Of a DNA stretch of 41,160 nucleotides, positions 1 through 41,160 are shown piece after piece. The number at the start of each line of letters is the position of its first letter. The first letter of the stretch is position 1. Under the pieces are notes generated by a model. It made no database searches, was not told the origin of the DNA, and saw nothing but the letters and a program-made list of their open reading frames with translations. Source of the DNA: a virus (taxonomy: Duplodnaviria > Caudoviricetes); the IMG/VR virus record IMGVR_UViG_3300028588_000042, positions 1 through 41,160 of that record. The stretch is one strand, 5' to 3'. The position numbers were made by a program, and so were the translations under genes.

Positions 1-150
1 TGCTCGAGGGCGGAGTTCACCCCTCCATTGCGGACCTGGTCGGCGTGTTGCGCGAGGTCGGGTTCGAGGCCGATCTCGCAAAGGCGATCGGCGAAGCGGC
101 GAAACCGATCCTCGAACGTGTCGGCGAGCCCGAAACAAAGGGCATGGCGT
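1..150. repeat. Terminal 150-bp direct repeat (copy of 41011-41160); circular contig overlap
   Basis: 1-150 is identical to 41011-41160 except at 14/41024 (A/C) and 139/41149 (A/T); the protease reading frame runs through the join. Confidence 0.97.
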
Positions 151-206
151 CCGAAACCGAGGCGTTCTATAAGCAACTCTCGGCCGGCCTTTCGGCGGCC
201 AACTAG
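1..206 (+). CDS. C-terminal part of HK97-family prohead protease (continues from 40497)
   Basis: Frame LEGGVHPSIADLV...LSAGLSAAN* ends at TAG 204-206, in frame with the 40497 ORF across the circular join. Confidence 0.9.
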   Translation, partial: LEGGVHPSIADLVGVLREVGFEADLAKAIGEAAKPILERVGEPETKGMASETEAFYKQLSAGLSAAN

Positions 207-220
207 GGAAAGGCGGGACC

Positions 221-1603
221 ATGAAGAAGTTCGGTTCGATGACGTCGGTCGCGGCGCTCTCGGCTGGTCGTATGTACGCGCTTGGGGCGACCATGTCGCC
301 GACCGAGCGCGCGCGCGGTCGGTTCATGCGCGACGGCAACGGTCACAACCCAACGGGCGAGAAGCGGACGCCCGAGCAGATCGCGGACGACCTGGTAAAG
401 TCCGTCAACACGGCGCGGGACGAGGCCAAGTCGGCCGCGACCGAGGCCGTCGAGGCCGTCAAGAAGCTCGGCGATATTCCGGCCGGCCTCAAGGAAACGG
501 TCGATAACCTCATCTCCAAAATGAACGGATCGGAGCAGCAGCTTACCGAGTTCGGCCAGGCGATCGAGGCGCTCAAGAAGTCGGGCGCGTCGGACGACGA
601 GGTCAAGACGCTCGGCAACGCGTTCGTTGAAAGCGACGAGTTCAAGTCGTTGATCGGCGACAAGGGCGGTCGCGGTCGCGCAACCGTCGAGACGAAGGCG
701 ACTATCACCCTCGCGACGACCAACGCGGACGGCTCGGCCGGCTCGGCCGTCGCGCCGACCCGGCTCTCGGGTATCCAGACGCTGCCGCAGCGTCGGCTGG
801 TCGTGCGCGATCTTATCACGCCCGGTCAGATGGCGGGCAACTCGCTGCAGTACGTCCGGCAGTCGGGTTACACGAACAACGCGGCCGTTGTGGCGGAAGG
901 CGCGCGCAAGCCGCAGTCTGATCTCAAGCTCGCGCTGGTCGATACCACTGCCAAGGTGATCGCCCATTTCATGAAGGCGTCGCGCCAGGTTCTGGACGAT
1001 GCGCCGCAGCTCCGGTCGCTGATCGACAACAATCTCCTGTACGGGCTCGCTTTCCGCGAGGAGGCCGAAATCCTGTACGGCGACGGCACGGGGCAGCATC
1101 TCCTCGGCATCGTGCCGCAGGCGCAGGCGTTCAATCCCCCGGCGGCTGTCGGCGATGCGCTCTCGCCGATCGATCAAATCCGGATGGCGATCCTCCAGGC
1201 GGTTATCGCCGAGTTCCCGGCGACGGGGATCGTCATCAACCCGATCGATTGGGCGCGTATCGAGATGATGCGCGTCGATCGTGACGCGGACGGCAAGCCT
1301 AAGGGCGCCTATCTGATCGGCCAGCCTCAGGGCGACGCGCCGCTCCGTCTGTGGCGTCTCCCGGTCGTGGAAACCCCGGCTATCACGGCCGGTAAGTTCC
1401 TGACCGGCGCGTTCCGGCTCGGCGCACAGCTGTTCGATCGCTGGGTCGCGCGCGTCCAGCTCTCGACCGAGAACGAGGACGATTTCGTCAACAACCTGGT
1501 TACGATCCTCGCCGAGGAGCGGCTCGCGCTGGCGGTCTACCGTCCGGAAGCGTTCATTTACGGCGATCTCGATTGGACCTTGCTCGATCCTGCCAACCCC
1601 TAA
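221..1603 (+). CDS. Major capsid protein, HK97 fold, with N-terminal coiled-coil delta (scaffold) domain
   Basis: Motifs VAEGARKPQS, IAHFMKASRQVLDD, EEAEILYGDGTG, DFVNNLVTILAEERLALAVYRPEAF; follows the protease. Confidence 0.97.
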   Translation: MKKFGSMTSVAALSAGRMYALGATMSPTERARGRFMRDGNGHNPTGEKRTPEQIADDLVKSVNTARDEAKSAATEAVEAVKKLGDIPAGLKETVDNLISKMNGSEQQLTEFGQAIEALKKSGASDDEVKTLGNAFVESDEFKSLIGDKGGRGRATVETKATITLATTNADGSAGSAVAPTRLSGIQTLPQRRLVVRDLITPGQMAGNSLQYVRQSGYTNNAAVVAEGARKPQSDLKLALVDTTAKVIAHFMKASRQVLDDAPQLRSLIDNNLLYGLAFREEAEILYGDGTGQHLLGIVPQAQAFNPPAAVGDALSPIDQIRMAILQAVIAEFPATGIVINPIDWARIEMMRVDRDADGKPKGAYLIGQPQGDAPLRLWRLPVVETPAITAGKFLTGAFRLGAQLFDRWVARVQLSTENEDDFVNNLVTILAEERLALAVYRPEAFIYGDLDWTLLDPANP

Positions 1604-1650
1604 CCGGGCTGGCGATCGACAATCCGCGCCACTGCCAAGCGCGCGGGGAG

Positions 1651-1689
1651 AAGGGGGCCGGGCCGGCTGGTCCGGTCCCCTTTGTTTTT
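1651..1689 (+). terminator. Intrinsic terminator after the capsid gene
   Basis: AAGGGGGCCGGGCC-GGCT-GGTCCGGTCCCCTT 14-bp stem (2 G-U) followed by TGTTTTT. Confidence 0.8.
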
Positions 1690-1696
1690 AGGGACC
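1674..1696. promoter_or_regulatory. GGTCCC-N11-GGGACC inverted-repeat site (also 15572, 27270; 5/6 variants at 22000, 31008, 40043)
   Basis: Exact hexamer arms with a constant 11-bp spacer at several intergenic or gene-boundary sites. Confidence 0.7.
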
Positions 1697-1735
1697 GGCG
1701 GCGCGGTGTCGTCGGAGTGTACGGAGAGAGACGGC

Positions 1736-2287
1736 ATGGAATACGATTTCGATGTCCGGCGCGAAATGTCGGGCGACAAGGATTACGTGACGGGCGACAC
1801 GCGCAAGCTATCGGCCCTTGACGCAATCCACCTGGTCCGCTCGGGGGCGCTAACGCCCAAGGGCGCGGAAGCGGAGAAGGCAATGCAGGCGCTTATGAAC
1901 GACACGCCGGAGGATCGCTCCGGGATCGTGCAGCGGGTGAAAGAGGACGCTCCTCGCAATAAGGATAACGGCAACGCCCCGGCCAATAAGGGCGCGAGCG
2001 GCGGCAAGGCCAAGTCCGGCGCGAAAGGCGCGAAGGCGGCCGGGGCGGCTGGCCCGGCAACCGGGACCGGCTCCGGCAATGACGGCGCGGGAACGGATGG
2101 CGCGGGCGATACCGGCTCGGCGGGCGGCGGTACGGGCGGCGGCGAAGGCGGCGGCGAGGGTGGCTCGACCGAGGGCCAGGGCGTCAATGGCGACGGCTCC
2201 GACACGTCCAACGGCGGCGACGGCTCGACCGGCGCGGCGACCGGCGGCGCGACCGGCGCTCCTCCTGCCCCGCGCAAGCGCCGGTAA
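1736..2287 (+). CDS. Head-associated small-domain protein with long Gly/Thr/Asp-rich disordered tail
   Basis: GGAGAG RBS before ATG 1736; N-terminal YVTGDTRKLSALDAIHLVRSGAL; about 100 aa of low-complexity Gly-rich tail ending PRKRR. Confidence 0.75.
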   Translation: MEYDFDVRREMSGDKDYVTGDTRKLSALDAIHLVRSGALTPKGAEAEKAMQALMNDTPEDRSGIVQRVKEDAPRNKDNGNAPANKGASGGKAKSGAKGAKAAGAAGPATGTGSGNDGAGTDGAGDTGSAGGGTGGGEGGGEGGSTEGQGVNGDGSDTSNGGDGSTGAATGGATGAPPAPRKRR

Positions 2288-2293
2288 GCGGCC

Positions 2294-2872
2294 ATGCTGG
2301 ACCTGGTCGGCGAGCCTGTCTCCCTGGCGGAGGCGAAAAAGCATCTCGGCGTTCGGACCGACTTTCGGGACGAGGAGATCGCCGGGCTGATCGTTGCCGC
2401 TCGGGAGCGGGTCGAGCTTTACACGGGACGCGCCCTTACCAGGCGTGTCGTCGTGCAAACGCTCGACCGGTTCGCCGATCCGGCCGGGCCGATCGTTTGC
2501 GAGTTCGGGCCGGTGCATTCGGTCGAGGGCGTCCGCTACCTCTCGAGCGGCCAGCTAATCGACCTGGACGACGCGTTCGTCCCGGTCGGTCCGATCGGCA
2601 ACCGGTGGCACATCTACGGCGGCGGATCGTGGCCTACCCTGGCCGCCCCCGCTTTCGCCGAGGTGCGCTATCTGGCGGGTTTCGGTCCGCTGCCGGACGG
2701 GGAGGAGGGGGTAGCGGTTCCGATCCCGCAGCTCCTCCTCCGCGCTGTCATGCTGCTTGTCGGGACCTGGTTCGAGAACCACGAGGGCGCAATCGTGGGA
2801 ACGTCGGTGGCGGAGCTGCCGTTCGGTGTTAAGGATGCTTGCCGGGACTTTCGCCCGTCCGGCATAGCGTAG
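2294..2872 (+). CDS. Head-tail connector (HK97 gp6/SPP1 gp15-like adaptor)
   Basis: EPVSLAEAKKHL...LIVAARERVELYTGR...AVMLLVGTWFENHE. Confidence 0.92.
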   Translation: MLDLVGEPVSLAEAKKHLGVRTDFRDEEIAGLIVAARERVELYTGRALTRRVVVQTLDRFADPAGPIVCEFGPVHSVEGVRYLSSGQLIDLDDAFVPVGPIGNRWHIYGGGSWPTLAAPAFAEVRYLAGFGPLPDGEEGVAVPIPQLLLRAVMLLVGTWFENHEGAIVGTSVAELPFGVKDACRDFRPSGIA

Positions 2873-2885
2873 AGGAGAAAACGAC

Positions 2886-3212
2886 GTGTCGAAATTCGAT
2901 CGCAAGACGCAGCAGCTCAAGGCCCGCGTCCAATACGTGCGCGGAACCGTTCGCAAGGCGAAAGGCTCGACCCTTAACGAGGCCGAGGCGGACACCATGA
3001 CGGACAAGCAGATCGAGGACGAGATCGCTCTCGGCCATCTCGAGGCCATCGATATCGAGCCGGCCGAGAAGCTGGAGGACGAGACGCTCGCGGAGTCCAA
3101 CGGCGAGGCGGCCGAACCCGAGACGACGTCCGAGCCGAGCCCCGCCGAGACTGTGGCGGCGCAGGCCGAGGCGGCGCAGGCCGAGGCAGCTCCCCGGCGC
3201 GGCCGCAAGTAA
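2886..3212 (+). CDS. Hypothetical neck-region protein, small domain plus acidic disordered tail
   Basis: GAGGAG RBS and GTG start; stop overlaps the next ATG; ends PRRGRK. Confidence 0.75.
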   Translation: MSKFDRKTQQLKARVQYVRGTVRKAKGSTLNEAEADTMTDKQIEDEIALGHLEAIDIEPAEKLEDETLAESNGEAAEPETTSEPSPAETVAAQAEAAQAEAAPRRGRK

Positions 3213-3562
3213 TGCGGTCCGGCGACCTGGATAGTCTCGTCAAGTTCGTGCGGCCGGGCGTTCCCTCGCGGGACGGCCGCTCGCGCGTCCCTGGCGCGGA
3301 CGTCCTGGTCGCCGACCTGGTCCCCTGTCACGTCCTCGGCGGGCAGGGGACTGAGCGGTTCGCAAACGCGGAGAACGCGGCAACCGCCCCGATTGTCATT
3401 ACGGTGCGCCGCGAACCCGATCTCGACGGTCTGGATACCGGCGACGTTGCGATCCTCCTCGAGACGGGCAAGCGGTACGATATCAAGTCTGTCCGTCCGG
3501 GGACGCGCGACCCTCGCCGCGACCTGGAAGTCCTGGCGGTCGGCGATGGCGCTAACGGATAG
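3212..3562 (+). CDS. Head closure/stopper protein (SPP1 gp16-like)
   Basis: MRSGDLDSLV...GTERF...ITVR...KRYDIKSV pattern; synteny. Confidence 0.85.
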   Translation: MRSGDLDSLVKFVRPGVPSRDGRSRVPGADVLVADLVPCHVLGGQGTERFANAENAATAPIVITVRREPDLDGLDTGDVAILLETGKRYDIKSVRPGTRDPRRDLEVLAVGDGANG

Positions 3563-4028
3563 CGGCTCGGTCGAGCTTTCCGGCTTTCGCGAGCTGGACG
3601 ATACCTTTTACGATCTCGGTAAGACGCTCGGGAAAAACGTCCTCCGCCGCGTCGGCACGAAGGCGCTCGAGCCTATGGCCGATCACGCTCGCGCCCTGGT
3701 CGGCGTTCGCCGGGGCTTCCTGAAACGCTCGATCCATGTCGGCACGTCCCTTGCGAAGTCGCAGCGCGCCAAGGCGAGCCGATCGGGCGGGGCCTTCCGG
3801 CTCGACGCCCAGGACGGCGTCACGATCTATATGGGGCCGGGGCAGGACCCGGCGGCAATAACGGAGGAGTTCGGCAAGTTCGACCAGGCCCCCGATCCCT
3901 ACATGCGCCCGTCGTTCGATGCGGAGGCCATGAATACGATCCAGCGCATCGCCGATGGGCTATGGCCGGAGATCGACAAGGCGGCGGCAAGGCGCGCCCG
4001 CAAGCTGGCAAAGCAGGCTAGGGGCTAG
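3546..4028 (+). CDS. HK97 gp10-like tail completion protein
   Basis: VELSGFREL...GFLKRSI...EFGKFDQAPDPYMRPSFD. Confidence 0.88.
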   Translation: MALTDSGSVELSGFRELDDTFYDLGKTLGKNVLRRVGTKALEPMADHARALVGVRRGFLKRSIHVGTSLAKSQRAKASRSGGAFRLDAQDGVTIYMGPGQDPAAITEEFGKFDQAPDPYMRPSFDAEAMNTIQRIADGLWPEIDKAAARRARKLAKQARG

Positions 4029-4055
4029 TCCGGTTCCCGACGATCAATCCCTCGA

Positions 4056-4072
4056 AAGCATGGAACACGTTT
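4056..4072. promoter_or_regulatory. 17-bp pseudo-palindromic operator-like site (AAGCATGGAACACGTTT)
   Basis: Matches the perfect palindrome at 18310-18326 and the sites at 29294 and 31871; ends just before ATG 4074. Confidence 0.6.
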
Positions 4073-4073
4073 T

Positions 4074-4481
4074 ATGGCCGATGTAGGTTCCGCGATCGTC
4101 GCCCGTCTCGAGGGCGATCCCGCTTGGGTGGACGCTATAGGCGATCGGCTCGATTGGGGCGTTTCGTTGCAGGAAACTCCGTTCCCGCGCGCTGTGGCGA
4201 CGTTCATCACGCGAGATCGACCGGACCATTATACGGGCTCCGACATGGCAAGCTCGCGGCTGCAACTGGACGTCTATTCGGTCGTATCGTCGCAAGAGGC
4301 GAGCGATATCGCCGAGATCGCGATCGGCATCCTGCAACCGGAGGACACGGTCGCCGGGGTTCGGTTCACGCGGGCCACGGAGGTTGATGGCCCGAACGAT
4401 GGCGGCGACCAAACGGATACGCTATACGTCTACCGCGCGCGGACCGATTTCGCGTTGCTTCATACCGACGAAGGGGTTTGA
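4074..4481 (+). CDS. Tail terminator (DUF3168-like)
   Basis: IGDRLDW...PFPR...SRLQLDVYS...YRARTDF; lies before the tail tube gene. Confidence 0.85.
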   Translation: MADVGSAIVARLEGDPAWVDAIGDRLDWGVSLQETPFPRAVATFITRDRPDHYTGSDMASSRLQLDVYSVVSSQEASDIAEIAIGILQPEDTVAGVRFTRATEVDGPNDGGDQTDTLYVYRARTDFALLHTDEGV

Positions 4482-4482
4482 A

Positions 4483-4947
4483 ATGGCAGTAGCACCTAGC
4501 AAGGCAAAGACGGGTTTCGGCTCGAAATTCTCTTGCGCCGCAACGGCGGCTCTACTCGCGACCGGTGGCGATGGGATCGATTGGTCGGAAGTCACCGCAC
4601 TTACGCCTCCGGCTGACACGGCCGATACGGAGGAGGTCACTCATATGCAGTCGCCGGATCAGCGGCGCGAGTGGATCAAGACGCTGATCGATAGCGGCGA
4701 GGCCGACATCGAGACGAACCTCGTCGCGGGCGGTCCGACCGATCTCGCCATGCAGGCGGCGATGCTCTCCCCGGATGCCGTGTTCTACAAGATGGCAATT
4801 CCGGCGGCCGAGCGCGGCAAATTTTGGGTCATCACGGGCCTTTGCCTGGTGACGGGTTATACCCGCTCGACCCCGATCGCGGGCAAGATGACGGGTACGG
4901 CTCGGCTCAAGTTCACCGGGACCCGGACCGAGGCGGCGTCCGCATGA
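4483..4947 (+). CDS. Major tail tube protein
   Basis: EVTALTPP...EEVTHMQSPDQRREWIKTLIDSGE...KMTGTARLKFTG, typical of lambda-like tube proteins. Confidence 0.9.
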   Translation: MAVAPSKAKTGFGSKFSCAATAALLATGGDGIDWSEVTALTPPADTADTEEVTHMQSPDQRREWIKTLIDSGEADIETNLVAGGPTDLAMQAAMLSPDAVFYKMAIPAAERGKFWVITGLCLVTGYTRSTPIAGKMTGTARLKFTGTRTEAASA

Positions 4948-5717
4948 CGGCCGTCCCGGAGAAAGAGCTGCGCCGCGTGTTCGTGCCGATGGGGGGTCGG
5001 GAGGTCGAGGCCAAGTTCTCGACAAACGGGCTTTGCACTGTGGAGGAGGAGTTCGGCGGGCAATCGCTCGAGACGATCGGCAAGCAAATGGAGGCCGGCG
5101 GCGCTTCCTTTGCGGCCGTCCGCGCCATCTTTCGCGCGGCGCTGTTCCACGATGCCCCCGAGCTGTCGCCCGTCCAGGCCGGCCGAGTGCTGCAAGAGGT
5201 CGGGACCGAGTTCGCCGGACGCGTCATCCAGCAGGCGTTCGACAACTGGAAAGCGGGCGAGCTTGGGCTCCCGGTGAAGCTGCCGGACCTGGACGCGCAG
5301 GCTCGCCTCGCGTTCGAGGTCGGCAACGTCCGTTACGTCCTGGCGTTCGGCTTCAATGCGATGGCCGAGATCGAGCCGGCATTCCCCGGCATGTCTATGC
5401 CACAGATCGCGGCCGAGCTGGCGGGCGGCGGGGTGTCCGTCATGCGCTTGCGGGCGATGTTCCGGGCTGCGCTGATCGATTGGCGAGAAACGTCGCTGTT
5501 CGAGGCCGGCGAGCTGATGGACGTTATCGGCCTGGCGACCGTGTCCGAGGCGGTCGGGAAAGCGTTCATCGGCGCGTTCCCCAAGGTCCCCGCAAATGAT
5601 GGGGACCAGGGGGGCGAGGTTGAGGGCAACCGCACGACGCGGAGGGCGGCGGCGGCTGCGAAAAAGGCAAACCCTACGAAGCCGCGACCCCGGAAGGGTG
5701 GGACTGGGAAGCCCTAG
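4944..5717 (+). CDS. Tail assembly chaperone (G) with two tandem chaperone domains
   Basis: ATGA overlap with tube gene; two similar ~85-aa units each containing RAxFRAAL; lies between tube and tape measure. Confidence 0.85.
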   Translation: MTAVPEKELRRVFVPMGGREVEAKFSTNGLCTVEEEFGGQSLETIGKQMEAGGASFAAVRAIFRAALFHDAPELSPVQAGRVLQEVGTEFAGRVIQQAFDNWKAGELGLPVKLPDLDAQARLAFEVGNVRYVLAFGFNAMAEIEPAFPGMSMPQIAAELAGGGVSVMRLRAMFRAALIDWRETSLFEAGELMDVIGLATVSEAVGKAFIGAFPKVPANDGDQGGEVEGNRTTRRAAAAAKKANPTKPRPRKGGTGKP

Positions 5718-6022
5718 AGGCGCTGTGGAATAGGGAAGGGCTCGACCCCGACCTATTTTGGCGCGTCACCCCTCACCGGTTCTCCGTCATCATGGAAGGC
5801 CGTCGCCAGGCGAACGAGGCGGCGGAGGATCACCGGGTCGCGGTTGCCTGGTATGGGGAGGCGTTCCACCGGATGAAGCGCCTTCCCGGTCTGGACACGG
5901 TCCTACGCGCGGGCCAGCCATTGGAACCGCAGACGCCGGCTGATATGCTCGCCGTTATGCAAGCGATCCAGGCGGCGGGCGGCGACGTCTCTATCGAGCT
6001 GGTGGACGAAAAGGACCTGTAA
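5660..6022 (+). CDS. Tail assembly chaperone T segment, probably reached by -1 frameshift (GT fusion)
   Basis: The -1 frame is open from 5660 and reads WDWEALEALWNREGLDPDLFWRVTPHRF, the GLxPxxFWxxTP chaperone-T motif, upstream of the first ATG (5792). Confidence 0.75.
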   Translation, partial: EKGKPYEAATPEGWDWEALEALWNREGLDPDLFWRVTPHRFSVIMEGRRQANEAAEDHRVAVAWYGEAFHRMKRLPGLDTVLRAGQPLEPQTPADMLAVMQAIQAAGGDVSIELVDEKDL

Positions 6023-6024
6023 AC

Positions 6025-8832
6025 ATGCCCTCGGCCGTCATTGGCGCGCTTCGCGTTGATCTCAATCTCGGCACTGCCGGATGGAAAAAGGGGCTCGCCG
6101 AGGCGCAAAGCGACGCCCAGGGCGCGGCCGCTAAATTCAAGGCGGTCGGGGGTACGATCACGGCGGTAGGCGCGGGGCTTACCGCCGGGATCACTGCGCC
6201 GTTGCTCGGGATCGGCGTCGCGGCGGTCAAGACGGCGGCCAACTTTGAAGCGGCCATGATTAAGGTCAAGATCGCCACGCAGGCGACCGGCGACCAGATG
6301 AAGCAAATGAACGACCTGGCGCTCCAGCTCGGTAAATCGACCGTGTTCTCCGCGTCGGAGGCGGCCGGAGCCATGGAGGAGCTGGCGAAGAACGGCGTTT
6401 CCGTGGAGAACATCCTCGGCGGCGCGGCGAAGGCGGCCGTTGACCTGGCGGCGGCGGCGGGCTCGGAGCTGGGGCCGGCGGCGGTCGCCGTGTCCGACGC
6501 GATGAACCAGTTCCACCTGTCCTCGAAAGACTTGCCGGCGCTCGTCAACCAGATCACGGGCGCGGTCAACGAGTCCAAGCTCGACTTTAACGACTTCCAG
6601 CTCGGTATGGCGCAAGCGGGCGGCGTGGCGGGCGCGGTGGGCGTGTCGTTTGAGGACTTCAACGCGGTTCTAGCCGGAACCTCGTCCATGTTCTCGAGCG
6701 GTTCGGACGCCGGAACCTCGTTCAAGACGTTTCTTAATTCGCTCGGCGGCTCGACCAAGCAAGCAAAGGCGATGATCGAGCAGTATGGCCTGTCGTTCTA
6801 CGACGCGGCGGGCAAGCTCCGCCCGATGGCCGATATCGCCGAACAGCTCCGGGTGAAGCTCGGCGGCCTATCGGACGAGGCAAAGACGAACGTCCTCAAA
6901 ACGATATTCGGAACCGACGCCATGCGGACGGCGGTCGGGTTGATGAACCAAGGCGCGAAGGGCCTCGACGATATCGCGGCGCGGATCAAAAAGACGGACG
7001 CGGCCGCGCAATCGGCCGAGCGAATGAAAGGCTTGAACGCCCAGCTCGAGCAGCTCGGCGGGACCCTCGAGACGTTGGCGATCCAAATCGGGCAAACCGG
7101 GCTGCTCGATAGCGTAACGTCCGTCCTGACGTTCGTTACCGATATGCTCGACAAGCTAACGGAGCTGTCTCCAGCGGCGGCGCAGATCGCGGTCGTCGGC
7201 GCGGCGATTGCGGCGGCGATCGGTCCTATCATGCTCGTCCTCGGACCCGTGATCTCCGGCATTGGCTCGCTGATTACGCTGTTCGGAGCCTGGTCGGCCT
7301 CGCTCGGCGCGGCCTCGGCGGCGGCGGGTGGTTTCCTCCCGCTCCTCGCGCCCTTCGCGCCTATCGTCCTCGGCATCGCGGCGGCCGTCGCGGCCGGCTA
7401 TGTCGCCTGGCAGAATTGGGGGACGATCGCGCCTATCCTGCAAGGGCTATGGCAGACGTTTCAATCGACGCTCGGCCCTCCGCTCCTGACGATCCTGTCC
7501 GCGATGTGGGACTCGATCAAGATGTTTGGCAGCGCGTTTGCGACCCTGGCGACGGGCGCGGCGAACGCTCTCGGTCCGGCGTTCCTTGGGATATTCAAGG
7601 CGGCGGCCGACGTCATCGGCGGCGCAATGAAGGTTATCGGCAACCTCTTGTCTGCCGTGATCGACCTATTGCAGGGGAATTTTTCCGGAGCCTGGACGCA
7701 TACCGTCGCGGCCGTGAAGGCGGCGGCGAGCGGGATCGGCTCGGCTGTCGCGGACCTGGTTACGGGTGTCCTCGGTTCGCTCGGCCGGATGGTGTCCGGT
7801 ATTTGGGATCACCTGGTCAATCAGCTCGGCGGAGCATGGGACGCGCTAAAGAAGCGGATCGCGGACGCTAAGAACGATTTCTTTAGCCTCTATGACGCGG
7901 TCGTCGGCCATTCGTATATTCCGGATATGGTGGACGGGATCGCGCAGCACATGGCGCGCCTTGACGGTGTGATGACGAAGCCGGTCAAGGATGCGACGGG
8001 CAAGGCGAAAGACGCGTTCAAGCAGCTTCGCGACGATCTCGCGCCGATCCTTAACGAGCTGTTCCCGGAAAGCCGGCAGCTCGTGGATATGCAAAACAAG
8101 CTCTCCGTGATCGGCCGAGCTGAGAAGGCCGGCGTCAAAAACGGCGGGCTATCGGCCGACCAGGCGGACGAGGCGCGCCGTCGAGTGGCTCTCGGCCCGA
8201 CCTACGATAGCGATCGTCAAGACGCGCTCGCGAAGCAAATGGACGATTGGGGGCAGATCGATATCGGCAAGGTGACGAAAGAGGCCGGCGACTTCAAATC
8301 GACCCTCCCCGACCTGTCGAAAACCGCCGAGGACACGCGAGCAAAAACCGTCGAGGCGTTCGCCGGGATGGCGCGGGACGTCCTGGGCTCCCTGCGGGGG
8401 ATGGTGTCGGCGTTCAAGGGCGGCGACATTCTCGGCGGTATCTCCGGCCTGTTCGATATCATCTCCCAGGTTAGCGGCCTGATCGGCGGCAATAAGACGG
8501 CCCGCCAGGCGGTCACTGTCACCGGCGGCGGCACGTCCTACGGCGGCGGCCGCGCGCTCGGCGGGCCTGTCGTTCCCGGCAAGCGATACAAGGTGGGCGA
8601 GAGTGGCAAGCCGGAGTGGTTCGAGCCCATGGTCCCCGGCCGCGTCGTTCCCGAAAGCGGCGGCGCGGGTGGTGGCGGGACCAACATCTATTTCTCCGGC
8701 GTGATGACGTCCGAGGAGTTTTGGGACAAGATCAACGCCGGACACGACAACGCGGCGTTGCGAGGCGCGAACGGCGGCGCGCAGCTCGCGATGGAACGGC
8801 AAACCGCGCGCGCGCAAAGGAGCTTAGGTTAA
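6025..8832 (+). CDS. Tape measure protein (TP901-type core)
   Basis: 935 aa Ala/Gly-rich helical protein; STVFSASEAAGAMEELAKNG, GSDAGTSFKT; C-terminal GGRALGGPV...VGE..PE.F. Confidence 0.96.
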   Translation: MPSAVIGALRVDLNLGTAGWKKGLAEAQSDAQGAAAKFKAVGGTITAVGAGLTAGITAPLLGIGVAAVKTAANFEAAMIKVKIATQATGDQMKQMNDLALQLGKSTVFSASEAAGAMEELAKNGVSVENILGGAAKAAVDLAAAAGSELGPAAVAVSDAMNQFHLSSKDLPALVNQITGAVNESKLDFNDFQLGMAQAGGVAGAVGVSFEDFNAVLAGTSSMFSSGSDAGTSFKTFLNSLGGSTKQAKAMIEQYGLSFYDAAGKLRPMADIAEQLRVKLGGLSDEAKTNVLKTIFGTDAMRTAVGLMNQGAKGLDDIAARIKKTDAAAQSAERMKGLNAQLEQLGGTLETLAIQIGQTGLLDSVTSVLTFVTDMLDKLTELSPAAAQIAVVGAAIAAAIGPIMLVLGPVISGIGSLITLFGAWSASLGAASAAAGGFLPLLAPFAPIVLGIAAAVAAGYVAWQNWGTIAPILQGLWQTFQSTLGPPLLTILSAMWDSIKMFGSAFATLATGAANALGPAFLGIFKAAADVIGGAMKVIGNLLSAVIDLLQGNFSGAWTHTVAAVKAAASGIGSAVADLVTGVLGSLGRMVSGIWDHLVNQLGGAWDALKKRIADAKNDFFSLYDAVVGHSYIPDMVDGIAQHMARLDGVMTKPVKDATGKAKDAFKQLRDDLAPILNELFPESRQLVDMQNKLSVIGRAEKAGVKNGGLSADQADEARRRVALGPTYDSDRQDALAKQMDDWGQIDIGKVTKEAGDFKSTLPDLSKTAEDTRAKTVEAFAGMARDVLGSLRGMVSAFKGGDILGGISGLFDIISQVSGLIGGNKTARQAVTVTGGGTSYGGGRALGGPVVPGKRYKVGESGKPEWFEPMVPGRVVPESGGAGGGGTNIYFSGVMTSEEFWDKINAGHDNAALRGANGGAQLAMERQTARAQRSLG

Positions 8833-9458
8833 TGCCGATCGTCCTCCCCCGCTGGCCTGGTCCCAGCACGGCCGAGGTAACTTACCTCGACTATGGGACC
8901 AACCTCGACGGCGGTCCCCAAGGCGGCGGCCCTCGCATCCATCGCCTGGGGAACCGCTTCTCGATCAACGTCAAGATGCCGGCTCTCCGGCTCGAGCCCA
9001 TGCTCCGGTGGGGCGTTGGTGCGCGCGTGTTCCTCTCGCGCCTTCGCGCCGGGATATCCGAGGGCGTCATTTACCCGTTCCCGCAGCCGGGCCTCGAGAT
9101 CGGCGCGCCCGGCGTCCCGCTCGTCTCGGCGGCCGTAGCGGCGAATGTCGCGTCCCTATCGTTGCAGGGGATGCGGCCGGGCTACGTGTGGCGGGAGGGG
9201 CAATTCTTCAACGTCTACCGGGCGGACGGCCGGGCGATGCTCGCAAGCACAACGGGGGAGGCACAGGTCGCCGCAGACGGGACTGTCGCGCTGCCGATCC
9301 TCCCCCGGTTGCGGACGGCCCTCGCGGCGGGCAGTCGAATTAACATGGAACCTGTTATCGAGGGGCGGCTCCTCATCAAAGACGGGTTTACCTGGTCGTT
9401 CGATCCTTCCCGTTTCGTCGGGCTGTCGTTCACGATCGAGGAATACGGGAGCAACTGA
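8832..9458 (+). CDS. Distal tail (Dit)-like protein
   Basis: TAATG overlap with tape measure; RIHRLGNRFSINV...ILPRLR...LSFTIEE; synteny. Confidence 0.75.
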   Translation: MPIVLPRWPGPSTAEVTYLDYGTNLDGGPQGGGPRIHRLGNRFSINVKMPALRLEPMLRWGVGARVFLSRLRAGISEGVIYPFPQPGLEIGAPGVPLVSAAVAANVASLSLQGMRPGYVWREGQFFNVYRADGRAMLASTTGEAQVAADGTVALPILPRLRTALAAGSRINMEPVIEGRLLIKDGFTWSFDPSRFVGLSFTIEEYGSN

Positions 9459-9459
9459 G

Positions 9460-10137
9460 ATGGTCGGCCTAACCCCACAAATGCGCGCGGCGCTCGAGAC
9501 GACCGATCCAATTTGCGTCGCTCTCCTCGAGGTACGCCTCCCCAACTACAACTTGCGCGTGATCGACGGCGCGTCCGAGGTCGTATGGCCGAACCTGGAT
9601 GGCGCGGCGGCGACGTTCGTCGGCCGTGATCCTACCTATGGGGTGTGGAGCGCCTCGGACGCGTTCGGCGACGGGATCGGGGACCAAGTCCCGGCGATGG
9701 GCTTCACGCTGCTTCCTACGGACGTCGCCAACGCGGCGAGCCTCACGGACCCCAAGGTCCAGACGTCCCGGACGCGGGTATGGTTCGCCGTGATCGACAA
9801 GACGACGGGTGGCCTAGTCCCCGATCCTTACCAACTGTTCGAGGGCGAGCTAGATCAGCCGACGTTGACGGTCGGCAAGGGGACGCTCGAGCTTGAATAT
9901 ACCGTCGCCTCGGCGTTCGAGCGGTTGTTCCTCAACAGCGAAGGCAACCGGCTGTCCGATGCATTCCACCAGCTCCGCTGGCCTGGCGAGCTTGGGCTTC
10001 AATATATGACGGGGCTCGTTCGGCAGATCATTTGGGGACCGGGCGATCGGCCGAGCGGGATCACGTCGGCCAATGGCGGCGGCGGCTATTCGTCATCGGT
10101 GGCGATCGGCGGCAACCGCGCGACGGTGGCGGCATGA
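9460..10137 (+). CDS. Tail tip/baseplate hub protein (gpL/DUF2163-like)
   Basis: LFEGELDQ...RLSDAFHQLRWPGELGLQYMT...IIWG; synteny. Confidence 0.75.
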   Translation: MVGLTPQMRAALETTDPICVALLEVRLPNYNLRVIDGASEVVWPNLDGAAATFVGRDPTYGVWSASDAFGDGIGDQVPAMGFTLLPTDVANAASLTDPKVQTSRTRVWFAVIDKTTGGLVPDPYQLFEGELDQPTLTVGKGTLELEYTVASAFERLFLNSEGNRLSDAFHQLRWPGELGLQYMTGLVRQIIWGPGDRPSGITSANGGGGYSSSVAIGGNRATVAA

Positions 10138-10610
10138 ACCGCGCTCTCCCTCCCTCTCCCCCCAAGGGGCGCAAGCGGACCGAGATCGAGCGCCGCGTCG
10201 ATGCGACCAACGCGACTAAATCCCAATTCGAGGGCAAGGCGTTTTCGCTCCGGCGGCAGCGCGATTGCGGCCGCATGATCGCCTACCACATGCGCCAGCT
10301 CGGCCGCCCGCTCCCCATCTCGGCGGCGGGCTCCTGGACGAACGCGGAGGAGGCTCGCAAGGCGCTCGCGCGCTTGGGCGTCGCCAACATTCCCGAGCTG
10401 CTCGACAAAAACCTCGAGCGCATTCCGTTCGCGACGATCAAGGTCGGCGACGTGATCCAGCTCGAGGCGGAGCCTGGCGTCCTCGCCGACGTCGGCGCGC
10501 TCGCAATATGGATCGGCAACGGAACGGCGTTCGCCTATCACGAGGACGCGACGGGGCCGGTTGCCATTCTCCTGGTCGATCCGCCGCTCGCCGCGTGGGG
10601 GGTTCTGTGA
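10134..10610 (+). CDS. NlpC/P60-like tail tip assembly protein (DUF6950/gpK-like)
   Basis: FSL...RDCGRM, VGDVI, GALAIWIGNG; the usual catalytic His is not evident. Confidence 0.75.
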   Translation: MNRALPPSPPKGRKRTEIERRVDATNATKSQFEGKAFSLRRQRDCGRMIAYHMRQLGRPLPISAAGSWTNAEEARKALARLGVANIPELLDKNLERIPFATIKVGDVIQLEAEPGVLADVGALAIWIGNGTAFAYHEDATGPVAILLVDPPLAAWGVL

Positions 10611-13342
10611 AAGTAATCGCGAAGGCTGCTCTAATCGTCGGCGCGGTGGCGGCTATCGCGACCGGTGTCGGCGCGATCGTCGGCGGGACCGCGTTCCTTG
10701 CCGCGACGGGCGTAAGCCTGGCGACCGTGTCGGCGATCGGGACCGTCGCCGGCCTGGTCGGGTCCGTTGCCGCGTCGCTCTCCAAACCGAAAGGAACGAC
10801 GGCCGGATCGTTAACCGACTTCAAGCTCGACCCGGCGGCGACGATCCCGATCATGTTTGGGCGAACGTATAACGGCGGGAACGTCGTCGCGCGGGATAGC
10901 TGGGGGACGGATAGCCGATACCAGGGCTTTGCGGTCGTCTACTCCGGCTGCGGCCCGATCGCCTCTATCGAGGGCTTTTACGTCGATCGAACGCTCGTCA
11001 CGTTCAACGCGGACGGCTCTGCGATCGGTTCGGCGTTCGGCGCGAGCGGGGGGAAGGGGCCATGGATGTGGTTCAAATCTCAGCTCGGCCGAACCCCGGA
11101 GCCGGCGGCGCTACAGTTCGGGGTGGCGGGTTTCCCCGGCTGGACGGCGGCGCACAAACTCTCCGGATATGCGGCGGGGACGCTGGTCCTCCAGTTCGAC
11201 AAGAACGGGAAAAAGTACCAGGGCGGCGTTCCGAAAACCGGGATCGTCGGCCTCGGCGTTCGCGCCTGGGACCCGCGTCTCGATAGCACCTATCCGGGGG
11301 GTAACGGGACGTGCCGGCTCGCCGATCCGACGACCTGGCCCTCGACCCGCAATCCCTGGATATTGGCGCTGCAATTCGCGCTCGGCTGGTCGGAGAACGG
11401 CTATCTCGTGGGCGGGATCGGCGCGCTCGCGAGGACGATCATCATCTCCGATTACGTCGCGGCCGCCAATATCGCGGACGCGAACGGCTGGAAGGTAAGC
11501 GGCGTCCGCGCAACCGGCGATCCCAAGTGGGACACGTTGAAGCTGTTGGCGGAGGCCGGCGGCGGCGAACCGCTATGGCTCGGCGCTTGCCTGTCATGCC
11601 TGATCTCGTCCCCCAAGGTATCGGTGGGGACGATCACGTCGGCCGACTTGCGCGGTCCCATTACGATTGTGGGAACGCAGTCCCGGCGGGGCGGGCGGAT
11701 CAACACGGGCATTCCGAATTTCCGCTCGGAACCGCACGGGTGGGAGATGATCTCGGCATCGGCGATCCCGGTCGCGACCTATGTCGCCGAGGACGGCGGG
11801 ACCAGGACGAAGGAAATCCCGTTCCAAATGGTCGCCGATCTCGGCCAGGCGGCGCAGCTCACGGCTTATTCAATCGTCAACGGCCGTGAGTTCGGTCCGA
11901 TCGAGATCAAGCTCGACCCGCGTTGGATCGGGTTGCAGCCAGGGATGGCGGTCAATCTACAGATCCCGGAGGCGGGGCTCAACGGGCAACAGGCGATCGT
12001 GATCGCCCGCTCGATCGACCCCGGCTCCGCGATGGTGTCGATTACGCTGAAATCCGAGACTCCGGCAAAGCATGCCTTTGCGCTGGGCTCGACGGCCGTC
12101 GCTCCGCCGACGCCATCGCTGGTCGCGCCCGACTATGAAACGGCGGCGGTAAACTATGAGCTTGCCGGGCAGTCGGCCGCCTATATCCGCAACTCCGCGC
12201 CCCGCGACGTCGCCCTCTCGGCGGCCGTCGTGCAGGCAAACCAAGTCAAGAGTGCGACCCTCACAACCGCGCCGTGGGCATCGATCTCGGGGCTGATCGT
12301 AAAGGACGAGGGCAACGTCGGCCCGAACGCGGAGCGGACGACGTCGCTGCAGGCGGCGCAGACGTCGTTCTCGCTGATCTATGCCCCGCTCACCGGGACC
12401 AAGCGCCTTTACGCGACCGTCAAGGCAGTGTCGGGCGATTGGATTACGCTATTCGGCGACAAGGGCGGAGCGGGGCAACATACTTGGTTCAACCTAAAGA
12501 CGGGCGTCGTCGGCACGAACAACAACACAAGCGCGAGCATCGAGGCGCTCGGCAACGGCTGGTATCTGTGTAGCATCCTCAACACGTTTAACGGCGGCAA
12601 CGTCGGGTTTACCGTGGCGTCTGGCGATGCGACAAACAATTCGGTCGTGGGGCAAAAGGCGCTGTTTACCAACGTCTATTGGTCGGACCCGGCTACGGCC
12701 GTCGCGGTTACGATCGGCGATCATACTCGCGACTATCCGGATCGCTCGATCGCTGTAACCGGGGCCACGCTGCAGGGCCTGCCGTTCTCGTCTAACGTCC
12801 TGATCTACTACGACGACCAATCGCGCTCCGCGACGGCTCCGGCCTATCAATGGACGCTCGATTATGAGGTCGCGGTAAACTCGGCCTCCAATCCTTATCG
12901 GCATTACGTCGGGCTCACCCCGACCCCGGCGGCGTCCGGCGCTCCCGTCCAGGGCGACCCGCCCCCCTATCCCGGCGGCGGCGGGTACTGTGTGGACGAG
13001 GACGCTATGGTCCTCCTCTATGACGGCTCGGAGAAGCGGGCGGGGGACCTGGTCGTCGGCGACCTGGTCAAGACGCGCCACGAGCTGACGTTCGAGGTCG
13101 GCAACTGGCCGGTGCAGGCGGTCGATCGGGCTTGGTGCGAGGAGGCTTGGCAATGGCGGACGGTGCGCGGTTCCCCTGCTCACCTGGTCCATGCGCTAGA
13201 CGATTGGCATCGCCTGGACGAGGTCGGCGAGCCGGCGGGGTCGTGCTACGTCGCAAAGATTACTGTCGCCGGGGCGCATACGCTAATCACCAACGGCGAG
13301 CTGTCGCACAATATCAAGATGAACCAACAGCAGCAGCTCTAG
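10607..13342 (+). CDS. Tail tip/central fibre (host specificity) protein with C-terminal Hint domain
   Basis: GTGA overlap; IPIMFGRT, HKLSGYA, WDPRLDSTYPGG, RNPW; C-terminal C...SPAH...SHN Hint signature. Confidence 0.9.
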   Translation: MKVIAKAALIVGAVAAIATGVGAIVGGTAFLAATGVSLATVSAIGTVAGLVGSVAASLSKPKGTTAGSLTDFKLDPAATIPIMFGRTYNGGNVVARDSWGTDSRYQGFAVVYSGCGPIASIEGFYVDRTLVTFNADGSAIGSAFGASGGKGPWMWFKSQLGRTPEPAALQFGVAGFPGWTAAHKLSGYAAGTLVLQFDKNGKKYQGGVPKTGIVGLGVRAWDPRLDSTYPGGNGTCRLADPTTWPSTRNPWILALQFALGWSENGYLVGGIGALARTIIISDYVAAANIADANGWKVSGVRATGDPKWDTLKLLAEAGGGEPLWLGACLSCLISSPKVSVGTITSADLRGPITIVGTQSRRGGRINTGIPNFRSEPHGWEMISASAIPVATYVAEDGGTRTKEIPFQMVADLGQAAQLTAYSIVNGREFGPIEIKLDPRWIGLQPGMAVNLQIPEAGLNGQQAIVIARSIDPGSAMVSITLKSETPAKHAFALGSTAVAPPTPSLVAPDYETAAVNYELAGQSAAYIRNSAPRDVALSAAVVQANQVKSATLTTAPWASISGLIVKDEGNVGPNAERTTSLQAAQTSFSLIYAPLTGTKRLYATVKAVSGDWITLFGDKGGAGQHTWFNLKTGVVGTNNNTSASIEALGNGWYLCSILNTFNGGNVGFTVASGDATNNSVVGQKALFTNVYWSDPATAVAVTIGDHTRDYPDRSIAVTGATLQGLPFSSNVLIYYDDQSRSATAPAYQWTLDYEVAVNSASNPYRHYVGLTPTPAASGAPVQGDPPPYPGGGGYCVDEDAMVLLYDGSEKRAGDLVVGDLVKTRHELTFEVGNWPVQAVDRAWCEEAWQWRTVRGSPAHLVHALDDWHRLDEVGEPAGSCYVAKITVAGAHTLITNGELSHNIKMNQQQQL
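12989..13312 (+). other. Hint (intein-like/BIL) domain, 108 aa, Cys1 to His-Asn
   Basis: GGGGY/CVDEDAMVLLYDGSEKRAGDLVVGDLV (block A), GSPAH (block B), VAKITVAGAHTLITNG (block F), LSHN (block G), followed by Ile. Confidence 0.88.
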
Positions 13343-13375
13343 GCAAACGAGGTCGTACAATGAAAGGGAAGCCCA

Positions 13376-13747
13376 ATGCGTGAACCGGCAAACTACGAAA
13401 TCCGCGCGTCGCGGCATCAACCGCTATTGCTCCAGGTCGGCTTTCCCGGCGTCGATTTCACCGGGCAGGATTTCTCGTTCCAGGTGCGCGAGAACAAGGA
13501 AAGCGCCGCGACGTTGATCGATCTCCCCAAGGGGGCCGGCGCTAATGCCGTGGTGGTTGCCGTCGCCCAGGTGGACGGCAACGCCTATACGACGATCACG
13601 ATCCAGGCGAGCAAAGCGACAATGGAGGCGATCCCCGCGCCCGCGCCGATCGGGTCGGATGGCAATTTCTATTACGGCCTCAAGATGAGCGGGTTCGATA
13701 TCATGACCGGCGGGTTCATTCTTCTCGCCGCTGCAAATCACGCGTAA
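13376..13747 (+). CDS. Tail fibre adaptor/baseplate upper-like protein
   Basis: VDFTGQDFSFQVR...ITIQASKATMEAIP...YYGL..MTGGF, a beta-rich BppU-N-like pattern; lies between tip and spike. Confidence 0.6.
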   Translation: MREPANYEIRASRHQPLLLQVGFPGVDFTGQDFSFQVRENKESAATLIDLPKGAGANAVVVAVAQVDGNAYTTITIQASKATMEAIPAPAPIGSDGNFYYGLKMSGFDIMTGGFILLAAANHA

Positions 13748-13764
13748 CGCGAGGGGGATTTAGA

Positions 13765-15537
13765 ATGGTCGATGTTGTTCTCTACGTCCAAGACAAGCGG
13801 GTCGATCTCAAGACGGACCCGCAGCTCCTGGTCGCGCCGATCCTGGCGCTCGTCACGCGGGCCGAGGCGGCGGCGGCAACCGTCAACGGGATCAGGCAGG
13901 ATGCCGGGGCGGCGCGCCGGGCGCTTGAAGCGATCCTCGCCGTTCCCATTGCGATGCCGATCGACGGCAATCCGAATAACCTCTCGTCCGATGCGGTTGC
14001 GCCGGCCGATCAAGGAACGATCAAGCTGCTGATCGCGCAAACCAATACGGGCGCGACGAATATCAGTATCGGCGGCGTGTTCTATCGGATCGCTCGGCCC
14101 GGCACGGGCGCAGCTATGGCGGCCGGCGATCTCCCGGCCGGGCGGGTCGTGACGCTGCAACGGTCAAATGCGGGCGCGGGCTGGTTCCTGACTGCCGGAA
14201 CCGATCTCCGCCTCCCCAGCGCGGCCGACCTGGCGGCTGTAGGAGCGTCCGCTACCGGGGCGCAGGCCAGCGCGGTCGCTGTTCGCGCGGCGCTCGAGGC
14301 CCTGGTCGGCGTACCGGTGGCAGTCGTATCGGCGGACAATCCGAACACGATCACGGTAAGCGGCGCGGCCGTCGCAAATGGCGGCTCGTTCGAGGCGCTG
14401 ATCGTCGCGGCCAACACGGGCAAGGTGACGATAAGCAAGGGCGGCGTAACGATGCGCCTCGTCGTCAACCCCGGCACGGGAGCGGAGGCGGCCGGCGGCG
14501 AGCTGGTCCCCGGAACGATCCGATCGTTTACCCGGTCGGACGGTGGCGCGGCCTATATCCTCGGCGCGTCCCGGCTTCCGACGTTCAACGCGACGCCGCC
14601 GACGCCTAGCCCGGTCGGGACCTATGATAGCGAAATATTCTATCGGCCGTGGGGAGACGTGCAGCCCGGCGGCGTCATGAACCCGATCGGGCGGGATTGG
14701 GTATTTATTGGGAGCTCCAACGCGGCGGACGGCTACGTCGCCAACGGCTACCGGCCGGACCAGGTCGTAAAGGCCGAGGCGGAGGAGCTGCTCCCCGGAA
14801 CCGGGATCACCATCAATACCGACTTGCGAGCAACCCAGGGCGCGCCCTGGTCGGACGCCGGCCGGCAGCTCGGCCTTTCCGCGCCGTTCATGGCCGGGAC
14901 CGCTAAGTTCGTGCTTTGCTTTTTCTGGATGAACGATATCCGGACGATCAACTATCACGATTACAATGGCGTGAAGGCGATGCTCGACGCCATGTCCGGA
15001 ACGGTCGACTATATCCGGAGCAAGGGCGCGGAGCCGGTCGTCTCGTTCGGCTTCACGCCGGACCCGCGCGCGAACCCCGAGGTCGCCACGCAAAAGGCGC
15101 TCGATCCGTTCTACTTCAGCGACAATCCCGGCCGAGGGTCGTCGTTCTCGCCGGTCAAAGCTGCGCCGGTTGATCCCGTAGCCGACATGCGCCCGGCGGC
15201 GACGGCGGCCGACTTCATGACGTTTCGAGATTGGACCGGCGGTGGCGTGAAGCGGACCGGGTTTAAACGTCTGTGGCACTTCAACCGGGACGCGCGGATC
15301 GTCGCGACGCAAAAGGGCGTGATCGGCCTCGACCTGGAATGGTCAGGCTACCGGCTGGCGCTCGAGAAGGTCCCCGACCTTGGCCCCGATCTCAATCAAT
15401 GGTTCGATCCGACGAACGTCCTCCACCCCCTCCCGGCCTGGTACGATCAGACGGTAAGCCCGGTCCTCCGATCGTTTGTCCGGGGGCAGGCGTCGGGCCG
15501 GACGGACATTCGCGTCTACCGTGGAGACGAGTGGTAG
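13765..15537 (+). CDS. Tailspike/fibre with two tandem fibre domains and a C-terminal SGNH esterase domain
   Basis: Repeated NTG.....G......PGTGA..A.G.L..G unit; SGNH blocks FIGSSN, ATQG, FWMND, NVLHP. Confidence 0.8.
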   Translation: MVDVVLYVQDKRVDLKTDPQLLVAPILALVTRAEAAAATVNGIRQDAGAARRALEAILAVPIAMPIDGNPNNLSSDAVAPADQGTIKLLIAQTNTGATNISIGGVFYRIARPGTGAAMAAGDLPAGRVVTLQRSNAGAGWFLTAGTDLRLPSAADLAAVGASATGAQASAVAVRAALEALVGVPVAVVSADNPNTITVSGAAVANGGSFEALIVAANTGKVTISKGGVTMRLVVNPGTGAEAAGGELVPGTIRSFTRSDGGAAYILGASRLPTFNATPPTPSPVGTYDSEIFYRPWGDVQPGGVMNPIGRDWVFIGSSNAADGYVANGYRPDQVVKAEAEELLPGTGITINTDLRATQGAPWSDAGRQLGLSAPFMAGTAKFVLCFFWMNDIRTINYHDYNGVKAMLDAMSGTVDYIRSKGAEPVVSFGFTPDPRANPEVATQKALDPFYFSDNPGRGSSFSPVKAAPVDPVADMRPAATAADFMTFRDWTGGGVKRTGFKRLWHFNRDARIVATQKGVIGLDLEWSGYRLALEKVPDLGPDLNQWFDPTNVLHPLPAWYDQTVSPVLRSFVRGQASGRTDIRVYRGDEW

Positions 15538-15601
15538 GGCATGGCGTCGGGGGCCGGGGTGCGATATACCCGGTCCCCGAAAGCCCAGGGGACCATAGGA
15601 C

Positions 15602-15922
15602 ATGATGACCGACCCGCTACTTTACTTGTTCGGCGCGGTCGGTGCGCTGATCTACGGATTTCCGATGTTCCTCGCCGCCATCTCGACCGTACCGCCGACC
15701 CGCTTCGCGCTCGCCTCACTGGCATTTGCTGTGTTCCTCGGCTCGGTAGCCGCTCCCGTCCTGGCGCAAATACTCGGCAACCGGTGGTCTTTCCTGGTCG
15801 ATCCGCAGCCCTATCCCCTCGCCGTAGGGATCGGACTTGTCGCGAACCCGTTAGTCCCGATATTCGTCCGCAAAGTCACGGGATGGGCGGAAGGCTACAA
15901 CCTCGGAGGAAAGAAGCCATGA
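15602..15922 (+). CDS. Putative holin (3 hydrophobic segments)
   Basis: 106 aa, mostly hydrophobic, basic C-terminus, upstream of the endolysin. Confidence 0.7.
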   Translation: MMTDPLLYLFGAVGALIYGFPMFLAAISTVPPTRFALASLAFAVFLGSVAAPVLAQILGNRWSFLVDPQPYPLAVGIGLVANPLVPIFVRKVTGWAEGYNLGGKKP

Positions 15923-16293
15923 ACCCCCTAACCAACTCGTTCTATGCCGGCTTGTTCTACACGCTCGCCGGTTGCTTCGGATTGATCCGGCATTTCCTGC
16001 TAGAACCTCGGATGCCGAATTATCCTCGTGCGCCGCAATGGCTCCTGCATGTGTTTTTCGGCTTCGCGGCGATCCTGATCTTTGCCGGGCTCCGGTTTCT
16101 CTGCGCCTGGGCGACCGGCGAGGGCCGATCCGTCCCGCCGGGGGCGACGGGGATGGGTGTCCTCCTGGCGGCCGCGCTGTTCGTCTATAAAGGGTCGATG
16201 CTCGGCAACGTGCTTCACCAGCGTTACCCGGCCCAGGTGTGGACCCGCCTCAACCGGATTAACACGATGGTCCGTTGCAGTCGGAAGGCTTGA
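15919..16293 (+). CDS. Second lysis-cassette membrane protein (holin/antiholin candidate)
   Basis: ATGA overlap and GGAGG RBS; 124 aa with three hydrophobic segments. Confidence 0.65.
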   Translation: MNPLTNSFYAGLFYTLAGCFGLIRHFLLEPRMPNYPRAPQWLLHVFFGFAAILIFAGLRFLCAWATGEGRSVPPGATGMGVLLAAALFVYKGSMLGNVLHQRYPAQVWTRLNRINTMVRCSRKA

Positions 16294-16295
16294 AC

Positions 16296-16856
16296 ATGAC
16301 AAAAACGATCGACGCCATGATCGATGATCTCCTCGCTCGCGAAGGCGGTTACGTGAACAACCCCGCTGATCGCGGCGGCCCGACGAAAGACGGGATCACC
16401 CAGGCGACGGCGCGCAAGCATGGCTATACCGGCGACATGCGCGACCTACCGACAGCGACGGCGCGCTCGATCTACTGGCAGGACTATGTGGTCGGGCCGG
16501 GGATCGATCTCCTCGCGAAGCGGTCGCCGCGCCTGGCGGCCGAGGCCCTGGATACCGGCGTCAACATGGGCATCCCCTGGGGGGTGGTGTTTCTGCAAAC
16601 GGCGCTCAACGCGTTTAACCAGGGCGGCAAGGATTGGCCCGACCTGGCGAAGGTGGACGGAGCTTACGGCGGCAAGTCCGACGCGGCGCTCGCGGCCTGC
16701 CAACGGGTGCGCGGGGGGCAGCAGTGGGAGGACGTTCTCCTCGCCGCGATGAACGCTCAACAGGGCGGGCGATACCTGACGATCATCACCGGCAACCCGT
16801 CGCAAGAGGCGTTCGGCTGGGGCTGGTTCCGGAACCGCGTCCTCGCTCCGGCCTGA
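16296..16856 (+). CDS. Endolysin, glycoside hydrolase family 108 with PG-binding domain
   Basis: REGGYVNNPADRGGPTKDGIT catalytic motif; DTGVNMG; FLQTALN; VDG.YG; QEAFGWGWFRNR. Confidence 0.95.
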   Translation: MTKTIDAMIDDLLAREGGYVNNPADRGGPTKDGITQATARKHGYTGDMRDLPTATARSIYWQDYVVGPGIDLLAKRSPRLAAEALDTGVNMGIPWGVVFLQTALNAFNQGGKDWPDLAKVDGAYGGKSDAALAACQRVRGGQQWEDVLLAAMNAQQGGRYLTIITGNPSQEAFGWGWFRNRVLAPA

Positions 16857-16859
16857 TCG

Positions 16860-17465
16860 ATGGGCGCGCCGCTCCTCCGCCTCCCGTTCAACGTCCGGCA
16901 GCGTCTCGGCCTAGACGTTGATTATCCGGGGCAGATCGCGGCGCTACAGGCGGCCAACGCGGCGCTAACCGACCAGCTCTCCACGCTCGCCGCGTCCGTC
17001 CCTACTTTCGTGCAGGGGCTATTCACGATCGCCACGCTCCCGGCGGCGGCGGATAACGTCGGCAAGTATGCGACCGTTACCGACCTATGGGGGGACGGGA
17101 CCCGAGACGTCCTCCTCGCGTCCAGCTCGATGATCGCGGGCGTCCGAACCGCCTATTGGAAGCCGCTCCGGCCGGCCTCGGCACAATCGCAATCCGTCGC
17201 GGCGGCCGACGTCAACCTCGCGCCCCTCGTCAACGGCCAGGTGCAGTTCCTAACCGGGGCAATCGCGGCCGGGATCAATCGTAAGGTGAACCTCTCGACA
17301 GATCGCGCCTGGCCTGGTGCGATGTTCGAGGTCGCGTTTGACGGGACGTTCGGCCTTGCCTCGGCCCTCAACATCGCTGGGACCGGCCTCGGCGGTCTGA
17401 TCGGCATGCTCGCCGGCAACCGGCGGCGGTTCGTGTTCGATCAAGGGGCGTGGAAGCAGTTCTAG
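16860..17465 (+). CDS. Fibre-like hypothetical protein (short coiled coil plus beta-rich head)
   Basis: IAALQAANAALTDQL coil, FTIATLPAA motif, C-terminal RFVFDQGAWKQF. Confidence 0.55.
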   Translation: MGAPLLRLPFNVRQRLGLDVDYPGQIAALQAANAALTDQLSTLAASVPTFVQGLFTIATLPAAADNVGKYATVTDLWGDGTRDVLLASSSMIAGVRTAYWKPLRPASAQSQSVAAADVNLAPLVNGQVQFLTGAIAAGINRKVNLSTDRAWPGAMFEVAFDGTFGLASALNIAGTGLGGLIGMLAGNRRRFVFDQGAWKQF

Positions 17466-17518
17466 CTTTCGCGTATGCTCCTCCCCGCGCCGATCCTGGC
17501 GCATCCCAGGGAGGGATT

Positions 17519-17911
17519 ATGTTCCGTTCTATCCTTGTCGCGGCGGCGCTCTGCCTGTCCGCCTGCGCTGTCACCCCGGCGGCCGCGCCCTCGACCCCGT
17601 CCGATACCGCCCCCGTCGTCACTGCCCCCGCCTCCTCGGTGGTGGACAAGGCGGCCGATGCCGTCGCGCGGGCGGACGCTGCCGTCGAGCGCGCATGGAC
17701 TGCTTACCTCACGATCCGCGACGTCGCCGACCTGGTCGTCCCGTTTCTGTCGTCCGACCGGGCGGCGAGGGTGAAGGCGATCGAGGCCACGATCGAGACG
17801 GCGTTCGCGCGGGCTCGAGCTGCTACCGACCTGGCGGTCCAGGCCGCCGAGCTGGCGAAGGCGGCGCAAGCGGCCGCGCAGCTCGAGACGTTCACGGCCG
17901 ACCCGGATTAA
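17519..17911 (+). CDS. Lipoprotein (spanin or exclusion candidate)
   Basis: GGAGG RBS; signal peptide with lipobox LSA/C; Pro/Thr linker; Ala-rich helices. Confidence 0.75.
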   Translation: MFRSILVAAALCLSACAVTPAAAPSTPSDTAPVVTAPASSVVDKAADAVARADAAVERAWTAYLTIRDVADLVVPFLSSDRAARVKAIEATIETAFARARAATDLAVQAAELAKAAQAAAQLETFTADPD

Positions 17912-18285
17912 CGCCGGGTCCGGTCCATGTAGCGTTCCCCGGTCGCCAGCAGCGTTTCGACGTAATCGGCGGCCGGGGGCATTCCGTCCGCCTTGCGACG
18001 GTTGAGAATATCCCGAGCAATCGCCGTCATCTCACTGCGAGCCTGGCGGCAAATCTCCGCCTCCCGCGTCCCCGGCTTGGCGTGACGCGTCTCGACCGAG
18101 GCGAGGACGTAGGCGAGGAGGGGAACGCCCTCCGACTTAGCGCGAGCCGCAAACAGCTCCCGACACTTGGTCCGGCAAAACGTGCGGCCGCGCCCGCGTC
18201 CGCCGGCCTCGACCGTGTCTCCACAGTTCGGGCAAGTGCCGGAGACGGTGGCGGGGGCGACGAGGGCGGGGGCGGTTGCGGTCAT
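17908..18285 (-). CDS. Zinc-finger protein (CxxC...FCxxxC)
   Basis: CPNCG...RTFCRTKCR; CCGGAG RBS; has its own promoter. Confidence 0.8.
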   Translation of the reverse strand: MTATAPALVAPATVSGTCPNCGDTVEAGGRGRGRTFCRTKCRELFAARAKSEGVPLLAYVLASVETRHAKPGTREAEICRQARSEMTAIARDILNRRKADGMPPAADYVETLLATGERYMDRTRR

Positions 18286-18309
18286 GGTCCTATCTCCGGT
18301 CGGACGTGG

Positions 18310-18326
18310 AAGCGTGTTACACGCTT
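18310..18326. promoter_or_regulatory. Perfect palindrome AAGCGTGT-T-ACACGCTT over the predicted start site (operator)
   Basis: 8-bp perfect arms directly downstream of the -10 box of the leftward promoter. Confidence 0.75.
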
Positions 18327-18354
18327 TACATAGGCAATGGGACCGGAGGGTCAA
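18327..18354 (-). promoter_or_regulatory. Leftward sigma70-type promoter TTGACC-N16-TATGTA
   Basis: Same -10 and spacing as the promoter at 27225-27252; GGTCCC in the spacer. Confidence 0.7.
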
Positions 18355-18367
18355 TACACATTCGCGA

Positions 18368-18754
18368 TTAGAGGGCGCTCTCCTCGCCGTTTTCTAGCGG
18401 CTGGCTGAACACGCAAAGGCCATCGCCCGACGCCGGTTCGTACCTGGCGCAAAGGCCCGGCCGCGTTTCCCAACGGGAGCATCGACCGGTGCGCTTGTCG
18501 AGGGCGTTGCAGCGCCACAACCAGGAGGAATAGGTCCGGCCGGCGTCGGGGTCCGGCTGGTCCCCGTCGCCATCGGGGACCGTCCATGTCTGGATACGCT
18601 CGATCGGCTCGAACGTATGGAGATCGGGCGACCATTCGACAATGATCTCGCTCGGGTCGTCGTCGTCCCAAACCGCGAGGACTTGGCCCTCGCGGCTGAG
18701 GTTCATCACCTGGCAACACGCCCCCGGAGCGGGGCAACGATCACAAAGGCTCAT
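18368..18754 (-). CDS. YkgJ/CxxCxxCC-family cysteine-cluster protein
   Basis: CDRCPAPGACC...CNALD..TGRCSRWETRPGLCARY. Confidence 0.85.
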   Translation of the reverse strand: MSLCDRCPAPGACCQVMNLSREGQVLAVWDDDDPSEIIVEWSPDLHTFEPIERIQTWTVPDGDGDQPDPDAGRTYSSWLWRCNALDKRTGRCSRWETRPGLCARYEPASGDGLCVFSQPLENGEESAL

Positions 18755-18920
18755 AGCTGGTCCCGACCGGGCGCGGGGGTATGGGGTCGCCCCTGGTCGC
18801 CTCGAGCGCGGCGTTCTCGATCGCTGCCTCCGCAAGGCTCTCGACCGATCGACCGGTTTCGGCCGCAACCCTTTCGAGGATCGCGGCCGTCCGGTCGTCA
18901 ACGTAGCAGGAGAGGATCAC
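18741..18920 (-). CDS. Ribbon-helix-helix (CopG/Arc-like) DNA-binding protein, 59 aa, absent from the ORF track
   Basis: GTG overlaps the upstream TGA; MILSCYVDDRTAAILERVAAETGRSVESLAEAAIE is an alternating beta-strand plus helix-GRS-helix. Confidence 0.75.
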   Translation of the reverse strand: MILSCYVDDRTAAILERVAAETGRSVESLAEAAIENAALEATRGDPIPPRPVGTSYEPL

Positions 18921-19993
18921 GCGTCGCCGTCCGCTGGCGGAATAGCAGACGCGCCGTTTTCGATCTCGAACCGATATTTCTCCGGCCGTTCGAGGATGGC
19001 GCGCGCCAGGGCGGCCCGTCCCGCGTCCGTCACGGCAAAATACCGCATCTTAGGGCCTCCGTCGTCGCCGGGCTGCGCTCCTGGCTCCTCCCAATACTCG
19101 GGCAACTCGCGGAAGCGGCTCGCAAGATGGCTGTTGCCGGGCGTCCCGAAGCGATTGCGATACGTCTCGATCAACGGATCGCGCGGTCGGCCTAAGGCGT
19201 GGTGCATGCGCTCGAAATCTAGCGAGTCCAGCTCGGCAACCGGCGGCGGCGCGGCCCCCTCGATGTCCTCCGGCCGGATGCTGGGAATATTCCCGGCGGC
19301 GCGCTCGGCGGCTCGCGTTTCCTCGGACAGCTGCGCGTCGCGCTGCTTTGTGTCGATCCGATCGTTCTCGCGGTGAACCCGTTCGAGTTCGGCGAGCGCG
19401 AGTGCAATTCCCTGCACGAGCTGCGCCGTCCGGAGCTGGCCGGGCTTAACCCAGGGCGTCTGCCAGAATGATGCCTGATCGAGCGGGGCTAGGTGACGGG
19501 TTCCGTCCGGCGCAATCGCACAGGCGGCCTCGAACGCGATCCGCTGGTCATCGTGAGTGTCGTCGTGTTCGGGGGTCCAGCCTTTGCCGATCTGGCGGAA
19601 GCGCTCGGCCATCACGAGATGAACGGCGTAAAGGGTGTCGGACGGTATCTCCGTCGCCAAACTGACGAAGTCGGAGGGTAGGCGCGGGCCGGTAGGTTGA
19701 GCGGCGGCCGCTCGCATAGTCGTCGCGCCATCCCGGAGGTACTGCTCGAACAGCTCGGCCGCCTTGACGATCCGCTCGGGCTTGTAGACGTCAGCCCCGC
19801 TGATCTTGATCGCCTGCTCGAGCGCGATCGACCGGACGCGCTGGTCGGGATTGTTGTAGGTATCGAACCGGCGGGTCTTCCCCGCCATCTCGTTCAGCTC
19901 CTCCGGCTTGATCGCGCCGGCCGCGCCGGCCGCGCCGAGCTTATGCTCGCTGCCCCATTTGGTCGGGGCTTCTCGTGTCGTTTCGTCGGTCAT
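18917..19993 (-). CDS. Mosaic three-domain hypothetical phage protein
   Basis: AAGGA RBS; RSIALEQA...AELFEQYL; AERFRQIGKGWTPEHDDTH...ALALAELER; MHHALG...YRNRF...FAVTDAGRAAL. Confidence 0.8.
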   Translation of the reverse strand: MTDETTREAPTKWGSEHKLGAAGAAGAIKPEELNEMAGKTRRFDTYNNPDQRVRSIALEQAIKISGADVYKPERIVKAAELFEQYLRDGATTMRAAAAQPTGPRLPSDFVSLATEIPSDTLYAVHLVMAERFRQIGKGWTPEHDDTHDDQRIAFEAACAIAPDGTRHLAPLDQASFWQTPWVKPGQLRTAQLVQGIALALAELERVHRENDRIDTKQRDAQLSEETRAAERAAGNIPSIRPEDIEGAAPPPVAELDSLDFERMHHALGRPRDPLIETYRNRFGTPGNSHLASRFRELPEYWEEPGAQPGDDGGPKMRYFAVTDAGRAALARAILERPEKYRFEIENGASAIPPADGDA

Positions 19994-20304
19994 TTCCGGT
20001 TCCTTTCTGCCGGGGAGGTAAGCTCGGCCGCCTGAAACGAGCCGTCGCAAACGGCGAGGCTCGGTGAAGCGGAGTGTTCGGATGGAGTGCGGACCCGGCG
20101 GCCGCCCGTGGCATACTGCCACGCGCCGACCGTGATCGCGCCACAGGTCCGGCAACGCGCATCCATCGCCTCGACCTGGTCGTCCGGGGCTAGGTGCGCG
20201 GCGGCGTGGGCGAAGTCGGCGGCGACGGCTGCGGCTTGTGTTGAGACGGCGGCGGTTCGGCCGAGGGCGGCCATGAACCGGCCGTAGGGGGATTGCCCGG
20301 TCAC
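19990..20304 (-). CDS. Hypothetical protein with CxxC...H...C
   Basis: GTGA and ATGA overlaps at both ends; RCRTCG. Confidence 0.6.
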   Translation of the reverse strand: MTGQSPYGRFMAALGRTAAVSTQAAAVAADFAHAAAHLAPDDQVEAMDARCRTCGAITVGAWQYATGGRRVRTPSEHSASPSLAVCDGSFQAAELTSPAERNRK

Positions 20305-20579
20305 GACGGCTTGCCCCCGAACATGCGGGACGCGACGCGCCTTACGCTCTCGTGGCAATGGGTGCAGATCCTCGGCACGTTCGGCGGCGGATCGGCCGAG
20401 ACGAGGATCGTCTCCCCGCAGCTCTCGCACGGCTGGCGCGTCGAGGTCTGTCGGTTCTGTGCAACGTCGCGTTGCACGGCCGGGGGGTAGCCTGAGATCG
20501 GCGGCAGATCGGCCTGGCGGAAGCAAACGTAAAAGTCGGCTTGCGCGGCCTCGAGCGGGTCAACGGCGCGGAACGTCAA
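20301..20579 (-). CDS. Zinc-ribbon protein
   Basis: CESCG...ICTHC; GGAG RBS; TTG start overlapping the upstream stop. Confidence 0.7.
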   Translation of the reverse strand: MTFRAVDPLEAAQADFYVCFRQADLPPISGYPPAVQRDVAQNRQTSTRQPCESCGETILVSADPPPNVPRICTHCHESVRRVASRMFGGKPS

Positions 20580-21034
20580 AAGTCATCTCCAACTTGGGGC
20601 GGGAACATGAGGGACCGAGCCTCGAGGACGTCGAGGAGCCCGGCGGGGAGGCTGAGACGGCCGCCTAGTTTCGCCTGGATCGTGATTGTCCCGGTTCCGG
20701 AGGCTGCATCGAGCGTCACCCCGATAGGTGTCCAGCCGGCCTCGAGCGCCTCGGCGAGATTGCACGGCGCGGCCTCGCCGTTGACGAACACGCGCTCGAC
20801 CGTCGCGGGTCCGGCGACCAGGCGCATCACTCCGTTACCCTCGGTATAGGTGGCGGTATCACGCCCGATCGTGATCTCCACGTCCTCCGGCGACGTCACG
20901 CCCTCGCCACGCTCGGCGCGCTCGCAAGCGCGGAGGAGCCGCAGCGCCTCGCAAACGTCCTGGATTTCGTGCGGATGGATGCGCGCCCCCGTCCCCTTCC
21001 GGCGGGCCAGGCGCAAGCGGCTGTCTAGGCTCAT
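20576..21034 (-). CDS. Hypothetical protein
   Basis: AAGGA RBS; translationally coupled on both sides. Confidence 0.7.
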   Translation of the reverse strand: MSLDSRLRLARRKGTGARIHPHEIQDVCEALRLLRACERAERGEGVTSPEDVEITIGRDTATYTEGNGVMRLVAGPATVERVFVNGEAAPCNLAEALEAGWTPIGVTLDAASGTGTITIQAKLGGRLSLPAGLLDVLEARSLMFPPQVGDDF

Positions 21035-21408
21035 TTCCGTTCCTTTCGCGCGGCGCGTTCGGCCGCCCGGCGACGCTGGCGGGTTTCGTGTCCCGGATGC
21101 AAGTCGGCCTCGACAATCTGCCGCAGGCGTTGCTCGAGGTCCTGAGCCTGCGCGCCCGTGGGAAGGTTGTAGGCGACAGGGCTCGACCTGAGGTTCGCGA
21201 CGTCGATCGTTGGCGCGAGGGGCATGGGAAGCGCGAAATCAGCTCCGGCGACGACCGGGCCGGGGCGCGGAAGGCGGATTGCCGCGCCAGGCAAGTCGTT
21301 CATGGTGTGAACCTCCCCGAGCAGTCCGAGCGATGGGCCGGAGCCGTCGCCGTAGAGGATCAAGTCGCCCCAATTGCCCGCGTCCCAACGGGGAACGATC
21401 GCGCTCAC
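21031..21408 (-). CDS. Hypothetical protein
   Basis: GTGA overlap with the HTH gene; basic C-terminus ETRQRRRAAER. Confidence 0.6.
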   Translation of the reverse strand: MSAIVPRWDAGNWGDLILYGDGSGPSLGLLGEVHTMNDLPGAAIRLPRPGPVVAGADFALPMPLAPTIDVANLRSSPVAYNLPTGAQAQDLEQRLRQIVEADLHPGHETRQRRRAAERAARKERK

Positions 21409-21689
21409 GACTTGGCCGCCATGATGCCGGCGACGGCGTCCTCGGTCCGCTTGCGACGCTCGGCGGCGACGTCGGCGAGGAGCTGGATCGCGACGGCGGC
21501 GATACCGGGGACGGGACGATCGCCACGCTCCCAACGCCCGACCGTCCGGCGCGCGGTCCGCAGCTCGACGGCAACCTCGACTTGCGTCCCGATACTCTCG
21601 CGCAGGCGCGTGAAGTCCTCCGGGGGCATGGTCGGGAACCCCGCGTCCGGATCGATCGGCAAACGGGACTGTCGGGGGGTGTCGTTCAT
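21405..21689 (-). CDS. XRE/Cro-type HTH protein (no peptidase domain)
   Basis: FTRLRESIGTQVEVAVELRTARRTVGRWERGDRPVP. Confidence 0.88.
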   Translation of the reverse strand: MNDTPRQSRLPIDPDAGFPTMPPEDFTRLRESIGTQVEVAVELRTARRTVGRWERGDRPVPGIAAVAIQLLADVAAERRKRTEDAVAGIMAAKS

Positions 21690-21958
21690 GCGGGTTCCTT
21701 TCGGGTGCGGATCAAGCCGGCGCGCTCGGCGGCGGCGGTGAAGTGGGCGAGGCGGTTCGCGGCGGTCGCCATCCGCCCCTTGCGAACCTTGATGCCCTCG
21801 GCGACCATCGCCTCGAGACGGGCAACCCCGGCGGCGGCGCGGTCGAGCTGATCGACCAGGCGGGCGCGGCGTTGATGATGGGCTATGTCCTGGCGCTCCC
21901 GCTCGGCGACGCCGGGATCGATAGGCAGGGCAAGGCGCTGGTATCGGTTCAAATACAT
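21686..21958 (-). CDS. Hypothetical helical protein
   Basis: CCGGAG RBS; first gene after the promoter at 21986-22014. Confidence 0.7.
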   Translation of the reverse strand: MYLNRYQRLALPIDPGVAERERQDIAHHQRRARLVDQLDRAAAGVARLEAMVAEGIKVRKGRMATAANRLAHFTAAAERAGLIRTRKEPA

Positions 21959-21985
21959 CGGGCGAGTTCTCCGGTTCGCTTCAAC

Positions 21986-22014
21986 TGTATGGGGCCAGCG
22001 GTCCCAACGCGCAA
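21986..22014 (-). promoter_or_regulatory. Leftward promoter TTGCGC-N17-CATACA
   Basis: Spacer shares 13 bp (TTGGGACCGCTGG) exactly with the 27225-27252 promoter. Confidence 0.65.
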
Positions 22015-22032
22015 GAGGGAACAGGGAAGGGC

Positions 22033-22060
22033 TTGCAAGTGCCGGGCGGGACAGTATGTG
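22033..22060 (+). promoter_or_regulatory. Rightward promoter TTGCAA-N16-TATGTG driving a small RNA
   Basis: Same architecture as the other early promoters; no credible + strand CDS downstream. Confidence 0.65.
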
Positions 22061-22065
22061 TCGGG

Positions 22066-22141
22066 ACGTCGGCTCGCCGGCCGCTCTCTCCGGGGCGCTC
22101 TAGGCCCGTCGCCAGGTTGGAAGCCCGGCGGCGGGCCTTTT
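22066..22141 (+). ncRNA. Putative three-hairpin antisense small RNA
   Basis: Promoter upstream; hairpins 22068-81, 22082-97 (CUCC loop) and 22102-22138 followed by a T-run; two 11-nt segments complementary to the 27198-27218 leader. Confidence 0.7.
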
Positions 22142-22144
22142 CCG

Positions 22145-22531
22145 TTACTGGCCTGGGATGAACGAGTTCGACCGGTGGAGATCGTGGTCGAGTTGCTTAC
22201 GCATCGTGTCCCATTTGGCGCGGCGGGCCTTGGCGATCCCCTCGTCCCCCCGCTCCTCCAGCGCGACAACCTTCGCGATCAGGTCGTCGGCGTTGGCTCC
22301 CTCCGGCACAACGCCGGCAAGCTCCCGCCATTCGACGTTGATGGTTTGCAGCTCACCCTTGGGAAGTCTGAGGGTGACGCCAAGCTCTGCGATCCCGATC
22401 ACGGACCCGACCAGCCAACCGCCGAGGGAGAGCCGGGCGAGGACGCGCTCCCCGGTCTCGATCTTCAGCGCGTTCCACCGGGGGTCGCCAAACGTCCGCG
22501 TCTTGCCAGTGGAGGGGGTGAACACGCGCAC
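22145..22531 (-). CDS. Hypothetical protein (beta-barrel/SH3-like middle)
   Basis: GGAG RBS, GTG start; GERVLARL..GWLVGSVIGI..GVTLRL. Confidence 0.65.
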   Translation of the reverse strand: MRVFTPSTGKTRTFGDPRWNALKIETGERVLARLSLGGWLVGSVIGIAELGVTLRLPKGELQTINVEWRELAGVVPEGANADDLIAKVVALEERGDEGIAKARRAKWDTMRKQLDHDLHRSNSFIPGQ

Positions 22532-22534
22532 GGC

Positions 22535-23395
22535 CTAAGCTCCCCGGATCGCTGAAACGAGGGCGATCAAGTCGAGCTTGCCGTCGATCGTGACGGCCGA
22601 TTGATCGTCTGTATCGAGGTATCCAATCCCTTCCGACCCGCTGGCCGCGTATTGGCGCCCCAGCTCCTCGACGGCGGCCGCCACCATTTGCGGGAGCGAG
22701 GTAAGCTCGACCTCCGGCGCTGGTCCCGGCTGCTCGACCTCTACGGCCGGCGGCGCGGGGGGGTTAAGCTCGACGCCTAGCATCCGCTCCAGGTCGGCCT
22801 GGACGGTCGGATCGACGGGCTCGCCGGGGAACGGCATCCCCTTGCCGGTATCGCCTCGGACTAGGTCGTCCAAGGTAAGGAGAGGCAGGCGGCGAACCGC
22901 CTGCAATGGATCGACCAGCTCGATCAGATCCGCGAGCCGCTCGGCGGCGGCGGCGTTATCCATGGCCTGCCAATCCTGCTCTAGGGTCGGCCCTGAGACA
23001 CGCTCCTCGAGCTTCCGGCCGAGCGCGATCACGGCGGCGCGTAAGGCGGCGGCGATCTCGACGGCTCTACCGTATTCCGCAATCTGCCGGTCGAGCTGAA
23101 CCGGCACGACCCCGACCTCCGACCCGTAGAGACTCCCGACCAGCGCCCCTTCCGCGTCCTGGACGAACCATCGGCGTAGGTGAACAAACGGAAGCACGTC
23201 GGTTGTGAAGAAATGGCCGCCCGCCGCGAGCGCGTTTAGCTCCGCCTCGTCAAACTGCCATGCCGTCGTGCAGGCCGGGCCGGTGGCGTCGATCGACTGA
23301 AGGACCGAGATCGTCAGGCATTCGCCTTGCGTCGCCGGGTCCCAGCCCTTGGGCGGTCCGATCTCTCGGCCGCCCGTGATGGGTACGTTCCGCAT
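22535..23395 (-). CDS. Hypothetical phage protein
   Basis: N-terminal GPPKGWD...EC...AW...AELNALAAG phage-type domain; TAATG overlap. Confidence 0.75.
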   Translation of the reverse strand: MRNVPITGGREIGPPKGWDPATQGECLTISVLQSIDATGPACTTAWQFDEAELNALAAGGHFFTTDVLPFVHLRRWFVQDAEGALVGSLYGSEVGVVPVQLDRQIAEYGRAVEIAAALRAAVIALGRKLEERVSGPTLEQDWQAMDNAAAAERLADLIELVDPLQAVRRLPLLTLDDLVRGDTGKGMPFPGEPVDPTVQADLERMLGVELNPPAPPAVEVEQPGPAPEVELTSLPQMVAAAVEELGRQYAASGSEGIGYLDTDDQSAVTIDGKLDLIALVSAIRGA

Positions 23396-23949
23396 TATAC
23401 CGCCCCCCCGATTGCGAGGACAAACGCGACGATCGCCGCGATAGCCAGCGCGACGCAGCCGACGAACACGAGTCCGCTAATCCAGTATTCCTTGTCGGCG
23501 CGTTCCGGCGGCGGGATTTCGTTCCAGTTATCCTCGCCCTGGTAGTCCGGGAGATCGATAGGGGGCGGGTCCTGGCGCGTGTCGTCCGGGATGATGACGT
23601 TCGCGTCAACGCGCTGGATCGCGTTCTCCGCGAGGACCCGGTCGGCGGGGTCGCGCATGTCGAGCGGGCGGATAAGCGTATCCCCGGCGGCGAGATCGAC
23701 CGGCTTCGCCTTCCCGGTCGCCAACCGATCGCACGTCTCCGCGACGGCGGCGTCCGTGCGGAGCTGCATGTCACCCTGGAATTGCACCAGGCCGACCTGG
23801 CGGCCGCTGTTATCGCGCAGCCGGAAGCATGCGCCCCCGATGTATTCGACGTCGTGAACCTGGTCGATCGAGGCGCGCAGGTCGGCGTGGATCGGCTCGA
23901 CTGGCAGTCCGCCTGTCTGTAGCCAGCTCCGCTTTACGGCGGGATGCAT
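23395..23949 (-). CDS. C-terminally membrane-anchored hypothetical protein
   Basis: AAGGA RBS; terminal hydrophobic segment WISGLVFVGCVALAIAAIVAFVLAI. Confidence 0.75.
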   Translation of the reverse strand: MHPAVKRSWLQTGGLPVEPIHADLRASIDQVHDVEYIGGACFRLRDNSGRQVGLVQFQGDMQLRTDAAVAETCDRLATGKAKPVDLAAGDTLIRPLDMRDPADRVLAENAIQRVDANVIIPDDTRQDPPPIDLPDYQGEDNWNEIPPPERADKEYWISGLVFVGCVALAIAAIVAFVLAIGGAV

Positions 23950-23999
23950 GTTACTTCCTTTCGATGGTGACGAGTGTCCGGCCGGATATCGGCCGAGGA

Positions 24000-24227
24000 T
24001 TAGAGAAGGGCGCGGCCGGCGGTGGCGGCGACCAGGACAGCAAGGCCGGCGAGCCCCGCCCCAATCCGGAGCATCCGGTCCTCGCGCTCGCGCTGGACGG
24101 CGGCGCGAGCCTCCGCAAGCAACCGGTCAAGAACCGTGATCGGTGGGAGGTTGCTCTCCGGGACCGGCTTTGAATAGCGCGGCGCGGGAGTGAATAAGCC
24201 GAGGCTTGGGAGTTCTGGATCGGGCAT
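24000..24227 (-). CDS. Small C-terminally anchored membrane protein
   Basis: CCGGAGAG RBS; IGAGLAGLAVLVAATAG tail. Confidence 0.7.
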   Translation of the reverse strand: MPDPELPSLGLFTPAPRYSKPVPESNLPPITVLDRLLAEARAAVQREREDRMLRIGAGLAGLAVLVAATAGRALL

Positions 24228-24279
24228 GGTGTCGTCTCTCCGGTTGACTGTCCCGTCATGCGCTTGGGACCGGTGGGCG

Positions 24280-24564
24280 TCAAGCGAGCTTGCGATCGGC
24301 TCCACGCTGACGCGTCCGAGCGATGCGATCGGCGGCCTGCAACCTGGTCGTCATCTCGCCGATCCTGTCGAGCGCGTTTGTCAGGTCCGCATGGGCGCGT
24401 TGGCTCGCTCCGATCGCGGCCGCTTCGGATAGGCGCGCCTCGTTCCGCTCTCCCGCGACCCGCTCGAGCGTCGCCTTGCAACGATGGTGGCGGCGGAGCA
24501 GCGCGACGTGTGCGAGGGCGAGAACCGCAAGCGCAGCGGCGGCGATAAGTAGGGTCGTGTCCAT
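24280..24564 (-). CDS. N-terminal TM plus coiled-coil protein
   Basis: CCGGAG RBS; LLIAAAALAVLALAHVALL then RRHHR and heptads. Confidence 0.75.
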   Translation of the reverse strand: MDTTLLIAAAALAVLALAHVALLRRHHRCKATLERVAGERNEARLSEAAAIGASQRAHADLTNALDRIGEMTTRLQAADRIARTRQRGADRKLA

Positions 24565-24585
24565 GGGTAAGTCTCCGGTTGGTGA

Positions 24586-24939
24586 TTACTGATCGTTCGA
24601 GGCGGCCGGCCTCGCGCGGTTGATGTAGGCGGCGGCGCGATCCTCGGCGGCCTGGCGCTCGAGCATCTCGGCGATAGCCTTTGCGAGGTAGTCGGTTGCG
24701 TCGGCGACGATCGTCCCGACGCCCCCGATCCCGTAACACGCTTGCGCCATGACAGCGGCGGCCCCGTCCAGGTGCGCTTTGCAGATCCCGGAGGCGAGCG
24801 CGTCCGGCGGGATCGTGTCGTCGTGCGCGAGCTGGTGAAGGATCGACGCGGCCCCGAGCATGAAGGCGGAGCTAAGTTCGGACGATGCGCGCTCGAGAGC
24901 TACGGGATCGACCGTCTCGAAAAGGACGTGTTCCGTCAT
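24586..24939 (-). CDS. Hypothetical helical protein
   Basis: CCGGAGG RBS; ATGA overlap. Confidence 0.72.
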   Translation of the reverse strand: MTEHVLFETVDPVALERASSELSSAFMLGAASILHQLAHDDTIPPDALASGICKAHLDGAAAVMAQACYGIGGVGTIVADATDYLAKAIAEMLERQAAEDRAAAYINRARPAASNDQ

Positions 24940-25271
24940 GGTCTATTCCTCCGGTTAGGTTGCTGCTTGCCGCGCAAGTCGGGTTGCCAAAAGGCATAAG
25001 GACCTGGCGCGCGCGGGGGCTTGTGGTCGATCAACGGAAGCCGGTCGCCCTCGTCATGGCCGAGCGCGTCCTCGATCTCGTCTATCCCGACCAAGATATC
25101 GTTGTAGCCTCGAGCCTCGATAATGTCGGCGCGTGGGCCTTTCGCGTACCAACCGGTTTCGACGGCGCAGCTCCCGTTGTGGAGGACGCCGGGCTCGTAC
25201 CACAACCGCCAGCGACGGTGGCGGAGCGCGCCGACCGGAGGGCGGGGCACGGTGGGGTCGTGTGTCACCAT
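24936..25271 (-). CDS. Hypothetical protein
   Basis: Coupled to both neighbours. Confidence 0.6.
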   Translation of the reverse strand: MVTHDPTVPRPPVGALRHRRWRLWYEPGVLHNGSCAVETGWYAKGPRADIIEARGYNDILVGIDEIEDALGHDEGDRLPLIDHKPPRAPGPYAFWQPDLRGKQQPNRRNRP

Positions 25272-25894
25272 GCCGTTGCACCCATTTCCTCGAGCCAATT
25301 CGACCAGCTCGGGTCCGCTAGAACCTCGTGCAATGTGCCGGCTCCGTCGCTGAACATGGCCGCGTCGAGGGCCAGATCGCGTTCGTCACCTGTTCGGAAC
25401 CAGCGCGCAATCTTGCGGAACGGCGGCAGTTCGTGGCGCAGTCTCCAAGTCTTGACGGTCGCGATCGGGCATTCGGCTTCTGCTGCTATCTGGCGATCCG
25501 TCAGCCCTTGCCGGTAGAGGGTGAACCGCTGCTCATGGCGAGCGACGAAACCCGGATGCGTCGTCGCCTTCACGCGACTGTGATGGGGCGGAAGTCCGCA
25601 GCGTCGTCTCCACGCCTTTACGGTCGCGGCTGGCCTCCCCTCCACCTCGGCTATCTGGCGATCCGTCATCCCGGAGCGATACAAAGTCAGTCGGCGGCTC
25701 TGCATGTCGGGGTCCCAATGTCGCGGGTGAGGCTCAAGCCCTCGGCGGCTGCGCCACATCGCAACGGCGTTAGAGCAAACCCCCTCCGCCTTCGCGATAG
25801 CCTTGTCCGACATTCCCGATCGATACAGCTCGAGCCGGCGGCGGGTCTGGTCTGCCGTCAAGCCGCGCGTGTCGATTTCCTTGCGCCGGGTCAC
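25265..25894 (-). CDS. Triple tandem HTH protein with sigma region-3.2-like C-terminus
   Basis: Three LYxxG(M/L)(S/T)DxxIA...(T/A)VxxWRxRxxL units; tail LALDAAMFSDGAGTLHEVLAD. Confidence 0.85.
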   Translation of the reverse strand: MTRRKEIDTRGLTADQTRRRLELYRSGMSDKAIAKAEGVCSNAVAMWRSRRGLEPHPRHWDPDMQSRRLTLYRSGMTDRQIAEVEGRPAATVKAWRRRCGLPPHHSRVKATTHPGFVARHEQRFTLYRQGLTDRQIAAEAECPIATVKTWRLRHELPPFRKIARWFRTGDERDLALDAAMFSDGAGTLHEVLADPSWSNWLEEMGATAW

Positions 25895-26286
25895 TGTTCG
25901 TTTTTCCGCTCGAGGAGATAGGCCGGCGGCGGCATGGCGTAGCCGTACCGCTCCATTTGGCGCTCGTACCGATCGGGCCAGGCGCGGTGGCGCGCGAGCC
26001 TGCGATCGAGCTTGTAAGCCTGGTCGTCGGCCTGGTCTCGCGCTCGCTCGAGGGCGGGATCGATATAGTTCACGCGGCGGGCGATCAGCTCCCGGATCGT
26101 CGCACGGATCGCGGCGGCGGCGCGGTAGAGACGGCCGGCCTCCTGCTCGAGGAACCGGTCGTCCAGCTCGATCGGCGGCGAGCCCTTGCCGGTGCAAGGA
26201 ACGCCCTTGACGTGATGATGCGAGATCGAGCCGTCCGACCTGGTCGCCTTCAAGCGTCCGCATATCTGGCAACGGCCGCGCCTCAC
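25891..26286 (-). CDS. Zn-binding hypothetical protein
   Basis: GRCQICG...HHH...CTG; GTGA overlap. Confidence 0.72.
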   Translation of the reverse strand: MRRGRCQICGRLKATRSDGSISHHHVKGVPCTGKGSPPIELDDRFLEQEAGRLYRAAAAIRATIRELIARRVNYIDPALERARDQADDQAYKLDRRLARHRAWPDRYERQMERYGYAMPPPAYLLERKNEQ

Positions 26287-26462
26287 TCGTCCGACCCCAA
26301 GGCGCGCCGAGCGTGTTTGGGATGCTTGTACGTCCGGGGATCGCGGAACCCGTTCGCTCGCGTGGCCTCCCATCGACCTTCGGCGTTGCGGTGAACGTAG
26401 CCGGCGGTCGGGTGAACGTAGGAGGGCGTCCCGCCCGCGCGTGTGTAGCGCCAGCCGAACAT
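26283..26462 (-). CDS. Small basic hypothetical protein
   Basis: MFGWRYTRAGG...; start overlaps the upstream stop. Confidence 0.55.
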   Translation of the reverse strand: MFGWRYTRAGGTPSYVHPTAGYVHRNAEGRWEATRANGFRDPRTYKHPKHARRALGSDE

Positions 26463-26719
26463 CACCGGAGGCGCTCGTCTGCCATGTGCGGTCGGATATG
26501 TGCGGAGAACCCGCGCGCGTCGGTCGGGTCCCAGGCTCCGCCCTCGAGTCCACACGGCGCGCCATACCAGGCGCAAACCGCCTGGCGTAGCTCGACCATG
26601 CCCCGCTCGTTATAGACCCCGTAGCTTGGGAGCATTTCGAGAACCTCGACGGCGGCGGCGGCCATCGCCTCGACCGTAGCGAACACGCCCTCGAGCTGCT
26701 TGCGATCGTCGGGGTTCAC
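26462..26719 (-). CDS. Hypothetical protein
   Basis: GTGA overlap with the upstream ORF. Confidence 0.6.
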   Translation of the reverse strand: MNPDDRKQLEGVFATVEAMAAAAVEVLEMLPSYGVYNERGMVELRQAVCAWYGAPCGLEGGAWDPTDARGFSAHIRPHMADERLR

Positions 26720-26874
26720 AGCGCGTCACCCCAACGGCGGCCGATCCTATGGCCGCCACGGCGGGCGAAGCCCTCGGCCTGCTTGGCGATCCGGCGGGCG
26801 CGGAGGTGATCCTCGAACGCTACGACGTGGGCGAGGGGCTGGCCGTCAAAATACATCAGTTCGGAAGCGGACAT
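26716..26874 (-). CDS. 52-aa hypothetical protein, absent from the ORF track
   Basis: CCGGAG RBS; MSASELMYFDGQPLAHVVAFEDHLRARRIAKQAEGFARRGGHRIGRRWGDAL; stop overlaps the next GTG. Confidence 0.65.
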   Translation of the reverse strand: MSASELMYFDGQPLAHVVAFEDHLRARRIAKQAEGFARRGGHRIGRRWGDAL

Positions 26875-26926
26875 CGTCGGTTCTCCGGGGGTAGGGGAGG
26901 GGCGGCGCGGCGGCCGCCCTGGTCGA

Positions 26927-27190
26927 TCACTTAGCGGGTTTGGCCCCGGCGACTGCCTTCCGGTAGGCGGCGGCGTCTACGATCGTGACCGCGACGACTT
27001 CGCAATCCCCCTTCCGGCAATGGGCGCTTGCGAACAGGTCGGCGGCGCGCTGGGCCGACGTCGAGAAGTTCGGGAGGCCGTAGGCGACGGGGTCGGTCGC
27101 GACGGCTGCGTGAGTGAAGTCCGAACGGGTGGACTTGCGCGAAACCAGGCGGCCGGTGGTGGTGTAGCCGATGTAGAGGGTAGCGGGCAT
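26927..27190 (-). CDS. First gene of the leftward early operon, hypothetical
   Basis: CCCGGAGA RBS; directly after the promoter at 27225-27252. Confidence 0.75.
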   Translation of the reverse strand: MPATLYIGYTTTGRLVSRKSTRSDFTHAAVATDPVAYGLPNFSTSAQRAADLFASAHCRKGDCEVVAVTIVDAAAYRKAVAGAKPAK

Positions 27191-27224
27191 GTTGTCGTCT
27201 CCGGGGCGGTTGGAAGCCGCTCTC

Positions 27225-27252
27225 TACATACGCCCAGCGGTCCCAATCGCAA
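27225..27252 (-). promoter_or_regulatory. Main leftward early promoter TTGCGA-N16-TATGTA
   Basis: At the strand switch; shares elements with the 18327 and 21986 promoters. Confidence 0.72.
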
Positions 27253-27303
27253 GGGGGTAAATACCCTCCGGTCCCTTTTATTTCGCGGGACCTTTTCGAC
27301 CCG

Positions 27304-27332
27304 TTGACCGGCGGCGCAGCGGCGCCCATAGC
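27304..27332 (+). promoter_or_regulatory. Main rightward promoter TTGACC-N17-CATAGC
   Basis: Divergent partner; GGTCCC-N11-GGGACC at 27270-27292 just upstream. Confidence 0.62.
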
Positions 27333-27358
27333 GGCGAGGCAACCCGGAGGCTGCGGCA

Positions 27359-27619
27359 ATGAGTGACTTACCCCGCGACCCGCTAGGGTCGCCCCCGACT
27401 GGTATTCTGTATCTCCCGCCTCGGCCACGCCGGCGGCGCACCCTTGCGCGCATCCTGTTCAAACCGCGCCTATCCGCAATCGACATGCTAACCTGGTGGC
27501 CCCTCTCGGCGACCGTAGGCGAGTTGTGGGGGTGGCTTGCCGGCGTGGCGGTGCTGATACCCGTGGCGGCGGCCGTGGTGTGGATTGAGGACATGCTCCT
27601 CGGAAAGGAAAGGGAATGA
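27359..27619 (+). CDS. Small membrane protein
   Basis: CCGGAGG RBS; Arg cluster followed by hydrophobic segments. Confidence 0.7.
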   Translation: MSDLPRDPLGSPPTGILYLPPRPRRRRTLARILFKPRLSAIDMLTWWPLSATVGELWGWLAGVAVLIPVAAAVVWIEDMLLGKERE

Positions 27620-28242
27620 CGATGGGCGGTAATAAAGGCCCGCAAGGCGCGGGCGAGGAGATCAAGCTCCTCGTGGAAAGGGCGATGCGTATCCGAGAGG
27701 AGATCGCGGAGCTGAAAGCGGACGAGCGCGACGTTATCGCAGAGGCGAAGTCGCGGGGGTTCGATCCTAAGCCGATCCGCAAGCTGATCGCGTGGCTCGA
27801 GAAGGACCCCGACAAGCGCCGCGAGGAGGACGCGATCCTCGAGCTTTACAAGTCGGCCATGGGGGTCGGCGACGGCTCCCTCTCCGACGCGGCTCGCGCG
27901 TTCGTGTCGCAGCGCCGCGCCGAGGAGAAGGGCGACGACGACCAGCTCGACGCGTTCAACCCGCCTCGCGAGCCCGGCAAGTCCGACCCCTCGACCGATT
28001 TCGGCGACGACCTGTCCGACAAGCCGGTAACGGAGGAGGACGCGCGCAAGCTCGGGGCCGAGGCGCAAAAGGCCGGCCGCCCGGTGACTGCCAACCCGTT
28101 CAAGGCCGGTGACGAGCGTCGCCAGGCTTGGGACGAGGCGTGGTGCGGGTCGGCCGGCTCGGACGGGATGGATATCCCGCCGGAGCTGCGCCCCAAGGCC
28201 AAGCCGAAAAAAGACGATGAACCGAAAGGCGGTGACGAGTGA
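27616..28242 (+). CDS. GapR/DUF2312-family DNA-binding protein with an Rmf-like C-terminal motif
   Basis: IKLLVERAMRIREE...DVIAEAKSRGFDPKPIRKLI...EEDAILELYKSAMG; tail GAEAQKAG...NPF...RQAWDEAW. Confidence 0.85.
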   Translation: MTMGGNKGPQGAGEEIKLLVERAMRIREEIAELKADERDVIAEAKSRGFDPKPIRKLIAWLEKDPDKRREEDAILELYKSAMGVGDGSLSDAARAFVSQRRAEEKGDDDQLDAFNPPREPGKSDPSTDFGDDLSDKPVTEEDARKLGAEAQKAGRPVTANPFKAGDERRQAWDEAWCGSAGSDGMDIPPELRPKAKPKKDDEPKGGDE

Positions 28243-29225
28243 CGAACCCGGAGAATAGCGGCCCGGCGGCCGGCGACGACGCCCCCAAGTTACCCAAGAC
28301 GGCGGAGGACCTGGAAAAGGATCGGCTGGCGGAGGAGAAGGCGGAACGGACCAGCCTCGCCCACAAGTTCGGCGGGTTCGGTTATGTCTCGATGCCGTCC
28401 GACGCAAAGCCCCCGATCCTCGATATCCCGACCCGTCGCGCGCTGTCCGAATGGATGGCCGAAATGGGGGCAAAGAAGCAGCTCCGCGCCGTAGGGGTCG
28501 AGCCCCGCTCGCGGGTGTTGCTCGACGGTCCTCCCGGCTGCGGCAAGACGACGCTCGCGCATCACGTCGCGGCGCGGATGGGCCTCCCTATGGTGACGAT
28601 CGTCGCTAACGCAGTGATCTCGAAATACGTCGGTGAAAGCGCGACCAACGTCGGCAAGATATTTCGAGCTGCGCGCCAAGCCTCGAACGGTGTCGTCCTG
28701 TTCTTTGACGAGTTCGACGCCATTGCTCGCGACCGGGCAAAGACGACCCAGGGCAACGGACACGACGACGGCGTGACGATCTCCGTCCTCGCCGAGCTGG
28801 ATCGGCACGAGGGAATGGTATTCGGTGCCACCAACCAGCCGGAGGGGATCGACCCGGCCGTCCAGCGGCGCTTCAACCTCAAGATTGAGATTGGCCTCCC
28901 CGGCGAGGATGAGCGTCGCGCAATCGTAAAGCTCTACATGCAACCGCTCGAGATCGAGGACCATATCGTCAACGTGATCGCGGCGGCGCTCGAGGGAGCC
29001 TCGCCTGCGCTAATCAAAGACGTCTGCGAAGCGATCAAGCGCGGGCTGGTCCTGGCTCCCAAGCTGGGCTTTGCGACCGAGCTGGGTTCCCTGGTCCGGC
29101 GCGCGACGACGACGATCAAGCCTCACGAGGACATGGTCGTTCCGAAGCTGTGGGGCGGTGTCGCCGCCTGGGTCGATAAGCTCGACATCGCGGCCGAGGG
29201 ACATTGGCCTCCCAAGCTCCCCTAG
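28239..29225 (+). CDS. Classical-clade AAA+ ATPase (single module)
   Basis: Walker A GPPGCGKT, pore loop SKYVGES, Walker B FFDEFD, SRH ATNQPEGIDPAVQRRF. Confidence 0.93.
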   Translation: MTNPENSGPAAGDDAPKLPKTAEDLEKDRLAEEKAERTSLAHKFGGFGYVSMPSDAKPPILDIPTRRALSEWMAEMGAKKQLRAVGVEPRSRVLLDGPPGCGKTTLAHHVAARMGLPMVTIVANAVISKYVGESATNVGKIFRAARQASNGVVLFFDEFDAIARDRAKTTQGNGHDDGVTISVLAELDRHEGMVFGATNQPEGIDPAVQRRFNLKIEIGLPGEDERRAIVKLYMQPLEIEDHIVNVIAAALEGASPALIKDVCEAIKRGLVLAPKLGFATELGSLVRRATTTIKPHEDMVVPKLWGGVAAWVDKLDIAAEGHWPPKLP

Positions 29226-29293
29226 CGGGGCGCGACCTGGCGCGGTGGCGGCTCCTCCCCCGGTCAACCGCCAATCAACCGCGCCAGGCGCGA

Positions 29294-29310
29294 TAACATG
29301 CAACACGCTT
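29294..29310. promoter_or_regulatory. Operator-like site TAACATGCAACACGCTT upstream of rusA
   Basis: Match to the 17-bp palindrome family. Confidence 0.55.
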
Positions 29311-29325
29311 TCCCCGGAGATGGAT

Positions 29326-29985
29326 ATGCGGACGATCCTAAAGACAACGATCAAAGGCCAACCCGTGCAATGGGCTCGCGCCCGTGTCGGCGGCGGCGGC
29401 GAAGGTGGAAGGGCGCGACAGGTGTCGTTCCATACCGCCCCCGAGCAATCCCGATTTAAGCGGCTCGTCCAGGACGAGGGCCGTTTAGCGATGCTCACCG
29501 CGAAGGCGCGGCGGGTTCACGATGGCAAGCCGGTGGGGCTAGGAACGCCCGTTATATTCGAGGCGCTCGTTTACCTCCCGATCCCGTCGAGCTTCACCAG
29601 GGCGGAGGAGCTGGCGGCGCGGGAGGGTAAGCTCCGCCCTACTGGCAAGCCTGATCTCGATAACTGGATCAAACTCCCGATGGATGCGCTCGAGGGCATC
29701 GCTTACGCGAACGATAGCCAGGTCGTCGGGTTCGGGCAGTCGGGCGTCTGGTATGCGGAACGGCCGCGCCTCGAGCTTCACGTATTCCACGCGCCGGCTG
29801 GCCTGCCGTTCGACCGTGAGACGCTGTCCAACCATCTACGCAACCTGTCGTCGCTTATTCGAGCGTGGTCGCTCTCGGACGGGATCGGCGGCAGCACGAT
29901 CAGCGGCGAGGACTTTATCGACATGATCCGTCACTCGATCGGGTTCGAGCTGCCGGTTCGTGAGGAGGAAAACGAGGATGACTAA
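29326..29985 (+). CDS. rusA: RusA-family Holliday junction resolvase with C-terminal extension
   Basis: KPDLDNWIKLPMDALEGIAYANDSQV signature. Confidence 0.92.
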   Translation: MRTILKTTIKGQPVQWARARVGGGGEGGRARQVSFHTAPEQSRFKRLVQDEGRLAMLTAKARRVHDGKPVGLGTPVIFEALVYLPIPSSFTRAEELAAREGKLRPTGKPDLDNWIKLPMDALEGIAYANDSQVVGFGQSGVWYAERPRLELHVFHAPAGLPFDRETLSNHLRNLSSLIRAWSLSDGIGGSTISGEDFIDMIRHSIGFELPVREEENEDD

Positions 29986-30247
29986 AGCAACCCAAGGGCC
30001 GGCGGCCGCGCCGGATGCGAGCCCCGCTCCGCGCAAGGGCCGGCATGTGTTTATCGTCAACGCCGGTCGGGACATGCTCGAGTCCGAGATCGAGGCGGAC
30101 GAGTTCGAGGTCGATAGCAACGGGGCCTATTTTAGCCGCGACGTCGATAAGCCGACCGAACACGTCTGCGCGTTCGTCTCGCATCCCTGTTATGTCCGCT
30201 TGGACGACGACGGAGAAGCGGCGGCGCTCCGGGATGGCGGCAAGTGA
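29978..30247 (+). CDS. Hypothetical protein
   Basis: GAGGAGG RBS; coupled to neighbours. Confidence 0.7.
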   Translation: MTKATQGPAAAPDASPAPRKGRHVFIVNAGRDMLESEIEADEFEVDSNGAYFSRDVDKPTEHVCAFVSHPCYVRLDDDGEAAALRDGGK

Positions 30248-30483
30248 TGGCCGAGCTACCGATCGGCACGGCTGAGACTCGGGACGAGCAGGAGGAGGCG
30301 AGCAAGCGAACCCGGCCGGTTGTCGCCAACTGCCCTACATGTCGCCACGATTGGGCGGTCCTCTATTTGCCAATGCCCCTAGACCTGGCGGCGGAGCTTA
30401 TGACGGCGGCGCGCTGTCCGAAGGGTTGCAGCGCCAGCCCTCGCCTTGGTTCTGGTGGCCCTGAGATGAAGGCGCTCGCGTGA
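30247..30483 (+). CDS. Zinc-ribbon protein
   Basis: CPTCRHDW...LPM...RCPKGC. Confidence 0.72.
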   Translation: MAELPIGTAETRDEQEEASKRTRPVVANCPTCRHDWAVLYLPMPLDLAAELMTAARCPKGCSASPRLGSGGPEMKALA

Positions 30484-31052
30484 TGACGGAGGAACGGTTC
30501 ATCGTCCGCCTGTCGGATCACGATATCGCGGACATCGTTCTCGCCACTGCCGACGCGGCGCATCCGGCAAATACCGGCCGCGGGTGGACGCTCTACCGGG
30601 AGGCGGTAGTCGCGAAGGCGGTGGAGATCGGTCGTAAGCTCGGCAAGCGCGCGGGCCTCGAGCCCCTGGACGATGCCGCGCGATGCAGCGTCGATCAGGA
30701 GCTTATCGACCTGGTCCGACAGCACGATCCCGGTCGGCATGGGTGGATCGCCGCCCTCGAGCGGTTGCGCCGGTTCCTGGACCGTTATCCGGAGCGCGGT
30801 CGTCCGGACGATGGAGGACCGGGCATTCCGCCGGCTTTCCCGGAGGTAGACGTAACTCGTCCTCCGTCGCCGGCTCAGGCGGTGGCGGCGTCGCGCCTGG
30901 TCCTGGACCGATACGCGAAAGGTAGGGGTCCGTTCACTACGGGAGACGCGGAGCGAATAATCGGAGCCCTCGACGCGTGGTGGACTCTAGCCCCGATCAA
31001 GGATGACGGTCCCAAGGGCGGCGCGGGACAGGAGGGCGGGCCGGATGCATAG
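30483..31052 (+). CDS. Hypothetical protein
   Basis: TGATG coupling. Confidence 0.68.
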   Translation: MTEERFIVRLSDHDIADIVLATADAAHPANTGRGWTLYREAVVAKAVEIGRKLGKRAGLEPLDDAARCSVDQELIDLVRQHDPGRHGWIAALERLRRFLDRYPERGRPDDGGPGIPPAFPEVDVTRPPSPAQAVAASRLVLDRYAKGRGPFTTGDAERIIGALDAWWTLAPIKDDGPKGGAGQEGGPDA

Positions 31053-31374
31053 GAGCTACGCTCGGGCAACGGCGGCGGCGGCCAAGTCGCAACACGCGCG
31101 CAATCTCGCTCGGCTCGGCATGTCGGATGCAATGTGGGAGGCGCTCGAGGACTTGCATCTCGCTCGGCTCAACAAAGAGCGAGGCCGGCGGCGCAAGATG
31201 AACGACCGGACCCTCGGCGCGCTCTACAAGCGAGGATTGGCGACGTGCGTCGCTCCTCCCGATTACTGCCCCTGCGGAGTGCGGACCGACCTTTGCGCGT
31301 GTTGCGGTCCGAACGTCATGCTCTGGATGCTCACGGAAACGGGCAAGGCGCTCGTGAGGTCGGGTAGAGGATGA
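31045..31374 (+). CDS. Winged-helix-like protein with a Cys-rich wing insertion
   Basis: GGAGG RBS; RTLGALYKRGL...[CVAPPDYCPCGVRTDLCACC]...WMLTETGKALV. Confidence 0.65.
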   Translation: MHRSYARATAAAAKSQHARNLARLGMSDAMWEALEDLHLARLNKERGRRRKMNDRTLGALYKRGLATCVAPPDYCPCGVRTDLCACCGPNVMLWMLTETGKALVRSGRG

Positions 31375-31847
31375 AGCCCAGGCGCAAGCGGCGGCTCGAC
31401 CAGGCTCTCCACGATCGCGCGGAGCTGCTCGCCCGCGCACATCCGCTCGGCACGGTGGCGGAAATCCTAAAGCTCTCGCCCTCGCAAATCTCGGGGATGA
31501 AGAAGCGGGGATGGAAGGCGCTACCGGAAGGGGCTCCGCGCCGGGCTCGTCCTACCGACTTTGAAATCCAATCCGCCGGGATGACGTTCGCCGAGTTGTG
31601 CGCGCATTACGGCGTGGGTCACTCGACCTTGATCCGGTGGTTCAAGGATACCCCTAACCGGCGGCCGAGCTGGCGCGGCGACAATCTACGGAGCAACCCA
31701 AGGGCCGGCGGCGCGAGCCGTCGCAAGTCAGACGAGGAGATGACAAAGGCGCGCGCAAAGCAATGGGAAACGCGGCGCGCCAAATACGGACCTAGCGGCC
31801 ATCGCGCGGGGGCTCATACCCGCGCAACCCGGAGAGTAGACGAATGA
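31371..31847 (+). CDS. Basic HTH-containing protein
   Basis: LGTVAEILKLSPSQIS and MTFAELCAHYGVGHSTLIRW HTH-like segments. Confidence 0.7.
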   Translation: MKPRRKRRLDQALHDRAELLARAHPLGTVAEILKLSPSQISGMKKRGWKALPEGAPRRARPTDFEIQSAGMTFAELCAHYGVGHSTLIRWFKDTPNRRPSWRGDNLRSNPRAGGASRRKSDEEMTKARAKQWETRRAKYGPSGHRAGAHTRATRRVDE

Positions 31848-31870
31848 TTATCCGTTATCCCCTCGCTGCA

Positions 31871-31887
31871 AAGCATGGGACACGCTT
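31871..31887. promoter_or_regulatory. Operator-like site AAGCATGGGACACGCTT upstream of the replication initiator
   Basis: Match to the 17-bp palindrome family. Confidence 0.6.
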
Positions 31888-31926
31888 AACGCCCCTCGCG
31901 GCGGCGCAATCCTCGGAGGTCGGCGA

Positions 31927-32790
31927 ATGAGCGTCGGGCTTATGGGGCGGATATGGCCGCAAACGATCGAGCCGTCCGGCCGAAAAATGGTCCTCCTCGC
32001 GTTCGCCGATGCAGCCAACGATGACGGGTTGACCTGGATCGCGCTCGAGTCCCAGCGCGGCCGTCTGGACATGCGGACCAAGTGTTCAATGTCCAAGCGG
32101 GCTTTGCGCGATCACGTCGCCGCGCTGGAGGCGGAAGGGTATATCGAGCGACACGAAACGATAGGCAAAGGCTGTATCTGGCGAGTGCATGCGACCCCGG
32201 CAAATTCTGCCGGGGTCATGGGCTCGACCCCGGCAAATTCTGCCTCCCCCCCGGCAGATTCTGCCGGGTATCCATTTACTAACCATCAAGAGAAAAAGAA
32301 AACGGGCGAGCGCCTTTCGCCGGTTGTGGATAAGTGTCCGTTGATCGGTCGTGCTCTACCCGCTGGCGTGTCGCTCGAGCAGTGGGAAGCGTTCCTCGAC
32401 ATGCGGGCTTCGATCGCCAAGCCGGTACGGGCCTACGTCGCAACGAAGGTTCTCGCCAAGCTGGACGAGATCGGCGCGGCAGGCTGGCATGCTGGCGACG
32501 TCCTCGATCGCTCGACCGTCAACACTTGGCCCGACGTGTTCGAGCCGGAAGCCGGACGGGTGACGGGTGTCCGCCGGATCGTCGCGAACCACGTAGCGGA
32601 CCCGGTAGGCATGTCGGATGACGATCGTCGCGAAATGGCGAGGATTGCCGCGATCCCGGACGTCGGCGCGATGCTCGCAGCTCGGCGCGATTTCATGGCG
32701 AGCGTCGAGCGTCGCAACGCTCCGGCCTCGATCGGTAAGCTAATCGGCGAGCTGACGTTGCGGCCGCCTGTAGGAGGGAAGCGGACGTGA
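31927..32790 (+). CDS. Replication initiator (N-terminal wHTH, lambda O-like organisation)
   Basis: KMVLLAFADAANDDG..W...CSMSKRALRDHVAALEAEGYI; internal iterons; C-terminal WEAFLDMR..I.KP...VLDRS..N.W. Confidence 0.88.
   Translation: MSVGLMGRIWPQTIEPSGRKMVLLAFADAANDDGLTWIALESQRGRLDMRTKCSMSKRALRDHVAALEAEGYIERHETIGKGCIWRVHATPANSAGVMGSTPANSASPPADSAGYPFTNHQEKKKTGERLSPVVDKCPLIGRALPAGVSLEQWEAFLDMRASIAKPVRAYVATKVLAKLDEIGAAGWHAGDVLDRSTVNTWPDVFEPEAGRVTGVRRIVANHVADPVGMSDDDRREMARIAAIPDVGAMLAARRDFMASVERRNAPASIGKLIGELTLRPPVGGKRT
32193..32333. other. Replication origin: 3 iterons, AT-rich tract, DnaA box
   Basis: CCCGGCA(A/G)ATTCTGCC units within 32193-217, 32225-44 and 32250-68; AT-rich 32269-32302; TGTGGATAA (=TTATCCACA) at 32325-33. 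Confidence 0.85.
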
Positions 32791-32981
32791 AAACTTGGGA
32801 ATATGCGACCGTGAAATTTGACGGCCTGAACGGTCACCTGAACGGCGGTCCAAACCCGCTCGATACGTTGAACGGACTAGGCGAACGAGGATGGGAGCTG
32901 GTCGGCGTCGTCGGTCCGTCCGATCGGGCGTCGGTCAATTCGGTGGCCTATTTCAAGCGCCCGAAGGTCACCGTCCGATGA
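32787..32981 (+). CDS. DUF4177-family protein
   Basis: WEYATV...LNGLGERGWELVGV...YFKRP. Confidence 0.85.
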   Translation: MKTWEYATVKFDGLNGHLNGGPNPLDTLNGLGERGWELVGVVGPSDRASVNSVAYFKRPKVTVR

Positions 32982-33256
32982 CTGCGGAACGGTGGTTCTG
33001 GTGGGCGGTGCTATGCTGGGTCATGTGGCGATCATGGTCGTCTATGCGGAAGGCCGAGCGCGCTATCCCGCCGGACGTTTCGGGGACCCTCACCCTCCAA
33101 CGCGGGGCGCGGAGCATCGAGGATATGCTCCGCCTGGCGGGAAATGAGGACCTAACCGGCGAAGGAGCGGCCGTCGCGAGCTGGTGGACGGAGGTTATGA
33201 TCGACGGCCGTAAGTATCGAATGACCTTGGAGAGGCGAGTATGGGAAAGCGAATGA
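32978..33256 (+). CDS. Hypothetical protein with a Trp-rich N-terminal hydrophobic segment
   Basis: ATGA overlap. Confidence 0.6.
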   Translation: MTAERWFWWAVLCWVMWRSWSSMRKAERAIPPDVSGTLTLQRGARSIEDMLRLAGNEDLTGEGAAVASWWTEVMIDGRKYRMTLERRVWESE

Positions 33257-34002
33257 CCGGCCGGGCCGGGCAGGCGGCGCTCGCGCGCCGTCGTGCAGCG
33301 CATCCCGTGTGCGAGCATTGCGAGGCACGAGGGATCGTCCGAGCTGCGGACGAGATGGATCATATCCTTTGCCTGGCGCTCGGCGGCGAGGACGTTGACG
33401 AGAATATCCAAGGGCTTTGCCTTGCTTGCCACGCGATCAAGACGGCGCTCGAACAAGCCTCAACCGGCGGCGCGGCAACCCATCCAGATTGGCTGCGCCC
33501 GGCAAGCTGTAGGCTGACGATCGTCTCGGGTCCGCCCGCGTCGGGGAAGTCAACGCTTGTCGAGCGGGAGGCCGGCGGCCGGGACGTCGTGATCGACCTA
33601 GACGACCTGGCGGAGAGGATCGCGCCGGGCTTTGCGCCGGCTAGGCGTTGGACAGGCGAGCTGTTGAACCGAGCGATCCGGGCTCGGAACGCGCTCCTCG
33701 GATCGCTCTCGCAAATGCCTGGTCGTTCCCAGGCTTGGCTGATCGTGTCCGCGCCCTCGGTGGCGGAGCGCGAATGGTGGCGGTCAAAGCTCAACCCTGC
33801 CGATTGGCGCCACCTGGACCCCGGCAAGGCTGAGTGCGTCCGTCGTGTGATCCGTCGCGCGCCGTCGTCGTGCATCGCGCGTCACGTCGAGATAGTCGAT
33901 CAATGGTATCTGCGCGCACGTCTCCCCTGGTCGGCGGAGAAGGCCCCCCGCAAGCGCGCGGTGATCGGGGCAGATGGGTATCCTGTGGAGGACAAGGCAT
34001 GA
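33241..34002 (+). CDS. Packaging-associated HNH endonuclease fused to a P-loop (AAA_33/kinase-like) domain
   Basis: CEHC...DHI..LALGG...ENIQGLCLACHAIKT then IVSGPPASGKST...VIDLD. Confidence 0.88.
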   Translation: MGKRMTGRAGQAALARRRAAHPVCEHCEARGIVRAADEMDHILCLALGGEDVDENIQGLCLACHAIKTALEQASTGGAATHPDWLRPASCRLTIVSGPPASGKSTLVEREAGGRDVVIDLDDLAERIAPGFAPARRWTGELLNRAIRARNALLGSLSQMPGRSQAWLIVSAPSVAEREWWRSKLNPADWRHLDPGKAECVRRVIRRAPSSCIARHVEIVDQWYLRARLPWSAEKAPRKRAVIGADGYPVEDKA

Positions 34003-34283
34003 CGTTAATCGCTTACCTAGCAACGGCGGCGCTGGTGGTGTCCGTGATCGTAATCAACATGCAACGGGTGCGCCTGGTCGCGATGCGAGACTATGCGGCT
34101 CGGCTCGAGGGTATTGTCGATCGGGCTAAGTTCGAGGCTATGTCGGCCGAGGCTCGGTCCCGGAATGTAGGTGGGACCGGGGAGCATGCCGGCGTCACGG
34201 TCACTCCGTTGTCGCCTGTCTCGCGGGCCTGGACGATGGCTCGCGATCCGAGGTTCTCGATCCCCTCCGACCGGGTTCGATAA
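33999..34283 (+). CDS. N-terminal TM hypothetical protein
   Basis: GGAGG RBS, ATGA overlap, hydrophobic N-terminus. Confidence 0.65.
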   Translation: MTLIAYLATAALVVSVIVINMQRVRLVAMRDYAARLEGIVDRAKFEAMSAEARSRNVGGTGEHAGVTVTPLSPVSRAWTMARDPRFSIPSDRVR

Positions 34284-34289
34284 CGTCGC

Positions 34290-34450
34290 CCCACAGCAAC
34301 ATCATTGCGCGCAATAAAATTACAAAACGACCATTCCGATTTTTCAGCAACAAAATTGCGCGCAACATTCTTTCAAGGTCCAGCAATAGAGGGGGGATCT
34401 GAAAAGGCTGGGCCTTTTTGCTGGACATCGGCGCCCGGCTTTTTTTTTTG
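34290..34450. other. Probable cos/packaging-initiation region
   Basis: Unusually AT-rich non-coding block downstream of the HNH; 21-bp direct repeats, 9-bp inverted repeat, G6 tract, T10 tract. Confidence 0.6.
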
Positions 34451-34506
34451 CGTGGGCGATATTTCAATCGGGGCTAAGGGTGGCCCGACAACCCGGAGGA
34501 GCTGCA

Positions 34507-34677
34507 ATGCTAACTGACGACGAAAACAAGGTTTTGGCGATCCTCGCGGATGCTTGGAACGCGTTCCTCGCCCTGCCGGCTCAACACTCGGACGACCTGG
34601 TCGAGTTCCGTCAAACCCTCCACCGGTTGCAGGAGAAGGTTCTCGCTCGGCCGGCGCTCCGGGAGTTTGGAAAGTGA
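34507..34677 (+). CDS. Small helical phage protein
   Basis: GGAGGAG RBS; LADAWNAFLALPAQHSDDLVEFRQTLHRLQEKVLARP. Confidence 0.75.
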   Translation: MLTDDENKVLAILADAWNAFLALPAQHSDDLVEFRQTLHRLQEKVLARPALREFGK

Positions 34678-36194
34678 CCGGCCGCAAGCCCCGCGCCTCC
34701 GAGCTGGCCGACCAGGCGAACCCGGCGCGCGAGAAGCCGGCCGAGGAGGCGAAGCGGATCGCGCGCGAGACGATGAACACGGCGGACACGCTCGACGCTG
34801 CCGGATGGCCGACGTCGCGGCCCCGCATGCGCCTGGTCGCGGACTTGGTCCCTTACGCGAAAAACGCGCGGACCCATTCGGAGGACCAGGTCGCGCAAAT
34901 CGTCGCCTCGATCCGCGAGTTCGGTTGGACGGCTCCGGTCCTAACGCGCTCCGAGGACAGCTCGATTATAGCCGGGCATGGCCGCATCCTGGCGGCGCAA
35001 AAGCTCGGCCTGGTCGAGGTCCCGACGTTGGAAGCCGAGGGATGGTCGGACGCCCAGGTCCGAGCCTACGTGATCGCCGATAACAAGCTCGCGGAAAATG
35101 CCGGGTGGGATATGAGGCTCCTCGCGGCCGAGCTGCGCGACCTGGCGGAGATGGGGTTTGACCTGGACCTAACCGGGTTCACGGCCGATGAAATTGCGGA
35201 CATGGACCCGGACCGCAAGCCCGGTTTGACGGACCCGGACGACGCTCCCGACGTCCAGGAGAAGCACGTCGCCAAGCGCGGGGACGTGTGGCTCCTCGGC
35301 CCGCATCGCGTCGGCTGCGGCGACAGCACCAACCCGGACGACCTGGCGCGCGTGATGGCCGAGGGTAAGGCGGACGGCGTGTGGACCGATCCGCCTTACA
35401 ACATCAGCTATTCGGGCGGCGCTCGCCGGACCGAGGAGGACAAGGCGAAATCGCGGATCGCGAACGACAGCCTCCCGGCCGAGGAGTTCGAGGAGTTCCT
35501 CGCGGACGCGCTCCTCGCGACGTTCGGTTCGATGAAGCCGGGCGCGCCGATCTACGTCGCGCATGCCCATACCGAGGGGGCGGCGTTCATGCGGGCGTTC
35601 GCGACTGCCGGCTTTAAGCTCTCGTCTGCGCTGATATGGGCTAAGGACGTCCTCCTCCTCGGCCGCGCCGACTATCAATGGCAACATGAGCCTATCCTCT
35701 ACGGGTGGAAGCCTGGCGCGGCTCACAAGTGGTTTGGCGGCCGAAAGCAGACGACGGTTCTCGACCTGGCGGCCGGATCGGTGTTCGCGATGAACGAGGA
35801 CGGTTCGCTTACCGTCCGGGTGGGCCAGGAGTCCCTAATAGTTCGGGGGACCGAATTCACGGCCGAGGCGGTGGAGCCGACCGTCATTCGCGGCATCCCC
35901 AAGCCGAAAAAGAGCGAGGGGCATCCGACGATGAAACCGGTCGCGCTGATCGAGCGCATGCTCCGCAACTCGACCAGGCAAGGCGACGTGATCCTCGACC
36001 CGTTCGGGGGTTCGGGTTCGACGCTGATCGCCTGCGAAATGATGGAGCGGGTCGCCCGGCTGAACGAGCTAGAGCCCAGGTTCGTGGACGTGATCGTCAA
36101 GCGTTGGCAGGATTATACCGGCCGCGTCGCGACCCTTGACGGCGACGGCCGGACGTTCGCGCAGATCGAGCAAGGCGGGCGCAGTGCTGCATAG
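34674..36194 (+). CDS. ParB/Srx N-domain plus N4-C/N6-A DNA methyltransferase (beta class)
   Basis: PYAKNARTH...IIAGHGR...IADNKL; TDPPY; HPTMKP; DPFGGSGST. Confidence 0.95.
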   Translation: MTGRKPRASELADQANPAREKPAEEAKRIARETMNTADTLDAAGWPTSRPRMRLVADLVPYAKNARTHSEDQVAQIVASIREFGWTAPVLTRSEDSSIIAGHGRILAAQKLGLVEVPTLEAEGWSDAQVRAYVIADNKLAENAGWDMRLLAAELRDLAEMGFDLDLTGFTADEIADMDPDRKPGLTDPDDAPDVQEKHVAKRGDVWLLGPHRVGCGDSTNPDDLARVMAEGKADGVWTDPPYNISYSGGARRTEEDKAKSRIANDSLPAEEFEEFLADALLATFGSMKPGAPIYVAHAHTEGAAFMRAFATAGFKLSSALIWAKDVLLLGRADYQWQHEPILYGWKPGAAHKWFGGRKQTTVLDLAAGSVFAMNEDGSLTVRVGQESLIVRGTEFTAEAVEPTVIRGIPKPKKSEGHPTMKPVALIERMLRNSTRQGDVILDPFGGSGSTLIACEMMERVARLNELEPRFVDVIVKRWQDYTGRVATLDGDGRTFAQIEQGGRSAA

Positions 36195-36408
36195 GGGCAA
36201 ACTCAATCACCCGGCTTCCCTGTGGCTGCGCCATTCGACGCTGCTCAAACGCAAAGGAGGCGCGGCCGCCTGGACCGGTTACAACGTATGGCCGATCCGT
36301 AAGCTCTGGGGAATTTCCCTCGGCCGGCTAACTGTGTGCCTGCTTATTCGGGACGCGCCTCGTTACGAAAGACTACCGGGGGAGGGGCCGGCATGGGACG
36401 GCAAGTAA
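36184..36408 (+). CDS. Small hypothetical protein
   Basis: Fills the gap between methyltransferase and TerS, overlapping both; GTG start. Confidence 0.4.
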   Translation: MLHRGKLNHPASLWLRHSTLLKRKGGAAAWTGYNVWPIRKLWGISLGRLTVCLLIRDAPRYERLPGEGPAWDGK

Positions 36409-36860
36409 AGCCCCCCGAGTTGAAAGCGATCGAGGGCGGCCGGGATCGGAAGGATAGGCGACAAGCCGCTCCCGCCGATATCCCGGTCCCGGTCAACGCG
36501 CTCGGCGAGCCTCCGCGATCGGCCAAGCTCACCCCGCGCGAGCAGGAAGTCTGGAACCTGGTCGGCTCGGAGCTGCCCCCCGGCATGCTTAAAATGGTCG
36601 ATCAGTTCGTCCTGGTCGCGTTCTGTCGCGCGGTCGCGCTGCAGGATGAAGCGGCGGAGAAGCTCCGCGCCTCGTCTCTCCTGCTGAAAAGCCCTAAGGG
36701 GATGGTGATGCAGTCGCCCTACGTGGGGATCATCAACACGCAAGCTAAGACGATCAAGGCGCTCGGCGCGGAGCTGGGGCTATCCCCTGCGGCCCGAACA
36801 AGGATAAGCATGGGCGATGCCGGCGAAGAAAACGACCCAGCGGCGAAGTATTTCGCGTGA
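36393..36860 (+). CDS. terS: Terminase small subunit, P27 family
   Basis: MGR..KP.ELK.IEG...PP...W...ELGLSPAARTRI. Confidence 0.92.
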   Translation: MGRQVKPPELKAIEGGRDRKDRRQAAPADIPVPVNALGEPPRSAKLTPREQEVWNLVGSELPPGMLKMVDQFVLVAFCRAVALQDEAAEKLRASSLLLKSPKGMVMQSPYVGIINTQAKTIKALGAELGLSPAARTRISMGDAGEENDPAAKYFA

Positions 36861-38742
36861 TCGGACGACGTCCTACGCGAAAGACGTTTGCGCCGGCTCG
36901 ATCGTCGCGGGTCCGCATGTTCGGAACGCGTGTCGTCGTCACCTGGACGACCTGAAAAAGGGGAAGGGTCGGGGGCTCCGGTGGAACCTCGATCTCGCCG
37001 AGCATAAAATTCAAATGTTCGAGGACGTGTTTCGGCTCTCGGAGGGCCAATTCGACGGCCTCGCGATGAAGCTCGAGCCGGCGCAGTGCTTTATCGTCGG
37101 CTCGGTTTTCGGCTGGCAGTCCGAGCGCCGCGTCCCTGGCGCTTGGGTCCGGCGCTTCCGACGCGCGTTCGTGGAAATGGGGAAGGGCAACGGCAAGTCG
37201 CCGCTCGCGGGCGGGATCGCGCTCAACCTGTTATCGATGGAGGGGGAGGCCGGGGCCGAGATATATTCGGCGGCCGCGAAAAAGGATCAGGCGGCGATCC
37301 TATTCCGGGACGCGGTCAAGATGGTGCGCCAATCGCCCGCGCTGAAAAAGCGGATCGCGATCTCCGGAACGGTCGGCAAAGAATACAACCTCGCCCATCA
37401 TTCCTCCGGCTCGTTTTTCCGGCCGGCCTCGCGCGAGACGGGTAAGACGGGGTCGGGCTTGCGGCCGTTCGGCATCCTCGCCGACGAAATTCACGAGATG
37501 GCGGACCGGCGTATCCTCGACATGCTCGAGCGCGGGTTCAAGTTCCGACGCGAGCCGCTCCTGTTCATGATTACTAACTCGGGCTCCGATCCCAATTCGG
37601 TCGCCGGGCAGGAACACGATCACGCGATCCGCGTCGCGGCGGGCTCCCCGGACCCGGTCGGGCCGGACGGGACTTACGTCGGCGATCCGATAGACGACGA
37701 CACGTTCTCCTATGTCTGCGCGCTCGACAAAGACGACGATCCGCTCCGCGATCCGTCATGCTGGATCAAGGCGAACCCGCTCCTCGGCATCACTGTTACC
37801 GAGGAATATCTCGCCGGCCTGGTCCGCGACGCGGCGAATATCCCCTCGACCCGAAACGAAATCCTCCGCCTGCATTTCTGCATGTGGACCGAGGCGTCCG
37901 TCGCCTGGCTGACACGCGACATTGTCGATCCGTGCCTCTCCGATTTCGACCCCGGCGAACACGCGGGGGAGCCGATCGTCAACGGGCTCGACCTTTCGCA
38001 GCGGCGCGATCTCACCGTTAAAGCATGTTGCGTGAAAACCGGCTTTGTCGAGGTCCCGGTTCGTCGGTGGGGCGACAACGGGGGTCCGCCTCTGGACGAG
38101 GAGGGGGACGAGCTGCCGGCCGTCGTGATGGTGAAAAAACCGACGTTCGACGTTTGGGTAGAGGCATGGACCCCCGGCGACACGATCAAGGCGCGCTCGA
38201 TCGCCGACAAGCTGCCTTACGACCTGTGGGCGGAGGACGGGTGGCTATATGCCCCGCCGGGGCAGATCGTGGATTATCTCCACGTAGCGCAGTCCCTCGC
38301 CGAGGACGCGGACGAGTTCGATCTCCGCCTCGTGGCATACGATCGCTACGCGTTCCGTTCGCTCGAGACGTTTGTCGATCAAGTCGGCATCTCGATCGAG
38401 TTCGTCGAGCATCCGCAGGGCGGTGTAAAAAAGGGCAAAGTTACCGAGGAGATGAAGCGCGTCGCTCGCCAGGCCAACCCGCCGCGCGAGGCGGAGGGGC
38501 TATGGATGCCGGGGTCTGTCATGGCGTTCGAGGAGGCGCTCCTCGAGCGGCGCATCCGACTTCGCCGCAATCCTGTTCTGATCTCGGCGCTGCTCTCGGC
38601 CGCAACCGAAACTGACAAGTGGGGTAACCGGTGGCTTACGAAGGTCCGCTCGGTTAATAAGATCGATGCGGCGGTCGCCGTGTGCATGGCCTTAGGCGCG
38701 GCGGTCGCGCTGCTTGGCGACGTGGAGGGCGGGCTAGGATGA
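36817..38742 (+). CDS. terL: Terminase large subunit (HK97/3'-cos type)
   Basis: RRFRRAFVEMGKGNGKS Walker A, ADEIHE Walker B, WIKANP, GLDLS, KIDAAVA. Confidence 0.96.
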   Translation: MPAKKTTQRRSISRDRTTSYAKDVCAGSIVAGPHVRNACRRHLDDLKKGKGRGLRWNLDLAEHKIQMFEDVFRLSEGQFDGLAMKLEPAQCFIVGSVFGWQSERRVPGAWVRRFRRAFVEMGKGNGKSPLAGGIALNLLSMEGEAGAEIYSAAAKKDQAAILFRDAVKMVRQSPALKKRIAISGTVGKEYNLAHHSSGSFFRPASRETGKTGSGLRPFGILADEIHEMADRRILDMLERGFKFRREPLLFMITNSGSDPNSVAGQEHDHAIRVAAGSPDPVGPDGTYVGDPIDDDTFSYVCALDKDDDPLRDPSCWIKANPLLGITVTEEYLAGLVRDAANIPSTRNEILRLHFCMWTEASVAWLTRDIVDPCLSDFDPGEHAGEPIVNGLDLSQRRDLTVKACCVKTGFVEVPVRRWGDNGGPPLDEEGDELPAVVMVKKPTFDVWVEAWTPGDTIKARSIADKLPYDLWAEDGWLYAPPGQIVDYLHVAQSLAEDADEFDLRLVAYDRYAFRSLETFVDQVGISIEFVEHPQGGVKKGKVTEEMKRVARQANPPREAEGLWMPGSVMAFEEALLERRIRLRRNPVLISALLSAATETDKWGNRWLTKVRSVNKIDAAVAVCMALGAAVALLGDVEGGLG

Positions 38743-40067
38743 AGCGAAAAAACGCTGTGGACGTGTTGAACCCGCTGGCGATCGATAGTCGCCGGGGGAC
38801 GGACATCGTCACCCCGATCAGCTCCAAGGCGGAGCCGAATTGGTTCGAGAAGGCGCTCTCGTTCGTCGTCACGCGCCTGTCGCTGGTGAACCGGGAGGGG
38901 TGGCCTACTGATGACAGTCACGCCGGGGAGAGTGTCACGCCGGGGACCGTCCTCGGCCTGTCAACCGCCTGGGCTTGCGTGAACCTGATCGCGGGCGTTC
39001 TCGGGACGCTGCCGCTCGAGGTGTGGCGCAACAATCCCCGGACGGGCTTTCCCGAGCAGGCTCGCGACCATTGGCTCTCCCGCCTGATAGCGCAGCCGAA
39101 CCTCGAACAGACTAAGATTGACGTCCTCGAATTCATGGCGACGTCGCTCGAGCTGCGCGGGAACGCCTACGTCCGCAAAGGCCGGCTAGCGGCCGGGGGT
39201 TCGATCGTCTCCCTTACGCCTTACGATCCGGACGACGTTTACGTCTCGCGCAACTGGCAGACGGGCGTGATCGAGTACCGGGTCCGCGATTGGCGCGGCC
39301 GGGTGGACACGTTCACGGCCGACGACATTTGGCACGTCCGAGGGTTTGGCGGATCGCCCCTCGGAGGCGTGTCTACGCTGGCGGCCGGTCGCCAGGTGTT
39401 CGGCCTCGCCCAGGCGCTCGACAAGGCGGCCGCGACGACGTTTAAAAACGGGGTCCGCCCGTCCGGCATCCTGTCCTATCAGGATTGGCTTACGGACACG
39501 CGCAAGGCGGACGCGCGTCGCGACGTCGAGAAGCTGCAGGGCGCGGCGCAATCCGGAAAGCCGATGATCTTGGAGGGCGGCGTCCAGTGGCATCAAATTT
39601 CCTTCTCGCCGGAAGAAGCCCAAATGCTCGCCTCGCGCGGGTTCTCGGTGGAGGAGGTCTGTCGCCTGTTCGGGACCCCGCCTGTCCTGGTCGGCCATAC
39701 CGAGAAGGTGTCGAGCTGGGGGACCGGCATCCAGGAGATTACGCTCGGGTGGGTCAAGTATGGGCTCCGACGCCGGTTCAAGCGGATCGAGGAAAGCGGG
39801 AACATGCAAGTTCTCACCCCGGCCGATCGCGCGGCCGGGTATTACCTCCGCTACAATATCGAGGCCCTCCTCCGCGCAGATAGCAAGGGGCGTTCGGCGT
39901 TCTACGAAGTGATGACGCGGGCGGGGATTATGACCATCAACGAATGTCGCCGGCTCGAGGGGTTGCCCCCTGTCCCCGGTGGCGACGTCCCCCGGATGCA
40001 GGCGCAAAACGTCCCGATCGGCGCGGCGCTGCAAGCGGTCCCGGTCCCATCCGGCGAGGGGGACTAG
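38739..40067 (+). CDS. Portal protein, HK97 family
   Basis: AWACVNLIA, LRGNAY, GVRPSGIL, ILEGG, VCRLFGTPP, GIMTINECR. Confidence 0.96.
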   Translation: MKRKNAVDVLNPLAIDSRRGTDIVTPISSKAEPNWFEKALSFVVTRLSLVNREGWPTDDSHAGESVTPGTVLGLSTAWACVNLIAGVLGTLPLEVWRNNPRTGFPEQARDHWLSRLIAQPNLEQTKIDVLEFMATSLELRGNAYVRKGRLAAGGSIVSLTPYDPDDVYVSRNWQTGVIEYRVRDWRGRVDTFTADDIWHVRGFGGSPLGGVSTLAAGRQVFGLAQALDKAAATTFKNGVRPSGILSYQDWLTDTRKADARRDVEKLQGAAQSGKPMILEGGVQWHQISFSPEEAQMLASRGFSVEEVCRLFGTPPVLVGHTEKVSSWGTGIQEITLGWVKYGLRRRFKRIEESGNMQVLTPADRAAGYYLRYNIEALLRADSKGRSAFYEVMTRAGIMTINECRRLEGLPPVPGGDVPRMQAQNVPIGAALQAVPVPSGEGD

Positions 40068-40426
40068 GGGGCTTGCAATCGACCGGCCGCCATGGGACAG
40101 GGCGATTGTCTAGGACGGCGCGCGACCGGGTCAACAGCTCCCTTGGGGGTGGTGTCCTGCTCGGTTTGTAAGGACTTCGGGGGCGTGATTAAGTCGCCTA
40201 GCTCCCCCGGCCGAGTGAAGCGGTTACATTGTCCGATGGGCGCAGGGGACACACTTCACAGCGTCAAGTCGAGAGAGGGCAAGTCGGCCGGCCGGCGGCG
40301 ATAAGTCCCTCTCTCGGCGATCCCGGTTTTAGGAATAGCGGGCCTGGGAAGCCCGAGGGCGCAGATTAAATCCGTGGTCCTGGGTAAAGGCGGCTGGTTC
40401 GGTCCGGTGCGGTGCGAAAACCCCTA
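40065..40426 (+). ncRNA. Large structured RNA candidate between portal and protease
   Basis: Nested long-range helices 40081-91/40389-99, 40110-16/40377-83 and 40124-30/40322-28; 12-bp stem 40268-79/40307-18; multi-segment arm 40152-40252. Confidence 0.65.
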
Positions 40427-40431
40427 CTGAT

Positions 40432-40461
40432 AGCGGCCCCGCTGGAAACGGCGGGGCCGTT
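40432..40461 (+). terminator. 13-bp GC hairpin with GAAA tetraloop (terminator or processing/stability stem)
   Basis: AGCGGCCCCGCTG-GAAA-CGGCGGGGCCGTT; U-tract is weak. Confidence 0.6.
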
Positions 40462-40496
40462 CGCGTATGTCCGTCTCGATCAGCGGAGGCGATGCG

Positions 40497-41160
40497 ATGA
40501 CGATCCACCAAAAAGACGCGGAGTTCCACGGGCGGCGGCTCGAGGTCCCATTCCATTTCAAGGCCGAGGACGTGACGCCGGAGGGGCGGTTCAAGGGCTA
40601 CGCGTCCGTATTTAACGTGGTGGATCAGGGCGGCGACGCGGTCCAGCCTGGCGCGTTTATCGAGGGCCTGGTCGAGGCGAAGTCCGCCGGCCGGCTAATT
40701 CCGATGCTCTGGCAGCACGATCGGACCGAGCCGCTCGGGACCTGGGTCGATCTCGCCGAGGATACCAAGGGCCTCTATGCGGAGGGGCAGCTCGTTCTCG
40801 AGGACAATCCGGTCGCCAAGCGGGCGCTGTCGCTTCTCCGGAATAAGGCGCTCGGCGGCATGTCGATCGGCTATCGCATCCCGGCGGCCGGCGCGGAGGA
40901 GGACCCCAAGCGGCGCGGCGTCTACCTCCTGAAAAAGGTGACGCTGGTCGAGGTGTCCCTCGTCACCATGCCGATGTTGATCCAGGCGCGGGTCCAATCG
41001 GTCAAGTCGCTGCTCGAGGGCGGCGTTCACCCCTCCATTGCGGACCTGGTCGGCGTGTTGCGCGAGGTCGGGTTCGAGGCCGATCTCGCAAAGGCGATCG
41101 GCGAAGCGGCGAAACCGATCCTCGAACGTGTCGGCGAGCCCGAAACAATGGGCATGGCGT
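40497..41160 (+). CDS. HK97-family prohead maturation protease (wraps to 206; 239 aa), absent from the ORF track
   Basis: GGAGG RBS; FKGYASVFNVVDQGGD...MLWQHD...GMSIGY...LVEVSLVTMP. Confidence 0.95.
   Translation, partial: MTIHQKDAEFHGRRLEVPFHFKAEDVTPEGRFKGYASVFNVVDQGGDAVQPGAFIEGLVEAKSAGRLIPMLWQHDRTEPLGTWVDLAEDTKGLYAEGQLVLEDNPVAKRALSLLRNKALGGMSIGYRIPAAGAEEDPKRRGVYLLKKVTLVEVSLVTMPMLIQARVQSVKSLLEGGVHPSIADLVGVLREVGFEADLAKAIGEAAKPILERVGEPETMGMA

Follow-up and report, generated by a model that had tools for sequence, protein, structure and literature searches.

A predicted small RNA of a siphovirus whose loop mirrors the ribosome-site tag of eleven early and middle genes would likely turn them down together

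The regulatory RNAs that come closest to the locus described here are the c4 RNA of P1/P7, the CI RNA of P4 and the CA RNA of N15. The c4 RNA acts by pairing with its a1b1 targets, and the CA RNA lies in the antirepressor operon of a linear plasmid prophage. The P4 CI RNA is described as being processed from the very transcript under its control and as pairing with seqA and seqC on either side, causing termination (PMC4825925). The alphaproteobacterial RNAs AbcR1/2, NfeR1 and the cuckoo family present an anti-Shine-Dalgarno (SD) motif in hairpin loops and address many mRNAs (PMC8844928, PMC4615179); the cuckoo family has two to four adjacent hairpins, each with a CCUCCUCCC loop. In cluster K mycobacteriophages, a 13-bp start-associated sequence (SAS) with the consensus GGGATAGGAGCCC has been described, the function of which is left open in that account (PMC3203893), and in T4, the nuclease RegB switches off early mRNAs via GGAG ribosome-binding sites (PMC3014915). 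The functions of small RNAs in lytic phages are, according to the sources at hand, mostly unknown (PMC8244752, PMC10914365), and a search of the open-licence literature found no paper in which a lytic phage is said to direct one RNA against a tag at several targets.

The DNA considered here, hereafter the window, is a siphovirus record of 41,160 nucleotides (IMGVR_UViG_3300028588_000042; G000; 66% G+C). It comprises a whole circular genome of 41,010 bp, as evident from a 124-nt end repeat at a period of 41,010, and a contig of sequencing run X1 closes at 41,010 bp, too; the record is classed as linear with a CheckV completeness figure of 55%, yet the genome is complete. Capsid, tail and lysis genes are encoded on the + strand. 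The leftward arm (17908-27190) consists mostly of genes without known function, and is followed on the + strand by GapR-like, AAA ATPase, RusA, O-like replication, methyltransferase, terminase and portal genes. Since the named homologues of the AAA protein are from Sphingomonas and Rhizorhabdus, the host would be alphaproteobacterial, probably a sphingomonad. With positive search controls, neither an S24 repressor nor a tyrosine integrase nor a resolvase was matched in the window or in its relative G001, and the 62 window open reading frames (ORFs) contain no match to an antirepressor, CI, ParA or protelomerase. Distant prophages with a GapR-AAA gene pair (e.g., L299) hold CI/Cro/CII-like ORFs, read by eye, upstream of GapR, where the window has just divergent promoters (27190-27359). 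The GapR-like gene always adjoins the AAA ATPase gene in related alphaproteobacterial prophages; the window protein (27616-28242) has at its C-terminus a segment resembling RMF (Pfam RMF, E 0.00025, below cut-off).

The relative phage G001 (40,148 bp, terminal repeats) is colinear with the window at 70-84% nucleotide identity and is the sole relative found for it at the DNA level. Megablast and blastn searches of 50,697 phage records gave no useful relative; a loose pattern scan of about 11 of 64 parts returned 120 loci, of which a single one resembles the window by blastn, within the terminase genes' region; further scans for relatives yielded G001 and two chance loci, and a metagenome scan, besides the window's own contig, just two unrelated 23-25-nt matches. 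AAA-based scans reached relatives at no more than 50% identity, and closer ones (AAA 58-87%, HTH 59-74% identity) exist as proteins only. The AAA gene is present in three of 401 family genomes, the target gene in none. No RNA homologue was found in a profile or covariance-model search of 39 such AAA loci and 55 sources, nor beside the target-gene homologues L296 and L297, the leaders of which are different; a model built from the RNA itself gave weak matches in three of 151 family genomes, the best being a hairpin between two host genes in a context that is not shared. For the endolysin region (window 16275-16856; L002 488-1094 in G001), the two phages give no alignment, which suggests that a lysis gene was exchanged.

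Within the leftward arm, an earlier note on this DNA had proposed a + strand RNA unit made up of a promoter, three hairpins and a T-run (Table 1). The hairpins and the run of four T are confirmed; the promoter is not listed by a strict sigma-70 consensus scan. The pattern TTGM-N18-TATGT occurs at exactly three window sites, at the RNA and at the leaders of genes 27190 and 18285 (expected 0.06), an expectation that is post hoc and circular because the pattern was drawn from those same sites. In the computed + strand fold (-43.9 kcal/mol, z -2.0, equalled by eight of 200 shuffles), the three hairpins precede the T-run, and the + strand is favoured over the - strand in the window (-43.6 vs -39.3) as well as in G001 (-47.6 vs -42.0). 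G-U pairs and the T-run point to the + strand as that of the predicted RNA, the T-tracts being short (four and three T in the two phages). The CUCC of hairpin 2 is computed to be unpaired with a probability of about 0.9 in both phages. A reading of the locus as a peptide gene was rejected, as the reading frames differ and none is common to the window and G001. Reads of one DNA sequencing run contain no variant within the element, and none of the sequencing runs listed is an RNA run with the element.

The unit is conserved in an uneven manner. Both promoter hexamers are identical in G001 with only 6/16 spacer positions kept, hairpins 1 and 2 agree at 30 of 31 nt, and positions 22074-98 form a 25-nt exact run, one of 22 left-arm runs of at least 18 nt. 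The outer terminator stem is kept with one one-sided and one two-sided change, and the apex of hairpin 3 is replaced by UUCUCCCUGUU. Gene 22531-22145, next to the element in the window, has no counterpart in G001. The element is real and probably functional. By eye, loop 3 of G001 (L002 about 5868-5882) is over 10 nt the reverse complement of window 22018-22027, just upstream of the RNA promoter, which may be due to chance or to an old local inversion.

Table 1. Predicted elements of the RNA locus, its candidate targets and neighbouring motifs (window coordinates)
Feature	Position	Strand	Remarks
Predicted RNA promoter	22033..22060	+	-35 TTGCAA 22033-38, 16-nt spacer, -10 TATGTG 22055-60
Predicted small RNA, ~76 nt	22068..22143	+	start put at 22066-68; from fold
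Hairpin 1	22068..22081	+	loop CUCG; UUCG in G001
Hairpin 2, invariant	22082..22097	+	loop CUCC 22088-91; segment B 22087-97 = anti-CCGGAGA seed; 16/16 identical in G001
Hairpin 3/predicted intrinsic terminator	22102..22141	+	T4 22138-41; apex = segment C 22115-25, window phage only
Best target: predicted 5' end + SD, first leftward gene 27190-26927 (87 aa)	27198..27218	-	21-nt complement; B core invariant, C half diverged in G001
Predicted promoter of 27190 transcript	27225..27252	-	TTGCGA-16-TATGTA
CCGGAGA tag, gene 18285	18293..18299	-	kept as CCCGGAGC in G001
CCGGAGA tag, gene 21958 (divergent neighbour of RNA)	21968..21974	-	kept in G001
CCGGAGA tag, gene 24227	24237..24243	-	kept in G001
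CCGGAGA tag, gene 24564	24572..24578	-	no G001 counterpart seen
CCGGAGG tag, gene 24939	24948..24954	-	kept as CCCGGAGC in G001
CCGGAGA tag, gene 26874	26882..26888	-	kept in G001
CCGGAGG tag, first rightward gene 27359	27344..27350	+	kept in G001
CCGGAGA tag, RusA-like gene 29326	29314..29320	+	not kept in G001
CCGGAGA tag, 28-aa ORF 31844 before O-like replication gene	31829..31835	+	tag and small ORF in G001 (39350)
CCGGAGG tag, ORF 34507 before methyltransferase	34493..34499	+	tag kept in G001 (1881)
GAAAGG ribosome sites	19993, 21034, 21689, 23949, 27616, 28239, 221, 13376		
GGTCCC-N11-GGGACC motif	1675, 5586, 15573, 18560, 24250, 27271, 31009, 34157, 35831, 40044		near copies 11654, 22000
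Operator-like palindrome GGTCCC-N11-GGGAAC	22000..22022		one-mismatch motif copy, shared by both phages; overlaps -35 of leftward 21958 promoter; RNA start about 57 bp downstream
Small XRE-like HTH gene, second in 21958 operon	21405..21689	-	Pfam HTH_3 E 0.0026 (below cut-off); Atlas XRE clusters 0.93; 74% identical in G001

The proposal of an antisense function started from two segments of the RNA, and their matches stand as claimed. Segment B (22087-97) is identical to 27198-208 (TCTCCGGGGCG), segment C (22115-25) to 27208-18 (GGTTGGAAGCC), and the RNA is complementary over 21 nt to the predicted start of the main leftward mRNA with its SD. In shuffled controls, a colinear two-block match of at least 21 nt was reached by 2/500 dinucleotide-shuffled RNAs on the + strand and 3/500 on the - strand, and within the 13 leftward leaders by none of 2000; given B, a C-like match of at least 11 nt arose in seven of 3000 shuffles, which puts the C match of the window phage beyond chance. 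Opening B and C would cost 5.8 and 5.7 kcal/mol, with hybrids of -23.7 and -16.5 kcal/mol, respectively. Some details of the proposal need correction. Segment C is centred on hairpin 3, yet the best fold pairs eight of the 11 nt, and B is off-centre on loop 2: it starts with the U that closes the 5' arm of hairpin 2, runs through the 4-nt loop CUCC and takes in the 3' arm completely. The third, 10-nt identity "A" (22080-89 = 27216-25) is present but not kept in the G001 leader. The bipartite core also recurs at the 18285 leader (TCTCCGG-N7-TGGAAGC, 18293-313), but its 7-mer is weak alone (a second-best match of at least 7 nt occurs in about 5% of shuffles), reads TGAAAGC in G001 and in part belongs to an arm of a conserved palindrome. 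This palindrome, AAGCGTG-TTA-CACGCTT (18309-18327), lies over the -10/start of the 18285 promoter, is one bp longer in G001, and may be a second operator.

Bipartite recognition by B and C, as put forward in the earlier note, is absent in G001. The main leader of this phage retains the B core unaltered; its C half is different and does not match the new loop 3, so that complementarity of C is lost in the relative. Loop 3 of G001 is instead a second anti-SD, CUCCC, for which no exact partner beyond 9 nt was found in the G001 genome. With loop 3 as well as the C target altered, bipartite recognition is, to judge from these two genomes, specific to the window phage, and the conserved part is B, the anti-SD loop UCUCCGG. 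Loop-tag covariation was not detected, there being just two genomes with an invariant B.

The complement of the conserved seed, CCGGAG, precedes 11 ATG starts in the window and ten in G001 by 5-11 nt, in the early and middle regions; the candidate target set is wider than the two leaders originally considered. It is the top-ranking upstream hexamer of these regions in both phages and is outside the late top eight. Among hand-picked GGAG starts of the window, it is found at 11 of 16 early/middle sites vs none of nine late ones (Fisher p 0.001); it is missing from all seven late GGAG sites of G001, and is present at 2/36 host-family GGAG sites (240 kb of genome G072). The unfiltered background in 22 distant alphaproteobacterial phage and prophage loci is 47/398, including two loci with CC-rich SD sets (7/26 and 7/22) and no detectable RNA of such kind. 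In the left arm, all seven GGAG+ATG sites bear the tag after dropping three internal ATGs (7/10 unfiltered), and five of the seven tags come at the arm start or after a gap of more than 50 nt. G001 has six left-arm tags in common with the window at orthologous genes, and others were gained or lost at single genes, a turnover which suggests upkeep of the tag, not only descent. The - strand of the RNA locus itself contains a tag copy (22093) without a start codon in either phage. The 16S rRNA tail does not pair with the CC before GGAG, so the CC extension needs another explanation, which the GG of the predicted RNA would supply. A second class of ribosome sites, GAAAGG, is used by downstream early and some late genes in both phages.

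Whole-RNA cofolding of 48 leaders, two of which have start positions off by a few bases, gave -12.1 kcal/mol for the 11 tag leaders vs -9.0 for the 37 others (p 0.02), a selectivity equalled by one of 60 shuffled RNAs; the non-tag gene 30244 ranked first and 27190 eighth of 48. Seed-anchored means, which are partly circular, are -9.5 (seven early), -12.7 (four middle) and -5.2 kcal/mol (15 late leaders). By this measure, the 27190 leader has a net value of -17.5 kcal/mol; predicted duplexes are weak for 24564 and 24939 (about -5 kcal/mol), and the late leader 1736 (-13.5 kcal/mol) would be bound more strongly than most early leaders. The 28-aa ORF 31844-31930 is among the two strongest predicted targets (-19.7 kcal/mol) and could couple the RNA to replication.

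When this locus is set against the described systems, the analogy with the C4, CI and CA RNAs drawn in the earlier note holds for the proposed mode of action and fails for membership. Rfam has no match in the window, so the RNA is no C4, CI or cuckoo member; the c4 model (RF01695) gave no match in the window and two matches of 12-14 bits elsewhere in G001, at a cut-off of 45. Like the c4 RNA of P1/P7, it is a small structured phage RNA with predicted repression of the phage's own genes via short segments (PMC8201110, PMC2864571), and the pairing of two segments with adjacent target segments is matched in the window phage, not in G001. Unlike c4, it has its own predicted promoter and terminator, its roughly 11 predicted targets are located 0.1-12 kb away on other transcripts, and neither an antirepressor, such as an immI-type region would control, nor a CI was matched among the 62 window ORFs. 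The likeness to P4 CI concerns loop-exposed antisense segments and RNA-based control without a protein repressor; the window RNA, however, is on the opposite strand to its neighbours behind its own predicted promoter, its best target is 5 kb away, and its targets are ribosome-binding sites of separate transcripts. N15 CA differs by its antirepressor setting, for which, as for protelomerase and ParA, the window ORFs give no match.

Similar to AbcR1/2, NfeR1 and cuckoo, the predicted RNA presents an anti-SD motif in hairpin loops, two of them in G001, and would address many mRNAs (PMC8844928, PMC4615179); a single-stranded anti-SD in a loop (CUCC), as in AbcR1/2, is predicted for both phages. 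In contrast to these RNAs, it is phage-encoded, its loop CUCC is extended by GG instead of reading CCUCCUCCC, and its targets carry a phage-specific tag. The sequence and chromosomal context of the AbcR1/2 family, whose repression of translation is Hfq-assisted, are not matched, and, other than in the cuckoo family, the loops are CUCG, CUCC and GGA-centred in the window and UUCG, CUCC and UUCUCCCUGUU in G001. With the SAS/ESAS of cluster K, the window tag has in common the contained SD, conserved bases unpairable by 16S rRNA, an occurrence at many genes after intergenic gaps, a single start-less copy and inverted repeats nearby (PMC3203893); it is different in sequence (CCGGAG(A/G)), shorter and from another host phylum, and its orphan copy is part of a conserved hairpin which, on the other strand, follows a predicted promoter. 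T4 RegB represents the same proposed outcome, achieved there by a protein nuclease (PMC3014915) and here, as proposed, by an RNA.

Next to the RNA locus, a transcriptional element may be at work. The palindrome core GTCCC-N11-GGGAC has ten exact copies in the window, distributed round the genome and in part inside ORFs, against 0.08 expected, and five in G001, where several orthologous places are kept; it is missing from all 30 distant or host loci. The full-length sites may be bound by a phage protein and serve it as operators or in a stoperator-like or centromere-like role; the XRE-like HTH protein (21689-21405) is a candidate binder.

On balance, we favour a mechanism in which a trans-acting RNA of about 76 nt pairs loop-first with the CCGGAG tags and keeps ribosomes from loading on the mRNAs of about eleven early and middle genes; loop 3 would make a second contact that varies. 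The sequences show conservation, strand polarity, tag enrichment and complementarity, and from these we infer that the RNA is transcribed, pairs inside the cell and represses, as well as the timing. Host RNA polymerase would transcribe the RNA from a promoter shaped like two early promoters; hence the amount of RNA would rise after entry, making it a delayed brake. The CUCC loop would seed on GGAG, the weak stem with its two G-U pairs would open, and pairing would extend over the CC to 7-11 bp. Loop 3 may serve as an add-on, complementing the 5' end of the main leftward mRNA in the window phage and providing the second anti-SD in G001, and the neighbouring pair of operator and XRE-like protein may add transcriptional shut-off. 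Most likely, the role is early-to-later timing in a non-integrating phage and not lysogenic immunity, considering that a complete genome without CI, integrase or resolvase match fits early-gene shut-off better. Of the earlier suggestion of a shut-off or immunity switch in a phage without CI, the conserved + strand unit supports the anti-SD trans RNA, but no lysogeny machinery was matched that such an immunity switch would serve.

A bipartite C4/CI-like immunity RNA standing in for CI and maintaining a lysogenic or carrier state is very improbable. It would account for the two-block match of the window phage, for the CI/Cro/CII-like genes of distant GapR-AAA prophages at the place of the divergent promoters, and for the tags before the first genes of both arms; however, the pairing is absent in G001, and integrase, resolvase, S24 repressor, antirepressor, ParA and Rfam C4 matches are lacking alike. 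Another, unlikely explanation does without a trans RNA and regards the locus as a decayed copy of a leftward leader combined with a terminator for upstream leftward genes, the CCGGAG being an inherited early SD style and C a product of gene conversion. This is in line with the tag-like - strand without a start codon, with the loss of C in G001 and with copying within the G001 genome, where two early promoters (L002 5747-5778, 9587-9618) are identical at 30/32 nt, above their window counterparts, and two leaders have a 12-nt motif in common, of which no antisense copy was found; such copying between cassettes happens and could spread a tag or create C without selection. For a relic, on the other hand, it is unexpected that 30/31 nt and both + strand hexamers are kept while the spacer drifts, the T-run and G-U pairs favour the + strand, and simple copying of a 21-nt leader would not give a layout with C at the apex of hairpin 3 and a conserved stem between B and C.

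The reader of the tag might also be a protein, either a nuclease of the RegB kind or a regulator of translation, with the hairpins as protein site or decoy instead of a base-pairing RNA. The precedent of T4 RegB, which inactivates early mRNAs at GGAG SD sites (PMC3014915), the cluster K SAS, for which the account leaves open whether the reader is RNA or protein (PMC3203893), and the many left-arm genes without known function speak for it; we consider it improbable, given that the favoured strand of the element carries the complement and not the tag, and that no nuclease or RNA-binding family was matched among the 62 and 28 ORFs scanned. Little credence is likewise given to a genuine RNA aimed mainly at host mRNAs as a general anti-SD in host takeover, to which the phage tag match would be secondary. 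While eight of 36 host-family GGAG leaders form at least seven contiguous pairs with hairpin 2, the second CUCCC anti-SD of G001 has no exact partner longer than 9 nt in its own genome, and the host AbcR1/2 RNAs apply such motifs to large target sets (PMC8844928), the two G after the loop find a fit much more frequently in the phage's tag (at 11 and 10 starts) than in host sites (2/36), and loop 3 of the window matches the phage's own leader.

Our preferred reading, the tag-pairing trans RNA, could be part of a two-layer timer taking the place of the CI/Cro of temperate relatives: a private extended SD tag on early and middle mRNAs, one tag-reading RNA with a swappable second loop and, back-to-back with it, an XRE operator. 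This wider proposal is tentative and, as we see it, somewhat short of an even chance. If true, it would achieve with an RNA what T4 achieves with RegB, and would suggest, in a form open to testing, what purpose SAS-type tags serve. With one RNA that silences those of its mRNAs which bear the tag, a phage would have a compact means of early-gene shut-off, and the RNA could also cause superinfection exclusion as a by-product. Beyond this phage, a tag-reading RNA would offer a mechanism for start-associated tags like those of the cluster K mycobacteriophages.

What the first reader, a model, noticed from the sequence alone, without database searches (positions are those of the whole stretch)
40065..40461. 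About 360-nt ornate RNA structure inserted between portal and protease genes
Established: in HK97-type head operons these genes usually abut or overlap. Seen: a 429-bp gap with no credible ORF, whose ends pair starting at the portal stop codon (UAGGGG 40065-70/CCCCUA 40421-26; 11-bp 40081-91/40389-99). Inside are nested helices 40110-16/40377-83 and 40124-30/40322-28, and a long segmented arm (40152-60/40242-52, 40161-64/40233-36, 40167-71/40224-28, 40179-84/40201-06). There is also a 12-bp stem 40268-79/40307-18, a hairpin at 40339-55 and a twice-used GAUUAARUC loop (40187, 40364). Many G-U pairs favour RNA over DNA structure on the + strand. A GAAA-capped hairpin follows, and a GGTCCC-N11-GGGACT site precedes it. 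I cannot match it to a known class. Inference: a novel ncRNA excised from late mRNA (packaging/assembly RNA, ribozyme or protein sponge), or a cis element setting the portal:capsid ratio.
Basis: partly seen in the sequence, partly recalled or inferred. Interest (0 to 1): 0.85.

Follow-up and report, generated by a model that had tools for sequence, protein, structure and literature searches.

The report
Folded RNA insert after phage portal
The gap after this phage's portal gene is a swappable cargo slot with no credible protein gene, whose two ends pair and whose one strong hairpin is kept by matched changes in related DNA, so it likely holds an uncatalogued accessory folded RNA, although the elaborate inner fold first proposed is no better than chance.

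Summary
The 429-bp portal-protease gap is real, and its ORFs lack coding signal. All ten proposed helices are complementary, but 'ornate' is not supported. The 362-nt insert folds no better than shuffles (z -1.1), has no excess of stems, and the long inner arm is improbable.

Three things exceed chance: the end-to-end duplex (6 of 5000 shuffles), the 12-bp stem 40268-40318, and the GAAA hairpin. A short contig from another run keeps the 40200-40318 core at about 90% identity, with two compensatory changes in that stem. A third phage keeps only a remnant of the stem.

The two closest full relatives carry protein genes in this slot instead, so the insert is accessory, not a required packaging RNA. 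The GGTCCC-N11-GGGAC site is one of ten genome-wide copies. The GAAA hairpin belongs to the protease leader. There is no Rfam match, no full-length homologue and no expression data.

Best reading (0.35): an accessory non-coding RNA cut from late mRNA. Rivals: a cis mRNA element (0.30) or a decayed promoter cassette (0.22).

The parts
38739..40067 (+). HK97-type portal gene; its UAG stop is the first 3 nt of the 5' arm of the terminal duplex
   Evidence: phrog_12 E 3e-102; translation
40044..40064 (.). GTCCC-N11-GGGAC palindrome, one of 10 exact copies round the genome; likely a phage protein-binding site; not specific to the insert
   Evidence: exact at the portal end of G002, 2 mismatches in G001
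40042..40130 (+). Stretch resembling the phage's own intergenic promoter region 21999-22085 (palindrome, TTGCAA, GGGACAG) but lacking that promoter's TATGTG -10 box
   Evidence: local alignment score 59 against shuffle mean 28, 0 of 1000 shuffles
40065..40091 (+). 5' arm of the terminal duplex (27 nt)
   Evidence: duplex -39.9 kcal/mol; 6 of 5000 shuffles, 42 of 16318 genome windows as good
40107..40134 (-). Predicted sigma-70-type promoter TTGACC-N16-TAGACA pointing antisense into the portal gene
   Evidence: the only promoter-like hit of the scan in 39900-40600, read there as TTGACC-18-GACAAT; one of 8 genome-wide matches to a TTG-N16/17-TA pattern
40187..40195 (+). GAUUAAGUC, predicted GAU-UAA-RUC triloop hairpin tip, copy 1
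   Evidence: pattern defined after the fact; folds
40200..40318 (+). Conserved core of the insert
   Evidence: run X2 contig: 75 of 81 letters alike over 40231-40311; its loose end matches 40200-40230 at 25 of 30 letters with one gap, compared by eye
40268..40318 (+). 12-bp stem with inner hairpin, the only inner element that is both stable and supported by comparison
   Evidence: pair probability 0.99, z -4.9; A40272-U40314 and A40274-U40312 read G-C, and G40271-C40315 reads G-U, in X2; X3 carries the same arm letters
40364..40372 (+). GAUUAAAUC, copy 2; a shorter variant GAUAAGUC lies at 40300
40389..40426 (+). 3' arm of the terminal duplex (bulged)
40432..40461 (+). 13-bp GAAA hairpin; part of the ancestral protease leader, outside the insert
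   Evidence: z -5.0; kept in L007 with 2 two-sided changes and 2 broken pairs of 13; kept in X3
40444..40469 (+). GGAAAC-N16-TATG; possible promoter for the protease-capsid genes
   Evidence: unique in the window and at the same place in G002, absent from G001
40497..41160 (+). HK97-type prohead protease gene (runs on across the circular junction), with GGAGG at 40485-40489
   Evidence: phrog_80 E 3e-47; start agrees with 15 close homologues; 150-nt terminal repeat

Best explanation
The portal-protease gap of this phage clade is an exchangeable cargo slot, and in this phage the cargo has no credible protein gene, pairs end to end and keeps a covarying stem, so it is likely an accessory folded RNA that would be made by read-through of the late head mRNA, likely cut out at its closing duplex by host nucleases, and likely act in trans as a protein-binding decoy. 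Shown: the slot, its different contents in relatives, the lack of coding signal, the end complementarity, and the two-sided changes in the 40268-40318 stem. Inferred: transcription by read-through (no plus-strand promoter with a -10 box was found, and any promoter inside the gap would leave out the 5' arm); excision (from general knowledge of RNase III substrates; this duplex is bulged and marginal); and the decoy role (from dispensability, conserved single-stranded letters and the repeated GAU(U)AARUC motif). My odds by step: RNA structure is under selection, about 0.65; a discrete 120-360-nt RNA accumulates, about 0.35; it acts as a decoy, about 0.15. The inner fold is unresolved. The core may be as small as 40200-40318.
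For: (1) Of 112 distinct portal-protease loci fetched, 105 have gaps of 120 bp or less, and all 7 larger gaps hold an ATG ORF of 128 aa or more; this gap is large and has none. (2) The closest relatives fill the slot differently. G001 (85-90% aa identity) has 674 bp with a reverse DUF305 gene. G002 (73%) has 2447 bp with several ORFs. X3 has 39 letters in place of 357. (3) With boundaries set by the stop codon and the conserved hairpin, the end duplex is matched by 6 of 5000 whole shuffles, 2 of 5000 end-only shuffles and 42 of 16318 genome windows. (4) X2 keeps 40231-40311 at 75 of 81 letters, while its portal piece is only 151 of 173 alike, and the same contig stops matching just after the stem. 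(5) The stem shows two compensatory changes and one G-C to G-U change in X2, and a second study (X3) has the same arm letters. (6) The three substitutions seen in 40200-40226 (C40204U, C40205U, A40218G) would turn predicted pairs into G-U; this is weak support, since transitions are common.
Against: Whole-insert folding and stem counts are at chance level. The homologue evidence is one 275-nt contig of depth 2.8 and one 266-nt contig of depth 4.3. Only 2 of the 6 differences in the laid piece and 30 letters of each loose end were shown, and no contig joins X2's core to X2's portal end. X2's first 30 letters after the portal stop differ from ours after 7 nt, and its 3' end was not seen, so the terminal duplex has no comparative support. 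The 30-nt and 50-nt end sizes were chosen after seeing the fold, and the same first 30 nt pair more strongly with some unrelated places in the genome (-45 kcal/mol at 29981-30001). With flanks 40000-40520 the outer 6-bp stem is displaced by pairing with the portal end. The first 90 nt look like a promoter copy and hold a predicted antisense promoter. Quasi-palindrome correction in DNA can also give two-sided changes (own knowledge).
Confidence: 0.35

Rival explanations
1. A cis-acting mRNA element. The folded spacer ends, pauses or protects the terminase-portal message and shields an untranslated stretch from Rho and RNase E. It thereby uncouples the 12-copy portal from the protease-capsid genes, which use the GAAA-hairpin leader and possibly their own promoter. 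No free RNA acts in trans.
For: Each relative seen has a hairpin soon after the portal stop: G001 an 11-bp hairpin followed by GTTTT, G002 two hairpins, X3 a GNRA-capped remnant of the 12-bp stem (read by eye). The GAAA hairpin and GGAAAC-N16-TATG are kept in G002. The plus strand is 37% G and 27% C, unlike a Rho site.
Against: A 39-letter spacer suffices in X3, so 360 nt is not needed. Predicted unpaired letters of the core are conserved in X2. No intrinsic terminator lies on the plus strand. G001 lacks both the insert and the GAAA hairpin.
Confidence: 0.3
2. A decayed or rearranged DNA control cassette: a copy of the phage's operator-promoter unit plus an antisense promoter that damps portal expression, left after loss of a cargo gene. 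The stems are DNA inverted repeats or chance.
For: 40042-40130 aligns to the promoter region 21999-22085 (0 of 1000 shuffles). TTGACC-N16-TAGACA lies on the minus strand. Global folding is at chance level as RNA and as DNA. X3 looks like a slippage deletion between short repeated words (by eye).
Against: It does not explain the conserved 120-nt core lying away from the promoter-like part, the G-U-preserving changes, or the end-to-end complementarity. No gene remnant was detected.
Confidence: 0.22
3. A miniature inverted-repeat transposable element inserted at the TA of the portal stop codon.
For: Imperfect terminal inverted repeats, TAGGGG and CCCCTA, with a possible TA duplication (sequence).
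Against: Single copy in the genome. No match among phage or plasmid records. X3 has the left 12 letters without the right end, and the left end resembles a native promoter region. In X2 the middle is conserved and the left end is not.
Confidence: 0.06
4. A required packaging or assembly RNA (like phi29 pRNA), or a self-cleaving or self-splicing ribozyme.
For: Position inside the head operon, and paired ends.
Against: Replaced or deleted in 3 of 4 close relatives with data. No Rfam ribozyme or intron hit at E up to 10. No hammerhead, group I P7 or RNase P core motif (motifs recalled). Single-stranded stretches are few, and no pseudoknot pairing of 4 bp or more was found between them.
Confidence: 0.04
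5. A small protein gene (70-aa ORF 40092-40304 with a CxxC motif, or another frame).
For: An ATG start and a CSVC motif.
Against: Codon score -0.17 and no ribosome-binding site. No homologue among 5.8 billion proteins of 38-123 residues and no Pfam hit. X2 is one letter shorter inside the ORF, and its two listed changes alter one codon non-synonymously.
Confidence: 0.03

Closest known systems
Phage morons (HK97 gene 15 type; Cumby et al. 2012, PMC3594210, passages read)
   Same: An addition between conserved, ordered morphogenesis genes that is absent or different in relatives. The same slot holds protein genes in G001 and G002.
   Different: No protein gene. G+C is 63.6% against 65.5% in the portal gene. 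No complete plus-strand promoter and no terminator were found.
ROOL (RF03087) and GOLLD (RF02032) large phage RNAs (Kretsch et al. 2025, PMC12286853, passages read; accession numbers)
   Same: Phage-borne, non-coding, predicted structured, function unknown.
   Different: No Rfam match. Shorter than GOLLD (many members exceed 800 nt). No tRNA genes in this genome. No evidence of an ornate, pseudoknotted fold.
cabRNA of staphylococcal phage Phi80alpha-vir (Banh et al. 2023, PMC10686824, abstract and section 6 read)
   Same: A structured RNA of about 400 nt from the head-packaging region that binds a host protein.
   Different: cabRNA lies inside the terS-terL coding sequence and triggers CBASS. 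This element is intergenic and accessory, and no partner is known.
FinP antisense RNA (RF00107)
   Same: Best plus-strand Rfam look-alike of the 12-bp stem (16.2 bits, E 1.6).
   Different: Far below the gathering score of 45. Its first stem-loop is not matched. No traJ context. Treated as chance.
phi29 pRNA
   Different: pRNA is essential and kept across its phage group. This insert is replaced or deleted in close relatives, and the phage has a TerS/TerL motor.
Mycobacteriophage L5 stoperators (PMC9283540, passages read); this concerns the flanking GTCCC-N11-GGGAC site
   Same: Many copies of one site spread over a phage genome, some in promoter regions.
   Different: Stoperators are asymmetric 13-mers oriented with transcription. 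This site is a palindrome with an 11-bp free spacer, and some copies lie inside genes. Its binding protein is unknown.

Membership tests
Phage moron | Insertion between conserved genes, absent or different in relatives | tested here: met
Phage moron | [quoted passage not shown] | tested here: not met
   63.6% against 65.5% (portal) and 65.7% (protease)
Phage moron | Own promoter and terminator | tested here: inconclusive
   A -35-like TTGCAA without a -10 box on the plus strand; the only full promoter-like site points out of the gap; no plus-strand intrinsic terminator
ROOL / GOLLD / OLE | Match to the Rfam covariance model | tested here: not met
   no hit at E up to 10; none at gathering score in the whole window
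ROOL / GOLLD / OLE | Often near tRNA islands (ROOL, GOLLD) | tested here: not met
   ARAGORN finds 0 genes
ROOL / GOLLD / OLE | Extensive multi-helix fold supported by covariation | tested here: inconclusive
   only one stem has comparative support; no alignment of full-length homologues could be built
tmRNA / tRNA-like / Y RNA | tRNA-like acceptor stem, T-loop and CCA end | tested here: not met
   ARAGORN none; no TTCRA or T-loop on either strand; Rfam none
Group I / group II intron, small ribozymes, RNase P RNA | Catalytic-core motifs and Rfam model match | tested here: not met
   (motifs recalled). The GAAA hairpin resembles group II domain V in size and AGC start but has no bulge, and L007 loses the AGC
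Group I / group II intron, small ribozymes, RNase P RNA | Self-cleavage or splicing in vitro | not testable with these tools
   needs an assay
pRNA-type packaging RNA | Kept in all close relatives because it is essential (recalled) | tested here: not met
   replaced in G001 and G002, reduced to 39 letters in X3
cabRNA | Transcribed from within terS-terL | tested here: not met
   the element lies between portal and protease
cabRNA | Binds and activates a CBASS cyclase | not testable with these tools
   needs an assay
MITE | Terminal inverted repeats with target-site duplication | tested here: inconclusive
   imperfect end complementarity; a TA duplication is possible, but X3 has the left end without the right
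MITE | Several copies at unrelated sites | tested here: not met
   one copy in G000; none in phage or plasmid records; host genome unknown
FinP | Rfam gathering score of 45 bits | tested here: not met
   16.2 bits, E 1.6

The most novel reading that the evidence does not exclude
A new family of phage RNA genes that occupy a protein-cargo slot of the head operon. The RNA is cut from the late mRNA at a closing duplex that begins at the portal stop codon and works in trans, for example as a decoy for a host defence or RNA-binding protein. It would be an RNA-only moron that is gained, swapped and collapsed to a hairpin among alphaproteobacterial HK97-like phages.
Probability: 0.3. Interest if true: 0.7.

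Novelty: new variant of a known kind. Interest (0 to 1): 0.42.

Why it matters
Accessory slots in phage structural operons are known to carry proteins that change host range, immunity or defence. A slot that alternates between protein genes, a folded non-coding stretch and a bare hairpin would show that RNA can be such cargo. It offers a natural series (full, remnant, replaced) for testing what large phage RNAs of unknown function do. The case is also a caution: in 64% G+C sequence a full set of complementary helices can be drawn by eye at chance level, and only comparison separated the supported stem from the rest. The genome-wide palindrome found on the way may be the more testable lead.

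Tried and rejected
Searches for full-length homologues of the insert found none.
- blastn against 50,697 phage records: only short chance hits at E 2-5, none for the core. Against 72,556 plasmid records: none.
- Pattern scans of IMG/VR. The twin GATTAARTC pattern gave 119 loci from 17 of 64 parts of the collection, none with further similarity by nhmmer. Three core patterns gave 9, 13 and 2 loci, all unrelated contexts.
- One core pattern and the portal protein in 185,579 species genomes: 0.
A portal C-terminus pattern gave 3 loci, one new, with abutting genes.
- These scans need exact words and some were partial, so absence is not shown. The contigs of 16 close proteases (69-89% identity) could not be fetched.
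- No RNA holder was listed for the stretch; this is no evidence on expression. X2 and X3 each held 0.04 of the words and were laid before use.

Rejected readings.
- Homology between this gap and the 5' part of the G001 gap (347 of 1000 shuffles as good).
- Excess internal repeats.
- tmRNA, suggested by the GGGGGC start.
- Group II domain V for the GAAA hairpin.
- FinP.
- The plus-strand argument from G-U pairs.
- The alignment to the G002 gap scored 3 of 1000 but includes the shared palindrome and portal end, so it was not counted.

Literature. Searches (listings only) showed no report of an RNA in a portal-protease gap. One search showed no report of the palindrome. The library lacks most subscription papers. 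In PMC10690425 (passages read), 3 of 6 held supplement files were searched. Files 1, 2 and 4 and mmc1-3 were not searched, so a match to one of its 29-151-nt candidate RNAs is not excluded; it lists candidates upstream of HK97 proteases. PMC11445458 passages were irrelevant.
Full report
Context. The window is a whole IMG/VR virus record. A 150-nt terminal repeat shows that it closes into a circle, with the capsid gene following the protease across the junction. It is an HK97-type tailed phage: terminase small and large subunits, portal (38739-40067), protease (from 40497), capsid and tape measure. A GapR-like gene, a 75% protease match labelled Hyphomicrobiaceae and a best cultured portal match of 51% to an Agrobacterium phage point to an alphaproteobacterial host; this is inference.

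Observation. The gap is 429 bp. Eight short ORFs overlapping the insert score -0.16 to -0.33 on a codon model, against -0.03 to +0.28 for 13 held-out phage ORFs. The 70-aa ORF has no homologue, and 5 gap ORFs have no Pfam hit. Complementarity is cheap at 64% G+C, however. The 362-nt insert folds at z -1.11 (26 of 200 shuffles as good), and its reverse complement at z -1.15. Stem counts equal those of shuffles, and the MFE has fewer long helices than the shuffle mean (5 against 7.1; 111 of 120 shuffles have as many). In the ensemble, only the terminal helices (0.88, 0.81) and the 12-bp stem (0.99) are well populated. The 40124 helix is at 0.55, the 40179 helix at 0.35, and the rest at 0.04 or less. 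Forcing the whole drawing costs 16 kcal/mol, and the segmented arm has P about 1e-6. Nearest-neighbour models miss tertiary contacts, so this does not disprove the arm, but nothing supports it either.

What exceeds chance. First, end pairing: 25 of the first 30 nt pair with the last 45 in the MFE, reached by 0 of 150 shuffles. With boundaries fixed by the stop codon and the conserved hairpin, the duplex is -39.9 kcal/mol, matched by 6 of 5000 whole shuffles, 2 of 5000 end-only shuffles and 42 of 16318 genome windows. Caveats: the end sizes were chosen after the fold was seen, the same 30 nt pair more strongly with a few unrelated places, and with flanks 40000-40520 the outer 6 bp are displaced. 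Second, the stem 40268-40318 (z -4.9, 0 of 200). Third, the GAAA hairpin 40432-40461 (z -5.0).

Relatives. Of 112 distinct portal-protease loci fetched, 105 have gaps of 120 bp or less, measured to the start of the tblastn match. In the close clade the gap is a cargo slot. G001 (85% portal, 90% protease identity) has 674 bp with a reverse DUF305 gene. G002 (73%) has 2447 bp with several ORFs. Neither aligns to the insert by blastn, and G002 keeps the GAAA hairpin. Laying three public runs gave two more relatives. X1 holds the whole stretch unchanged and may be the source of the window. In X2 a 275-nt contig matches 40231-40311 with 6 differences, of which the tool lists two, A40272G and A40274G. 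Its downstream loose end reads U40312C, U40314C and C40315U, so two A-U pairs become G-C and one G-C becomes G-U. After the stem the contig no longer matches. Its upstream loose end matches 40200-40230 at 25 of 30 letters with one gap; the other 118 upstream letters were not shown. A second X2 contig of similar depth (2.7 against 2.8) holds the portal end (22 differences in 173) and departs 7 nt after the start of the stop codon. The spacing would fit one phage with a full-size insert, but no contig joins the two. In X3 one contig runs from the portal end through 40076, then 39 letters, then the GAAA hairpin. By eye those 39 letters are the two arms of the 12-bp stem, with the same letters as X2, closed by a GNRA loop. 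Depths are below 5, but two studies agree on the changed arm letters. So the element is present in this phage, probably in X2, reduced in X3 and replaced in G001 and G002.

The flanks are not part of it. GTCCC-N11-GGGAC occurs 10 times exactly and 15 times with up to one mismatch (shuffle mean 3.5, maximum 9 of 100). Spacing 11 is seen 10 times and any other spacing from 0 to 40 at most once. G001 has 5 exact copies, G002 has 2, and three more distant records have 0. Of 12 window sites inside aligned blocks, 6 are kept in G001 with at most one mismatch; the portal-end site has two mismatches there. The GAAA hairpin is kept in L007 with 2 two-sided changes and 2 broken pairs of 13; with two sequences this is not significant alone (109 of 500 shuffles). 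GGAAAC-N16-TATG, overlapping the hairpin, is unique to this place in the window and in G002 and may be a promoter for the protease-capsid genes (inference).

Promoter-like content. Positions 40042-40130 align to the intergenic region 21999-22085 (score 59, 0 of 1000 shuffles). That region holds a near-site followed by TTGCAA-N16-TATGTG, conserved in G001. The gap has the site and TTGCAA but no such -10 box. On the minus strand TTGACC-N16-TAGACA at 40134-40107 would fire antisense into the portal gene. It is one of 8 genome-wide matches to the pattern, so chance is not excluded.

Mechanism. I commit to an accessory RNA (0.35). It would be transcribed by read-through of the late head operon, closed by the terminal duplex, likely cut out by host nucleases, and likely act as a protein-binding decoy. 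Shown: the slot, the lack of coding signal, end complementarity and covariation in one stem. Inferred: transcription, excision and function. A cis element that uncouples portal from protease-capsid expression is nearly as likely (0.30), because every relative keeps some hairpin after the portal stop. A decayed promoter cassette with incidental stems stays open (0.22). A MITE (0.06), a required packaging RNA or ribozyme (0.04) and a small protein (0.03) are unlikely, for the reasons listed under rivals.

Comparison with what is known. Rfam 15 gives no family at gathering score in the whole window. In the gap, at E up to 10, only FinP (16.2 bits, threshold 45) and a frameshift element (16.6 bits, threshold 34) appear. 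ARAGORN finds nothing. It works like a moron slot (PMC3594210, passages) but fails the G+C test and has no clear promoter and terminator, so I do not file it as a moron. It is not ROOL or GOLLD (PMC12286853, passages) and not cabRNA (PMC10686824, abstract and section 6). The palindrome is spread like L5 stoperators but is symmetric (PMC9283540, passages). Paper searches (listings) showed no description of this element or site; unread supplements of PMC10690425 may bear on novelty. Earlier notes of this scan describe structured RNAs in head-operon gaps of other phages. They share no sequence words with this stretch and are unchecked leads, not support.

Verdict. A real non-coding insert with a supported closing duplex and one covarying stem, in an exchangeable slot. 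The ornate fold and any role in packaging are unsupported. New variant of a known kind; interest 0.42.

Noticed in passing
window 1675, 5586, 15573, 18560, 24250, 27271, 31009, 34157, 35831, 40044 (exact); 9152, 11655, 17363, 22001, 38053 (one mismatch): Palindrome GTCCC-N11-GGGAC spread round the whole phage genome, in promoter regions, at gene ends and inside genes. Strict 11-bp spacing; 5 exact copies in G001 and 2 in G002. Likely a phage protein-binding site (repressor, stoperator-like or partition-like); binder unknown; not found in one paper search.
   Followed up: partly
window 22033-22143 (+): Promoter-like TTGCAA-N16-TATGTG followed by about 75 nt ending in a 12-bp hairpin and a T run, opposite to the leftward genes. 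The promoter is conserved in G001. Candidate small RNA gene.
   Followed up: partly
window 18354 (-) and 27252 (-): Two more promoter-like sites with the TATGTA -10 box and GGGAC or GTCCC half-sites in the spacer. 18336-18369 and 27245-27278 are inverted copies of each other. The 18354 site is conserved in G001.
   Followed up: partly
window 1-150 and 41011-41160: 150-nt terminal direct repeat: the record is a complete circle of about 41,010 bp although it is classed linear and 55% complete.
   Followed up: yes
window 27616-28242, 28239-29225, 34554-36194, 25265-26272: GapR-like DNA-binding protein next to an AAA ATPase; a ParB-methyltransferase fusion before the small terminase; a protein with several HTH-like hits. 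None of the 51 ORF translations scanned against PHROGs was named integrase; not all 198 ORFs were scanned.
   Followed up: partly
L006 3325-3360: In the closest relative an 11-bp hairpin followed by GTTTT lies directly after the portal stop, terminator-like, facing the reverse DUF305 gene.
   Followed up: no
L007 1554-3935: The slot in G002 holds several forward ORFs (longest ATG ORF 448 aa), not annotated here.
   Followed up: no
run X1, 46,772-nt contig laid on window 40434-40468: A copy of the GAAA hairpin (3 differences in 35) in unrelated flanks on another long contig, so the hairpin may be a more general element.
   Followed up: no
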